Source of the DNA: a virus
Taxonomy: Duplodnaviria; Heunggongvirae; Uroviricota; Caudoviricetes
Length of the DNA stretch: 44,652 nt
Strand: one strand, 5' to 3'
IMG/VR virus record: IMGVR_UViG_3300045988_039442
Coordinates: 1 to 44,652 of that record
This document shows positions 1 to 44,652 of this stretch, piece by piece. Position 1 is the first letter of the stretch. The number at the start of each line of letters is the position of its first letter. The position numbers and the translations under genes were made by a program. Below the pieces are notes generated by a model. It worked only from the letters and a program-made list of their open reading frames with translations, was not told the DNA's origin and did no database searches.

Positions 1-55
1 AGTGACGTCTATGTGGTGCGCGCGTTTTGGGGGTTGGTATGAAATATATATATAT
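1..55. repeat. Terminal direct repeat, left copy (identical to 44598-44652)
   Basis: Exact 55-bp identity between the two window ends; 55 is a common assembler k-mer, so this may be a circularisation overlap. Confidence 0.9.
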
Positions 56-244
56 GTTTATCACTATAACGCCGTATCAGAGGGTGGCAGGTCTTCGGTG
101 GCGGGGGTAGCACAACTATGTTTCCGAATAAAATCGCAGGAGGATGCGGAGAAACTTAAACGTATGATTGATTGTGATGGATTTACCGCTGCCGCGATTA
201 CATCTCTTTCATATCTAGGAAGAGAGAACGACGATGAGGACTAA
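11..244 (+). CDS. hypothetical early protein; ORF starts inside the terminal repeat and spans the circular junction
   Basis: Open frame 2..244 in the ORF track; ATG at 11 (GTG at 2); no clear RBS, start uncertain. Confidence 0.3.
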   Translation: MWCARFGGWYEIYIYVYHYNAVSEGGRSSVAGVAQLCFRIKSQEDAEKLKRMIDCDGFTAAAITSLSYLGRENDDED

Positions 245-246
245 GG

Positions 247-390
247 TATGAGAGAAGCATTCGAACGATGGGCCGTCGTTGAGGGTCTGCCGGTTAACAA
301 GGGTTCGAAGAAAGAGTACCTGAACGTTAAGACGCGTCTCGCGTGGCGGGCGTGGAAAGCTGGTGTGTTGTTTATCGCGAATCAGAGGTG
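247..390 (+). CDS. hypothetical small early protein (47 aa)
   Basis: ATG 4 nt after the upstream stop, same strand as neighbours; below the ORF-track size cut-off. Confidence 0.3.
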
Positions 391-394
391 AGAT

Positions 395-598
395 ATGGGA
401 GAGTGGATTAAGTGTAGTGAGCGGATGCCGGAGCCGGGCCAACCAGTTTTGGTCGTCAGTAGTATGGGTGGTGTGGTCCAGAACAATGTGTACGAGTGGG
501 ATGGGGTAACTTGGTGTGATTTCCGTGCTGACTACGGGGAATTAGAGCAGGAAGTGTTTTCCCACTGGATGCCGTTACCTGGGCCGCCGGAAGTGTGA
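395..598 (+). CDS. DUF551-like phage protein
   Basis: RBS GAGGTGA before the ATG; ERMPEPG ... HWMPLPGPP pattern typical of the DUF551 family. Confidence 0.6.
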   Translation: MGEWIKCSERMPEPGQPVLVVSSMGGVVQNNVYEWDGVTWCDFRADYGELEQEVFSHWMPLPGPPEV

Positions 599-632
599 TG
601 TTCAATAGTTTGGGATTTTACTGAGTGACTTA

Positions 633-660
633 CGCTGCTACACAGCAGCGTATCATTTTT
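633..660 (+). terminator. rho-independent terminator
   Basis: Perfect hairpin CGCTGCT-ACAC-AGCAGCG followed by a T-rich tract. Confidence 0.55.
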
Positions 661-722
661 CTCATTTTTGTTCTATTTCACCAAACGCAACAATCGAAGC
701 GACTATTGCGGGAGATGCAACA

Positions 723-896
723 ATGATTACTAAAGAACAGGCTGAACGACTAATCGCGTTAATAGATACGATGATTGATGTAAAAACAGATTTAGCGACG
801 GCAACAGAGGAATCCGCTACCTGGTCGCTTGAGGAAAGAGAAGCAGAAGCGGAGCGCGAGTTACTGGCGTTCATCGACTCTATAACACACCGATAA
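723..896 (+). CDS. hypothetical small early protein (57 aa)
   Basis: RBS GGGAGA before the ATG; co-oriented with the early block. Confidence 0.4.
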   Translation: MITKEQAERLIALIDTMIDVKTDLATATEESATWSLEEREAEAERELLAFIDSITHR

Positions 897-903
897 AATT
901 TAC

Positions 904-935
904 TTGCACACTAAAATAGAATAGGCTACTATTCA
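904..935 (+). promoter_or_regulatory. Copy of the conserved promoter/operator element, rightward orientation
   Basis: TTGCACACTAAAATAGAATAGGCTACTATTCA closely resembles the 44040-44071 element; sits upstream of the gene at 964. Confidence 0.45.
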
Positions 936-963
936 TTTACACAAACGAGAGGAGAGACAGAAG

Positions 964-1083
964 ATGGGTTGGTACGGTAGCTGGACCTTAGGCGAACTGG
1001 TAGATGCTTACGAAATAATGGGTAGCACTTCTGTGTGCGACGGCGACACTAAAGCGATAACAATGGGGGTTGATGATGAGTAA
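964..1083 (+). CDS. hypothetical small protein (39 aa)
   Basis: RBS GAGGAGAGA before the ATG. Confidence 0.35.
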   Translation: MGWYGSWTLGELVDAYEIMGSTSVCDGDTKAITMGVDDE

Positions 1084-1696
1084 CAAAAACGAAGTATTCG
1101 AGTACTTGGTAGCGGCAATGCACCTAACACTGGACGAACGTAAGGTGCACAAGCAACAGTGCGAAGACCTGGCGCATGAGGTGCTGTCACTTAAGAATCA
1201 GTTACGTGATGCGTCGGCGCAGATTAAGGAGTTGCAGGAAGACAACATTAGGAAATCCGAGCACATATCACATATGACCGGGCAATCGTCCGCATATCGT
1301 AATGACGCGTTGCGCTTTCAAGCGCAAGTTGATGACCTGGTAAAACGACTGGCTACCGCTACCGGTGATGCAGAGGCGTACAAACTTGCGCGCAAGGGTG
1401 CGCTTGTCCCCGAGCGATCTGGCTGCCGTAAAGAGGATGCGCATATCACGGAACCGTGGGTTAAGTGGGAAGGTGGTGAGTGTCCGGTGCCGAAAGATAC
1501 TATTGTACAAATCAGGATGCGTGACGGGACCAGTGCATGTGAACCTGGAGTAGCGGGGGAGCTGCGCTGGGACCATCGCGGATGGCGTGGTGACATTACC
1601 CGCTACCGTGTAGTCAAGCCAGAGTGTGAACACGAATGGCAATTTTACGGAGTCGGGTTTCCACGTATGTGCATTAAATGCGGGCTAAAGAGATGA
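1073..1696 (+). CDS. hypothetical protein with coiled-coil N-terminus and Cys-rich C-terminus
   Basis: ORF track 1070..1696; first ATG at 1073; C-terminal cysteine pairs CPVP ... CEPG ... CEHE ... CIKCG suggest a zinc ribbon. Confidence 0.5.
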   Translation: MMSNKNEVFEYLVAAMHLTLDERKVHKQQCEDLAHEVLSLKNQLRDASAQIKELQEDNIRKSEHISHMTGQSSAYRNDALRFQAQVDDLVKRLATATGDAEAYKLARKGALVPERSGCRKEDAHITEPWVKWEGGECPVPKDTIVQIRMRDGTSACEPGVAGELRWDHRGWRGDITRYRVVKPECEHEWQFYGVGFPRMCIKCGLKR

Positions 1697-1896
1697 CCAG
1701 CATCTTATTTATCTGGGTGCTGTCCGCGGGTCAGATGCAACTAGCGGCAGCAGAAACGTTTTACTCGATGGAGGCGTGCCAGTCAGCGGCACGCGCCGCA
1801 GAGAACGCGCACTTCCTGTTTCAGGGTGACAAGCCCAACGATTCAGAGGTACGAGCTATCTGCTCACCTAAGCGACTTGGTAAACAGGAGAAGTGA
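1693..1896 (+). CDS. hypothetical protein with hydrophobic N-terminus (possible signal or TM segment)
   Basis: ORF track 1678..1896; ATG at 1693 overlaps the upstream stop. Confidence 0.4.
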   Translation: MTSILFIWVLSAGQMQLAAAETFYSMEACQSAARAAENAHFLFQGDKPNDSEVRAICSPKRLGKQEK

Positions 1897-2189
1897 TGAG
1901 CCTTGCAACTGACATCCTGAAACGTAGCGGCCTTGTGCCGCTGTCACCGAGAGCTAAAACACAGATATACAAGCGTCGGGGTAACGCGCTGTACCCTGAG
2001 ATTCAGGCCAGACGTAAAGCTGTCCGCGACTGCGGATTCCAGAACGGGAAGGCCGTTAATCTCGGTGAGTTTAAAACACAGGAACGCGCCGCTATCGCTA
2101 ATCGGCTATTTAATTACTGGAAATCGCTGGGATACGATGATATTCCGACGAAACCGCAGAGACGCCAATACATCTGGAGGCACAAATGA
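1893..2189 (+). CDS. hypothetical basic protein
   Basis: ORF track entry; start overlaps the upstream stop. Confidence 0.45.
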   Translation: MMSLATDILKRSGLVPLSPRAKTQIYKRRGNALYPEIQARRKAVRDCGFQNGKAVNLGEFKTQERAAIANRLFNYWKSLGYDDIPTKPQRRQYIWRHK

Positions 2190-2626
2190 CTACAATCGCG
2201 TTTGATGGAAAGACAATGGCCTGCGATACACGTGTTGTGTGCGGAAGTAACTGTTACAACACAGACACAAAGATATATGAGAATGATTTTGCTGTTATCG
2301 GGGTAGCGGGCGATGCGGGGGTAGGGGCTATGCTTATCGATTGCCCTGATATTCTTCAGGCAAAGCACTATGATTTTGATTTCGAAGCTCTGGTATTCGT
2401 GAAAGACACAGAAAAGGTGTATAAAGTCTCGTTTTATAAATCGTGGGATTGCGCACTTAGTTCGGTTATTCCGATTGCCGATAGCTTTGCCGCCGTTGGT
2501 TCCGGTTCTCCCTACGCACTGGCGGCCATGGAATGTGAATATTCAGCACATGGCGGTGTAGCCGTTGCATCGAAGTTTGACACTAACACCGGCGGCAAGA
2601 TTATTACCAAACAACTATTAGGATAA
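2186..2626 (+). CDS. HslV/proteasome beta-subunit-like Ntn-hydrolase peptidase homologue
   Basis: N-terminal MTTIAFDG (Thr at position 2 as candidate nucleophile), AVIGVAGDAG and GSGSPYALAA motifs resemble HslV; recalled from memory, not searched. Confidence 0.5.
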   Translation: MTTIAFDGKTMACDTRVVCGSNCYNTDTKIYENDFAVIGVAGDAGVGAMLIDCPDILQAKHYDFDFEALVFVKDTEKVYKVSFYKSWDCALSSVIPIADSFAAVGSGSPYALAAMECEYSAHGGVAVASKFDTNTGGKIITKQLLG

Positions 2627-2685
2627 TTCCTACCCGTGGTATCCTCCAGTTACTGCATACTTAATACGCACCTGGAGGATTCATC

Positions 2686-2994
2686 TTGGATAAATTTACT
2701 GAAACAGTGACAGGCTGGCTTCTCGCTGCCGCACTCGCCGGAGGGGTCATCGGACTACGACAACATAAGTCCGTTATTTCTGGCCCTATCGACGGCTTCT
2801 GCTTTATTGCAACTGGCTTCACCTGCGCCGTATTTGGCGCACCTCTCGCGGCTCAATGGTTCGGTATCACGGGCGACCGTGAAATCGCGGGCCTGGGCTT
2901 CATCATCGCGGTTCTCTGGATGCCTATCTATTCCCGTCTCTCCGGTATCGTCGCCGGAGAATACATCCCACGTCGAGGAGGCCCAGATGAATGA
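2686..2994 (+). CDS. putative holin (three predicted TM segments, charged C-terminus)
   Basis: TTG start 6 nt after GGAGGA; three hydrophobic helices; immediately upstream of the endolysin. Confidence 0.5.
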   Translation: MDKFTETVTGWLLAAALAGGVIGLRQHKSVISGPIDGFCFIATGFTCAVFGAPLAAQWFGITGDREIAGLGFIIAVLWMPIYSRLSGIVAGEYIPRRGGPDE

Positions 2995-3259
2995 GTTATT
3001 CTGGTTCGGCGGTATGCTGGCAATAGGGGGCACATCGCTGTTTAATGTATATCATCCCAGCGTGGATGACGGACTATTTGGTCGGGTGCTCTATATCCTG
3101 ACCGCTATCGTCTGCGCCGCCGGATGTATCCACCTGCTACAGGGCAGCATGTCGCCTACGCTGCCTGAGACATTAATCACATTAGTTGCGCTGCGTCAGA
3201 TTCGTCAGGCGTGGCTGTCATACGGAGGACATAAGCGTGTCTCGAAACATTTCAGATAA
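2987..3259 (+). CDS. small membrane protein, two TM segments (holin/antiholin-like partner)
   Basis: ATG at 2987 overlapping the holin stop; two hydrophobic segments; lies between holin and endolysin. Confidence 0.4.
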   Translation: MNELFWFGGMLAIGGTSLFNVYHPSVDDGLFGRVLYILTAIVCAAGCIHLLQGSMSPTLPETLITLVALRQIRQAWLSYGGHKRVSKHFR

Positions 3260-3725
3260 TGGGTTGCATTTCACCGCCGCGTTCGAGGGATTCCGTAGAA
3301 CCGCGTACCGCGCTACCCCGAACGAGAAGTACCTGACTATTGGTTACGGTCATTACGGACCGGACGTAACCCCAGGTAAGACCATCACTCCCGGGCAAGG
3401 CCTCCTATTACTGAATCGTGATATGGCTAAAGCCGTAGCTGCGGTTGACGCTGCAGCGCACCACTCCTTGACACAGGCGCAGTTCGATGCAGTATGCGAC
3501 CTGGTCTATAACGCTGGTGCTGGCGTGATTGCAGTTACTACCGGCACTGGCAAGGCCCTGCGTTCCGGTGATATTGCGACGCTGCGTGCTAAGCTGGCGT
3601 TGTTCATCAACCAGAACGGCAAACCACTACTCGGTCTGCGTCGCCGTACTGCGGGTCGTCTGGCGTTGTTCGACGGTAAGCCGTGGCAAGAGGCAGAGGC
3701 TATTGGGCGCACGGTGAAAGGTTGA
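3237..3725 (+). CDS. endolysin, GH24 lysozyme family
   Basis: FEGFRRTAY ... TIGYGH ... QFDAVCDLVYNAG pattern resembles lambdoid/P22-type lysozymes; GTG start at 3237 assumed (ATG at 3186 is the alternative). Confidence 0.75.
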   Translation: MSRNISDNGLHFTAAFEGFRRTAYRATPNEKYLTIGYGHYGPDVTPGKTITPGQGLLLLNRDMAKAVAAVDAAAHHSLTQAQFDAVCDLVYNAGAGVIAVTTGTGKALRSGDIATLRAKLALFINQNGKPLLGLRRRTAGRLALFDGKPWQEAEAIGRTVKG

Positions 3726-3791
3726 CACCTAAGACTAATCCGACGATACTTAAATCACCTCCTGTTCCATCCCTCTACTCTCCAGTTTTAT

Positions 3792-3821
3792 CCCGGCCCT
3801 GACCCAGCCGGGATTTTTTTT
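3792..3821 (+). terminator. rho-independent terminator
   Basis: CCCGGC-N9-GCCGGG hairpin followed by T8. Confidence 0.7.
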
Positions 3822-3843
3822 ATCTATTTTCTGCTATGACTAG

Positions 3844-3872
3844 TTGACTATTACTCTTACACCAATTATATT
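3844..3872 (+). promoter_or_regulatory. sigma70-type promoter
   Basis: TTGACT, 17-bp spacer, TATATT; about 35 bp upstream of the gene at 3906. Confidence 0.6.
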
Positions 3873-3905
3873 TACTCCATCGACAACGAGAACGGAGTAG
3901 AGAAG

Positions 3906-4055
3906 ATGAAAATCACAGATGTCGAAGCATTCAAAGATGCACAACTGATGGCCCGCATCGCCGTCAGTAACCTTAGCAACAGCATCCCAGCGGCCGCGTT
4001 CTGGTTCGCCGCGATGCAGACACTTAAAGCAGCTTATGCAGGAGAGAAGAAATGA
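3906..4055 (+). CDS. hypothetical small protein (49 aa)
   Basis: RBS GGAGTAGAGAAG before the ATG; stop overlaps the next start. Confidence 0.45.
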   Translation: MKITDVEAFKDAQLMARIAVSNLSNSIPAAAFWFAAMQTLKAAYAGEKK

Positions 4056-4246
4056 AAAATATAGTTACGGAAGTTGGTAAAGGTTGTTTCGTTGTTTCTT
4101 TTTTCAACGGGGATGAGTATGTTGATTGCGGCCAGTTTCACCAATCTGGAGATGCGGGGGCTTACGCGGCAAAGCTAGTAGGTACTACGCCCCTGGAAAA
4201 CGTTCGTATTGTATTCAATATGGAACTCGCAGGAGAGAAGAAATGA
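4052..4246 (+). CDS. hypothetical small protein
   Basis: ORF track entry; ATGA overlap with both neighbours. Confidence 0.5.
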   Translation: MKNIVTEVGKGCFVVSFFNGDEYVDCGQFHQSGDAGAYAAKLVGTTPLENVRIVFNMELAGEKK

Positions 4247-4404
4247 GTGAACAAGGTCCAGCAAGCCAGCCATTACGGGTAGGCCGTAAAGTCAGTCATA
4301 CCCCGTTCCCGACACGCGAGGAACTGATGAAACGCAACAGTTTCCCGGGGCCGGACAAGAACAAGTATCTAAATCGCATGTGGGGGAGCGTAAAGAATGA
4401 CTAA
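4243..4404 (+). CDS. hypothetical small protein
   Basis: ATG at 4243 in the 4126..4404 frame, preceded by GGAGAGAAG. Confidence 0.45.
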   Translation: MSEQGPASQPLRVGRKVSHTPFPTREELMKRNSFPGPDKNKYLNRMWGSVKND

Positions 4405-4570
4405 CAACGAATACGAGAAACTTAGCGTAGAAGCGGCGACCGGGCAAGCGTGGCTTAAAGGCGCGGACGAGATGATCGAACACCTGGAAAAACAACTCGC
4501 AGAGTGGCAAGAGCACCGCCGCGAGCTAATTAACCGATTCAACCTGAACAAGGGTGACGCCAATGCCTAA
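4397..4570 (+). CDS. hypothetical small protein (57 aa)
   Basis: ATG overlaps the upstream stop; same-strand tight packing. Confidence 0.4.
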   Translation: MTNNEYEKLSVEAATGQAWLKGADEMIEHLEKQLAEWQEHRRELINRFNLNKGDANA

Positions 4571-4748
4571 AATCACAATCGCATCACTCGAACGCCGTAT
4601 TACGGTGCTTGAGTCAGAGAAACAGACGTTAGGCGGGCGACTGTCGATTAACGGAGAGTTTCAACTGGAAGCGTTTAAGATGCTACTTGAGCGCATGAAG
4701 GATGAGGAAGATTGGGCGCATTCCTTGCAAGACCTCTGGCAATACTAA
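4563..4748 (+). CDS. hypothetical small protein
   Basis: Internal ATG of ORF 4554..4748. Confidence 0.45.
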   Translation: MPKITIASLERRITVLESEKQTLGGRLSINGEFQLEAFKMLLERMKDEEDWAHSLQDLWQY

Positions 4749-4750
4749 AC

Positions 4751-4933
4751 ATGAAAGCGCCTGAACCAGTAGTAATTGACGGCGTCCTGTGGAAACCATA
4801 CTCGGTTAACCACATCGACGCCGACGGGAAGAAGTTTAGCTTCTACATTTTTGCGATTAGCCGAGAGCACGCCGCTTGTGTGGTAGACGATATACGAGAA
4901 ACGGCGTGGCTTGGTGATGAGATAGTGGGGTGA
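4751..4933 (+). CDS. hypothetical small protein
   Basis: ATG at 4751 in the 4712..4933 frame, just after the upstream stop. Confidence 0.45.
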   Translation: MKAPEPVVIDGVLWKPYSVNHIDADGKKFSFYIFAISREHAACVVDDIRETAWLGDEIVG

Positions 4934-4935
4934 GT

Positions 4936-5106
4936 ATGTTCAATGACACCAACGCAGCAATCGAAGAGGCAATATGGCGCCGCTACAACGGTGAGCAACA
5001 GCGCCACTTCTGCCTGGTGCAACGCGGTAACATGATTGCCGTAGTGCAGGACCGCGATAACAAATATCCGAATGCGATGTGGACAACGAGGAATTTCTTA
5101 GGATGA
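4936..5106 (+). CDS. hypothetical small protein (56 aa)
   Basis: RBS GGGGTGAG before the ATG. Confidence 0.4.
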   Translation: MFNDTNAAIEEAIWRRYNGEQQRHFCLVQRGNMIAVVQDRDNKYPNAMWTTRNFLG

Positions 5107-5339
5107 TTACCAGCATTCCGAACCTGATTAAAGAATACGGCACGATGGCGGAGACATGCCGACAAACCGGCATCAACGAAATGACGATTGCGAAGTACAG
5201 CAAAGACGTTAACTGTGAGCGCCATGTAATTTATAACAACCGTCTCATGACGCACGTTAAGACAAGCCCAGTGCTATTCACGCGCCGGGGTATCACTAAA
5301 ACTGAACAACGCATTGCTAAAGGGGAGAGCGGGGAATGA
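5103..5339 (+). CDS. hypothetical small protein with possible HTH segment
   Basis: ATG at 5103 in the 5079..5339 frame; the AETCRQTGINEMTIAKYS stretch is helix-turn-helix-like. Confidence 0.4.
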   Translation: MITSIPNLIKEYGTMAETCRQTGINEMTIAKYSKDVNCERHVIYNNRLMTHVKTSPVLFTRRGITKTEQRIAKGESGE

Positions 5340-5524
5340 ACGAATTTTATGCCGTAGTCGATGCCTCTGGTGGTATCGTGTCCGTTACCAATAAAGATTA
5401 TGATACACTCAAAGCTATATTCTTCTCTAAGGAAGAAGCAGAAAAAGCTATAGCGAAGGCCAAACAGAAGGCCCCTCAAATATACCTTAGGGTTGAAAGG
5501 GTAGGGATTCTGGGGCTGGGTTAA
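5336..5524 (+). CDS. hypothetical small protein
   Basis: ORF track entry; ATGA overlap with the upstream gene. Confidence 0.45.
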   Translation: MNEFYAVVDASGGIVSVTNKDYDTLKAIFFSKEEAEKAIAKAKQKAPQIYLRVERVGILGLG

Positions 5525-5630
5525 ATGAAACTGTTAATCATCCCTAACGCCTGGGCAATCGCGGTAGCTAACGACCACTACAGCGGCGACGGCAAAAGAG
5601 CACCACGACACGGCCTATATAACTGATACA

Positions 5631-5653
5631 AGCCCTCTACGGAGGGCTTTTCT
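5631..5653 (+). terminator. rho-independent terminator at the end of the early block
   Basis: AGCCCTC-TACG-GAGGGCT hairpin followed by TTTTCT. Confidence 0.65.
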
Positions 5654-5747
5654 GTACATCCCGCCCAATCCCCTTATATAATCCCTTTAGACGCGTAGGG
5701 CGCGTCTGATGCGCTCTGATGGTCAGACGCATATGCAAGGGGATTCT

Positions 5748-6293
5748 ATGAAGCTGAAACTTAAGCAGCCATCGCCAGAGGTGGTGCAAGCTGCACATGA
5801 AGAAGCTGTTAGCGCAAACCGTCGCCGTAAACGACCACGCGGTAAACAGAGCCTTTATCAATCATCCCGTAATTCCGCCGCGTTGTGGGACCCGGACTAT
5901 TGCGACGCGCTAATCGAGTTCTTCGACCGCACGTCATGGGAGCTTGTGCCTACGTCTAAGGGCGACGAACGTCCACTTATTCAGGATAAACCCCCGTCAC
6001 TGGCCCGCTTCGCCTTACACATCGGCGTAACTATCCCGATTATTAAGCTGTGGCTGCGTGAGATTCCCGCATTTGCAGAAGCCTGGGAGACCGCACAGGC
6101 GCTGGAAGAGGCGTACTTCACCGAGACCGGGGCCGCAGGTATCTCTGCTACGTTTGCTGCGGCGAAGCTGGGCCTCAGCAAAGAGAAACCAGTTGAATCA
6201 ACAGAAGAAACAGCACCGACTGAGATTATTTTCAGTGTCGCGGAGCCTGTGGGTAAAATCGTAACAACGAACATGGGCGAGGTAGAGGAATGA
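5748..6293 (+). CDS. terS: terminase small subunit (putative)
   Basis: Immediately upstream of TerL with overlapping stop/start; basic N-terminus and an HTH-like segment; ATG at 5748 chosen within ORF 5709..6293. Confidence 0.6.
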   Translation: MKLKLKQPSPEVVQAAHEEAVSANRRRKRPRGKQSLYQSSRNSAALWDPDYCDALIEFFDRTSWELVPTSKGDERPLIQDKPPSLARFALHIGVTIPIIKLWLREIPAFAEAWETAQALEEAYFTETGAAGISATFAAAKLGLSKEKPVESTEETAPTEIIFSVAEPVGKIVTTNMGEVEE

Positions 6294-7540
6294 GTATTCA
6301 GCTATCCGCCCCGCAGGCACTGTTCCTGAATTGCGATAACAAATACAAAGCCTATGTCGGGGGATTCGGCAGCGGCAAGACATTTGTTGGCTGTCTGGAC
6401 CTGCTTACATTCATGCTCAAGCACCCAGGTGCGCGCCTGGGCTACTTCGGGCCGACGTACCCGGCCATCCGCGACATCTTCTACCCGACATTCGAGGAAG
6501 CGGCTAACCTGCTCGGCCTTGATGTGCTGGTTAAATCCGGCGACAAAGAGGTCGTTGTCACTCGCGGTAAGACGGTGCTCGGTACGGTTATCTGCCGTTC
6601 GATGGATAACCCTGGCTCTATCGTCGGCTTCAAAATCGCCGCCGCGGTCGTGGATGAGCTCGACGTATTGAGTCGCGAGAAAGCTGAGCTGGCGTGGAAC
6701 AAAATCGTAGCCCGTATGCGTCTGGTTATTCCTGGCGTAACCAACCACATCTCCGTCACCACGACGCCGGAAGGGTTCAAGTTCGTCTACGCCAAGTTCA
6801 AAGAGAACCCGACGCCGAGTTACTCAATGGTGCAGGCATCAACTCATGAGAATGCGAGATTCCTGCCGCCGGATTACATTAGCTCGCTGACGGAGACTTA
6901 CCCGGCACAGTTGATTAACGCGTATCTGAACGGCGAGTTCGTTAACCTGACATCCGGCAGCGTGTATTACGCGTATGACCGTCGCAAGCACCGCAGCAAA
7001 GAGACTATTCAACCGGGCGACACGCTGTACATCGGGCAGGACTTCAACGTTACGAAGAACGCGAGCGCCGTGTATGTGCAGCGTAAAGACGGCTGGCACG
7101 CGGTGGCAGAACTGAAAGGTCTGTTCGATACGCCGGATACTGTGCGCGTCATTACCGAGAAGTGGAAATCGCAAGGCCACCGCATCGTCGTTTACCCCGA
7201 CGCCAGCGGCAAGAACCGCAAAACCAACTCAGCGTCAATCTCTGATATCGCGTTACTCCAGCAGGCCGGGTTCGATGTTCGCGCTAAATCCGCCAACCCC
7301 CCGGTTAAAGACCGTGTTTTAGCCGTGAATACCGCGCTGGAAAAAGGTAAGCTGTGGGTTAACGACCACTTATGCCCCGAGATAGCGAAGACGCTGGAGC
7401 AGCAGGCATATGACGATAACGGAGAGCCAGATAAAGACGGCATCATCGACCATATGGCGGATGCTCTCGGCTATCCTGTAGTTTACGAGATGCCGGTGGT
7501 TAAACCAGTAATCAACATCCCCGTTACTTTTTCTCTGTGA
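6290..7540 (+). CDS. terL: terminase large subunit
   Basis: Walker A GFGSGKTF near the N-terminus, about 416 aa, followed by the portal gene. Confidence 0.85.
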   Translation: MSIQLSAPQALFLNCDNKYKAYVGGFGSGKTFVGCLDLLTFMLKHPGARLGYFGPTYPAIRDIFYPTFEEAANLLGLDVLVKSGDKEVVVTRGKTVLGTVICRSMDNPGSIVGFKIAAAVVDELDVLSREKAELAWNKIVARMRLVIPGVTNHISVTTTPEGFKFVYAKFKENPTPSYSMVQASTHENARFLPPDYISSLTETYPAQLINAYLNGEFVNLTSGSVYYAYDRRKHRSKETIQPGDTLYIGQDFNVTKNASAVYVQRKDGWHAVAELKGLFDTPDTVRVITEKWKSQGHRIVVYPDASGKNRKTNSASISDIALLQQAGFDVRAKSANPPVKDRVLAVNTALEKGKLWVNDHLCPEIAKTLEQQAYDDNGEPDKDGIIDHMADALGYPVVYEMPVVKPVINIPVTFSL

Positions 7541-7546
7541 GGATTT

Positions 7547-7771
7547 ATGGACCAACTAGCTATAGCTTTCACTGGCGTAATAGCCATCTTCCTTACCCAG
7601 CAATCCAACCAGAAGTGGAAGAGATTCGCTTGTTTGTTTGGAATTGCTGGGCAGCCTTTCTGGATTTATAGCGCGATAGTAAACCAGCAATGGGGTATTC
7701 TTGTGCTGTGCCTTTTCTACGCCTATAGCTGGGGGCTTGGCGTTTACAATAATTGGATTAAGAAGGCATAA
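7547..7771 (+). CDS. small integral membrane protein between terminase and portal
   Basis: ORF track entry; two or three hydrophobic helices. Confidence 0.45.
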   Translation: MDQLAIAFTGVIAIFLTQQSNQKWKRFACLFGIAGQPFWIYSAIVNQQWGILVLCLFYAYSWGLGVYNNWIKKA

Positions 7772-7815
7772 ACGCGGCAACAGTGCGCACTAACGCACTC
7801 TAAGAGGACTACTCA

Positions 7816-9285
7816 ATGTTAACTATGAACGGTCAGAATCAGGGTGTTAAGACAAAACACCGGGAATGGCTGCATCACTTCGATAAATGGCAGAAGGTGC
7901 GACACGCGCTGGAAGGCGACCTTATCCGCTATCTTCGCAACGTCGGGAAGAACGAGCCAGACCCAACCTACGCAGCGCAGCGCCAGGAAGAATACGAGAA
8001 CGGCGCTATCTGCTACAACTTCACTAAACGTACCCTGGCGGGGATGGTCGGTAGCGTCATGCGCAAAGACCCCGAACAGATTATTCCGCCTGAGATGGAG
8101 TACCTGCTACGTAATGCTGACGGTTCCGGTGTCGGGCTGTGGCAGCACGCGCAGGATACGCTGATGGAGATTGACTCGGTAGGTCGTGGCGGGTTGCTGG
8201 TTGATGCCCCAGAGACCGCCGCCGCGACGGCAGCCGAACAGAACGCAGGGTTATTAAACCCGGTCATCGCATTCTATACCGCAGAGAACATCATCAACTG
8301 GCGACTGACACGCGTAGGTTCAGTGAACCGTGTGACTATGGTCGTGCTGCGTGAGGCATGGGAATACTCAGAACCGGGTGCGGAGTTCGAAACCAAGTTT
8401 GGCGAGCAATACCGCGTCCTTGACCTGATTGACGGTCGCTACCGCCAGCGCATTTACCGCTTCGATGCCGAAGGCGGCGCTCAGGACGAAGTAATCGAAA
8501 TATTCCCGGAACTGGGCGAACAGTTGCGCGGTAAAATCCCATTTACGTTCATTGGTGCGAGCAACAACGATGCAACAATTGACGATGCACCTTTGCTGCC
8601 GTTGGCTGAGCTTAATATCGGGCATTTCCGTAACAGCGCAGACAATGAAGAGTCCAGCTTCGTGGTAGGCCAGCCTACTTTGTTCATTGCGCCGGGCGAG
8701 AACATGAGCATGGAACAGTGGAAAGAAGCCAACCCTCACGGCGTGCGTATGGGGTCGCGTTCAGGCCACAACATTGGTTACGGCGGCAATGCGTTTCTGG
8801 TTCAGGCGGGGGAGAACAACCTCGCTAAGCAGAACATGCTGGATAAAGAGAATCAGGCTATCCAGATTGGTGCGCAGCTTATCACCCCGACGCAGCAAAT
8901 CACCGCTGAATCGGCCAGACTGCAACGCGGTGCGGATACGTCAGTTATGGCGACAATCGCGCGGAACGTAAGCATGGCGTACACCGATGCGTTGCGCTGG
9001 GTGGCTGCGATGCTAGGGCTGCGTGAAGGCACAGAGATTGAGTTCAAGCTGAATATGGAGTTCTTCTTGCAACCGATGACCGCCCATGACCGTGCGCAGT
9101 GGATGGCAGACATTAATGCCGGTTTGCTGCCCGCCACTGCTTACTATGCAGCATTGCGTAAGGCTGGCGTAACTGACTGGACGGACGAGGACATTCAGAA
9201 CGCAATCGAGGATGCACCACTGCCGTTAGGTGCTGTTACTCAGGTGGAGGGGGAGATTCCGCAGTCGGCACAGCAACAGGAGTAG
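7816..9285 (+). CDS. portal protein
   Basis: 489-aa protein directly after the terminase genes; RBS AAGAGGA before the ATG. Confidence 0.8.
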   Translation: MLTMNGQNQGVKTKHREWLHHFDKWQKVRHALEGDLIRYLRNVGKNEPDPTYAAQRQEEYENGAICYNFTKRTLAGMVGSVMRKDPEQIIPPEMEYLLRNADGSGVGLWQHAQDTLMEIDSVGRGGLLVDAPETAAATAAEQNAGLLNPVIAFYTAENIINWRLTRVGSVNRVTMVVLREAWEYSEPGAEFETKFGEQYRVLDLIDGRYRQRIYRFDAEGGAQDEVIEIFPELGEQLRGKIPFTFIGASNNDATIDDAPLLPLAELNIGHFRNSADNEESSFVVGQPTLFIAPGENMSMEQWKEANPHGVRMGSRSGHNIGYGGNAFLVQAGENNLAKQNMLDKENQAIQIGAQLITPTQQITAESARLQRGADTSVMATIARNVSMAYTDALRWVAAMLGLREGTEIEFKLNMEFFLQPMTAHDRAQWMADINAGLLPATAYYAALRKAGVTDWTDEDIQNAIEDAPLPLGAVTQVEGEIPQSAQQQE

Positions 9286-9317
9286 CGAAAAAGGCCCCGT
9301 TATGGGGCCTTAGTTTT
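9286..9317. terminator. bidirectional hairpin terminator between convergent portal and DpdA-like genes
   Basis: AAGGCCCC-GTTAT-GGGGCCTT with flanking A and T tracts. Confidence 0.65.
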
Positions 9318-10034
9318 AAGTAGCCATTCCTCTACTGTAGGGGGTTTAACCATCTCTATGGTATGCCTCATTATGGCAGTTCGATGCAGTTTGTCCGTTA
9401 TGTCAGGTAGTCTTGCCTTAGTTTTCGGCACATTTATAGCTACGTTTGTGCTGTCAGCGCTGTCGAAAGGGTAGCGGCTCAAGGCCCGCCCATCCAGCAT
9501 TCTAAGGCCGTGGAGTTTTACATCCAATTTCCTGTTTCTATAAACCGCATTAAATGCCTGGTCCATTCTTTTCCCCCATGACTTAGACCGTATGGCCCTG
9601 TGCGGTCCGCAGCAACCTATCGCTACCCGATTGAACCCACGGCACAGTTTTACCAGTCTTCTTATACTTTCATCGCTGTGCCACACCGGGACCGCCTTAG
9701 ACCTTAACCAATCGGGGACAGTTTCTATTAATGCGTCGTTCTCTTCCTCCGTGCCCTCTATAACGTCCGGTATTATGAACCACTCAATACGACTGAACCA
9801 CTCTCCGACAAAATCATAATATCCTGCCCAGTGGGCGCTCCAGTCTATGTTGTCCGGTGCTTTCTTCCACGTCGAAAAAGCTCCGTTGTCCAACACTAAT
9901 TTACATCTCGTGGCGGCTATCTTTCGTATTTGATCGGGGCGGGCGTATGATACCAGAGCACCACCACCTCGGTACAATGCTTCTATAAGCTCATCCCCAC
10001 CCCAAATAGGGCCTCCGTGGTAATGCACTGTCAT
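9300..10034 (-). CDS. tRNA-guanine transglycosylase/DpdA-like protein (candidate 7-deazaguanine DNA base-exchange enzyme)
   Basis: LVLDNGAFS segment resembles the TGT catalytic-Asp region (LTDSGGFQ) and HGLRMLD a second Asp region; no CxCxxC zinc motif seen; assigned from memory of the fold, not by search. Confidence 0.4.
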   Translation of the reverse strand: MTVHYHGGPIWGGDELIEALYRGGGALVSYARPDQIRKIAATRCKLVLDNGAFSTWKKAPDNIDWSAHWAGYYDFVGEWFSRIEWFIIPDVIEGTEEENDALIETVPDWLRSKAVPVWHSDESIRRLVKLCRGFNRVAIGCCGPHRAIRSKSWGKRMDQAFNAVYRNRKLDVKLHGLRMLDGRALSRYPFDSADSTNVAINVPKTKARLPDITDKLHRTAIMRHTIEMVKPPTVEEWLLKTKAP

Positions 10035-10495
10035 TTAATTTTCCTCAGCAAGAACGACCATAAAGCTCCGCCAAAAACCTTAGCCACGAATTGGCCCAGT
10101 ACGACTAGCGGCATGAAGGCCCCGAAAGCTATTAGTGGGAAAATAAAAGAGTCCACCGCCGAGGCCGCTGTATTACTTACGTTTGACTTAACCAACCACT
10201 TTTTATTGATCAGTGCCTGGTAGACAACGGCATCTATGGCGGCTGCAAAAGCGAAGGCAACAACGCTTGCCATAGCAATCTTGCCGGTTGCCGGGTTTAT
10301 GGAGAAACTTATAATGCCAGTTACTAGTATCAGTATGAATATTTTTTGTACACCAATCCTCTCGTGCAACTTATCTCTTATTACGAAATCAAGCCCAATA
10401 AGTAGAAAGGCGTTTACCGGTGTCGCCCACGGACCAAACACAGTTACCGAAAAGTTAGCGGCGCATATCGCCGCTACGTAAATTGCATACATCAT
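10031..10495 (-). CDS. small polytopic membrane protein, possibly YhhQ/COG1738-type queuosine-precursor transporter
   Basis: Four to five TM helices; stop overlaps the start of the downstream DpdA-like gene (ATGA); SNVSNTAASAVDSFIFPLIAF resembles a DUF165 motif as I recall it. Confidence 0.35.
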   Translation of the reverse strand: MMYAIYVAAICAANFSVTVFGPWATPVNAFLLIGLDFVIRDKLHERIGVQKIFILILVTGIISFSINPATGKIAMASVVAFAFAAAIDAVVYQALINKKWLVKSNVSNTAASAVDSFIFPLIAFGAFMPLVVLGQFVAKVFGGALWSFLLRKIK

Positions 10496-10499
10496 CTTA

Positions 10500-10658
10500 T
10501 CACCCCCAGTTACGGGCAGCGTTTGCGGCTAGTGCAATCGTTTCTTCAAAAATGTAGTCTAGTTTAACAATCTGGCGCATTTTACGGCGGAACTTACGTT
10601 TGTCTCCGTTTTTCGAACTTAAATTAGTATTTACGGTAATTCTTTTTGCTAATTTCAT
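10500..10658 (-). CDS. small basic protein (52 aa), first gene of the leftward operon
   Basis: ATG at 10658 preceded by AGGAGACG; the same leader is found at 12463 and 43623. Confidence 0.4.
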   Translation of the reverse strand: MKLAKRITVNTNLSSKNGDKRKFRRKMRQIVKLDYIFEETIALAANAARNWG

Positions 10659-10682
10659 TTTTCGTCTCCTGTTTAAGTTAAC

Positions 10683-10714
10683 TGAATAGTACCCTATTAT
10701 ATTGGTGTCTGCAA
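10683..10714 (-). promoter_or_regulatory. conserved promoter/operator element, copy 1, leftward
   Basis: TGAATAGTACCCTATTATATTGGTGTCTGCAA; minus strand reads TTGCAGAC ... TATAAT; contains the AATAG-N4-CTATT palindrome. Confidence 0.55.
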
Positions 10715-10758
10715 TTATTATTTTTATGCGGTACACTGTCGATACTACAGGAGGGCTT

Positions 10759-11802
10759 ATGAGCTTACTTACATCCCTAATCAGCCACCAGATATGGCTG
10801 CAACGCGCCGCGTCCGGTGAGGTGAAAGACCTCGCGCCGTTCCTTCAGGAGATGAGGGACGAAATCAAACGGCAGGTGCTGTTATTCGGCGACGACGGGC
10901 GTAGCACCGCGCGACTGAATAAACTGTTACGCGACCTGGAAGAAGCACTGAGCGGACTTACAGGCGACTGGCAAACAAAGCTGACAGAAGACCTTAAGGA
11001 ACTAGCGGCGTATGAGGCGGAGTGGAATGTAAAAACGCTGACGGCTAGCGTTAACGCGGAATTTGTTACACCTACCGCTGAACAGGTGTGGTCCGCTGCC
11101 GAGTTTCAACCGCTCTCATTAAGCGACAAACCAGTTGATTTCACCAAGCTGATGTCGGGCTGGAGTGAAACAGAAGTCGCGCGCCTTGTAACCGGCGTTA
11201 AAATGGGTTTCGTACAAGGCCAAACCACACGGCAGATTGTTAAAAGCGTAGTCGGCGCTGGCGGACTGGCAGACATCTCGGAACGAAACGCAGCTACAGT
11301 AATACGTACTGCGCTGTCTCATGTGTCCAACGAAGCCCGTAACGAGACGTACCGCCAGAACGACGACATCATTGAGAAATACGAAATAGTCGCCACACTC
11401 GACAGCCGTACATCAACAATATGCCGTAGCCTGGACGGGCAGGAATACGAAATCGGCAAAGGTCCGAGACCCCCTTTCCATCCTAACTGCAGAACGACCA
11501 CTGCGCCCGTAATCAGTTCCGAGTTCGATTTCCTGGATAAAGGAGCGAAACGCGCAGCTAAGGGCGCAGAAGGCGGTACTCAGGTAAGCGCGGACACAAC
11601 CTATTACGAGTTCCTTAAACAACAACCGGCGTGGTTTCAGGATGAAGCGATCGGCCCGGTGCGGGGTAAGATTTTCCGCAACAGCGGTATATCGCCGGAA
11701 GAGTTTCGCGTAATATCTGTAGATGGTTTCGGGAATCCGCTCACGCTTAAGCAGATGGCGGAACTCGATAAACGTGTTGCTGATTATCTGAAAGGAGAAT
11801 AA
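10759..11802 (+). CDS. head morphogenesis protein (minor head protein, SPP1 gp7/Mu F-like)
   Basis: Position after the portal; about 348 aa; ATG at 10759 with RBS ACAGGAGGG. Confidence 0.6.
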   Translation: MSLLTSLISHQIWLQRAASGEVKDLAPFLQEMRDEIKRQVLLFGDDGRSTARLNKLLRDLEEALSGLTGDWQTKLTEDLKELAAYEAEWNVKTLTASVNAEFVTPTAEQVWSAAEFQPLSLSDKPVDFTKLMSGWSETEVARLVTGVKMGFVQGQTTRQIVKSVVGAGGLADISERNAATVIRTALSHVSNEARNETYRQNDDIIEKYEIVATLDSRTSTICRSLDGQEYEIGKGPRPPFHPNCRTTTAPVISSEFDFLDKGAKRAAKGAEGGTQVSADTTYYEFLKQQPAWFQDEAIGPVRGKIFRNSGISPEEFRVISVDGFGNPLTLKQMAELDKRVADYLKGE

Positions 11803-12263
11803 TGATGGGCTTTTTCAAAGTAACTGATGTTCCGTCACGTCGCGTAGTCCAGTACGCCCGCGTGTCTGGCTCTGGTGAGAACGCGGTGTTTATTGAAGAT
11901 GAAAGTGTACTAGGTACACCGGTAGACGATATGCCGTTTGCAGATAAAACCGGTATTGCACTGCCTGCGGCGGGTATGCTTTACGAGATTCCGTATCTGG
12001 AAGACGCGGGCGACGTGTATTTCTCTGTGCAACCGAAAGACGCGGAACTGGTAGACGGAAGCGCGGTAATCACGGTAGAAGTTAAGGCGGGTAAAGCTCC
12101 GTACGCTCTGACCTGGTACAAAGACGGGAAGGAAGTTGTCAACGCGCCAGAAGAGGCTTTATCTCTGACAGTAAACGCGGTTGGTGAATACTTCGTTAAA
12201 GTTACTGATGCTGATGGTGTAGAGGCCGTCAGTAAAGCGGCGAAGGTAACTAAGCCGGAATGA
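11802..12263 (+). CDS. hypothetical virion-associated protein with Ig-like segment
   Basis: ORF track entry; the WYKDGKEV stretch is Ig-like. Confidence 0.45.
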   Translation: MMGFFKVTDVPSRRVVQYARVSGSGENAVFIEDESVLGTPVDDMPFADKTGIALPAAGMLYEIPYLEDAGDVYFSVQPKDAELVDGSAVITVEVKAGKAPYALTWYKDGKEVVNAPEEALSLTVNAVGEYFVKVTDADGVEAVSKAAKVTKPE

Positions 12264-12290
12264 TAAAAGGCCCCGAAAGGGGCCTTAGCT
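12263..12290. terminator. bidirectional hairpin terminator
   Basis: AAGGCCCC-GAAA-GGGGCCTT. Confidence 0.6.
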
Positions 12291-12463
12291 TATACATCTC
12301 TACTCGCTAGATAATCGCAGCGGGCTATCGCTAAATATAAGCTAGCGTATGCGCTATCAGCTTTAGCATGGGTAAACCCAGAAATCATTACGTAGTACAC
12401 TCCTTTATCGTTTAGAACCCAGTATTTACCGTTTTCGTGCATTATGTCTTTTTCTTTGAACAT
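12290..12463 (-). CDS. hypothetical small protein (57 aa)
   Basis: ATG preceded by AGGAGA within the same conserved leader as at 10658; below the ORF-track cut-off. Confidence 0.4.
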   Translation of the reverse strand: MFKEKDIMHENGKYWVLNDKGVYYVMISGFTHAKADSAYASLYLAIARCDYLASRDV

Positions 12464-12487
12464 TTTTCATCTCCTGTTTAAGTTAAA

Positions 12488-12519
12488 TGAATAGTACCCT
12501 ATTATATTGGTGTCTGCAA
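12488..12519 (-). promoter_or_regulatory. conserved promoter/operator element, copy 2, leftward
   Basis: Identical over 32 bp to 10683-10714. Confidence 0.55.
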
Positions 12520-12585
12520 ACTATTTATTTACCTATTCCGGTTATTCCACCCAATTGTAAATGTTGGAATAAACTATTCGAATAG

Positions 12586-12729
12586 TTGACTTTTCACTAA
12601 AAATGTGCTAAGCTCCACCTGAGCTTGTGAAGTATGAACAAGCGACCGCGGTGCGGCAGGAGAACGGAGCGGTGCGTTAGCACTGAGTGTAGTGTCGCTG
12701 CCCGCATTCGGAAGGGCCATACTCTATTG
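12586..12729 (+). ncRNA. conserved structured non-coding element, paralogue A
   Basis: About 80% identical to 43731-43873; own TTGACT-N17-TAAGCT promoter; indels not in multiples of 3; hairpins with compensatory changes. Confidence 0.45.
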
Positions 12730-12792
12730 CTTGTGTAAAAAGTAGCTGGTTTACTGAGATTACGCCGTTTCTATGTTTAAATGATAAGGACT

Positions 12793-12820
12793 AGCGCCCC
12801 GCTTTAAGGCGGGGCTTTAC
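12793..12820 (+). terminator. rho-independent terminator
   Basis: GCCCCGC-TTTAAG-GCGGGGC followed by TTTACTT. Confidence 0.55.
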
Positions 12821-12839
12821 TTATCGAGAAAGGAGAAAC

Positions 12840-13226
12840 ATGAATCTTAAAGCAACTGTCGTAGCGGGAGCATGTTTCATCATCCTGGCTTACGCACACG
12901 GCATCTACCAGTACCGCAGCGGCTGGAACGAAGGCCGCGCTAATCTTGTTTCTCAGCAACAGCAGAAAGCACAGGTTGAGCTGGCGAAGAAAACACAACG
13001 GCAGCAGCAGGATGAATCAAAGGCTGCAGCCGCTGACAACGAAGGCAAGACGAAATCAGAGGTGATCACCCGTGAAGTCGTTAAGTACATTAAAACGCCT
13101 GGCCGCAGCGTGTGCACTTTCGACGATGCTCGCGTCCTGCTCAAGTCCCGCGCCGTCGCCAACGCCAACTCCATCCCCGGATATGACGATGATGCAGCCG
13201 CCGTGCAAACTGGCGCAGCCAAGTAG
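12840..13226 (+). CDS. i-spanin (Rz-like)
   Basis: N-terminal TM segment, Gln-rich coiled-coil periplasmic region; RBS AGGAGAAAC; contains an overlapping lipoprotein gene in another frame. Confidence 0.6.
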   Translation: MNLKATVVAGACFIILAYAHGIYQYRSGWNEGRANLVSQQQQKAQVELAKKTQRQQQDESKAAAADNEGKTKSEVITREVVKYIKTPGRSVCTFDDARVLLKSRAVANANSIPGYDDDAAAVQTGAAK

Positions 13227-13335
13227 CGACGCTGATGAGGATTTAGCTATTGACGTCCAGAACGCTGAATGCGTACGGCAACTGAGGCTGAAAGTGTTCA
13301 TGTTGCAGGATTACGTGAGGAATATTCTGGAATAG
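13072..13335 (+). CDS. o-spanin (Rz1-like lipoprotein) overlapping Rz in another frame
   Basis: GTG start after GAGGTGA; signal peptide with lipobox LASC; Pro-rich mature region. Confidence 0.55.
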   Translation: MKSLSTLKRLAAACALSTMLASCSSPAPSPTPTPSPDMTMMQPPCKLAQPSSDADEDLAIDVQNAECVRQLRLKVFMLQDYVRNILE

Positions 13336-13417
13336 TTGCCTTGCATATTGGAATAATTTATTCTTGACATGTAAATCCGGGTGGCCCGGATTCCAACGTC
13401 CAGGGGACATACTGACT

Positions 13418-14119
13418 ATGAATCGTTTTTTACGTTATCCGTTCCAGGAAGAAGCTGGGGCAGAAGATAAAGCTGGTGGCGGTGACGCGCCGAAAATGTT
13501 CACCGCTGAAGAAGTTCAGGCGCTGATTGAGAAAGAAGTTGCCGGGCTTAAGGCTAATCAGGAAGCATTGCTCGCGGAGAAGAAAGAAGCCGCTCGTAAA
13601 GCAAAAGAAGCCGAAGAAGAACGGCAGCGTGCGCACCAGGAGGCGTTAAAAGCCGCTGGTAAGATGGACGAGTTCGAAAAGACGATTCGTAGCCAGTATG
13701 ACCCGGTGTTAGCCGAGAAAGATGGCCGCATCTCCAAAATGGCAGAGCGCATCCTCGGTAGCGAACGTAAAGCGGTGTTAGGCTCTTTCGCGGGCGACTT
13801 TATTACCCCGGAAGCAGTAGACATTCTCGCACCGTTCGTTAAGACTGAGTTCGAAGGCGATGATGTGGTTACTAAGTTTGTCGGCGCAGACGGCAACGTA
13901 ATCACGACTGACCCTGAACAGTTCCGCAAATATCTGCGGGAACACAAAGCGTTTTCGCATTTGATTAAAGCAAATGCAGCTTCCGGCGGCGGGGCTTCCG
14001 GTGGCAAAGGCGGCGGGGCCGCACCAGCGTTTAAAGACATGAGTGAAGCGGAGCGTTTAGCTCTGTATAAATCGAACCCTGCCGAATTTGAACGGCAACT
14101 TAAAGCCCTGAGGAAATAA
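13418..14119 (+). CDS. scaffolding protein (putative)
   Basis: Directly upstream of the major capsid gene; Ala/Glu/Lys-rich predicted coiled coil; ATG at 13418 within ORF 13364..14119. Confidence 0.55.
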   Translation: MNRFLRYPFQEEAGAEDKAGGGDAPKMFTAEEVQALIEKEVAGLKANQEALLAEKKEAARKAKEAEEERQRAHQEALKAAGKMDEFEKTIRSQYDPVLAEKDGRISKMAERILGSERKAVLGSFAGDFITPEAVDILAPFVKTEFEGDDVVTKFVGADGNVITTDPEQFRKYLREHKAFSHLIKANAASGGGASGGKGGGAAPAFKDMSEAERLALYKSNPAEFERQLKALRK

Positions 14120-14121
14120 TA

Positions 14122-15171
14122 ATGGCAATTACCACTATCGGCGATATCGTAACTGGCAACATCCCGGTCCTGGCGTCTTATATGACCGAAGACCCGGTAG
14201 AAAAAACCGCGTTCTTCCAGTCCGGTATTCTGACCCCGACTCCGTACGCCGCAGAGATTGCCCGCGGCCCGTCCAACATCGCCAACATTCCTTTCTGGAA
14301 AGCGATTGATACGTCTATCGAGCCTAATTACTCGAACGACGTGTATCAGGACATCGCTACCCCGCGTAATGTGCAAACCGGCGAGATGATGGCCCGTGTT
14401 GCCTACCTGAACGAAGGTTTTGGTCAGGCGGATTTGACTGTCGAACTGACCAGCCAGAATCCGCTGCAATCCGTAGCGTCCCGTCTGGATAACTTCTGGC
14501 AACGTCAGGCACAACGCCGTCTGATTGCCACCGCGCTCGGTCTGTACAACGACAACGTAGCTGCTACCGATGCTTACCACGAGCAGAATGACATGGTAAT
14601 CGACGTGTCCGCTACTCTGGGCTTCGACTCCAGTGCGTTCATCGACGCAACCCAGACCATGGGTGATGCGCTGATTGGTAACGGCGGCGAAGTATTGGGC
14701 GCTATCGCTATGCACAGCTTCGTTTATGCGCAGGCGCGTAAACAGCAACTTATTGACTTCATCAAAGATGCTGACAACGACACCCTGTTCGCCACCTACC
14801 AGGGCTACCGTGTGATCGTTGACGACAGCATGACCGTAGTTGGTACTGGCGGCGGCCGTAAGTTCATCTCCATCATCTTCGGCAACGGCGCTATCGGTTA
14901 CGGTGAAGGTTCTCCGTCCAACCCGCTGGAATATGAACGCGAAGCATCCCGTGGTAACGGCGGCGGCGTTGAAACCCTGTGGACTCGTAAGACCTGGTTG
15001 CTGCACCCGCTGGGCTACAGCTTCACCAGCGCGGTAATCACCGGTAATGGCACCGAGACGGTTGCACGTTCCGCTTCCTGGCAGGACCTGGCGAACGCCT
15101 CCAACTGGAACCGTGTGGTTGAGCGTAAGCATGTACCGATTGCCTTCCTGGTAACTGGTGTCGGTGCTTAA
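14122..15171 (+). CDS. major capsid protein
   Basis: 349 aa following the scaffold gene; strong RBS; terminator immediately downstream as expected for a highly expressed gene. Confidence 0.8.
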   Translation: MAITTIGDIVTGNIPVLASYMTEDPVEKTAFFQSGILTPTPYAAEIARGPSNIANIPFWKAIDTSIEPNYSNDVYQDIATPRNVQTGEMMARVAYLNEGFGQADLTVELTSQNPLQSVASRLDNFWQRQAQRRLIATALGLYNDNVAATDAYHEQNDMVIDVSATLGFDSSAFIDATQTMGDALIGNGGEVLGAIAMHSFVYAQARKQQLIDFIKDADNDTLFATYQGYRVIVDDSMTVVGTGGGRKFISIIFGNGAIGYGEGSPSNPLEYEREASRGNGGGVETLWTRKTWLLHPLGYSFTSAVITGNGTETVARSASWQDLANASNWNRVVERKHVPIAFLVTGVGA

Positions 15172-15187
15172 GGTTAAGATATAATCG

Positions 15188-15214
15188 AGAGGGACTTCGG
15201 TCCCTCTTTTCATT
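15188..15214 (+). terminator. rho-independent terminator after the capsid gene
   Basis: AGAGGGAC-TTCG-GTCCCTCT followed by TTTT. Confidence 0.7.
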
Positions 15215-15230
15215 TACTAAGAGGTAATTT

Positions 15231-15530
15231 ATGGCTAAGACCGGAAAAGGCTTGCCGCGCAGCCTTGAGAATGTCGACTTCGGCGACTTTGACATCCCAG
15301 TAACGCCGGCTACTACCAGCGTAGTTGGTGGGGTTAAAAAGTCAGCTACTGTAGCCACGCCCGCAGCCATTACCGCTGGCGTAGGGGCGCAGTCTGTTGA
15401 TGCCCCGACTAAGCTCGAGTTCGATGCTCTTGTGGCGGAGTACAACAAACTTTTAACTGATGTTACCGCGCTGCGCACTACCGTAGAAAATCTGTTGACT
15501 GCGCTTAAAAACGCAGGAACCGTAAGCTAA
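15231..15530 (+). CDS. hypothetical head-associated protein
   Basis: ORF track entry; RBS AAGAGG. Confidence 0.5.
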   Translation: MAKTGKGLPRSLENVDFGDFDIPVTPATTSVVGGVKKSATVATPAAITAGVGAQSVDAPTKLEFDALVAEYNKLLTDVTALRTTVENLLTALKNAGTVS

Positions 15531-15542
15531 AGGAGCTTAAAA

Positions 15543-15884
15543 ATGGTTGATGTAATTAAACGTCGTATTACTGGTGTGTCCACCGATACCGTTGGTGCTA
15601 AAATCGATATGGCAAATATCTCGCCAGCGTCTTTCTCTTCCGCGCTGGCGGCTACTACCTCCGTTACCGCAGGTGAAACCATGACACTGACCGTAACCGT
15701 AACGGGCGGTCTGGAGCCGTATTCCTACCAGTGGCACAAGAACAACAACGCTATCGCCGGGGCGAACGCTGCTTCCTATGTGAAGGCGTCCACTACTACC
15801 GCAGATTCCGGTACGTATAAAGTGGTTGTTCACGATGTGTATGGTAATATTATCTCCAGCAGCACTGTAGCAACTGTGTCTTAA
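15543..15884 (+). CDS. Ig-like domain protein (possible capsid decoration)
   Basis: YQWHKNN ... DSGTYKVVVHD pattern is Ig-like; RBS AAGGAG. Confidence 0.5.
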   Translation: MVDVIKRRITGVSTDTVGAKIDMANISPASFSSALAATTSVTAGETMTLTVTVTGGLEPYSYQWHKNNNAIAGANAASYVKASTTTADSGTYKVVVHDVYGNIISSSTVATVS

Positions 15885-15920
15885 TGCAACGGCCCTTCGG
15901 GGCCGTAATAAGGAAAGGTC

Positions 15921-16100
15921 ATGGCAGATAATTATGTAATCCGCGAAAAGTACACCCACGTTGATGTTGTTGATGGGCAGGTGATGCCGGTTCGCGGTGT
16001 TGTAGAAGCGGATGAGCTGGTTGCAACCCAACCGGGCAACGAAGAAGCGCACAACAACGGTGGTGGTACTAAGCGTCGCCGCCGTAAGTCAGAGGAATAA
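15921..16100 (+). CDS. hypothetical small protein (59 aa) with basic C-terminus
   Basis: RBS AAGGAAAGG before the ATG; below the ORF-track cut-off. Confidence 0.4.
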   Translation: MADNYVIREKYTHVDVVDGQVMPVRGVVEADELVATQPGNEEAHNNGGGTKRRRRKSEE

Positions 16101-16103
16101 TTT

Positions 16104-16616
16104 ATGCCGCTAATCGTGGAAGATGGGTCAATAGTACCTGGCGCTGACAGTTACATTAGCCTAGCTGACGCCCGCGCGTTAGCGGCTAATTATGGTCTTG
16201 AGTTACCCGCGGACGATACCGCCGCAGAGGTGGCCTTGCGCAACGGCACTACCTATGTCGGGCTTGCAGAACCGCAGATGTGTGGACGTCGGGTGTCCGC
16301 TGAACAGTCTCTGGCGTATCCACGCACCGGTGTTACGTTGAATGGTTTCCCTGTAGCAAACGATGTTATCCCTAAGCCGGTAATTCTTGCGCAGGTAATC
16401 GCCGCCGTTACATATGGCGCAGGTACTGAGGTACGAGCTAACTCAGATGGGCGCGCTGTACAGACCGAGCGCGTAGAGGGCGCAGTAACCGTGACGTACT
16501 TCAACAACGGCAGCAGTGGCGCTACGACCGCGATTACCGCCGCAGACGATGCCTTACGCCCATTACTGTGCGGGGGTCTTAACAATGGCTTCTCGTTTAA
16601 CGTGTACCGGGGTTAA
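16104..16616 (+). CDS. head-tail connector/adaptor (putative)
   Basis: Position in the connector cluster; ORF track entry. Confidence 0.45.
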   Translation: MPLIVEDGSIVPGADSYISLADARALAANYGLELPADDTAAEVALRNGTTYVGLAEPQMCGRRVSAEQSLAYPRTGVTLNGFPVANDVIPKPVILAQVIAAVTYGAGTEVRANSDGRAVQTERVEGAVTVTYFNNGSSGATTAITAADDALRPLLCGGLNNGFSFNVYRG

Positions 16617-16618
16617 AA

Positions 16619-17233
16619 ATGGCGAAGACTAAAACAGAGATGTTTACCCTTATCGGTGCAAATCTTCCCGATAACACTACCGGCCTTATCACCCCAGCCG
16701 CATTGCGCGAGGTAATGACGCAGATGGCTGACTCACCTATTTACGCCACTCCAGGCGTTAAAGAGGTTGAAGTTCTCCGTGCTGTATCGACAGTAATGCA
16801 AGCACCCACCGCAGTAGATACGGCATTGCAGTTAACCTTCGGCTCTGCCCAGGGTAGCGCATCTGACCCGGTAATGATTAATGCCGCGGGGCTTGTTACG
16901 TTCAACACTGCGGGCAGCTATGCCGTTCGCATCAAGTTACAGGCTGGGCGCACTGGGGCAAGCGGCACGTCTATTTTGTTATCACGCATTCTGGTAAACG
17001 GTGCTCAGTACGGCTCACCGGCAGCTACGAAACTGGTAAGTGCCGACACCACAATCCCGATTGAGTCTCGCGTTGTTATTAACCCGACAGCAGGCCAGAC
17101 GTTTGCCGTTCAGATTATGCGAGATAGCGCCGGGAGTAACTTCGGAGGTGTATATCCTCAAGCGGCTACCGTAACCGCATGGGGTACCGCGCCATCTGCG
17201 CTACTGGTTATCTCGAGACTGGAGGCTGCGTAA
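16619..17233 (+). CDS. hypothetical structural protein
   Basis: ORF track entry; tight packing in the connector cluster. Confidence 0.5.
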   Translation: MAKTKTEMFTLIGANLPDNTTGLITPAALREVMTQMADSPIYATPGVKEVEVLRAVSTVMQAPTAVDTALQLTFGSAQGSASDPVMINAAGLVTFNTAGSYAVRIKLQAGRTGASGTSILLSRILVNGAQYGSPAATKLVSADTTIPIESRVVINPTAGQTFAVQIMRDSAGSNFGGVYPQAATVTAWGTAPSALLVISRLEAA

Positions 17234-17592
17234 TGAACACCGCCTTTAGTAAACGTATGCAAGGCGTAGGTACACGCCTGCTAACCAAATTCGGTAGCAC
17301 GGTATCCCTTGTTCGTGCTGGCTCGAAAGTATGGGACGAAGTCCTCGGTGAGTACGTATGGTCCGCGGATGAAGTGTTGCCGTTGAAAGCTGTTCCGGTT
17401 CCGGTAAACGCTGGACTGGTAAACGGTACGACGATTCAGGCTGGTGACATGATTGTTAAAGCCGATTGCAGTGTCGTCCCTAAGATGGAAGACAAGGTGC
17501 AATTCGGCAGCGAGCAATGGTCTGTCGTAGCCATCGAGAAGAAGATGGTTAACGATGATGTCGTGGCATACTTTATTCAGGTGAGAAAATGA
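17233..17592 (+). CDS. head closure/head-tail joining protein (putative)
   Basis: ATG at 17233 overlapping the upstream stop, within ORF 17179..17592. Confidence 0.45.
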   Translation: MNTAFSKRMQGVGTRLLTKFGSTVSLVRAGSKVWDEVLGEYVWSADEVLPLKAVPVPVNAGLVNGTTIQAGDMIVKADCSVVPKMEDKVQFGSEQWSVVAIEKKMVNDDVVAYFIQVRK

Positions 17593-17984
17593 GTTTCGCG
17601 CTTGACGTCTCTAAGTTCGTGGAAAAGGCGAAGAAGAATCCTGAGAAGGTAATGCGTCAGGTGTCTATCAAGCTGTTTTCCGCTATTATAAAGGCGAGTC
17701 CGGTGGATACTGGCCGCTTTCGTATGAACTGGATGGCATCCGGCGGTACTCCTGCTTTCGGAACTACGGACGCTACGGATAAATCAGGAAACATAGCAAC
17801 CGGAAACGCTACGAGTTTCGTGCTGAAAGCCGCAGACTGGCGCGAGTTCACGCTGACAAACAACCTGCCGTATGCTCAACGGCTGGAGTATGGCTGGTCG
17901 CAACAGGCTCCGCAAGGATTTGTCAGGGTAAATGTGTCTCGCTTCCAGCAACTCATTAACGAAGAAGCCAACAAGGTGAAATGA
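17589..17984 (+). CDS. HK97 gp10-like tail component
   Basis: The IKASPVDTGRFRMNW motif resembles the HK97 gp10 family signature. Confidence 0.55.
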   Translation: MSFALDVSKFVEKAKKNPEKVMRQVSIKLFSAIIKASPVDTGRFRMNWMASGGTPAFGTTDATDKSGNIATGNATSFVLKAADWREFTLTNNLPYAQRLEYGWSQQAPQGFVRVNVSRFQQLINEEANKVK

Positions 17985-18397
17985 TGGGCTACTTTGAGGA
18001 TTTAACAAAAGCGTTCGATGTGCCGCTGGTAGCCTTCGGAACCGCCAACGGCATCAAGGTTGCTCTTGAAAACATCGACGCGCCGACGTCAACCAATACC
18101 CCGTATCTGGCAAGTTACATGTTGCTGGCAGATACGGAGCAGGCGGATTTGTTCTTCACGGAACAACGCGCCGGTGTCTATCAGGTAGATATTAACTACG
18201 CATCTGTGAAAGGTAGCGCGCCAATCAATAAAATGGCAGACTTACTTAACACGGCGTTTAAAGCAGGTAAGTCATTTTCACGTAACGACATCTGCGCCGA
18301 GGTTCAATCGGTTAGCCTGGGGCCGCTGATTGTAGAAAACGGATGGGCCAAAAGACCATTGTCAATTAACTTTATTGCATTCACCAAGAGGCTGTGA
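17981..18397 (+). CDS. tail terminator/tail completion protein (putative)
   Basis: Position immediately upstream of the major tail gene. Confidence 0.45.
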   Translation: MMGYFEDLTKAFDVPLVAFGTANGIKVALENIDAPTSTNTPYLASYMLLADTEQADLFFTEQRAGVYQVDINYASVKGSAPINKMADLLNTAFKAGKSFSRNDICAEVQSVSLGPLIVENGWAKRPLSINFIAFTKRL

Positions 18398-18399
18398 AT

Positions 18400-19566
18400 A
18401 TGGCTACAACTCCTTTTAAGGGCGCGACTACCGCGCAATTCTATGTGGCGGAAACTACCCCGGGCGTAACTCCAGACAACCCTGTCTGGTCGCCGTTGCG
18501 TAACACTGGCGGTGTTCCTGCTATTACCCGCGACACGCTGACCTCCAATGAACTTGACGGCAGCCGTGAAACTACGTCCATCCGCACCGGCAACAAACAG
18601 GTTAGCGGAGAATACGCCATCGAGCTTAGTTCGAAAAGCCAGGATGACTGGCTGGCAGGTGCTTTAGGCTCTACGTGGCAATCCGGTGCATCGCTGTCCG
18701 GGCTGTCGATTACCGTCGCACCTGAAGGCAAGACGTTCACCCGTGCCGAAGGTAGCTTTATTTCTGACGGCGTTGAGGTAGGCGACCTGATTGCGTTTAC
18801 CGACTTAACCGGCGACAACGCAAAACCGTTTATCGTCACTGCGGTAACCGCCACGGTTGTTACTGGCGCAGGTATCCAACACCCTCTGACCGTCGAGACA
18901 AAAACCAGTAAGGCTAAGACAGGCGACAAACTGGAAACCGGCAGTCAGTGTAAGACGTTCTCTATTCTCACGTGGTACAAAGGCCAGTGTGGTGGGGCCG
19001 ACGCGTACACGCTGACAAAAGGTGTGGAAGTTTCCGGTTTTACCATCGAACAAGCTGTTAACGCGATGGTAACTGGCAGCTTCCCGTTCATCGGGCGCGG
19101 CCAGGAGATTCTCACTACGCCACCGTCTGGTTCTGACTTCTCCTCTGTTACGTTTGGTGATGAGCCGTTCTCCTCCGTTGACGTTTCCGTGTTTGACGGC
19201 TCTACACCGTTGCGTTGCGATAGTCTGGCCATCACCAACGACAACAGCGCGTCCGCACAGTTCGAACTCGGCAACACTAACGTAGCGTTTGTGGAGCGTA
19301 GCCGCGCGGCTAACACCTTCTCCATCTCCGGCAAGCTGTACGACATGGCTATGATTCAGAAGTTTATCAACGAGCAGCAGGTAGAGATTAATTCTATTCT
19401 GGCGGGGGTAAACGGAGCTATGTCTTTCAGTTTAAAACGTGCAGAGCTTACGGCGGTTACGCCTGAGATTGGCGGGCCTGAGTCAATCACTCAGTCCATT
19501 GAAGGCCAGGCTACCGGTAACCAGTACCAGTCGTCTATTGTTATCCAGCGTATCACCTACGCATAA
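18400..19566 (+). CDS. major tail protein with C-terminal Ig-like extension
   Basis: About 390 aa upstream of the chaperone/tape-measure genes; ATG at 18400 after AAGAGG (GTG at 18394 is the alternative). Confidence 0.65.
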   Translation: MATTPFKGATTAQFYVAETTPGVTPDNPVWSPLRNTGGVPAITRDTLTSNELDGSRETTSIRTGNKQVSGEYAIELSSKSQDDWLAGALGSTWQSGASLSGLSITVAPEGKTFTRAEGSFISDGVEVGDLIAFTDLTGDNAKPFIVTAVTATVVTGAGIQHPLTVETKTSKAKTGDKLETGSQCKTFSILTWYKGQCGGADAYTLTKGVEVSGFTIEQAVNAMVTGSFPFIGRGQEILTTPPSGSDFSSVTFGDEPFSSVDVSVFDGSTPLRCDSLAITNDNSASAQFELGNTNVAFVERSRAANTFSISGKLYDMAMIQKFINEQQVEINSILAGVNGAMSFSLKRAELTAVTPEIGGPESITQSIEGQATGNQYQSSIVIQRITYA

Positions 19567-19596
19567 AACTAAGGCCCCTTTCGGGGCCTTTTCTTA
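19566..19596. terminator. bidirectional hairpin terminator
   Basis: AAGGCCCC-TTTC-GGGGCCTT followed by TTCTT. Confidence 0.65.
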
Positions 19597-19759
19597 CTCC
19601 TTCAATTGCATAGGGTAGAAGTTAACGAGTTCTCCTTTATCCCGAAGCCTTGAATACTCATCTAATGCCTCTTCCAGGCTACTTACGGCTTAGATATCAC
19701 TCCATTCGTCCCATTCTTTGTCGTATACGCTGATTACAAATATTGTCCCCATTGTACAT

Positions 19760-20329
19760 TCACGCATTTGGATAAATCCCCAGGATTCTATTAGCAATCG
19801 CAGCCGCTGTTAATGTAATCTCGCCTGGGATGACCACAACGTCATGGCATACCGCACCATCAATATCGTACAGGTAACCACGACTATCCCCGTCAAACGT
19901 ATAGCCGTCTCTGTGCAAGCGAACGATTCTTACATCATGCCCCGCGGCGACGATGGGGGCCACTTCACTGGCGAATCCACCGTCGGACACTACAAAAACT
20001 TCGTCGCCGTCGGACAAGTTTCCGGCAAGATACTTACCGAAATAATCGTCACCGAATACCGGTTTAATGAATTGCTCAGAAATGGCAATCATGAACTGAC
20101 GACGTGACAACCCATTAAGAAAACCCTCTGGCTTTTCTTTCCGCGCCCTGTCGTCGTAGCCGTCGAGAAACTCGTGGTAAGTATCCGGGCCTAACGCTGC
20201 AAGAGCGATATTGAACATTGGATTCTTGAAACTGGTAGTCGCATTCGCAAAGCCCATTTCTACCAGCGCCATAGCGAGTGTGTCTTTTCCGCAGCCCGCA
20301 GGACCATTAAGAATGATTACCTTAGCCAT
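19760..20329 (-). CDS. P-loop nucleotide kinase, dNMP-kinase-like (T4 gp1-like GKDT Walker A)
   Basis: N-terminal VIILNGPAGCGKDT; small (189 aa); last gene of the leftward operon. Confidence 0.5.
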   Translation of the reverse strand: MAKVIILNGPAGCGKDTLAMALVEMGFANATTSFKNPMFNIALAALGPDTYHEFLDGYDDRARKEKPEGFLNGLSRRQFMIAISEQFIKPVFGDDYFGKYLAGNLSDGDEVFVVSDGGFASEVAPIVAAGHDVRIVRLHRDGYTFDGDSRGYLYDIDGAVCHDVVVIPGEITLTAAAIANRILGIYPNA

Positions 20330-20814
20330 TATTTATTGCTCCCGTGTGGTTTTAAGTGAGTAGAGTTCCCGTTACAGTCGTATTCAGTAACCGCGTGCGT
20401 CGTGATTCCTAAGCCACGGAAATGCTTTATCACCGCTGGGGAGTCATCGAACGCACACAAGATTCTTTCCAGCCCGATAGCGCGCAACACCTCTTCTTTA
20501 ATTACGATGTCTTTTCTGTTGTCGTGTTTGCTGCGCATGATTAGCTGATAAAATTCGACGCGGTGGCGCTGCAACCACATTCTGGTTTCTTTTTCTGCGT
20601 CATCACTGCGACCGGTTAAAATAATAGCGGCGTATCGCCGATTAAGGGCGTTACACAGCTCGATATTATCTCTAATTGGTTCATCATCTTTGCACGCCAT
20701 GTTAAATGGCTTCCACGCCCATGTTTCGTTGTAGTTATCTTTCGGCAGAAGGTGCAAACGATGTGTCCCATCCGCCAATGTCCCGTCTAAATCGAAAATT
20801 ACAATATCTTTCAT
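20329..20814 (-). CDS. HAD-family phosphatase resembling the polynucleotide kinase 3'-phosphatase domain
   Basis: DLDGTL motif at the N-terminus; the RKDIVIKEEV ... FDDSPAVI segment resembles the T4 Pnk phosphatase domain from memory. Confidence 0.5.
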   Translation of the reverse strand: MKDIVIFDLDGTLADGTHRLHLLPKDNYNETWAWKPFNMACKDDEPIRDNIELCNALNRRYAAIILTGRSDDAEKETRMWLQRHRVEFYQLIMRSKHDNRKDIVIKEEVLRAIGLERILCAFDDSPAVIKHFRGLGITTHAVTEYDCNGNSTHLKPHGSNK

Positions 20815-21941
20815 CCCAACATCTCCGGTGAAATAGTTAAACGTGCAACCTCGCCGTATTCGGCGCTATAAGTAATTACATTTGCACTGCGTCCCGACAT
20901 CCACCCACCGCGAGAAGCATATGCATCTTTCGCCGCGAGAGTGCGATGCTGCTCAACAATCATGTTACGGCTTTCTACAATCTTCTGGTGGTGCAGGTGC
21001 CCAACGTGGGCGTAGCTATAAACGCTCTCGCCGAACGCTTTGCGGAACTTAGCAATCATAACCGGTTCGATAGCGTCAAATCGCGCCTTATGCCCGTGGT
21101 GAAAGAACAATGTCGTTTTGCCGTGTTGCACCATCTTGTAAACATCCGGCGATGTATCCACTGTCACTCGGCTGTCGTTTGAGTATAAAGTCGTGAACAT
21201 TTCCGCCAGCCATACAGACCCTACAGGGTCGTGATTTCCTTGCACGATAAGCAAGCGAACAGATTTATGCTTAACCAGTGCCATATCAACAACACGGCGA
21301 ACCATACGAATCATGTAGCGGACAAGTTTCTGGTAGCGAGTGTCTGCGTCCAACACATGACGCGACTCAGGGGTAACGGCATCAAGACTATCGAAGTGTG
21401 CGAAGTCCCCCAGCAGGTTAATAACCCCAGTTCCAGCATCTGGTGCTTTCTGAAACGCCGCATCGAACCAACGGGAGAACAAGTCTTCAGCAATCTTCAT
21501 ATCCCAGTCGTCGCCGCTCTCGTCGGCCCAGGCCAGCATACCGAGATGGAAATCAGATACAGTGTAAAGATTGAGTAGTTTATCGTCACGTTTGGTGCGA
21601 GCGGCTTTAACAGGTGCAACCGGCGTAATCTCCGACTTCATACCTTCGATTACGGCTTTCATTAATTCTACCTGACGTTCGGCATCGGTGTCGGTCTTAA
21701 CCCATTGCAACTTAGTATTGCCGAACTCGTCCACCAGAGACGACGTGCCTTTAATCTTGTAGCCGTCCGGAACAAGGTGGCTAACGTCCAGCCCGTGGCC
21801 TACGCCTTTCTTTGCCAGCTTCGCTTTACGGATTCTGATAACGCGGTCTGAGACGCCGTATTTACGAGCTATATCGATATTCCTCACACCGGCGTTCAAT
21901 TCTTCCTGTAACTGCTCGTCGGTTATTTTCTTCCGGGCCAT
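20811..21941 (-). CDS. calcineurin-like metallophosphoesterase with N-terminal HTH domain
   Basis: Motifs SDFHLG, GDFAHF, GNHD, HHGH and GHLHH; RBS ACGAGGAAG. Confidence 0.6.
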   Translation of the reverse strand: MARKKITDEQLQEELNAGVRNIDIARKYGVSDRVIRIRKAKLAKKGVGHGLDVSHLVPDGYKIKGTSSLVDEFGNTKLQWVKTDTDAERQVELMKAVIEGMKSEITPVAPVKAARTKRDDKLLNLYTVSDFHLGMLAWADESGDDWDMKIAEDLFSRWFDAAFQKAPDAGTGVINLLGDFAHFDSLDAVTPESRHVLDADTRYQKLVRYMIRMVRRVVDMALVKHKSVRLLIVQGNHDPVGSVWLAEMFTTLYSNDSRVTVDTSPDVYKMVQHGKTTLFFHHGHKARFDAIEPVMIAKFRKAFGESVYSYAHVGHLHHQKIVESRNMIVEQHRTLAAKDAYASRGGWMSGRSANVITYSAEYGEVARLTISPEMLG

Positions 21942-22006
21942 GCTTACTTCCTCGTGTTTAGGATTTGTCCTATTTAACCATAGTGCATTCCTTTAAATAA
22001 AGGCGA

Positions 22007-22333
22007 CTATTTACTTTCCGCGCCTATCGCCCACCCGGTCATTACCATTTGCAGACGGGTAGCCGTTAGTAGGCTGTAAAACGCGTCTCCGTTTTTCTCT
22101 ACCGAACGTATTACCGTGTATGTTACGGCTTGAGGAGGTAAGCCCGATTTACCAACCTCTACGGCAGCCTCACACTCGCCAACTGTAGAGTCCTTAAATG
22201 CCTTTACGATAGTAGTGTCGGCTTTCTCAAGCACGCCAGAAGTCATAAGAACAGATTCACTAAATACCTGTTCGCACGGGGACCCAAAAGTAGCAAAAGA
22301 CATAAACCCCAGAGCCAATACTAATTTACGCAT
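22007..22333 (-). CDS. small secreted/periplasmic protein with signal peptide
   Basis: N-terminal MRKLVLALGFMSFATFG signal-like segment; first gene after the conserved promoter. Confidence 0.5.
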   Translation of the reverse strand: MRKLVLALGFMSFATFGSPCEQVFSESVLMTSGVLEKADTTIVKAFKDSTVGECEAAVEVGKSGLPPQAVTYTVIRSVEKNGDAFYSLLTATRLQMVMTGWAIGAESK

Positions 22334-22358
22334 AATTATTTCCTCAGTAAGTTACAGG

Positions 22359-22390
22359 TGAATAGTACCCTATTATATTGGGGTGTGCAA
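22359..22390 (-). promoter_or_regulatory. conserved promoter/operator element, copy 3, leftward
   Basis: TGAATAGTACCCTATTATATTGGGGTGTGCAA; drives the four-gene leftward operon 22333 to 19760. Confidence 0.55.
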
Positions 22391-22497
22391 GTAGTGTGCT
22401 AGAATAAGTTTGCGCCTAGTGTCGCACACGAAAAGCGGGTGGTTCCCGTCTGGCGCATTTTCCTTAACCTGTAACCTCTTAACCAAAGGATCAAAGA

Positions 22498-22914
22498 ATG
22501 AAACTTTCTGATTTTTATTTTGCGGACCGCCATGCTGTAGGCACTAAAATGCCTATCCTTCTGCCGAGTGGTAAAGATTCCGGTGAATGGCTGCAGGTGA
22601 TTGGCCCTGATTGTGACGAGGGTGTTCGCGCAGGCCGCGCCTACACAACGGCAATTCGACGCCTTACGGAAGAGCTTGCACCCTTAGATAAAGAGTGCGA
22701 GGCACTGAATAACTGGGCGCGCTATAACGATGAAAAGGGCTGGCGGGTGATGGACCTGAACAAGCAGCTTGCCGTGGAAATCGTCACCGGTTGGTCATTC
22801 GACGAACCGTTCAGCAAAGAAGCGCTGGCTAACCTGTTCGACCAGTACAGTGGGCTGGCGGAGGCCGTAGTTAAGCATCACACCGACAGTCGTGAGAAAC
22901 TCTCGGAAAAGTAA
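22498..22914 (+). CDS. tail assembly chaperone (G-like)
   Basis: Located between the major tail and tape-measure genes; RBS AAGGA. Confidence 0.6.
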   Translation: MKLSDFYFADRHAVGTKMPILLPSGKDSGEWLQVIGPDCDEGVRAGRAYTTAIRRLTEELAPLDKECEALNNWARYNDEKGWRVMDLNKQLAVEIVTGWSFDEPFSKEALANLFDQYSGLAEAVVKHHTDSREKLSEK

Positions 22915-23276
22915 AAGCGCTGTATGAATTTGCGCAATGGTGCTTTGTCGACCGCCACAAACGTAAGCAATTCGACGACATCGCGGCGGGGCACCAGGCG
23001 GCTTTGATTGCAATGGGCGTGATTAAAGAACCGCAGATGAAAGAAACGACGGGGCCTGAATGCCCCGTTTCTCTTATCGACGTGTTCGAGAAATACCGCG
23101 CCATTAAATTCCTACAGCGTGAAACAGATGATACTATCGTTATAATCCCGCGCGATGCGCTCAAATGGCAAGATTTGGTAGCGTTTCGTGATGTCGCCGG
23201 TTACGGCATAAGTTTGTTCGAAGCCGAGGTTATCATGGGCTTAGACGGAATATTTGAGGGCAGAGAAGATGGCTGA
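22498..23276 (+). CDS. tail assembly chaperone GT-like fusion via putative -1 programmed frameshift near 22905-22911
   Basis: The -1 frame is open from 22896 to 23276 and overlaps the end of the G frame; G GAA AAG sits just before the G stop; the extension ends at the tape-measure start. Confidence 0.45.
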
Positions 23277-25581
23277 TACGGCTTCCCTAATTGCCAGAGT
23301 AAAAACAGAAGGCGCTGACGTAGCCGCCAAACAGCTTGACGCTATGGCGGCATCCGCAGACCGGGCGGACACATCTGTAAACAAACTAACGCCTGACGTT
23401 AATAAAGTAAACTCCGCTACGTCTAAAGCGGCCTCTGACGGTTTCGCTAAATTCCGTAACGCCGCTGGGCAGGTTGGCTTCCAGGTGCAGGACATGGTTG
23501 TCCAGTTGCAATCTGGTACGTCCGCATTCGTCGCGATAGGACAGCAAGGTTCACAGCTTGCGGGGGCCTTCGGCCCTGGTGGTGCGGTGCTGGGGGCTGT
23601 AATTGCTCTCGCGTCAGCAATCGGTGGTGTCCTGTACAAATCGCTAACCGAAGCAGAAGGCAGTTCAAAAGACCTCGAAGCCGCACAGAAACAGTTGAAA
23701 GATACTTTTCAGCAAACAGCATCCGGCTCTCTCGAACTGACAGACGGCCTTATCCAGCTTACCCAAATCAGCAGAGAAGCGGCTGAGACTCAGCTTGCTC
23801 TGGCTAAGGCTAACGCAGACCTTATCGCGCAGCAAACAGCTAAAGCCGTTCGTGAGGACGCAGAATCATGGGAAACATGGAAAGCCTCCACGGCATCGGC
23901 TATTAGCCAGTATGACGCGCTGGTCTCTAAGGGTGCGGATGTAGGCGACACGTTAGAAAAACTAGGCGGCACCTACGAGGGCAACATCGTAGGCGTCAAC
24001 ATGCTGGCACAGAATATCGCGGAGCTTAGTAGTAAGTTCGGAGTTAACCGCGACCAGGCCCTGGAGATGATAGCGGCGCAGAGCGCGTTTAATAAAGAGC
24101 CAACAGCCGAGAATGCCCGTCGCATCGCCGATGTGTTTACCGACTGGCTCGGTAATACAAAACAGTTGAACCCGGAACTTATCCGCCTGACCGACAATGC
24201 CAACAAGAACGCCACGGCACTGGAGAACGCAGAGAAGTCAGCAAACGCGGCGGCAGAGGCTCAAAAGAATCTTGGTCGTAACGTTAACTCAACCACGCAG
24301 AGATTCCAGGAACAGAACGAAGCTATCGTCAAGAATCAGCAAATTGCCATCTTAAGCGACCGTGAGCGTATCCGGGCGCAAGCTGAACTTGATAAGCAGG
24401 CATTCGCTAAACGTGAAGCTGTCACCAAAGAGCAGATAGCCGCGTATAACGCGGCCCGGGATGCGGAAGCGCGGCAAGACATCGCTCGCATCGACGCGAC
24501 CGAAAAAGCGAAGGCAGACCGAGAGGCTAAATCGAACGAGAAACGTCTGGCTGCGCAGGCCAAACGTGAAGAAACGGCAGCAGAACGTCAGAAAAAAGCG
24601 GCGGAAGATTTCCTCGCTACGGTTGACCGCACAACTGGAGACGAAATTTCACGCATCACAGCGGCAGAAGAACAGAAACTGGCGAAACTGGAGGAGTTCA
24701 ACCGTGCCGGAACGATAAGCCAGCAGCAGTACGAAAACGCCAAAACTCAAATTATGCTCACAGCCGAGCAGGCCAGACAGGAAGAACTGGATAAGAAAAG
24801 AAAAGAAGCCCAGGAAAAGCAGCAGAAAGGCGACGACTTCATGGCCCAGATTATGGGTCAGAACGCCGCCGAGCTTGAGCTTCTCGACATCCAGGAACAG
24901 CAGAAACTGGCGGTGGCGGATAAGTACCGTGAGCAGGGTCTGATTAGCGAGAAGCAGTATCAGGCTGCGCTTAACGCCATCAACGAGCAGTACGCCACAA
25001 AGCGTGCCGACGCAACGGCAACCGCCTTTGGTAACATGGCTTCAAACATCGGGTCTGCGTTGGGCGAGGCTTCTGGCGCGTACAAGGCATTTGCTATCGT
25101 ACAGGCCACCATAGCCACGTACACCGCAGCTATTGAGGCGTACAAGTCCACGGCAGCTATCCCTGTAGTCGGTCCGTTCCTGGCACCTGTAGCCGCCGCC
25201 GCTGCCGTTGGGGCGGGTATGGCGCAGATTTCCGCTATCAGATCTGCGCGTGAACAGGGCGGTCAGTTATCCGCGGGGCAGGCTTCCACCATCGCCGAAC
25301 GTGGTAAACCTGAGGTTATCATGCCCGCTGGCGCATCGCGTGTTCGCACCGCGCAGCAGATGAAAGAAATTATGGGGCAAAACGGGTCTTCTTCCGGCCC
25401 GTCTAATGTTACCATCGTAAACAACACGAGTTCTCAGATTGGCAACGTATCCACTGAACAAGATGATGAAGGCCGTTTGCGTATCATCATTGAAGAGCAA
25501 GTGGCGGCCTCTTTGCAGAACAGCAACAGTAAGATTAGCAAGGCCCGCAAGGCCACAAGAAACGCGCCGGGGTTCAAATAA
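23269..25581 (+). CDS. tail tape measure protein
   Basis: About 770 aa, Ala/Gln/Glu-rich predicted coiled coil with a hydrophobic Gly-rich segment; canonical position. Confidence 0.8.
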   Translation: MADTASLIARVKTEGADVAAKQLDAMAASADRADTSVNKLTPDVNKVNSATSKAASDGFAKFRNAAGQVGFQVQDMVVQLQSGTSAFVAIGQQGSQLAGAFGPGGAVLGAVIALASAIGGVLYKSLTEAEGSSKDLEAAQKQLKDTFQQTASGSLELTDGLIQLTQISREAAETQLALAKANADLIAQQTAKAVREDAESWETWKASTASAISQYDALVSKGADVGDTLEKLGGTYEGNIVGVNMLAQNIAELSSKFGVNRDQALEMIAAQSAFNKEPTAENARRIADVFTDWLGNTKQLNPELIRLTDNANKNATALENAEKSANAAAEAQKNLGRNVNSTTQRFQEQNEAIVKNQQIAILSDRERIRAQAELDKQAFAKREAVTKEQIAAYNAARDAEARQDIARIDATEKAKADREAKSNEKRLAAQAKREETAAERQKKAAEDFLATVDRTTGDEISRITAAEEQKLAKLEEFNRAGTISQQQYENAKTQIMLTAEQARQEELDKKRKEAQEKQQKGDDFMAQIMGQNAAELELLDIQEQQKLAVADKYREQGLISEKQYQAALNAINEQYATKRADATATAFGNMASNIGSALGEASGAYKAFAIVQATIATYTAAIEAYKSTAAIPVVGPFLAPVAAAAAVGAGMAQISAIRSAREQGGQLSAGQASTIAERGKPEVIMPAGASRVRTAQQMKEIMGQNGSSSGPSNVTIVNNTSSQIGNVSTEQDDEGRLRIIIEEQVAASLQNSNSKISKARKATRNAPGFK

Positions 25582-26081
25582 TGAGCGAAGTATATTTCCC
25601 ACGTAGCCTTAAGCCGGTGGTATCGAAAGGCTACTCAATGACAAGACGTAACAACGTCTGGAGTGTCGATTTAGCCGGTGGCGGAGTGCGCCAGGGCCGT
25701 GACACGTATTACGACGTGTTCCCGATAAGCGTAACCCTGATTACATCCGCGCTGGGGCGGCAGGCGTTTCTGTCGTTCCTTGAGAAAGTAGACGGCGGCG
25801 CGTCAAGTTTCTGGATGGCGCACGACTTCGGTATGGGCATTGAGGATTATCAGGTAACTATCACGTCCACCATCGCCGAGTCCACCGAAGACGGGATTAA
25901 CTGGACGATTACTTTCACGGCAGCCGCCGAGAAGTCACCGTTCCAGGACCTTGAGAATCAGTGTCTTGTTAACAATCTGCCGGATTTGTATGGTTGCTAT
26001 GGTGACGGGCTGGTATGTTTCCTTAAAGCCTACGGGACCGCACAATCAACGTTTCCACGAATTTGGGACCCAATGCAATGA
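25581..26081 (+). CDS. distal/minor tail protein
   Basis: Immediately after the tape measure; overlapping stop/start. Confidence 0.55.
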   Translation: MSEVYFPRSLKPVVSKGYSMTRRNNVWSVDLAGGGVRQGRDTYYDVFPISVTLITSALGRQAFLSFLEKVDGGASSFWMAHDFGMGIEDYQVTITSTIAESTEDGINWTITFTAAAEKSPFQDLENQCLVNNLPDLYGCYGDGLVCFLKAYGTAQSTFPRIWDPMQ

Positions 26082-26593
26082 GCAAGGAATCAGTAGAAGC
26101 AGCCTATCGCCGTAAGCTGGCGTCAAATCCAGACGGCGAGATGGACTATATCACGTTGCAAATCAGCCACCCGTTGCTGTCAAAGACGTACTATCTTGTG
26201 CGCGGGCTGCAGGAACTTACAGCAACGCTGGAGACAGGCGAAACAATCACGTTCGAACCAACCCCGATGGAAGCGGCGGGGGCCGCTAACAACAGTGATA
26301 TGGACCAGACGACAACGTTTACTTTACCGGATATTCTCAATCAACTGGATGATGAGATGGGTAAAATCCCGATGAGTAACACCGAGTTGCCGAAGTTCGT
26401 CTTCCGCCGTTACGTCAGCTCCGACCTGTCTTATCCTGCTGACGGCCCTGTCGTGTACGAGTTACAGGCCATCAACCAAGAGAAAGGTGAGTTCTCCGCT
26501 GATGTCGGTACGCCTATGCTGAACCAACGAAGCACTGGTATACTGATGACACCTAAAGAGATACCGTTATTACGCGGCCTGTTGACCACATGA
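26078..26593 (+). CDS. minor tail protein
   Basis: ATG at 26078 within ORF 26063..26593, overlapping the upstream stop. Confidence 0.5.
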   Translation: MSKESVEAAYRRKLASNPDGEMDYITLQISHPLLSKTYYLVRGLQELTATLETGETITFEPTPMEAAGAANNSDMDQTTTFTLPDILNQLDDEMGKIPMSNTELPKFVFRRYVSSDLSYPADGPVVYELQAINQEKGEFSADVGTPMLNQRSTGILMTPKEIPLLRGLLTT

Positions 26594-26955
26594 ATATTAA
26601 CGACTACACGGGCATACCTTACGACTTTCGTAAACGCAATTGCTGGCATCACGTTCGCATTGTCCGCGCGGATGCCGGATTAGAGACCCCCGCGTTCGAC
26701 GTTACAAGCCCAACGGCGATTAACGATGCGTTCGATGAAGGGCATCGCGATACAAAGGGGCTTACAAAAATCGATAGGCCTGAAAACTTCTGTGCCGTGC
26801 TTATGGGGTATCGCCGTGGTGGTCGTATCGTGTGGCACGCGGGAGTTTACTTTGACGGGATGGTGAGTCATTGCGAACTTGCCTCACGTCAGGTACGGCT
26901 TGACAGGCTGGCGGACCTCAGAGACACGTACACGGAGATTGAATTTTGGCGATAA
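26590..26955 (+). CDS. tail assembly protein with NlpC/P60-like Cys/His motif (lambda K C-terminal-like)
   Basis: Candidate catalytic Cys (RNCWHH) and His (VWHAGVYFDGMVSHC); position before the tip protein. Confidence 0.45.
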   Translation: MNINDYTGIPYDFRKRNCWHHVRIVRADAGLETPAFDVTSPTAINDAFDEGHRDTKGLTKIDRPENFCAVLMGYRRGGRIVWHAGVYFDGMVSHCELASRQVRLDRLADLRDTYTEIEFWR

Positions 26956-29516
26956 TCCTGCACTACACGCGAAACGCCGACGGGGCTTTCGACCGTACAA
27001 AACACGTCGGGATGCCGATGGAGTTTGTCGTTAACCACATTCCCGACGGCGTACCTGTACGCGTCTACCTCGGCGAGATTGGCGATGATACTGATGTCAC
27101 CGACGACTTCGACGCGCTTAAAGACGAAGACGCCGTGTACCACATTATTGAGGGTGCTGGCGGCGGAATTGGCGACGCTATTGGGAGTGTATTCAGTTTC
27201 ATCCTTAAGCCAATCGCCAAATTGTTCGGGATTAACACGGCAGCTAACGCTAATTATTCCGCTACCAACAATCAGGCGGCGTCACCTAATAACAGTCTCA
27301 CTGACCGCTCAAACAAGCCACGACCTTATGAGCGTTCTTATGACATCTGCGGGACAGTGCAGACTATCCCCAATGACCTGATGCAGACATATAAGGTGTT
27401 TAACGCTGCGGGGGCGCTTATTGAGTATGCGTACTATGACGCCGGTCGAGGGTATCTGCATATTGAGGAAGACGGTGTAACTGAGGCAGATACCAGAATA
27501 AGTGAGATAACAGGTTCGTCGGTGGCGGTATATTCTCCTTACACTTCGCCGAATAATACCAGCACCCCCCAATTGCATATTGGCGACCCGATAGACCAGA
27601 AGTTGTACATTACATTTAAAAATGCCGATGTCGATGGCGCTGTCCTTCCCGCACCTAATGACATCGCGATAGACGTCGCTCTGTATACTGTACAACGACA
27701 GGGCCCAACAGGCATTGTCGTTGGTAGTGATGCCGGTTTTGACGAAATAATTTCAGTAGGTGACTTGGTCTATTTTGACAACGTCTACGCAGATACGACT
27801 CCAACCTATCAAGGCGATGAAGTTAACCTGGATGGTCGCTATACGGTACTTTCAGTGAGCGAGACCACACTTATCGTTGATATAAGCCCAAATCAATCGG
27901 TATGGAACCAAATAGGAACCGCCCAATGGGAAATAGACGCCAACGTAGGTAATCATCTTATCGGCCCGGCGGACACTTACGCGGCTTCTCTCTCTGAATG
28001 GGCGTACATCACCCGCGGTACTGTCGACCGTGTTGTAGCCAATGTCGCCGCCAGCAACGGCATGTATAAATACAACGGCGATTATAATCGTGCCTCCGTA
28101 ACGGTGGAACTGCAATACCAGATGGTGGACGAATTGAAACAGCCCGTTGGCGATATATTCACCGTGCAAGGCACTGTTACAGGGAGAAACACTGATTACA
28201 CTGGTATTACCTTATATGGTAGTTTGCCTACTGCTTCCCGATTCCGCGCCCGTATGCGTCGTGTTTCTGACACCGATAAAGATTTTGAGGGTACTGTTAG
28301 TGACGAGGTTACTTTCACTAATCTGTACGGGCAGTCACTGGATACAACCCCGCACTACGGCAACCGCACTACCGTACACTGCGCTCGTAAACAAACGCCA
28401 CGTGCCGCGGAGGTGTCCGAACCGGAACTACGCATGATTGCTACCGAGATGTGCTACAAATACCTCGGAAATGGCGTATTCGATACGGCAATGACACCGA
28501 ACACTCAGGCCGTGCAGTCACTAATCCGCTTGGCTCGCGACCCCGCGGTGGGTAATCTGGAACTGACAACGGCAAACATGGACAAGTTACTCGCCGTTCA
28601 GGAAGAAATTGAGTCTTATTTTGGTAGTAAATTAGCTGGACAATTCTGCTACACGTTCGACGATTACGACACAACTATGCAGGACATTGTTCAGACCATA
28701 GCGGAAGCCGTGTTCTGTACAGCGTACCGTAAAGGTGCAGATATTATGCTGCGATTCGACCGTCCGGTCGCGGGGCCGGAGATGGTGTTCACTCACCGCA
28801 GCAAAACGACCGGTACAGAGAAATGGACGCGCACGTTCAACGATTCGACAACCTACGATAGCCTGTCGTTCTCGTACATCGACCCGGATACGAACGTACA
28901 GGAGACAATTTATATCCCGGAAGAACTCGGTGCAAATACCGAGGAATACGAATCGAAGGGCGTGCGCAACTACCAGCAGGCGTACTGGCTCGCGTGGCGT
29001 CGCTACCAGCGCAACACGTTAAGTAAAGTTGTCGTAGAGTTCGAAGCTACAGAAGAAGGCGCCCTCGCTACCCCTGGCGGTGTAATCAGCGTGGTTAAAG
29101 GTTCACGCATTGCGCCACAAGACGGCTATGTTGTTGCCGTTAATGGGCTTGCGCTTACGCTGTCTCAGCCAGTTACATTTACTCCAGGTGACGACCACTC
29201 CATCATCCTCAAGAAGCGCGACGGCTCGGTGCAAAGCATCTCTGTTATCAAAGGAAGCCACGACCGCGAAGTGATTATGCTCTCTGCGCCGGAGGAGGCA
29301 ATCTACACGGGGAATAGCGCACTAAAAACTGAGTTTTCATTCGGCAACGAAGCAAGGCATAATGCTCAGAAGATAGTTGTTTCTTCAATAGACCCGGGCG
29401 ACGACCGCACGGTCAAGATTACTGGCTACAACTATGATGACGGATTCTACAAATACGACGGCGTCGCGCCATACGGCAGCGGTTTCTCCGACGGATTCAG
29501 CAATGGTTTTAATTAA
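26946..29516 (+). CDS. tail tip/host-specificity protein (J-like)
   Basis: 856 aa at the end of the tail module; TTG start as in the ORF track (ATG at 27012 is the alternative). Confidence 0.6.
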   Translation: MAIILHYTRNADGAFDRTKHVGMPMEFVVNHIPDGVPVRVYLGEIGDDTDVTDDFDALKDEDAVYHIIEGAGGGIGDAIGSVFSFILKPIAKLFGINTAANANYSATNNQAASPNNSLTDRSNKPRPYERSYDICGTVQTIPNDLMQTYKVFNAAGALIEYAYYDAGRGYLHIEEDGVTEADTRISEITGSSVAVYSPYTSPNNTSTPQLHIGDPIDQKLYITFKNADVDGAVLPAPNDIAIDVALYTVQRQGPTGIVVGSDAGFDEIISVGDLVYFDNVYADTTPTYQGDEVNLDGRYTVLSVSETTLIVDISPNQSVWNQIGTAQWEIDANVGNHLIGPADTYAASLSEWAYITRGTVDRVVANVAASNGMYKYNGDYNRASVTVELQYQMVDELKQPVGDIFTVQGTVTGRNTDYTGITLYGSLPTASRFRARMRRVSDTDKDFEGTVSDEVTFTNLYGQSLDTTPHYGNRTTVHCARKQTPRAAEVSEPELRMIATEMCYKYLGNGVFDTAMTPNTQAVQSLIRLARDPAVGNLELTTANMDKLLAVQEEIESYFGSKLAGQFCYTFDDYDTTMQDIVQTIAEAVFCTAYRKGADIMLRFDRPVAGPEMVFTHRSKTTGTEKWTRTFNDSTTYDSLSFSYIDPDTNVQETIYIPEELGANTEEYESKGVRNYQQAYWLAWRRYQRNTLSKVVVEFEATEEGALATPGGVISVVKGSRIAPQDGYVVAVNGLALTLSQPVTFTPGDDHSIILKKRDGSVQSISVIKGSHDREVIMLSAPEEAIYTGNSALKTEFSFGNEARHNAQKIVVSSIDPGDDRTVKITGYNYDDGFYKYDGVAPYGSGFSDGFSNGFN

Positions 29517-29528
29517 AGAGGACTCTAT

Positions 29529-31367
29529 ATGTCAAGCGGATGCGGTGACGTTTTAAGCCTGGCGGATTTACAAACCGCCAAGAAACACCAGATTTTCGAA
29601 GCCGAGGTTATTACTGGTAAATCCGGAGGAGTCGCCGGCGGTGATAATATTGATTACGCGACCAACCAGGTTACAGGGCAGACACAGAAGACGCTCCCCG
29701 CCGTGTTGCGGGATGCATGTTTTTCTCCTGTATCTTGGGACTTTTCTACTGGCGGCACGCTAACCGTTAATGATCGGGACAAAGTGGTTTATGACCCGGT
29801 GGGCAAAACGTGGTACTCGTACGCGGGTACGTTGCCGGTTGTAGTCCCCGCAGCATTTAACCCGGTCGGTAACGCGGACTGGAAACCTCAGACAGACCAT
29901 GATTTACGCGAAGAATTATCCGAAATTGACGGAGAAAAATTAGTAGGAACTTGCCCCGATGTGGCTACACTGCGGACGATAGAACCAACCGTATCTAACC
30001 AAGTTATCACGGTACGAGGCTACTACTCTGACACGCCCGGGCTTGGGGGAGGAACGTTTATAGCCTTTTCCAGTTCTGAGGCAGATGACGGCGTGAATAT
30101 TTTTGTTACCCCCGGCGGTAAGCGCTGGAAGAGAACAGGAAGTCACATCGATATTCCGGTAGAGAACGGGGGCATGATGGCATCTCGTACACCGGAGCAA
30201 AACAGTGAAGCTCTTGAGCGTATTCATTCTTGCCTTCCACAGACTGGAGGTAAATTAAGATTTTCAGATTTTTATGATATTAAGTATGGAGCTATATGTC
30301 CGCCACGCGTCATGTGGGAGGGTATTGGTAGAGACTCATGCGGCTTACGTAAAACAGGTAACGATGTTAAAACCGTTCCAGACCGTATGTGGCAAGGCGC
30401 ACCCCATAGCTTCTCCCTGGATTTTATTGCTGCTATTGACATGGATAGTAGCGTGGCAGGCGACCTTACCGGAAACTTTAGCCGTTCCGGCTGTATTACT
30501 GGTATGAGTTTGATTGGTGCCGCTACTGCAAAAAATGCCTATGGTATTTATAGTGCAATAAGCTATATGGTTCGATTAGAAGACCTGTATATAGAAAACG
30601 TGATGACAGGGTACCGAACAAGTGATAGCTGGCTTCAGGTGTTTGATTCACTTATCATTAAAGATGTTCAAGATGGCATTTCTGTAGACACCGGCGGCAC
30701 AACTTTTAACTTAAATAACGTTTATGTCAGGAATGTATCCCGGTGGGCATATAAGTTTACTAACATTACTTATTCCAATCTTAAAGGTTGTGCAACGGAT
30801 TATGTAACTGGTTCCGCTTATGTGTTCTTAGGGTGCACTAGTGTAGTTATGGACGGCTGCGGGGCAGAAGAGATTCATGGTAGCCTCTTTGAGTGTAATC
30901 AATCTCGCTTATCTATTAATGCCTTTCGTAGTGTTAATCTCACAGATACGGGAAGTGTTGCCTGCATCTTTACTCAATGTGCAGTCACCATTACTGGTAG
31001 CTACCTGCCGGAGTTTGCTGGTTCACCTACTAGCAAATACTGGCAAGTTAATGACACTACCATTAACCTGATTAATACCGTTGCACCGGCAGCCTCCCGT
31101 GTGCTGTGGGCAGCAGGTGTTTCGCAGTTTAACTACTCAGACTGGGGAGGTAATTATACAATCTGGGGTACGTACACATGGACAGCTGCTGGTTACAAAA
31201 TTAACGGCATTGCGCATGTATACGGGGATGCTCCCCCTGATTCTTCAGTCACCCAATTCGGCAATGGTGCGCGATGGGAGCTTCTGACACCAGTTGCTGG
31301 GCGACCTTATAAATGGGTCCATGTTGGCTCTGGTGTGTGGAAGGTTGCTGGTAATGTAACTAGCTAA
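29529..31367 (+). CDS. tail fibre/tailspike with predicted right-handed beta-helix C-terminal domain
   Basis: 612 aa; the C-terminal part is rich in Gly/Ser/Thr/Asn/Tyr repeats typical of beta-helix receptor-binding or depolymerase domains; AT-richer from about 30.2 kb. Confidence 0.55.
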   Translation: MSSGCGDVLSLADLQTAKKHQIFEAEVITGKSGGVAGGDNIDYATNQVTGQTQKTLPAVLRDACFSPVSWDFSTGGTLTVNDRDKVVYDPVGKTWYSYAGTLPVVVPAAFNPVGNADWKPQTDHDLREELSEIDGEKLVGTCPDVATLRTIEPTVSNQVITVRGYYSDTPGLGGGTFIAFSSSEADDGVNIFVTPGGKRWKRTGSHIDIPVENGGMMASRTPEQNSEALERIHSCLPQTGGKLRFSDFYDIKYGAICPPRVMWEGIGRDSCGLRKTGNDVKTVPDRMWQGAPHSFSLDFIAAIDMDSSVAGDLTGNFSRSGCITGMSLIGAATAKNAYGIYSAISYMVRLEDLYIENVMTGYRTSDSWLQVFDSLIIKDVQDGISVDTGGTTFNLNNVYVRNVSRWAYKFTNITYSNLKGCATDYVTGSAYVFLGCTSVVMDGCGAEEIHGSLFECNQSRLSINAFRSVNLTDTGSVACIFTQCAVTITGSYLPEFAGSPTSKYWQVNDTTINLINTVAPAASRVLWAAGVSQFNYSDWGGNYTIWGTYTWTAAGYKINGIAHVYGDAPPDSSVTQFGNGARWELLTPVAGRPYKWVHVGSGVWKVAGNVTS

Positions 31368-31396
31368 AACTAAGGCCCCAAACGGGGCCTTTTCTC
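31368..31396. terminator. bidirectional hairpin terminator between the convergent structural and replication blocks
   Basis: AAGGCCCC-AAAC-GGGGCCTT followed by TTCT. Confidence 0.65.
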
Positions 31397-31533
31397 TACT
31401 CTCCTGATAACTTCTCCAGTATAAACGCCAGTTGCGCATTAGCGGCGTCTCTCTGTTGCCGTAGTCGTAGAACCTCTTCTTCGAGTTCCTTGATACGTTT
31501 TTGCAATGCCGGAATCGGGGCCATGATGTTCAT
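31396..31533 (-). CDS. hypothetical small coiled-coil protein (45 aa)
   Basis: ATGA overlap with the upstream gene; below the ORF-track cut-off. Confidence 0.3.
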   Translation of the reverse strand: MNIMAPIPALQKRIKELEEEVLRLRQQRDAANAQLAFILEKLSGE

Positions 31534-31709
31534 TTCTTAAAATCCTTATACAATTCTGCGACACCGGCAGCCAACAGCATCATTCCCGCGCCCACCATCA
31601 CACCCGCATCAAAGGTTTTTCCGTCCAAGATACCGCACAATAATAATACCGACCCAGGCCCCACTCGGCAAAATAGCCACAAAACTATTAATGCTGTATT
31701 AAATTTCAT
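31530..31709 (-). CDS. small membrane protein (about 59 aa)
   Basis: ATGA overlap with the helicase stop; two hydrophobic segments. Confidence 0.35.
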   Translation of the reverse strand: MKFNTALIVLWLFCRVGPGSVLLLCGILDGKTFDAGVMVGAGMMLLAAGVAELYKDFKK

Positions 31710-33130
31710 TTCTTACCTCGTCTCTTCATGTAATTAAGCAACTCTTCCTGCACCGATTTCTTCTCGTCTGTACGCGCGGCAACAACCTCGTCCAGCGTGT
31801 CTTTAGCGACGATGTGGTAGAGGAACACCGGTCGTTCGTGGCCTGCCTGTTTCTGGCGGACCGGGCCTATACGTTCGACGACCTGCAAATAGTGCTCAAG
31901 GTTCCAGCCCTGCGAAATAAACGCCAGATGATGCCCGCCGTCCTGTAAATTCAAACCATGACCGGCTGACGCAGGATGTACGCATAGGATTTCGATTTCA
32001 CCACGGTTCCACGCTTCCATCTGCTTATTACCCTTAGCGCCTTTAGCAAACGCCTGTGCTTGCGGGAATCGCTTAAGGATGCGCTCCAGTTCGTGCTTGA
32101 ACTGATAGGCCACCAGCAACGGCGCGCCCTGTAACTCCTCAACAATGGACTCAAGCGCATCCAGTTTCGTATCGTGCACTTTCTCCCAGTCTTTCGTTGC
32201 TTCGCCATCCGGTCCTGACACGTACACGGCACCAGAAGCAATCTGCAGGCACTTCGACGTCTTCGCTGCCGCGTTAGCCGCTTCAACTTCTCCGCTCTCC
32301 AGTTCCGCGAATAACTTTTCCTCCATATCTATGTACGCCTGACGCGCTTTCTTCGGCAGGTCGATTTCAACTGGCACAATAATCGGAGCTTCGCAACCAA
32401 ACCACTCGGCGGCGTCAATAGTCAGGCTGATGTCCTTCATCTTCTGGTGAATTTCATTATCTGCTCCCGGGCGTGCGTGGTACTCCCGCGCCATAGCCGA
32501 TTTGCCTTTTTGCACCGAGTTAAACCAGCGGTCGGTGAACGCCGTGTATGAAGAACCGAGGCGCTCGCCTGCGTCTATAAACCAGTTCTGACCCCACAAG
32601 TCCTTGAGGCCGTTCGGTGACGGTGTTCCCGTAAGGTTTATCAGCCTCTTAACATTTCTAAATGCTACTTTACTAAGCGCCTTTGCCCTCTTGCTCCCGC
32701 CTGAACGGCTACGGAATGACTTAAGCTTCGTGCTTTCATCGTTAACTATCACAGTAAAGGGCCAGTCATCTACTCCGTAATAGTCGATAAGCCACTCTAT
32801 AACCTCATAGTTAATACAAATTACATTAGCGTCTGACTCCAGCGCAGCGATGCGGCGCTTTTCTGAACCGGTCGCGTCTATGACGCGCAGACACGGGAAA
32901 CCCCACTTAGTTTGTTCCGCGGGCCATGTACCTGACGCAACGCGCAGCGGGGCGAGTATTAACACGCGGTCGTCATCATTAAGTTGGCCGTTGCGGAACA
33001 GTCGGTTTAATGCCCACAGTACGCTGCCAGTCTTCCCGGCGCCCATGCTCGCCCATATGTTGCAGCGATTGTGCCGCAACATGAACGAGGTCATGAGCTT
33101 CTGGTATTCGCGCCTTTGAAACTTAGACAT
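31706..33130 (-). CDS. SNF2/DEAD-like superfamily 2 helicase
   Basis: Walker A GAGKTGS with downstream helicase motifs; ATG at 33130 chosen 2 nt after the methyltransferase stop (ORF track extends to 33448). Confidence 0.75.
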   Translation of the reverse strand: MSKFQRREYQKLMTSFMLRHNRCNIWASMGAGKTGSVLWALNRLFRNGQLNDDDRVLILAPLRVASGTWPAEQTKWGFPCLRVIDATGSEKRRIAALESDANVICINYEVIEWLIDYYGVDDWPFTVIVNDESTKLKSFRSRSGGSKRAKALSKVAFRNVKRLINLTGTPSPNGLKDLWGQNWFIDAGERLGSSYTAFTDRWFNSVQKGKSAMAREYHARPGADNEIHQKMKDISLTIDAAEWFGCEAPIIVPVEIDLPKKARQAYIDMEEKLFAELESGEVEAANAAAKTSKCLQIASGAVYVSGPDGEATKDWEKVHDTKLDALESIVEELQGAPLLVAYQFKHELERILKRFPQAQAFAKGAKGNKQMEAWNRGEIEILCVHPASAGHGLNLQDGGHHLAFISQGWNLEHYLQVVERIGPVRQKQAGHERPVFLYHIVAKDTLDEVVAARTDEKKSVQEELLNYMKRRGKK

Positions 33131-33806
33131 GATTAGCCTCGTAAACTGCTTTTGCGAAACCGCGCGGAGTAAGGCTGCGGATTGTTTTTGTTCTGGCGCT
33201 CTTTCCGCCGAGTTTAGCCCAACCAGGGTTATCTCCACTATCCGCGCTAACCACGGCAACGTCTGGCATAACAAACCCATTGCCCGTCCACAGGCACGTC
33301 TTTTTAACATACGCATCTCGCGCTGGAATAACATCCGGGAACATTGGATGTGCGTCGCCTTCCGGTAAATATCCACCGTATTCGTACGGATTGAACACGT
33401 AGTCTGGCTTACGCCATAGAGACGAAAGAACGCTAACAGGGTTTTCAATCATATAAGGTACGTTGTATTTTTTAGCCAGACGCGCCGCCACTTTGCATGT
33501 AATTACGGCCTCTACCTGAAAAGTTGGGTTATTCTTCCGCTTCGTTTCAAAATGCGCCGCACCGCTAACGGCTAAATCTGTGCACGGAGGGAACGCAAAA
33601 ATAATATCCGGCGCAACGCCGAAGTCGAATCTATTATCAATCCACGCGTTTATATAATGGATATTTTCATGTACAACTTTTGCACCCAATCGTGCGTAGT
33701 CGCCGTGGTTAGCGCCGTCGTAGTTGAAACAATAGCAAGTATGGCCTGCTTCCGCCCACGGTTGGGCCATAAGGCCCGAACCGTCAAACAAGGACCAGAC
33801 AATCAT
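33123..33806 (-). CDS. short DNA (cytosine-5)-methyltransferase-like protein
   Basis: Motif I LFDGSG, motif IV FPPC, motif VI ENPV, C-terminal GNG; only 227 aa, so the target-recognition region is minimal. Confidence 0.55.
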   Translation of the reverse strand: MIVWSLFDGSGLMAQPWAEAGHTCYCFNYDGANHGDYARLGAKVVHENIHYINAWIDNRFDFGVAPDIIFAFPPCTDLAVSGAAHFETKRKNNPTFQVEAVITCKVAARLAKKYNVPYMIENPVSVLSSLWRKPDYVFNPYEYGGYLPEGDAHPMFPDVIPARDAYVKKTCLWTGNGFVMPDVAVVSADSGDNPGWAKLGGKSARTKTIRSLTPRGFAKAVYEANHV

Positions 33807-33994
33807 TTCGCCACCAGAACTAACTCTTTACGCCCGAACGCCGTAACGTTACCGGTTACATCTTCGATAACCAGTTTACCGTTCGACTCGACGTACACCG
33901 TATCAACGGCGACAGGACGACGTGTCTTAACGTTGAAAATCATGTCACCCGGTACGATGTCACGTGCTGGTTTGCGGTCATATTCGTGTTTCAT
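33803..33994 (-). CDS. hypothetical protein
   Basis: ORF track entry; stop overlaps the methyltransferase start. Confidence 0.45.
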   Translation of the reverse strand: MKHEYDRKPARDIVPGDMIFNVKTRRPVAVDTVYVESNGKLVIEDVTGNVTAFGRKELVLVAK

Positions 33995-34033
33995 TTCTCA
34001 ATTCCTTATAGTTAAGGCCCCGAAGGGCCTGTA

Positions 34034-34288
34034 TTAGTTAGATAATTCGGCTTGAACTTGCTTAATAAGTTCTCCAGCCGTTGTGAAGTCTACAGACAGC
34101 CCTTTAGCGACGTCTTCCGCAAGCACTTTGCGGCCAACTGACCCGAAACCCAGGATACGGTTTACTTCCGAAACCTTCATAGACCATGAGTAATTAACTG
34201 ACGCCCCTGTGTATTTACCGATGCGAACAGATGAATCGATTGAACAGAGAATCATGGTGTTTACTGACAGTTGAAGTTCGATAGTCAT
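34034..34288 (-). CDS. hypothetical protein
   Basis: ORF track entry; co-oriented with the replication block. Confidence 0.45.
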   Translation of the reverse strand: MTIELQLSVNTMILCSIDSSVRIGKYTGASVNYSWSMKVSEVNRILGFGSVGRKVLAEDVAKGLSVDFTTAGELIKQVQAELSN

Positions 34289-34307
34289 TTCATAATTCCT
34301 TATATTG

Positions 34308-34604
34308 TTAGGGTATGTGTTTACTATAATAGTCCGCTATTAGGGTGTCAACCTGTTTAAACGAACCAACGACAAAAACATTCGCGCCGCGTTTACGCAT
34401 CCGCTCGTGCTCGCGTAGCTGGTGCGGGTCGGGCTTCGTGTTTTCGTCTTTCTTAACCTCGACGAACCAGATGATGCCGTCGGGGAGAATTACCAGCAGG
34501 TCGGGAGCACCGGAACGTCCTTCGTAGGAGAGCTTGCGAACGAGGCCCCCCAGGGCCTCGAACCTCTCTTTCGCGTATTTCTGCACGCGACCCTCTTTAG
34601 TCAT
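34308..34604 (-). CDS. VRR-NUC domain nuclease
   Basis: PDLLVILPDG ... WFVEVK is a PD-(D/E)XK core typical of VRR-NUC; ATG at 34604 within ORF 34308..34784. Confidence 0.6.
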   Translation of the reverse strand: MTKEGRVQKYAKERFEALGGLVRKLSYEGRSGAPDLLVILPDGIIWFVEVKKDENTKPDPHQLREHERMRKRGANVFVVGSFKQVDTLIADYYSKHIP

Positions 34605-34753
34605 GACCGCAGAATCCAGGTAATGAAAGCCCCTCCTAGAACGGCAACACCGACAAACTGAAAGAACAGGCCATAACAGAACATCGCGGCTATTCCCGCA
34701 CCGAGCAACAGTGCGAGCATGGTTACGACTGCCCCAAATACAAACATCATCAT
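34601..34753 (-). CDS. small membrane protein (50 aa)
   Basis: ATGA overlap with the VRR-NUC start; hydrophobic throughout. Confidence 0.35.
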   Translation of the reverse strand: MMMFVFGAVVTMLALLLGAGIAAMFCYGLFFQFVGVAVLGGAFITWILRS

Positions 34754-34835
34754 AATACGCACCCCTCACGTTTTGTATGCTCAATACCGCAGCGCGGACA
34801 GATTCGGCAGTCTTCTTCGTAGAACCAGTAAATTT

Positions 34836-34967
34836 TCATTCCAGCACCCACAGATAAATTGCGATGAACATACCCAATACGGCGACCATCATGCCGTATT
34901 GGCCCTCGTGACAGTACACACCGGCGGCAAATCCCGCCAGTACCGCGATAATCAGTTTACTTAGCAT
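34836..34967 (-). CDS. small membrane protein (43 aa)
   Basis: Start overlaps the DNA polymerase stop; followed by a 28-aa CxxC-CxxC ORF (34756-34839). Confidence 0.3.
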   Translation of the reverse strand: MLSKLIIAVLAGFAAGVYCHEGQYGMMVAVLGMFIAIYLWVLE

Positions 34968-37155
34968 AGCGTTTTAACTCCTGCCCTTCCGCTACAAGAG
35001 GGAAGCCTTCTGCCCACTCTGGCAACGCGCACATTAATTTCTCCAGTTCGGCCACCGTGTACTCAGGGGTATCTGGAGTTTCGCATACCAGTTCATCGTG
35101 TACCGAAAGCACGATAGGATATCCGCCACGCTCAACGTTAAGCATCGCATACGCCAGTAAATCACGGCACAGCGCCTGGACAATGTTTTCACATGCTTTA
35201 CCGCCGTGGGTGTATAAGGTAGTCCATTGGCGGGTTAACTGGTTTTCGCCCTGATACTTGATTCGCACATTCGTGTTTACCCGTCCGTCTTCGTCTGTTT
35301 CTTTTGTCACGCTAACGCCGATTCCAGGGTACGAAAGGATGCGGCCTGACGGCAACTCCATACACAACCACCAACCAGGAACCTTCCTACCGGATGAATC
35401 GGTTTCTACTGTTCTCCAGATTCGGATAGCGCGCTCGCCATTCTTGCGCAGATGCGCCCCCGCCCAAAATTCACGACCAGGATTTCTTACAGCGGCTAAA
35501 ATTCCGTCTTTAAGGTCGCGCCAGAACGCTACTGTTTCCGGGTGCGACTCGCGCCACATGCGCTTGATAGCGTCGCAGGTACGCCACACTTTCTTATCCA
35601 GAATATACGACGGTCGGTCGTCCTTTTCACCAGGATGCGGCGGTCGCTTTGCTTCCTGGATACGCGCCCACTCATAACCCCGTGCGGTAGCGGCCCATAT
35701 GTGGTCAGGGAATGTACCATCCATTGTTTTAGCCATCTCAATAAGGTCGAGGCCTAAGTTTTTAGCGAACGTAACGAACGCTCCGACGCCACCCTCATAG
35801 CCGAGGCCCAGTTCGCAGGCCTTACCTATCTGTCTGATTTCCTTGAAGTTTTTCTTAATATCGTCGGGATCCATGCCAAACATCTTACCCGCGGTTACGC
35901 AATAAATATCCAGTCCGGCGCGGAACGTATCAAGCGCGGTTTCTTCACCAGCCAGCCACGCAAGCCCACGACCCTCAACGTTAGAGTAATCGGCGACGAC
36001 AAATTTATGCCCAGCTTCCGGTATGATGCAGCTACGAACCGTCGATGCCGTTAGCTTGGCTACGTCGAAACGGCGATGAGCACGGCCCTTAAGTAGCGCA
36101 GAAATGCCTTTATCCAGTTCATCATCGTGATAGTACCCGCGCGCGAGGTTCTGCGGCTGGAAGCCTTTACCCGCCCATCGCAGAGTCCGTTTTGCCCCGC
36201 CGTACTGTAAACAACCACGACGGCGGTCGTCAGACGAGCGGCCTAACAGCAGCGGGTTATATTTCGTTGATGCCGTGGACGCGGCACCGAGGCGCATTTC
36301 GATAATCGTGCGGGCGTCGTCCGGTAAATCATCATCCGCCAGCAGGTCATTCAGCGTCGACTTCTGCGCATTGTGGATGCGGTGCGCGGGTGCGAGTTCA
36401 CGCAGAATCGGCAGAAAGTCCTTACCAGTAAGCGAGCCGCCGTATTTTAGTTGGGCTTCTTCCTGTAACTGTGCCTTGTGCTTCTCCACGGCTTCAATCG
36501 CGGCTTCTGCCAGCGCTACGTCAACCTTAAACCCACGGTCGTTGATTAATTGGTCAAGTTCAAGTACACGGTCCTCAAACTCCGAGTTACCCCAACGCGG
36601 CAGCTTATGAAAGACTTCACGCATCGCAGTAATGTCGCTCACGGCGTACTTGATGAATAACGCCCACTCGTCTGGGTGCGTTTCTGCGGTGTAGCGGCGA
36701 ATTTTGTAGTTCTTCGGTGTCGGTTTAGAAAAACGCTGAATCAGCGCTTTACCTCGTTTGTCTTTCGCATTGTCGGCGGACACGCCAAGCACTTCACACA
36801 GCGCATCAAGTGACCCCGGCAACGCGTGACGAAACGCCCGAATCATAGTGTCGATGGTATTTCTTGGTTTGATATCCACCCCCCAACAGTGCTTCATAAC
36901 TAGTCTGTCGAACATTAAAAAGTTATGGCCTACGATTCTCATACGTCCGCGCATAACATTACGGAGCGCAACGCGGAGGTTTATCGGCATTACTGGTTCG
37001 GAAGTGCAGTCCCATACTTCTACAGGCCCGTCATCAATGGCGTATGTGCATATTATAATCTCAGTTGTTGCGTGTTCCGCGTACGCGTATGACCCTACTT
37101 TCTTTAGGTCAGCTTCAGAGAATGTTTCAGTATCCAGATACAATAAATTAGGCAT
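34957..37155 (-). CDS. DNA polymerase I-like (family A) with 3'-5' exonuclease domain
   Basis: Exo motif LDTETF; polymerase motif A DYSNVEGR, motif B RQIGKACELGLGYEGG, motif C VHDELV. Confidence 0.9.
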   Translation of the reverse strand: MPNLLYLDTETFSEADLKKVGSYAYAEHATTEIIICTYAIDDGPVEVWDCTSEPVMPINLRVALRNVMRGRMRIVGHNFLMFDRLVMKHCWGVDIKPRNTIDTMIRAFRHALPGSLDALCEVLGVSADNAKDKRGKALIQRFSKPTPKNYKIRRYTAETHPDEWALFIKYAVSDITAMREVFHKLPRWGNSEFEDRVLELDQLINDRGFKVDVALAEAAIEAVEKHKAQLQEEAQLKYGGSLTGKDFLPILRELAPAHRIHNAQKSTLNDLLADDDLPDDARTIIEMRLGAASTASTKYNPLLLGRSSDDRRRGCLQYGGAKRTLRWAGKGFQPQNLARGYYHDDELDKGISALLKGRAHRRFDVAKLTASTVRSCIIPEAGHKFVVADYSNVEGRGLAWLAGEETALDTFRAGLDIYCVTAGKMFGMDPDDIKKNFKEIRQIGKACELGLGYEGGVGAFVTFAKNLGLDLIEMAKTMDGTFPDHIWAATARGYEWARIQEAKRPPHPGEKDDRPSYILDKKVWRTCDAIKRMWRESHPETVAFWRDLKDGILAAVRNPGREFWAGAHLRKNGERAIRIWRTVETDSSGRKVPGWWLCMELPSGRILSYPGIGVSVTKETDEDGRVNTNVRIKYQGENQLTRQWTTLYTHGGKACENIVQALCRDLLAYAMLNVERGGYPIVLSVHDELVCETPDTPEYTVAELEKLMCALPEWAEGFPLVAEGQELKRYAK

Positions 37156-37173
37156 ATTATTTTCGACCCTTAG

Positions 37174-37197
37174 TAAAAAGGCCCAATGAAGGGCCTT
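37174..37197 (-). terminator. rho-independent terminator downstream of the SSB-like gene
   Basis: AGGCCC-AATGAA-GGGCCT followed by T5 on the minus strand. Confidence 0.6.
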
Positions 37198-37216
37198 AGT
37201 TAAATTGATTCAGATA

Positions 37217-37843
37217 TTAGCGGCGGCGACGTTCGCGGCGCGGTGCTCCATCTTCTTCGTCGTCTTCCAGGTCATCGACACTCGCAGCGACTTTAGAACC
37301 ACCGAACGCTTTACCTTCTCCGACGTATTTAATTGCCAGCAGGTTAACACCGAGAACTTTGTATTTCTGGCTGAACCAGATTTCAACGCTTACGTTAGCG
37401 ACGCAGCCGCTGTAAACCTGTTCACCTTCAATCTGTTCGCCGTCTACATTGAAATCCTGCTCTACCTGAGTCTCGCCTTTTTTAGAGGTTACAATCAGAG
37501 GCTGTTTCTGTGCTTTCGCTTTGAAGTAGAAGCCTTCCGGGAAGTCTTCAAACGGATTGTCACGCTCGGCAATGTCCTTAATCGCACATTTATCCATGTG
37601 CTTACCTTCGCCGTAGTTGGACTTCATCCACTTATCGGCGGCGGCTGCACCTAACGCTTCTTCAACTACGGCGTAAACAGTGTCATAGAGTGCATCGATT
37701 TGAGCATGGTCAGACGGCAGGATGATAGTTGCGCTGTACTGCCCCTTAGTGATTGAACCATCATCGTTTTCACGGTCTTTTTCGCGTTCGAATACGTTAA
37801 CCCATGCAGTGTTTACTTTACGCAGATTCAGTTTAATACCCAT
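37217..37843 (-). CDS. ssDNA-binding protein-like (DUF2815/gp2.5-like) with acidic C-terminal tail
   Basis: C-terminal DDLEDDEEDG acidic tail; position in the replication block. Confidence 0.5.
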   Translation of the reverse strand: MGIKLNLRKVNTAWVNVFEREKDRENDDGSITKGQYSATIILPSDHAQIDALYDTVYAVVEEALGAAAADKWMKSNYGEGKHMDKCAIKDIAERDNPFEDFPEGFYFKAKAQKQPLIVTSKKGETQVEQDFNVDGEQIEGEQVYSGCVANVSVEIWFSQKYKVLGVNLLAIKYVGEGKAFGGSKVAASVDDLEDDEEDGAPRRERRRR

Positions 37844-37889
37844 CTTGATTTCTCGCTTTTAAGTTTACTCCGGGAACTGCCCGGCCAGT

Positions 37890-37915
37890 GATTAGAAATA
37901 TAATAGCTAACTATT
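37890..37915 (+). promoter_or_regulatory. degenerate copy of the promoter/operator element (AATAG-N4-CTATT with TATAAT)
   Basis: AAATATAATAGCTAACTATTCAGG; nearly identical to the site at 40491-40516; orientation and function unclear. Confidence 0.35.
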
Positions 37916-37921
37916 CAGGTG

Positions 37922-38080
37922 TCAACGCTTAATTTTAGAAACTTTCTCACACCAATGAACATAGCGTTCTATGGGTTGACTACCTCTAAACTTACAATCT
38001 ATCCAAGCAATAGATGAAGTAAAAGCAGATATAACTACCAATGGTGATAATAAAGCCCAATACACGATTTTACGAATCAT
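37922..38080 (-). CDS. small membrane protein (52 aa)
   Basis: ATG at 38080 overlapping the exonuclease stop, within ORF 37922..38110. Confidence 0.4.
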   Translation of the reverse strand: MIRKIVYWALLSPLVVISAFTSSIAWIDCKFRGSQPIERYVHWCEKVSKIKR

Positions 38081-39318
38081 TCTAAATCCTCCTCGGTTGC
38101 CTGATTCCACTCAGGACGTTTGTCGTCTGCCGTTGCGACGCACGGTGCTCCGGGCTTACGGGTAATGAAGTCTTTCAGTTCTTCTTCCGGCACAACTTTA
38201 ACCGCTTCGGTCGGCGTCATGAGAACTACCTTTTGCAGCATAGTACCGTACTTCTCGAATACCGCATCGGTATCTTTCCACGCACGGTTACCAGGACGAC
38301 CTTCAACCAACTTGTACCCTGGCACTTTCTTACCGGAATGTAACGCAGCTGCCATCGCTTTCTCAACCTTATCGATGTGCTGGCGCAACAACGGCAACTT
38401 CTCATATTCGGCTACAAGTTGCTCCGGTGTCAGTTCCAGCGCAAAGTCGTCCTCCAGTTCTTCCGCCAGTACAGAATTAACCGTCTTTGTACGCGCGGCG
38501 CATTGTTCAGAGAACCGGCACCACTGGCAACCATCGACCGACGGCCTGAAGTCCGACGCTTTCAGGTTCTTCTTGCCGCGGAAATACGCGTCTAGCGCTA
38601 AAAGTGCACGTTTCTGTGCGAACTTAGCGAACAGTTCCAGACCTTCAACCGAGATGTCCCACTCCGACGCACCGCCAGCATACGGCTGGAAGATGACCAG
38701 ACGAACCACGGTGATGTTATAGCGTCTCTTGAGTCGGCGATAGACACCGAGAGCGTAAAGCATAAGCTGTTTGTTTTCTTTCGCTTCAACACGATGCCGT
38801 CCTGTTTTCAGGTCGCCGATAATGAGCATGTGCTCGTCTGTGTTCGCCAGTTCCTGCACGGCAACGAGGTCAGCGGTTCCGAACGTCTCAACGCCTTCAT
38901 AGCCAGGATGCAATACCTCAGTAAGATTGACGCGCATCTCAAGTTTGGCGTAAGTCGCTACGTCGATAATCGGTTTGCAATAGTCGGTGTACTTGCGCAC
39001 CTGCTCAATCATGTCAGCCGTAATCAGTACAGCGCCCTTCATCGGGCTGATTAACGCCTTAATCTGACCTTTACCCTCATCCAGCACGTAAGCGCCGACT
39101 TCACGCTCTAACGGCAGCGCCGTGCCTTTGATGTACTGGTTAAGGTGCATCTCGGCTATGGTGTGCATGGCGGTGCCTAATACGGCTGCTTTACCGGACG
39201 TGTTAGGAATATCTTTTTCACAGGCTAGCGATGCACTGCACGTCAGCCACTTTTTAGCACCCGACGGTGACAGTAAGGCGTGCACATCATTATTGCCGCC
39301 GCGTTCCTTTAAAATCAT
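38077..39318 (-). CDS. PD-(D/E)XK nuclease (Cas4/RecB-like recombination exonuclease, DUF2800-like) with C-terminal Cys cluster
   Basis: About 413 aa; ATG at 39318 after GGGAGAA; C-terminal CQWCRFSEQC cysteines. Confidence 0.6.
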   Translation of the reverse strand: MILKERGGNNDVHALLSPSGAKKWLTCSASLACEKDIPNTSGKAAVLGTAMHTIAEMHLNQYIKGTALPLEREVGAYVLDEGKGQIKALISPMKGAVLITADMIEQVRKYTDYCKPIIDVATYAKLEMRVNLTEVLHPGYEGVETFGTADLVAVQELANTDEHMLIIGDLKTGRHRVEAKENKQLMLYALGVYRRLKRRYNITVVRLVIFQPYAGGASEWDISVEGLELFAKFAQKRALLALDAYFRGKKNLKASDFRPSVDGCQWCRFSEQCAARTKTVNSVLAEELEDDFALELTPEQLVAEYEKLPLLRQHIDKVEKAMAAALHSGKKVPGYKLVEGRPGNRAWKDTDAVFEKYGTMLQKVVLMTPTEAVKVVPEEELKDFITRKPGAPCVATADDKRPEWNQATEEDLE

Positions 39319-39587
39319 ACCCTGTTCTCCCACTGGTCAATTAAATGCCGAGTCTTATGTTCGCAGTGCATAGCCCACCCATACATCGACTCGAAGACAT
39401 AAAAGTCAGGTTTGGCGAAAGTCGTGCGCTTAATCTGTGACACGTGACGGCCTATATCTTTAGGGTGCGGCACTTTGCCTAAGTACGCCATCTCTCCCAT
39501 CTGGTGCGCGCCGGATGGTGCACGCAACAGCCATAGCGCCTCGGTGTTATCCCGCCTGTCTACGGCTCGGTAGAGTTGGTAAATCAT
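39315..39587 (-). CDS. hypothetical protein
   Basis: ORF track entry; overlapping stop/start. Confidence 0.45.
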   Translation of the reverse strand: MIYQLYRAVDRRDNTEALWLLRAPSGAHQMGEMAYLGKVPHPKDIGRHVSQIKRTTFAKPDFYVFESMYGWAMHCEHKTRHLIDQWENRV

Positions 39588-39919
39588 TTCTTGGCCTCCT
39601 GCATTTTAAGAAAGACAATCATTGCTGCGCGTAGAGGATTTGTACCGATAACACATGAGTCGTCTACGTAAATCATACTGGTTGCGTCTCCGGTAATACC
39701 GTCAATAACCGCATTATCCGGTAAAGCAATCCATTCTAAATCTGTAGCTACAATCGAGATATTGTTACCGGTGATAACAGGCCACGCGTCCTCTATCCGA
39801 TTACAATAATCTACTACTCCAGAAGCTAATGCCATCTGATGTCCTCGTGAGACATCGCCGTATAACGCGCGGCTGACGCGTGCATTAATTTCTATGTCTG
39901 TTAAATTTTCGTATTTCAT
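39584..39919 (-). CDS. hypothetical protein (DUF2591-like)
   Basis: ORF track entry; family assignment from memory only. Confidence 0.4.
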   Translation of the reverse strand: MKYENLTDIEINARVSRALYGDVSRGHQMALASGVVDYCNRIEDAWPVITGNNISIVATDLEWIALPDNAVIDGITGDATSMIYVDDSCVIGTNPLRAAMIVFLKMQEAKK

Positions 39920-39962
39920 AATTCCGACCCTCAGTTAAAGCGGCCCGAAGGCCGCAAGATAG

Positions 39963-40463
39963 TTATTCTTCTTCGAAATACTTGTTCTTGATTGCCGTCA
40001 GGCGTTTCAGGTATTCAGCCAGGTCTTCGTCTTTAATCGCGGCAATCTTCATTTTCTTACCGGTGAACTCTTCCAGCAGTTCATCGGAGTCATCGCACGC
40101 GGCATCGCTCGGACCTTCGTTAATCGCATCGTCGATAGCCTGAATCTGGTCACGCAGAGACTGGTAATCAACTTCTTCCTTCTCTTCTTCCGGCTCCGGT
40201 GTTGGTTCCTCTACTTTAGCTTTCCGCGGCTTGCGTTTCGGCTTCTCTTCTTCTGCCGGTTTAGTGTCGACGATGTCTTCACCTTCAACCGGGATTTCTT
40301 TTGTTTCTTCTTCAGCGCACTCGGCTACCGCTTCTTTGGCATACGCTACCGTCTCTACTTCCAGCGGCGCGGAAACCTGAACAACTTGTTTCGCGCTGTT
40401 CGCAGCAATCAGTTCATGAGCAACTACGAAACGTTCCAGTAATGCTAAGAATTTCTCTAACAT
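39963..40463 (-). CDS. acidic hypothetical protein
   Basis: ORF track entry; Glu/Pro/Lys-rich central region. Confidence 0.5.
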   Translation of the reverse strand: MLEKFLALLERFVVAHELIAANSAKQVVQVSAPLEVETVAYAKEAVAECAEEETKEIPVEGEDIVDTKPAEEEKPKRKPRKAKVEEPTPEPEEEKEEVDYQSLRDQIQAIDDAINEGPSDAACDDSDELLEEFTGKKMKIAAIKDEDLAEYLKRLTAIKNKYFEEE

Positions 40464-40490
40464 TTGTTTCTCTCCTCTCGTTTGGTATGG

Positions 40491-40562
40491 GCTAACTATA
40501 ATAGCTAACTATTCACGATGTCAATGGGCTTTTCTAAAATAATTAATATGGTACTATTCACA
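40491..40562 (+). promoter_or_regulatory. promoter/operator region of the XRE regulator: two AATAG-like palindromic sites plus TATAAT
   Basis: TATAAT at 40497-40502 within CTAACTATAATAGCTAACTATTCACG; second site AATATGGTACTATTCAC at 40545-40561 sits between promoter and RBS. Confidence 0.45.
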
Positions 40563-40588
40563 TATCAACTAACTAAGGAGTAATTGAC

Positions 40589-40804
40589 ATGCAACCATCT
40601 GAACTAGGCATCCGTGTAGAACAACGCCGTAAAGAACTCGGCATCTCACAGCGCCGTCTGGCTGTTCTGGCCGGCGTTTCCCAGGGTGCGATTAACCAGC
40701 TTGCGCTCGGCGTAACTCAGGACGTCCGCCCGGCGACGCTGTTTAAACTGGCGGAAGTGCTGGAAGTAGACGCCAAGTGGCTGGCGTTCGGTGAAGGGGC
40801 TTAA
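40589..40804 (+). CDS. XRE-family (Cro/CI-type) helix-turn-helix transcriptional regulator
   Basis: LGISQRRLAVLAGVSQGAINQL HTH; RBS AAGGAG; only + strand gene inside the replication block. Confidence 0.7.
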   Translation: MQPSELGIRVEQRRKELGISQRRLAVLAGVSQGAINQLALGVTQDVRPATLFKLAEVLEVDAKWLAFGEGA

Positions 40805-40826
40805 CGCCCCCCCCCTTTTTTTTTTA
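40796..40826 (+). terminator. terminator hairpin with a C9-T10 homopolymer tract
   Basis: GGGGC-TTAACG-CCCC hairpin followed by T10; C9 at 40807-40815 and T10 at 40816-40825. Confidence 0.6.
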
Positions 40827-40827
40827 C

Positions 40828-43095
40828 CTATTCCAAATCTTCCTCTGTCACTGTCAGCATTTCATTCGGTTCGTATATTGTCTTAGGAATCTTGTTATCA
40901 GTTATTCGGGTATTCAGTCTGTAACGGCCTGGTATTATCTGATTGTTTTCGTCAGTCCCCGGAACAAGATACCCGGCCTCAACCATTTTCTTAATCTTCC
41001 CGCGTTCTATGGCTTCTTTGGAGTTAAACGCCTTTGCGTTGGGGTCAGACTGTGCCAGCTTATTCGCTGCGGCTACCGTGATGCCTTCGTTGCCGTTGTA
41101 GGTTCCTTCCGCCAGTTCGAACGCTGCGAGTATCGTGGCCTCTGAACTGTTGACAGCGTTCTCTACGGTTTTACGTACGTTTTCTTTACCTTCCTTTGTC
41201 AGACCTTCTTCGCGCTCTTTCTCCTCGTCAGTTTTGAACGGCTCGAAACCCCACGGCATCAGAACAAGCGCCTTGTGCGGCTCAGGCAGGTCCAGGTTAA
41301 CGATTGTGCCGTATTCCTCTGTGCTACCCAGGAACTCAACCGCGCGGTACTCTTTCGGGGGTGGCGCTTCACGGAACTGTACCGACTCAAGCACCATGCC
41401 GACAGTTTTTTGTTGTGGGCCGTGTTTGAATTTAGAGTGGTATACGTTTATCTGACGGTCGGTAGCGCGTTCAATTGTCAGTTCCACGTCGACGCCCGCA
41501 TACAGCGCCCCACTGCCGCGGGCTTTCTTTCCACCCTTCGGTGTGTGGTGGACGACGCCCACTGCAGCTTTAGTCGCGTCACGTACTTCTTTCAGGATGG
41601 CGATAACTTTACCCATGCCGATTGCCGTTGATGAACTGTTCTCGTCGAACTTATCAATCGTCAGCGCCAGCGTCTGGTTAAGGGTATCAAACGCGACCAT
41701 ACCGATGGGTTCGTCACCAGCAGTTTCACGCATCAACTTAATAAGGCTTTTCAGTTTTCCGACTTCGCCCATGTCGATGACATGTACATAATCTTTACCT
41801 TCCTCACCATATTTAGCCGCTAGTGCATCAATACGCGTACGTGTGGCTGCGCCGCCCTCACCGTCGATATAGAAATGGTGGCAGCGCTGAGTATCCGCCC
41901 CCGCAAACCGGTATCCGGCGGCGCTCAGGTACATCATCCCCAGCGTATAGAACGATTTGTACGTGCCAGATTCCCCGACAATATCCCAGATACAATCTGA
42001 CGGCATGTACCCTTCAACGACGAAATCCGCCTTTACCGGTTCCGGTAACTCGTCCTCCTCTGAGTCCTCATCGTCTTCCAGGTCGTCCAGGCTGCATGAA
42101 ACAGATTCTCGCGCACCCCAACCGATGGCCTCTGCGACTTCACTGAATGGCATCCCGGTCGCATCGCAAGCGTATTTCCACACCTCTTTCGGCGACATGC
42201 CTTCGGTCGCCGTAATGTCGGTGTCGTGAATCATGGTCACGTTTGGCGCTTCGTACCCCTCTCGCGGGAAGCACAGCAGGAAGTCGTCCGGGCGCGGGGT
42301 AGGGTCGCTGTAGTTTTCGGCGTGTTCTGGTGTAGCGGGCATCTTCAGGCCGCGTGGCGTCATGACACCGCCATACTCGAAGGCCAGTGCCTCGAACGCA
42401 TCAGTAAACGCAGTGCGCAGTTCTTCCGGTATCTGGTAGTCGGATGCGCTGCTAACGTCGACGGCGGGGATACCTTCAAGCAACTCGTACGGGTCAATCA
42501 GGTCGTTGCGGCGAGACCAGATAACCGTAGAGCCAACCGGTGGCAGGTACATCGGCTGCGACAGGGTGAACCCACTGCGGTCAGCACCCATGCCCTTGAA
42601 GAAGTGTTCCAGCAATCCATGACGAACACGGATGATGTCACCACCTTCGACCGGGCGGCCCAGAGGCATGACGACGCGAAAGCGCGGTGACTCGTCGGTA
42701 TGTGATGCCGTGGTGTAAATGCACATTGCCCGGCGGCTGCGCTTAACCAGGCGCACAGCTTCCTGATACTCCTCTGGCGTTGCACTGTCAAAGTCCAGAT
42801 AGGCAAGCGACGATTTGCTTACAGACGCGTCGCAGCGGTAGAAGAAGCCTTTACGCGCTTGCTTAAAGTCGCCTGTTTCCGGGTCTTTTACGGTGCTGTG
42901 CGTCGAGTCGCACGCGGCCGTGATATAGCCAGGCGCGGTCTTAGGGTTAATCCCGCCGCGAACAGCATCGAGCGGCTGGATTAACCCTTTCAGGTCGTCC
43001 AGTGTTGCCGTGTGTGTGGTTCTGACGTTTATATCCTTTTTCTCCGCCCGCGCGTTGCGACGGGACCACGAGTAGGATAAAATCACATCGGACAT
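40828..43095 (-). CDS. replicative primase-polymerase fused to P-loop helicase (AAA_25/RepA-like)
   Basis: Walker A GESGTYKSF in the middle; large N-terminal domain; ATG at 43095 after GAAGGA (ORF track uses GTG at 43137). Confidence 0.7.
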   Translation of the reverse strand: MSDVILSYSWSRRNARAEKKDINVRTTHTATLDDLKGLIQPLDAVRGGINPKTAPGYITAACDSTHSTVKDPETGDFKQARKGFFYRCDASVSKSSLAYLDFDSATPEEYQEAVRLVKRSRRAMCIYTTASHTDESPRFRVVMPLGRPVEGGDIIRVRHGLLEHFFKGMGADRSGFTLSQPMYLPPVGSTVIWSRRNDLIDPYELLEGIPAVDVSSASDYQIPEELRTAFTDAFEALAFEYGGVMTPRGLKMPATPEHAENYSDPTPRPDDFLLCFPREGYEAPNVTMIHDTDITATEGMSPKEVWKYACDATGMPFSEVAEAIGWGARESVSCSLDDLEDDEDSEEDELPEPVKADFVVEGYMPSDCIWDIVGESGTYKSFYTLGMMYLSAAGYRFAGADTQRCHHFYIDGEGGAATRTRIDALAAKYGEEGKDYVHVIDMGEVGKLKSLIKLMRETAGDEPIGMVAFDTLNQTLALTIDKFDENSSSTAIGMGKVIAILKEVRDATKAAVGVVHHTPKGGKKARGSGALYAGVDVELTIERATDRQINVYHSKFKHGPQQKTVGMVLESVQFREAPPPKEYRAVEFLGSTEEYGTIVNLDLPEPHKALVLMPWGFEPFKTDEEKEREEGLTKEGKENVRKTVENAVNSSEATILAAFELAEGTYNGNEGITVAAANKLAQSDPNAKAFNSKEAIERGKIKKMVEAGYLVPGTDENNQIIPGRYRLNTRITDNKIPKTIYEPNEMLTVTEEDLE

Positions 43096-43153
43096 ATTGT
43101 ATATTCCTTCAGCAAGTAATTTGGCCTCGGCGTTCACGCGTCGGGGCTTTCTT

Positions 43154-43444
43154 TTATCTATTGGCCAGGCATTCCATCAAATGTGCGTACTTACGATAAT
43201 AATCTACGACAATCTCATCGCCGAAATACTGATAAACGTACGATAAGTGGTCAGAGACATCAATGGAGGCCGACATTGTGCTGAGTCTTCGGAGACTAAT
43301 CAACTGCAATTCTTCTGTAACGCAAAACGGCGAATAAGAGTCCAGCTTACAAGAAACGTTAAAACACAACGCGTACTTGCCTTGCACTAAATAGACCATA
43401 TAAGAATTGTCGTTCTCTTTATCATGGAATATTACACCTTTCAT
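43154..43444 (-). CDS. hypothetical protein
   Basis: ORF track entry; ATGA overlap with the upstream gene. Confidence 0.45.
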   Translation of the reverse strand: MKGVIFHDKENDNSYMVYLVQGKYALCFNVSCKLDSYSPFCVTEELQLISLRRLSTMSASIDVSDHLSYVYQYFGDEIVVDYYRKYAHLMECLANR

Positions 43445-43623
43445 TTCACGTTCTCCTTAATCCACGCTTCAACTTTATTACGGTCAAATGTACCCGGTAA
43501 ACGGCGGCCCATAACCTTAATACAGCAATCCGGGAATTTACCACTGCGCAACCAGTTATTAATTGTCTGACGGGTCACCCCGATACGTTCTGCTACTTCA
43601 TTCTGGGTCATGTAATGCTGCAT
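43441..43623 (-). CDS. small HTH DNA-binding protein (AlpA/excisionase-like HTH_17), first gene of the replication block
   Basis: MTQNEVAERIGVTRQTINNWL motif; ATG at 43623 preceded by the conserved AGGAGA leader. Confidence 0.55.
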   Translation of the reverse strand: MQHYMTQNEVAERIGVTRQTINNWLRSGKFPDCCIKVMGRRLPGTFDRNKVEAWIKENVK

Positions 43624-43730
43624 TTTTATATCTCCTGTTTGTTTGGTGAAGCTGAGTATAGGATAGCGGGAATGTAAAAGCAACCAAAACGCCACACAAA
43701 GTTACTAAGATACAAAAGATGCTACTGGTA

Positions 43731-43873
43731 TTGACTTTTACTTAAAAATATGCTAAGCTTCACTGAGCTTGTGAGATATCGCAAGCGACCGCGGAGCGGC
43801 AGGGAACGCAACGCGTGCCATTAGGCACTTGAGTGTAGTTCCGCTGGCGCTTTCGGAAGGGCCAAAGTCTATT
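43731..43873 (+). ncRNA. conserved structured non-coding element, paralogue B
   Basis: About 80% identical to 12586-12729, including the TTGACT-N17-TAAGCT promoter. Confidence 0.45.
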
Positions 43874-44039
43874 GTTAATCCCGCCTAAATACCCAAGTCA
43901 CTGATAATTAAAAGTTTCTATAATTGCCGTAAACAAGGTAGAGAGTACTTCACTCCGCTGGGGTGGGCTAACGCCCACCCACTGCGTTGCGTACTCTTTT
44001 AAGAAACGAAAGAATCACAACGGCAACGTAACTATTCTC

Positions 44040-44071
44040 TTGCACACCCCAATATAATAGGATACTATTCA
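44040..44071 (+). promoter_or_regulatory. conserved promoter/operator element, rightward copy driving the early block
   Basis: TTGCACACCCCAATATAATAGGATACTATTCA is the reverse complement of the 22359-22390 element; about 30 bp upstream of the RBS at 44091. Confidence 0.55.
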
Positions 44072-44102
44072 CTTATCGAAACGAGACAGAGGAGTGAGGG
44101 TT

Positions 44103-44177
44103 ATGTTTAAGAAGGGTCAGTTGGTGAAAACGAAACGCGGCGGACATTACGCAATAATTAAACGAGTTTCGAATTAA
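44103..44177 (+). CDS. very small early ORF (24 aa); the same frame continues protein-like after an in-frame TAA to 44270
   Basis: RBS GGAGTGAGGG before the ATG; MFKKGQLVKTKRGG N-terminus; TAA at 44175-44177. Confidence 0.3.
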   Translation: MFKKGQLVKTKRGGHYAIIKRVSN

Positions 44178-44287
44178 GTTCCTGGGTTATGCTATCTCGC
44201 GCATCCAGAATGGTGTTTCGATTTATGGGTCCGGGAGGACGGGATAAAACTCATCGGCAACAATTTTAAATTCAAAGGGGCGAAGTG

Positions 44288-44581
44288 ATGGAAGAATTAC
44301 CGCAATGCGAACGCCAGTTCATTAGTGGGTTTATCCCGGTAAATAATTTAAACATTTCTGATTTGCTGGACCTGAGAGAAAATGGTGCTTTGTGGGTGTG
44401 TAACGCCCGGGATGTAACAAAGGCCAGGGTGTGGAATTTTAGTCTAATGCGCCGCCCTAATAAGTCAGGGGCTGGTGCGGTGACGATGGATTTGTTACAG
44501 CGCAAAGGTAAGCTGTTTATGCGAACGGCATCGAATCATGATGCCAGTGCCGACGACTCTGAGGGAGGTTGCCGTGGATAA
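44288..44581 (+). CDS. hypothetical early protein
   Basis: ORF track 44285..44581; ATG at 44288 after AAAGGGG; ends 17 bp before the terminal repeat. Confidence 0.5.
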   Translation: MEELPQCERQFISGFIPVNNLNISDLLDLRENGALWVCNARDVTKARVWNFSLMRRPNKSGAGAVTMDLLQRKGKLFMRTASNHDASADDSEGGCRG

Positions 44582-44597
44582 GTTTATTTTAATTGTC

Positions 44598-44652
44598 AGT
44601 GACGTCTATGTGGTGCGCGCGTTTTGGGGGTTGGTATGAAATATATATATAT
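44598..44652. repeat. Terminal direct repeat, right copy (identical to 1-55)
   Basis: Exact match to the window start; the window ends inside the repeat. Confidence 0.9.

What the first reader, a model, noticed from the sequence alone, without database searches (positions are those of the whole stretch)
43731..43873. Paralogous non-coding element B at the boundary between the replication block and the early genes
This second copy of the element described at 12586-12729 sits between the divergently transcribed replication operon (first gene at 43623) and the early promoter at 44040. A GGGTGGGC-TAAC-GCCCACCC hairpin lies downstream at 43960-43980. Its placement where the two main early transcription directions meet fits either a regulatory RNA or a replication/packaging-related DNA site.
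Basis: seen in the sequence. Interest (0 to 1): 0.55.

Follow-up and report, generated by a model that had tools for sequence, protein, structure and literature searches.

The report
Self-promoted structured phage leader RNA
The element is a real second copy of a bacterial-type promoter joined to the gene for a conserved, folded RNA of about 110 bases, an RNA family of one phage group that is in no RNA database, whose job is untested but is most likely to act on transcription of the genes downstream.

Summary
Window 43731-43873 is a paralog of 12586-12729: 87% identity, and covariance-model scores of 108.6 and 122.8 bits with no third copy.

The window is a complete Kagunavirus-like (Guernseyvirinae) siphophage genome.

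The first 29 nt of the "element" are a sigma-70 promoter of the extended -10 type (TTGACT-N14-TGnTAAGCT). The rest encodes an RNA that starts at about +1 with a short hairpin (P1). A roughly 70-nt irregular hairpin (P2) follows, then an invariant GGAAGGG...UCUAUUG flank.

The fold is strongly supported. 96-97% of cells are paired and 16 of 30 pairs show compensatory changes, against 28-44% paired in slid controls. Several conserved G-U pairs make the fold specific to the + strand.

- **Copy A** is found throughout the group, more conserved than the neighbouring coding sequence, and heads the spanin and structural genes.
- **Copy B** occurs in only about 40 of 181 phage records. It sits in a hypervariable cassette for a non-coding RNA, upstream of the early promoter.

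There is no Rfam match and no E. coli homolog. ORFs annotated over the element are spurious.

Function is not established. My best guess (0.35) is a cis-acting RNA that modifies RNA polymerase, analogous to but not homologous with HK022 put. The rivals are a stand-alone non-coding RNA, a leader that controls mRNA stability or binds a protein, and a replication-origin transcript.

The parts
43731..43759 (+). Promoter P_B: -35 TTGACT (43731-43736), 17-nt spacer with extended -10 TG (43751-43752), -10 TAAGCT (43754-43759)
   Evidence: Read directly from the sequence. The full pattern TTGACT-N14-TGnTAAGCT occurs without mismatch only at A and B. It is conserved in all copies. The TSS is predicted, not mapped.
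43764..43769 (+). TGAGCT, a near-repeat of the -10 hexamer, spanning the predicted start site (about 43765-43767). It is a candidate sigma-dependent pause element.
   Evidence: for class I (TAAGCT-N4/5-TGAGCT). Class II has an exact repeat, TACGCT-ACC-TACGCT. Class III has none. The pause function is an inference.
43767..43786 (+). P1: the 5'-terminal hairpin GCUUGUG-AGAUAU-CGCAAGC
   Evidence: Folds. It is replaced by unrelated hairpins of the same position in class II (ACGCU-UUC-AGCGU) and class III (GUUC-UAC-GAAC). Four of its 6 pairs have compensatory changes.
43789..43857 (+). P2: a long irregular hairpin. The base CCGCGGAGCGG / GCGCUUUCGG is conserved. The internal loops are conserved (GAGUGUAG). 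The apical hairpin GUGCC-AUUA-GGCAC (43816-43829) is variable.
   Evidence: All 5 apical pairs and 7 of the 17 pairs in the main P2 helix show compensatory changes. Five different apical stems were seen.
43858..43874 (+). Conserved single-stranded 3' flank AAGGGCCAAAGUCUAUUG. GGRAGG and UCUAUUG are invariant in class I. CGG-AAGGG(C/U)C is shared by all three classes.
43875..43940 (+). Locus-specific AU-rich tail of the B transcript. It is distantly similar to the A tail and to the tails of other B-locus cassettes.
43941..44000 (+). Compound hairpin: outer stem GAGAGUAC/GUACUCUU and inner stem GGGGUGGGC-UAAC-GCCCACCC, followed by UUUU. It is a possible but atypical intrinsic terminator and the likely 3' end of a roughly 235-nt RNA.
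   Evidence: Fold. The consensus terminator scan does not call it.
44040..44068 (+). Early promoter P_E (TTGCAC-17-TACTAT). It belongs to the context, not to the element.
   Evidence: The motif has been published as repeated 'phage promoters' in a relative (PMC9825357).
12586..12614 (+). Promoter P_A (TTGACT-17-TAAGCT with TG at 12606-12607), paralog of P_B
12616..12731 (+). Copy A of the RNA core: P1 12623-12643, P2 12646-12711, flank 12712-12729
   Evidence: Covariance-model hit at 122.8 bits. Folds.
12730..12822 (+). Tail of copy A plus the GC hairpin GCCCCGCU-UUAA-GGCGGGGC followed by UUUACUU. It ends 18 nt before the i-spanin start codon (12840).
   Evidence: There is a compensatory change in the hairpin (GCCCTGC/GCAGGGC in L035). 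The U tract is weak in class I and absent in classes II and III.
12542..12585 (.). Candidate operator sites upstream of P_A only: inverted TTATTCCA...TGGAATAA (12542-12572) and the palindrome ACTATTC|GAATAGT (12572-12585). P_B lacks them.
   Evidence: Equivalent GAATA/TATTC palindromes lie just upstream of the -35 in class II and class III and upstream of the scaffold gene.

Best explanation
Element B is a duplicated, portable module. It consists of a host-type (sigma-70, extended -10) promoter fused to the gene for a structured RNA whose fold begins at about +1. The fold is a short 5' hairpin (P1), a 1-2 nt junction, a long irregular hairpin (P2), and a conserved single-stranded GGAAGGG...UCUAUUG flank.

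Shown here:
- the promoter consensus;
- the fold and its covariation;
- the strand specificity of the fold;
- the family's distribution and the exchange of cores between the two loci.

Inferred mechanism: the RNA works in cis and during transcription. As it leaves the polymerase that is making it, the region around the P1/P2 junction, the base of P2 and the flank binds the elongation complex, directly or through a factor. That makes the polymerase resistant to pauses and terminators.

On this model, transcription from P_A reads through the leader hairpin, the strong terminator after the capsid gene, and on through the structural genes. Transcription from P_B would read through the hairpin at 43941-44000 and the early-region terminators towards the lysis and packaging genes.

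This is the logic of putL and putR in phage HK022, but the RNA is unrelated to put.

Copy A carries upstream operator-like palindromes, so it is probably switched on at a set time. Copy B lacks them and would be constitutive.
For: 1. Promoter and RNA travel as one module. The homology between A and B starts exactly at the -35 hexamer and stops at UCUAUUG. This promoter type occurs only at these two sites.
2. The RNA fold is real. In class I, 97.3% of cells are paired and 8 pairs have double changes. With class II added, 96.1% are paired and 16 of 30 pairs have double changes, against 28-44% paired when partners are slid.
3. The architecture matches put: two stem-loops starting within a few nt of the start of the transcript, and two paralogous copies heading two transcription units (PMC9378689).
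4. Cores are exchanged between the two loci while the tails stay locus-specific. The window's A-locus variant is otherwise seen at B loci (L024, L071). No database phage has it at the A locus; the best match there is below 95%. So the core's function does not depend on which genes lie downstream.
5. Across three divergent classes, the conserved parts are the junction, the base of P2 and the GGAAGGG flank. The distal part of P2 varies with compensation. That pattern fits a binding surface for something the classes have in common, which would include the host transcription machinery.
6. A repeat of the -10 hexamer spans the start site in class I and class II, where it is exact. Sigma-dependent pause elements are used by both putL and lambda Q loading (abstract of 10.1101/2022.03.25.485794).
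7. The spanin start codon lies 18 nt after the leader hairpin, so transcripts must pass through it. A strong terminator follows the capsid gene, 23 nt before the next gene. Relatives are annotated with several + strand terminators between early, lysis and packaging genes.
8. No Q- or N-like protein was recognised among 20 small ORFs.
Against: - No transcription data exist. The TSS, the 3' ends and any read-through are all predictions.
- There is no sequence or model similarity to put.
- The whole 200-nt unit at locus A, including the AU-rich tail, is more conserved than the coding sequence next to it (variability 0.011-0.021 against 0.108 at third codon positions). A pure antiterminator would not need that.
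- The need for antitermination is weak. The + strand has other promoter-like sites (2577, 3722, 3844 and 5653; a possible TGcTAGAAT promoter before the tail genes; a TTGACA before the scaffold gene).
- The hairpin after copy A has a poor U tract, or none in classes II and III.
- In most relatives the B locus holds unrelated RNAs followed by canonical terminators, and then a separate early promoter. That looks like an insulated, stand-alone RNA gene.
- Copy B is dispensable in nature: it is absent from about 140 of 181 records.
Confidence: 0.35

Rival explanations
1. Stand-alone non-coding RNA gene. P_B drives a roughly 235-nt RNA (P_A a roughly 200-nt RNA) that ends at the downstream hairpin and acts in trans. 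It could sequester or decoy a host or defence protein, or work as a base-pairing small RNA. Read-through into the spanin genes at locus A would then be incidental, as with the StxS RNA made from the lambda-type late promoter.
For: - The whole locus-A unit, tail and hairpin included, is under stronger constraint than the coding sequence.
- In every Guernseyvirinae genome I read, the B locus is a promoter, a 250-300 nt non-coding stretch and a terminator, followed by a separate early promoter. The 5' domain varies and the 3' tail is partly shared.
- High turnover at an early locus is typical of accessory or anti-defence functions.
- A 5' hairpin and a 3' hairpin are typical of stable small RNAs.
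- There is a precedent for a leader-derived regulatory RNA (PMC7547250, listed).
Against: - No antisense target longer than chance was found in the phage genome (12-mers only).
- Nothing similar was found in E. coli genomes by DNA similarity search.
- The core is highly structured rather than seed-like.
- At locus A the 3' hairpin has no U tract in classes II and III and abuts the spanin ribosome-binding site, so the RNA is physically a 5' UTR there.
- Both copies point the same way as the operon downstream.
Confidence: 0.25
2. A 5' leader acting after transcription. The 5'-terminal hairpin and the folded domain could protect downstream mRNA from RppH and RNase E. Alternatively they could form the operator for a phage or host RNA-binding protein, or for a ribosome standing by on the SD-like GGAAGG, to control mRNA stability or translation.
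For: - The structure begins at the predicted +1.
- The GGRAGG motif resembles a Shine-Dalgarno sequence and is invariant. In Golestan it is GGGAGG.
- An invariant UUG lies 11 nt downstream in classes I and II and opens tiny, non-conserved ORFs.
- The module is portable between operons.
- Copy A is physically the spanin 5' UTR.
Against: - Simple protection of the 5' end needs only P1. It would not need a 70-nt P2 with conserved internal loops.
- No consistent pairing exists between the core and the downstream ribosome-binding sites or terminator arms (read by eye).
- Class III lacks the UUG.
- Copy B is separated from the first early gene by a hairpin and a second promoter.
Confidence: 0.2
3. 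Replication-related transcript or site. Transcription from P_B at the point where the leftward and rightward operons diverge activates or primes a replication origin. The structured RNA or its R-loop would serve as primer or as an opening device. This is the DNA-site option of the first reader.
For: - Copy B lies next to the replication operon, at the cumulative GC-skew minimum (about 43.5 kb).
- Promoter-dependent origins are known in other phages and plasmids (general knowledge).
Against: - GC skew tracks gene orientation everywhere in this genome.
- The universal copy (A) sits among the structural genes.
- Copy B is missing from most relatives, which replicate anyway.
- Neither the direct-repeat search nor reading of the two units showed an AT-rich unwinding element or iterons next to the core. 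Inverted repeats were not searched in the window.
- G-U pairs argue against a duplex-DNA cruciform.
- Packaging in this group is headful, from a P22-like small terminase.
Confidence: 0.05
4. Small protein gene. GenBank records annotate a 36-aa ORF (MNKRPRRGQ...) over copy A, and short minus-strand ORFs over the B locus.
For: Annotated CDSs: Bas70_0007, CPT_Snoke_007 (with a called ribosome-binding site) and SHAK7693_0007. The N-terminus is arginine-rich.
Against: - The ORF runs from 9 to 36 aa among class I variants because of 1-nt indels.
- Copy B, class II and class III have no ATG at that position.
- The substitution pattern is compensatory pairing, not codon-wise.
Confidence: 0.02

Closest known systems
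HK022 putL/putR (polymerase-utilization RNAs; cis-acting, factor-independent processive antiterminators)
   Same: - Two paralogous copies in one phage genome, each at the head of a transcription unit.
- The RNA fold begins within a few nucleotides of a sigma-70 promoter's start site, as in putL.
- Two stem-loops joined by 1-2 unpaired nucleotides, the second long with bulges and internal loops.
- A -10-like hexamer in the initial transcribed region.
- No dedicated antiterminator protein recognisable in the genome.
   Different: - No sequence or covariance-model similarity.
- The core is about 110 nt against about 70 nt for put.
- The host phage is a virulent siphophage, not a lambdoid one.
- There is an extra invariant single-stranded GGAAGGG...UCUAUUG flank.
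- The downstream tail is also highly conserved.
- One copy is optional in the group.
- Antitermination activity and binding to the beta' zinc-binding domain are untested.
Lambda-type late leader (PR' - 6S RNA - tR' with Q antiterminator; the StxS RNA of Stx phages)
   Same: - A host-type promoter ahead of late (lysis and structural) genes.
- A leader of about 200 nt ending in a hairpin just before the first gene.
- A possible sigma-dependent pause element at the start site.
- The short RNA could have a second role in trans, as StxS does.
   Different: - No Q-like protein was found.
- What is conserved here is an RNA fold with covariation, not a DNA Q-binding element.
- The hairpin is a weak terminator, or no terminator, in classes II and III.
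Lambda N/nut and rrn boxA antitermination sites
   Same: A signal in the nascent RNA near the start of long operons. In lambda there are two copies, nutL and nutR.
   Different: - No boxA. The nearest match, ACUCUAUU, differs from GCUCUUUA at 3 of 8 positions.
- The apical loops are not conserved (GUAA, GUUA, AUUA, UGUAG, UCACAA, UCC), so there is no equivalent of boxB.
- No N-like arginine-rich protein was identified.
Phage- and prophage-encoded small RNAs (Hfq-type)
   Same: A transcription unit with its own promoter, of about 200-240 nt, with a 3' hairpin. It lies in an intergenic cassette next to the early genes.
   Different: - The 5' domain is almost fully base-paired rather than presenting a single-stranded seed.
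- The U tail is poor or absent at locus A.
- No targets were found.

Membership tests
HK022 put RNA | Encoded just downstream of a sigma-70 promoter, so that the RNA folds as it leaves the polymerase (putL starts at +3) | tested here: met
   TTGACT-17-(TGn)TAAGCT with P1 starting 7-8 nt after the -10 in both copies. The TSS is predicted from the consensus, not mapped.
HK022 put RNA | Two stem-loops joined by about one unpaired nucleotide, the second with bulges and non-canonical pairs | tested here: met
   P1, a GA junction and P2, supported by covariation and by single-sequence folds of five class I variants.
HK022 put RNA | Sequence and structure homology to putL/putR | tested here: not met
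   Model R1 finds nothing in the HK022 immunity region (L034) at E <= 10. Reading putL and putR shows no alignable similarity. No put model was built for the reverse test.
HK022 put RNA | Two paralogous copies heading separate operons | tested here: met
   This holds in only about 40 of 181 related records.
HK022 put RNA | Suppresses terminators in cis without protein factors; binds the RNAP beta' zinc-binding domain | not testable with these tools
   Needs in vitro transcription, rpoC mutants and structural work.
HK022 put RNA | A -10-like element in the initial transcribed region (putL) that causes sigma-dependent pausing | tested here: inconclusive
   Class I has TGAGCT/GAGCTT at about -1 to +6. 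Class II has an exact repeat of its -10, TACGCT. Class III has none.
Lambda Q / PR' late regulatory region | A Q-family antiterminator gene in the genome | tested here: not met
   PHROGs scan of 20 small ORFs in the early and regulatory regions gives no antitermination family. Not every ORF in the genome was scanned.
Lambda Q / PR' late regulatory region | A promoter-proximal terminator that stops unmodified RNAP | tested here: inconclusive
   Copy A class I: an 8-bp GC stem followed by UUUACUU. Classes II and III: no U tract. Copy B: a compound hairpin followed by UUUU, not called by the scan.
N/nut or rrn antitermination site | boxA (GCUCUUUA) and a boxB hairpin with a conserved loop | tested here: not met
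   The nearest boxA-like string has 3 mismatches in 8. The apical loops vary freely.
RfaH/ops leader | An ops element GGCGGTAGnnTG on the non-template strand of the leader | tested here: not met
   No + strand match with 2 or fewer mismatches inside either unit.
Riboswitch or classical attenuator | Match to a known aptamer, or mutually exclusive pairing between the conserved domain and the terminator | tested here: not met
   No Rfam hit at gathering threshold or at E <= 10. The conserved core has no complement to the 5' arm of either downstream hairpin (GCCCCGC at A, GGGGUGGGC at B), and the 65-80 nt linkers are not conserved between the copies.
Hfq-type trans-acting sRNA | A Rho-independent terminator with a U tail, and a conserved single-stranded seed with targets | tested here: inconclusive
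   The U tails are weak. Antisense matches within the phage genome are at chance level. Host targets could not be searched.
Any Rfam 15 family, or tRNA/tmRNA | A covariance-model or ARAGORN match | tested here: not met

The most novel reading that the evidence does not exclude
A second, evolutionarily independent class of RNA-only processive antiterminator. On this reading it is a promoter-linked nascent RNA of virulent Guernseyvirinae phages that loads onto E. coli or Salmonella RNA polymerase at a sigma-dependent pause. It would carry the polymerase through terminators across the late (and, via copy B, the early-to-lysis-to-packaging) transcription units, without any phage protein.
Probability: 0.22. 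Interest if true: 0.8.

Novelty: new member of a known kind. Interest (0 to 1): 0.55.

Why it matters
- **A new RNA family.** Guernseyvirinae (Kagunavirus, Jerseyvirus) are among the most often isolated E. coli and Salmonella phages used for therapy and biocontrol, yet their transcription programme is unmapped. This work defines a strongly supported structured RNA family that is absent from Rfam. It has its own promoter and sits at the head of the spanin and structural genes.
- **Annotation errors.** The family is currently annotated as "hypothetical protein" ORFs in GenBank records.
- **If it modifies RNA polymerase in cis.** It would be only the second phage RNA of the put kind. It would give a compact, portable promoter-plus-antiterminator part for E. 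coli.
- **If it is a trans-acting RNA.** It would be a rare case of an essential-looking non-coding RNA in virulent siphophages.
- **Either way.** The B locus turns out to be a hypervariable cassette for non-coding RNA that is worth experimental attention.

Tried and rejected
- **Rfam.** Searched at gathering threshold and at E <= 10 on both units and on the Bas70 B locus. Only chance-level hits (OrzO-P, ctRNA, rpsB and others).
- **tRNA/tmRNA.** None found.
- **Protein-coding reading.** The ORF is not conserved.
- **ops element for RfaH.** Absent.
- **boxA/boxB.** Not present, judged by eye against the consensus.
- **CRISPR-repeat mimic (type I-E).** A local resemblance in copy B is not conserved in copy A. 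Rejected by eye.
- **Resemblance to 4.5S or 5S rRNA (loop E) words.** Noted by eye, but no Rfam support, so not pursued.
- **Pseudoknot between the P1 loop (AGUAUG) and the flank (CAUACU).** The flank position varies (C/G/A/U) without compensation, and the pairing fails in copy B. Rejected by eye.
- **Pairing of UCUAUUG with the GUAG of the internal loop.** Broken in Golestan. Rejected.
- **Antisense targets in the phage genome.** Only 11-12-mers, which is chance level.
- **Homologs in E. coli genomes.** None.
- **Third copy in the window.** None.
- **Homology of the other B-locus RNAs (Bas70, SP-101, SHAK7693 types) to this family.** No model hits.
- **Metagenome-wide pattern scan.** It returned only the same variants plus chance matches, and gave no information on transcript boundaries.
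- **Literature.** Searches for transcriptomes or non-coding RNAs of this phage group found nothing relevant.
- **Necessity argument for antitermination.** Scans for terminators and promoters show other candidate + strand promoters, so the argument is inconclusive.
Full report
**What the window is.** The 44,652-nt window is a complete phage genome assembled as a circle: its first and last 55 nt are identical. It is 90-97% identical to Kagunavirus and Jerseyvirus phages of the subfamily Guernseyvirinae, such as fFiEco02/03, Bas70-76, Golestan and K1G.

The gene order, taken from annotated relatives, is as follows.
- A rightward block runs through small early genes, then holin and endolysin, terminase, portal and head morphogenesis.
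- Copy A comes next, followed by the spanins, scaffold, capsid, and head-tail and tail genes.
- Short leftward cassettes interrupt this block. They are flanked by bidirectional terminators.
- The replication genes run leftward, from 43623 down to about 31400.
- Copy B lies in the 480-nt gap between the first leftward gene (an HTH protein, 43441-43623) and the first early gene (ATG at 44103).

**Checking the observation.**
- Windows 12586-12729 and 43731-43873 align at 87% identity.
- Their longest conserved words occur nowhere else in the genome.
- A covariance model of the family scores 122.8 and 108.6 bits at these two places and nothing elsewhere.

**Anatomy.** The block begins with TTGACT, a 17-nt spacer that ends in TGn, and TAAGCT. 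That is a sigma-70 promoter of the extended -10 type. The simple promoter scan misses it because only three of the six -10 positions match TATAAT. The full pattern, however, is unique to A and B in the genome and is conserved in every copy.

The homology between A and B starts exactly at the -35 hexamer. Upstream of that point the two loci are unrelated.

About seven nucleotides after the -10, the transcript would begin with these parts:
- a 6-7 bp hairpin, P1 (43767-43786);
- a GA junction;
- a roughly 70-nt irregular hairpin, P2 (43789-43857), with a conserved base, conserved internal loops and a variable apical hairpin;
- an invariant single-stranded flank, AAGGGCC...UCUAUUG (43858-43874).

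Further downstream there is a locus-specific AU-rich tail and then a GC-rich hairpin.
- In B it is the compound hairpin 43941-43998, followed by UUUU.
- In A it is 12796-12815, followed by UUUACUU, ending 18 nt before the i-spanin start codon.

**Is the RNA fold real?** I collected copies from IMG/VR contigs found by pattern scans, from nine whole phage genomes and from relatives found through the capsid protein.
- On 31 distinct class I sequences, 97.3% of cells form standard pairs and 8 pairs show changes on both sides. When partners are slid by 1-3 columns, only 30-40% pair.
- A more divergent class II sits at the same genomic position and scores 42-46 bits. With it included, 96.1% of cells pair and 16 of 30 pairs have compensatory changes, against 28-44% in slid controls.
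- Five different apical stems were seen (GGAC/GUCC, GUGC/GCAC, GUGCC/GGCAC, GGGC/GCCC, CACG/CGUG).
- One P2 position appears as C-G, U-A or A-U.

These alignments were fitted to the model, which inflates the percentage paired. Whole helices replaced by different helices cannot come from fitting.

Four pairs are G-U in most sequences. They would be A-C mismatches on the other strand. The structure therefore belongs to the + strand transcript, which matches the promoter orientation.

**A third class.** Class III lies at the same place, upstream of the i-spanin gene.
- It has the same promoter type (TGGACT-17-TGaTAACCT).
- It has a different P1 (GUUC-UAC-GAAC) and a long P2 with a GGUGCC-UCC-GGCAC tip.
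- It has the same CGG-AAGGG(U/C)C flank.
- The models detect it only weakly, at 13-15 bits, but they do so at the right spot in 5 of 5 loci.

Across the three classes, the conserved parts are the promoter type, a hairpin at +1, the base of P2 and the GGAAGGG flank.

**Not coding, and not a known RNA.**
- GenBank records annotate a 36-aa ORF over copy A. Single-nucleotide indels make it 9-36 aa long in different class I variants, and it is absent from copy B and from classes II and III.
- Rfam 15 gives nothing at gathering threshold or at E <= 10.
- ARAGORN gives nothing.
- E. coli genomes hold nothing similar.

**Distribution and evolution.**
- A blastn search finds the element in 181 phage records, all from this phage group. 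There are 224 places in total, so about 40 records carry two copies.
- In all ten genomes read in full, the window included, the copy before the spanin genes (A) is present.
- Among 35 distinct sequences, the whole locus-A unit is more conserved than the spanin gene next to it. Variability is 0.012 for the core, 0.011 for the tail and 0.021 for the hairpin. In the spanin gene it is 0.03 at codon positions 1-2 and 0.108 at position 3.
- Copy B is optional.

In Bas70 (whose type is found in 21 records), in Salmonella phage SP-101 and in SHAK7693, the same gap holds other units of promoter, structured RNA and terminator. Their 5' domains are unrelated to this family. Their 3' tails and terminators are partly shared, and conserved sequence flanks them on both sides. 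The B locus is therefore a hypervariable cassette for non-coding RNA. In the window's lineage its 5' domain has been replaced by the promoter-plus-core module from locus A.

Cores also move in the other direction.
- The window's A-locus variant is found at the B locus of other phages (L024, L071).
- No database phage carries it at the A locus. The best identity there is below 95%.

The tails do not move with the cores. The promoter-plus-core is thus a portable unit whose function does not depend on the neighbouring genes.

**Regulatory context.** Just upstream of the -35 of P_A there is a perfect palindrome, ACTATTC|GAATAGT. Further upstream lies an inverted pair, TTATTCCA...TGGAATAA. TGGAATAA occurs 5 times in the genome against 1.3 expected, and three of those five lie at the two late-gene leaders.

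Classes II and III have equivalent GAATA/TATTC palindromes at the same position. So does the region before the scaffold gene.

The same half-site lies inside the five-copy early-promoter motif CCAATATAATAGGnTACTATTC. That motif has been published as repeated "phage promoters" in a relative (PMC9825357).

P_B has none of these sites. I infer that P_A is controlled at initiation by a DNA-binding protein and that P_B is constitutive. This is untested.

**What it most likely does.** The data establish an RNA-level, strand-specific, portable element made from its own promoter and placed at the 5' end of rightward transcripts. They do not establish its activity. I favour a cis-acting, co-transcriptional effect on RNA polymerase (antipausing or antitermination), at a probability of about 0.35.

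Reasons for this choice:
- **Architecture.** The layout matches HK022 put: about two stem-loops starting at the beginning of the transcript, and two paralogous copies heading two operons (PMC9378689).
- **Conservation pattern.** Conservation is concentrated at the junction, the base of P2 and the flank. That suits a binding surface for a partner the three classes share, which would include the host transcription machinery.
- **Portability.** The core is exchanged between operons.
- **Pause element.** A repeat of the -10 hexamer spans the start site: TAAGCT...TGAGCT in class I, and an exact TACGCT-ACC-TACGCT in class II. Both putL and Q loading use sigma-dependent pauses.
- **Obstacles downstream.** Transcripts have to pass the leader hairpin to reach the spanin genes. 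There is a strong terminator after the capsid gene (15187-15208). Relatives have several + strand terminators.
- **No known factor.** No Q- or N-like protein is recognisable.

Reasons against:
- There is no homology to put.
- The tail at locus A is as conserved as the core.
- The leader hairpins are weak terminators, or not terminators at all, in classes II and III.
- Other promoter-like sites exist along the + strand.
- The B locus has the layout of an insulated, stand-alone RNA gene in most relatives.
- Copy B is dispensable.

**Rivals.**
- A stand-alone trans-acting RNA of 200-240 nt (0.25) explains the conservation of the tail and the cassette layout. It has no identified target and does not fit the locus-A hairpins that lack U tracts.
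- A post-transcriptional leader (0.2) would protect the 5' end or act as a protein or ribosome operator through the SD-like GGRAGG. It fits the 5' position but not the size of the element or the separate promoter downstream of B.
- An origin-associated transcript (0.05) is suggested only by B's position at the point of divergence and the skew minimum.
- A protein-coding reading (0.02) is effectively excluded.

**Comparison with known systems.** The closest analogue in function is HK022 put. The layout features are met, but the homology test is not, and the defining activity cannot be tested here. I therefore do not file this as a put RNA. The lambda Q/PR' leader, N/nut, RfaH/ops, riboswitches and Hfq-type small RNAs were each considered. 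Their defining features are either not met or inconclusive (see the membership table).

**Verdict.** This is a genuine, previously undescribed structured-RNA family with its own promoter. It is a new member of a known kind: a phage cis-regulatory leader or non-coding RNA. The regulatory-RNA reading is supported, and the replication or packaging reading is not. Interest is moderate (0.55). It would be high if the put-like mechanism were shown.

Noticed in passing
window 1-55 and 44598-44652: An exact 55-nt terminal duplication. The window is a circularly assembled complete genome of about 44,597 bp.
   Followed up: yes
window 44049-44070 (+), 913-934 (+, 3 mismatches), 10684-10705 (-), 12489-12510 (-), 22360-22381 (-): A five-copy motif, CCAATATAATAGGnTACTATTC, against 0 expected by chance. 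It reads as a sigma-70 promoter, TTGCA(C/G)-17-TACTAT, and drives the early genes and the three leftward cassettes. In a relative the same motif was published as promoters for a 'phage-encoded RNA polymerase' (PMC9825357). No RNA polymerase gene is annotated in the nine relatives' annotation tables I read.
   Followed up: partly
window 12542-12585 and 13320-13369; class II/III loci, e.g. L111 about 1975-2000 and L122 1590-1625: GAATA/TATTC palindromes and TTATTCCA/TGGAATAA inverted repeats lie just upstream of the -35 of P_A in all three RNA classes, and upstream of a TTGACA before the scaffold gene. The same half-site lies in the -10 region of the early promoters. This suggests one DNA-binding protein that shuts off the early promoters and controls the late ones. 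The candidates are the HTH proteins at 43441-43623 (-) and 40589-40804 (+).
   Followed up: partly
L001 36230-36560; L076 35095-35395; L078 38410-38705; L072 6580-6858 (-); L073 37602-37880: The gap between the replication operon and the early promoter is a hypervariable cassette across Guernseyvirinae. In the five genomes where I read it, it holds a sigma-70-type promoter, a 250-300 nt non-coding stretch and a terminator-like hairpin. There are at least four unrelated structured 5' domains. A 3' tail is partly shared (...GTGCCGTAGATTCGCAACCGTAAAAATGTAACGATTAnTGGGCAGG...CCTGCCCTTTAG). None has an Rfam match where tested.
   Followed up: partly
L001 5282-5392; L075 6449-6559 and 37709-37816 (-); L078 5278-5388; L001 36258-36359 (-), 36509-36625 (-): GenBank 'hypothetical protein' CDSs drawn over the RNA element and over the B-locus cassettes are very probably spurious gene calls.
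   Followed up: yes
window 12616-12731 compared with L024 1605-1720 and L071 632-747 (-): The core variant at the window's A locus is otherwise found at the B locus of other phages. This indicates gene conversion of the core between the two loci in both directions, while the tails stay locus-specific.
   Followed up: partly
L111/L104/L131 about 2000-2030 (class II); window 12609-12625 and 43754-43769: The -10 hexamer is repeated a few nucleotides downstream, as the 5' arm of P1. Class II has TACGCT-ACC-TACGCT (exact). Class I has TAAGCT-N4/5-TGAGCT. The -10 hexamer and the P1 arm differ together between classes I and II.
   Followed up: partly
window 9291-9311, 12267-12286, 19571-19590, 31372-31391: A family of near-identical bidirectional terminators, AAGGCCCC-loop-GGGGCCTT. 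They lie at boundaries between rightward gene blocks and leftward cassettes or the replication operon.
   Followed up: no
L073 about 37790-37815: The B-locus tail of phage Golestan contains a (CTCA)n microsatellite, CTCACTCACTCACTCACTCACTC.
   Followed up: no
L078 (OR594180.1): The GenBank taxonomy line of phage vB_EcoM_SHAK7693 reads Autographiviridae; Kayfunavirus. Its gene order and sequence are those of a Kagunavirus-like siphophage, so the record is probably misclassified.
   Followed up: no
window 40495-40524 (-), 37897-37925 (-), 34323-34351 (-): Three near-consensus sigma-70 promoters (11 of 12 matches) lie inside the leftward replication block. Nothing comparable is seen in the rightward late block.
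   Followed up: no
L139, L140, L134 (capsid protein 84-86% identical): In these more distant relatives the spanin genes follow endolysin directly upstream of the scaffold and capsid genes. I did not find the element in them: the default-filter model scan covered all three, the unfiltered scan only L140, and a motif grep found nothing. The element may go with the arrangement in which the spanins are split from the lysis cassette.
   Followed up: partly
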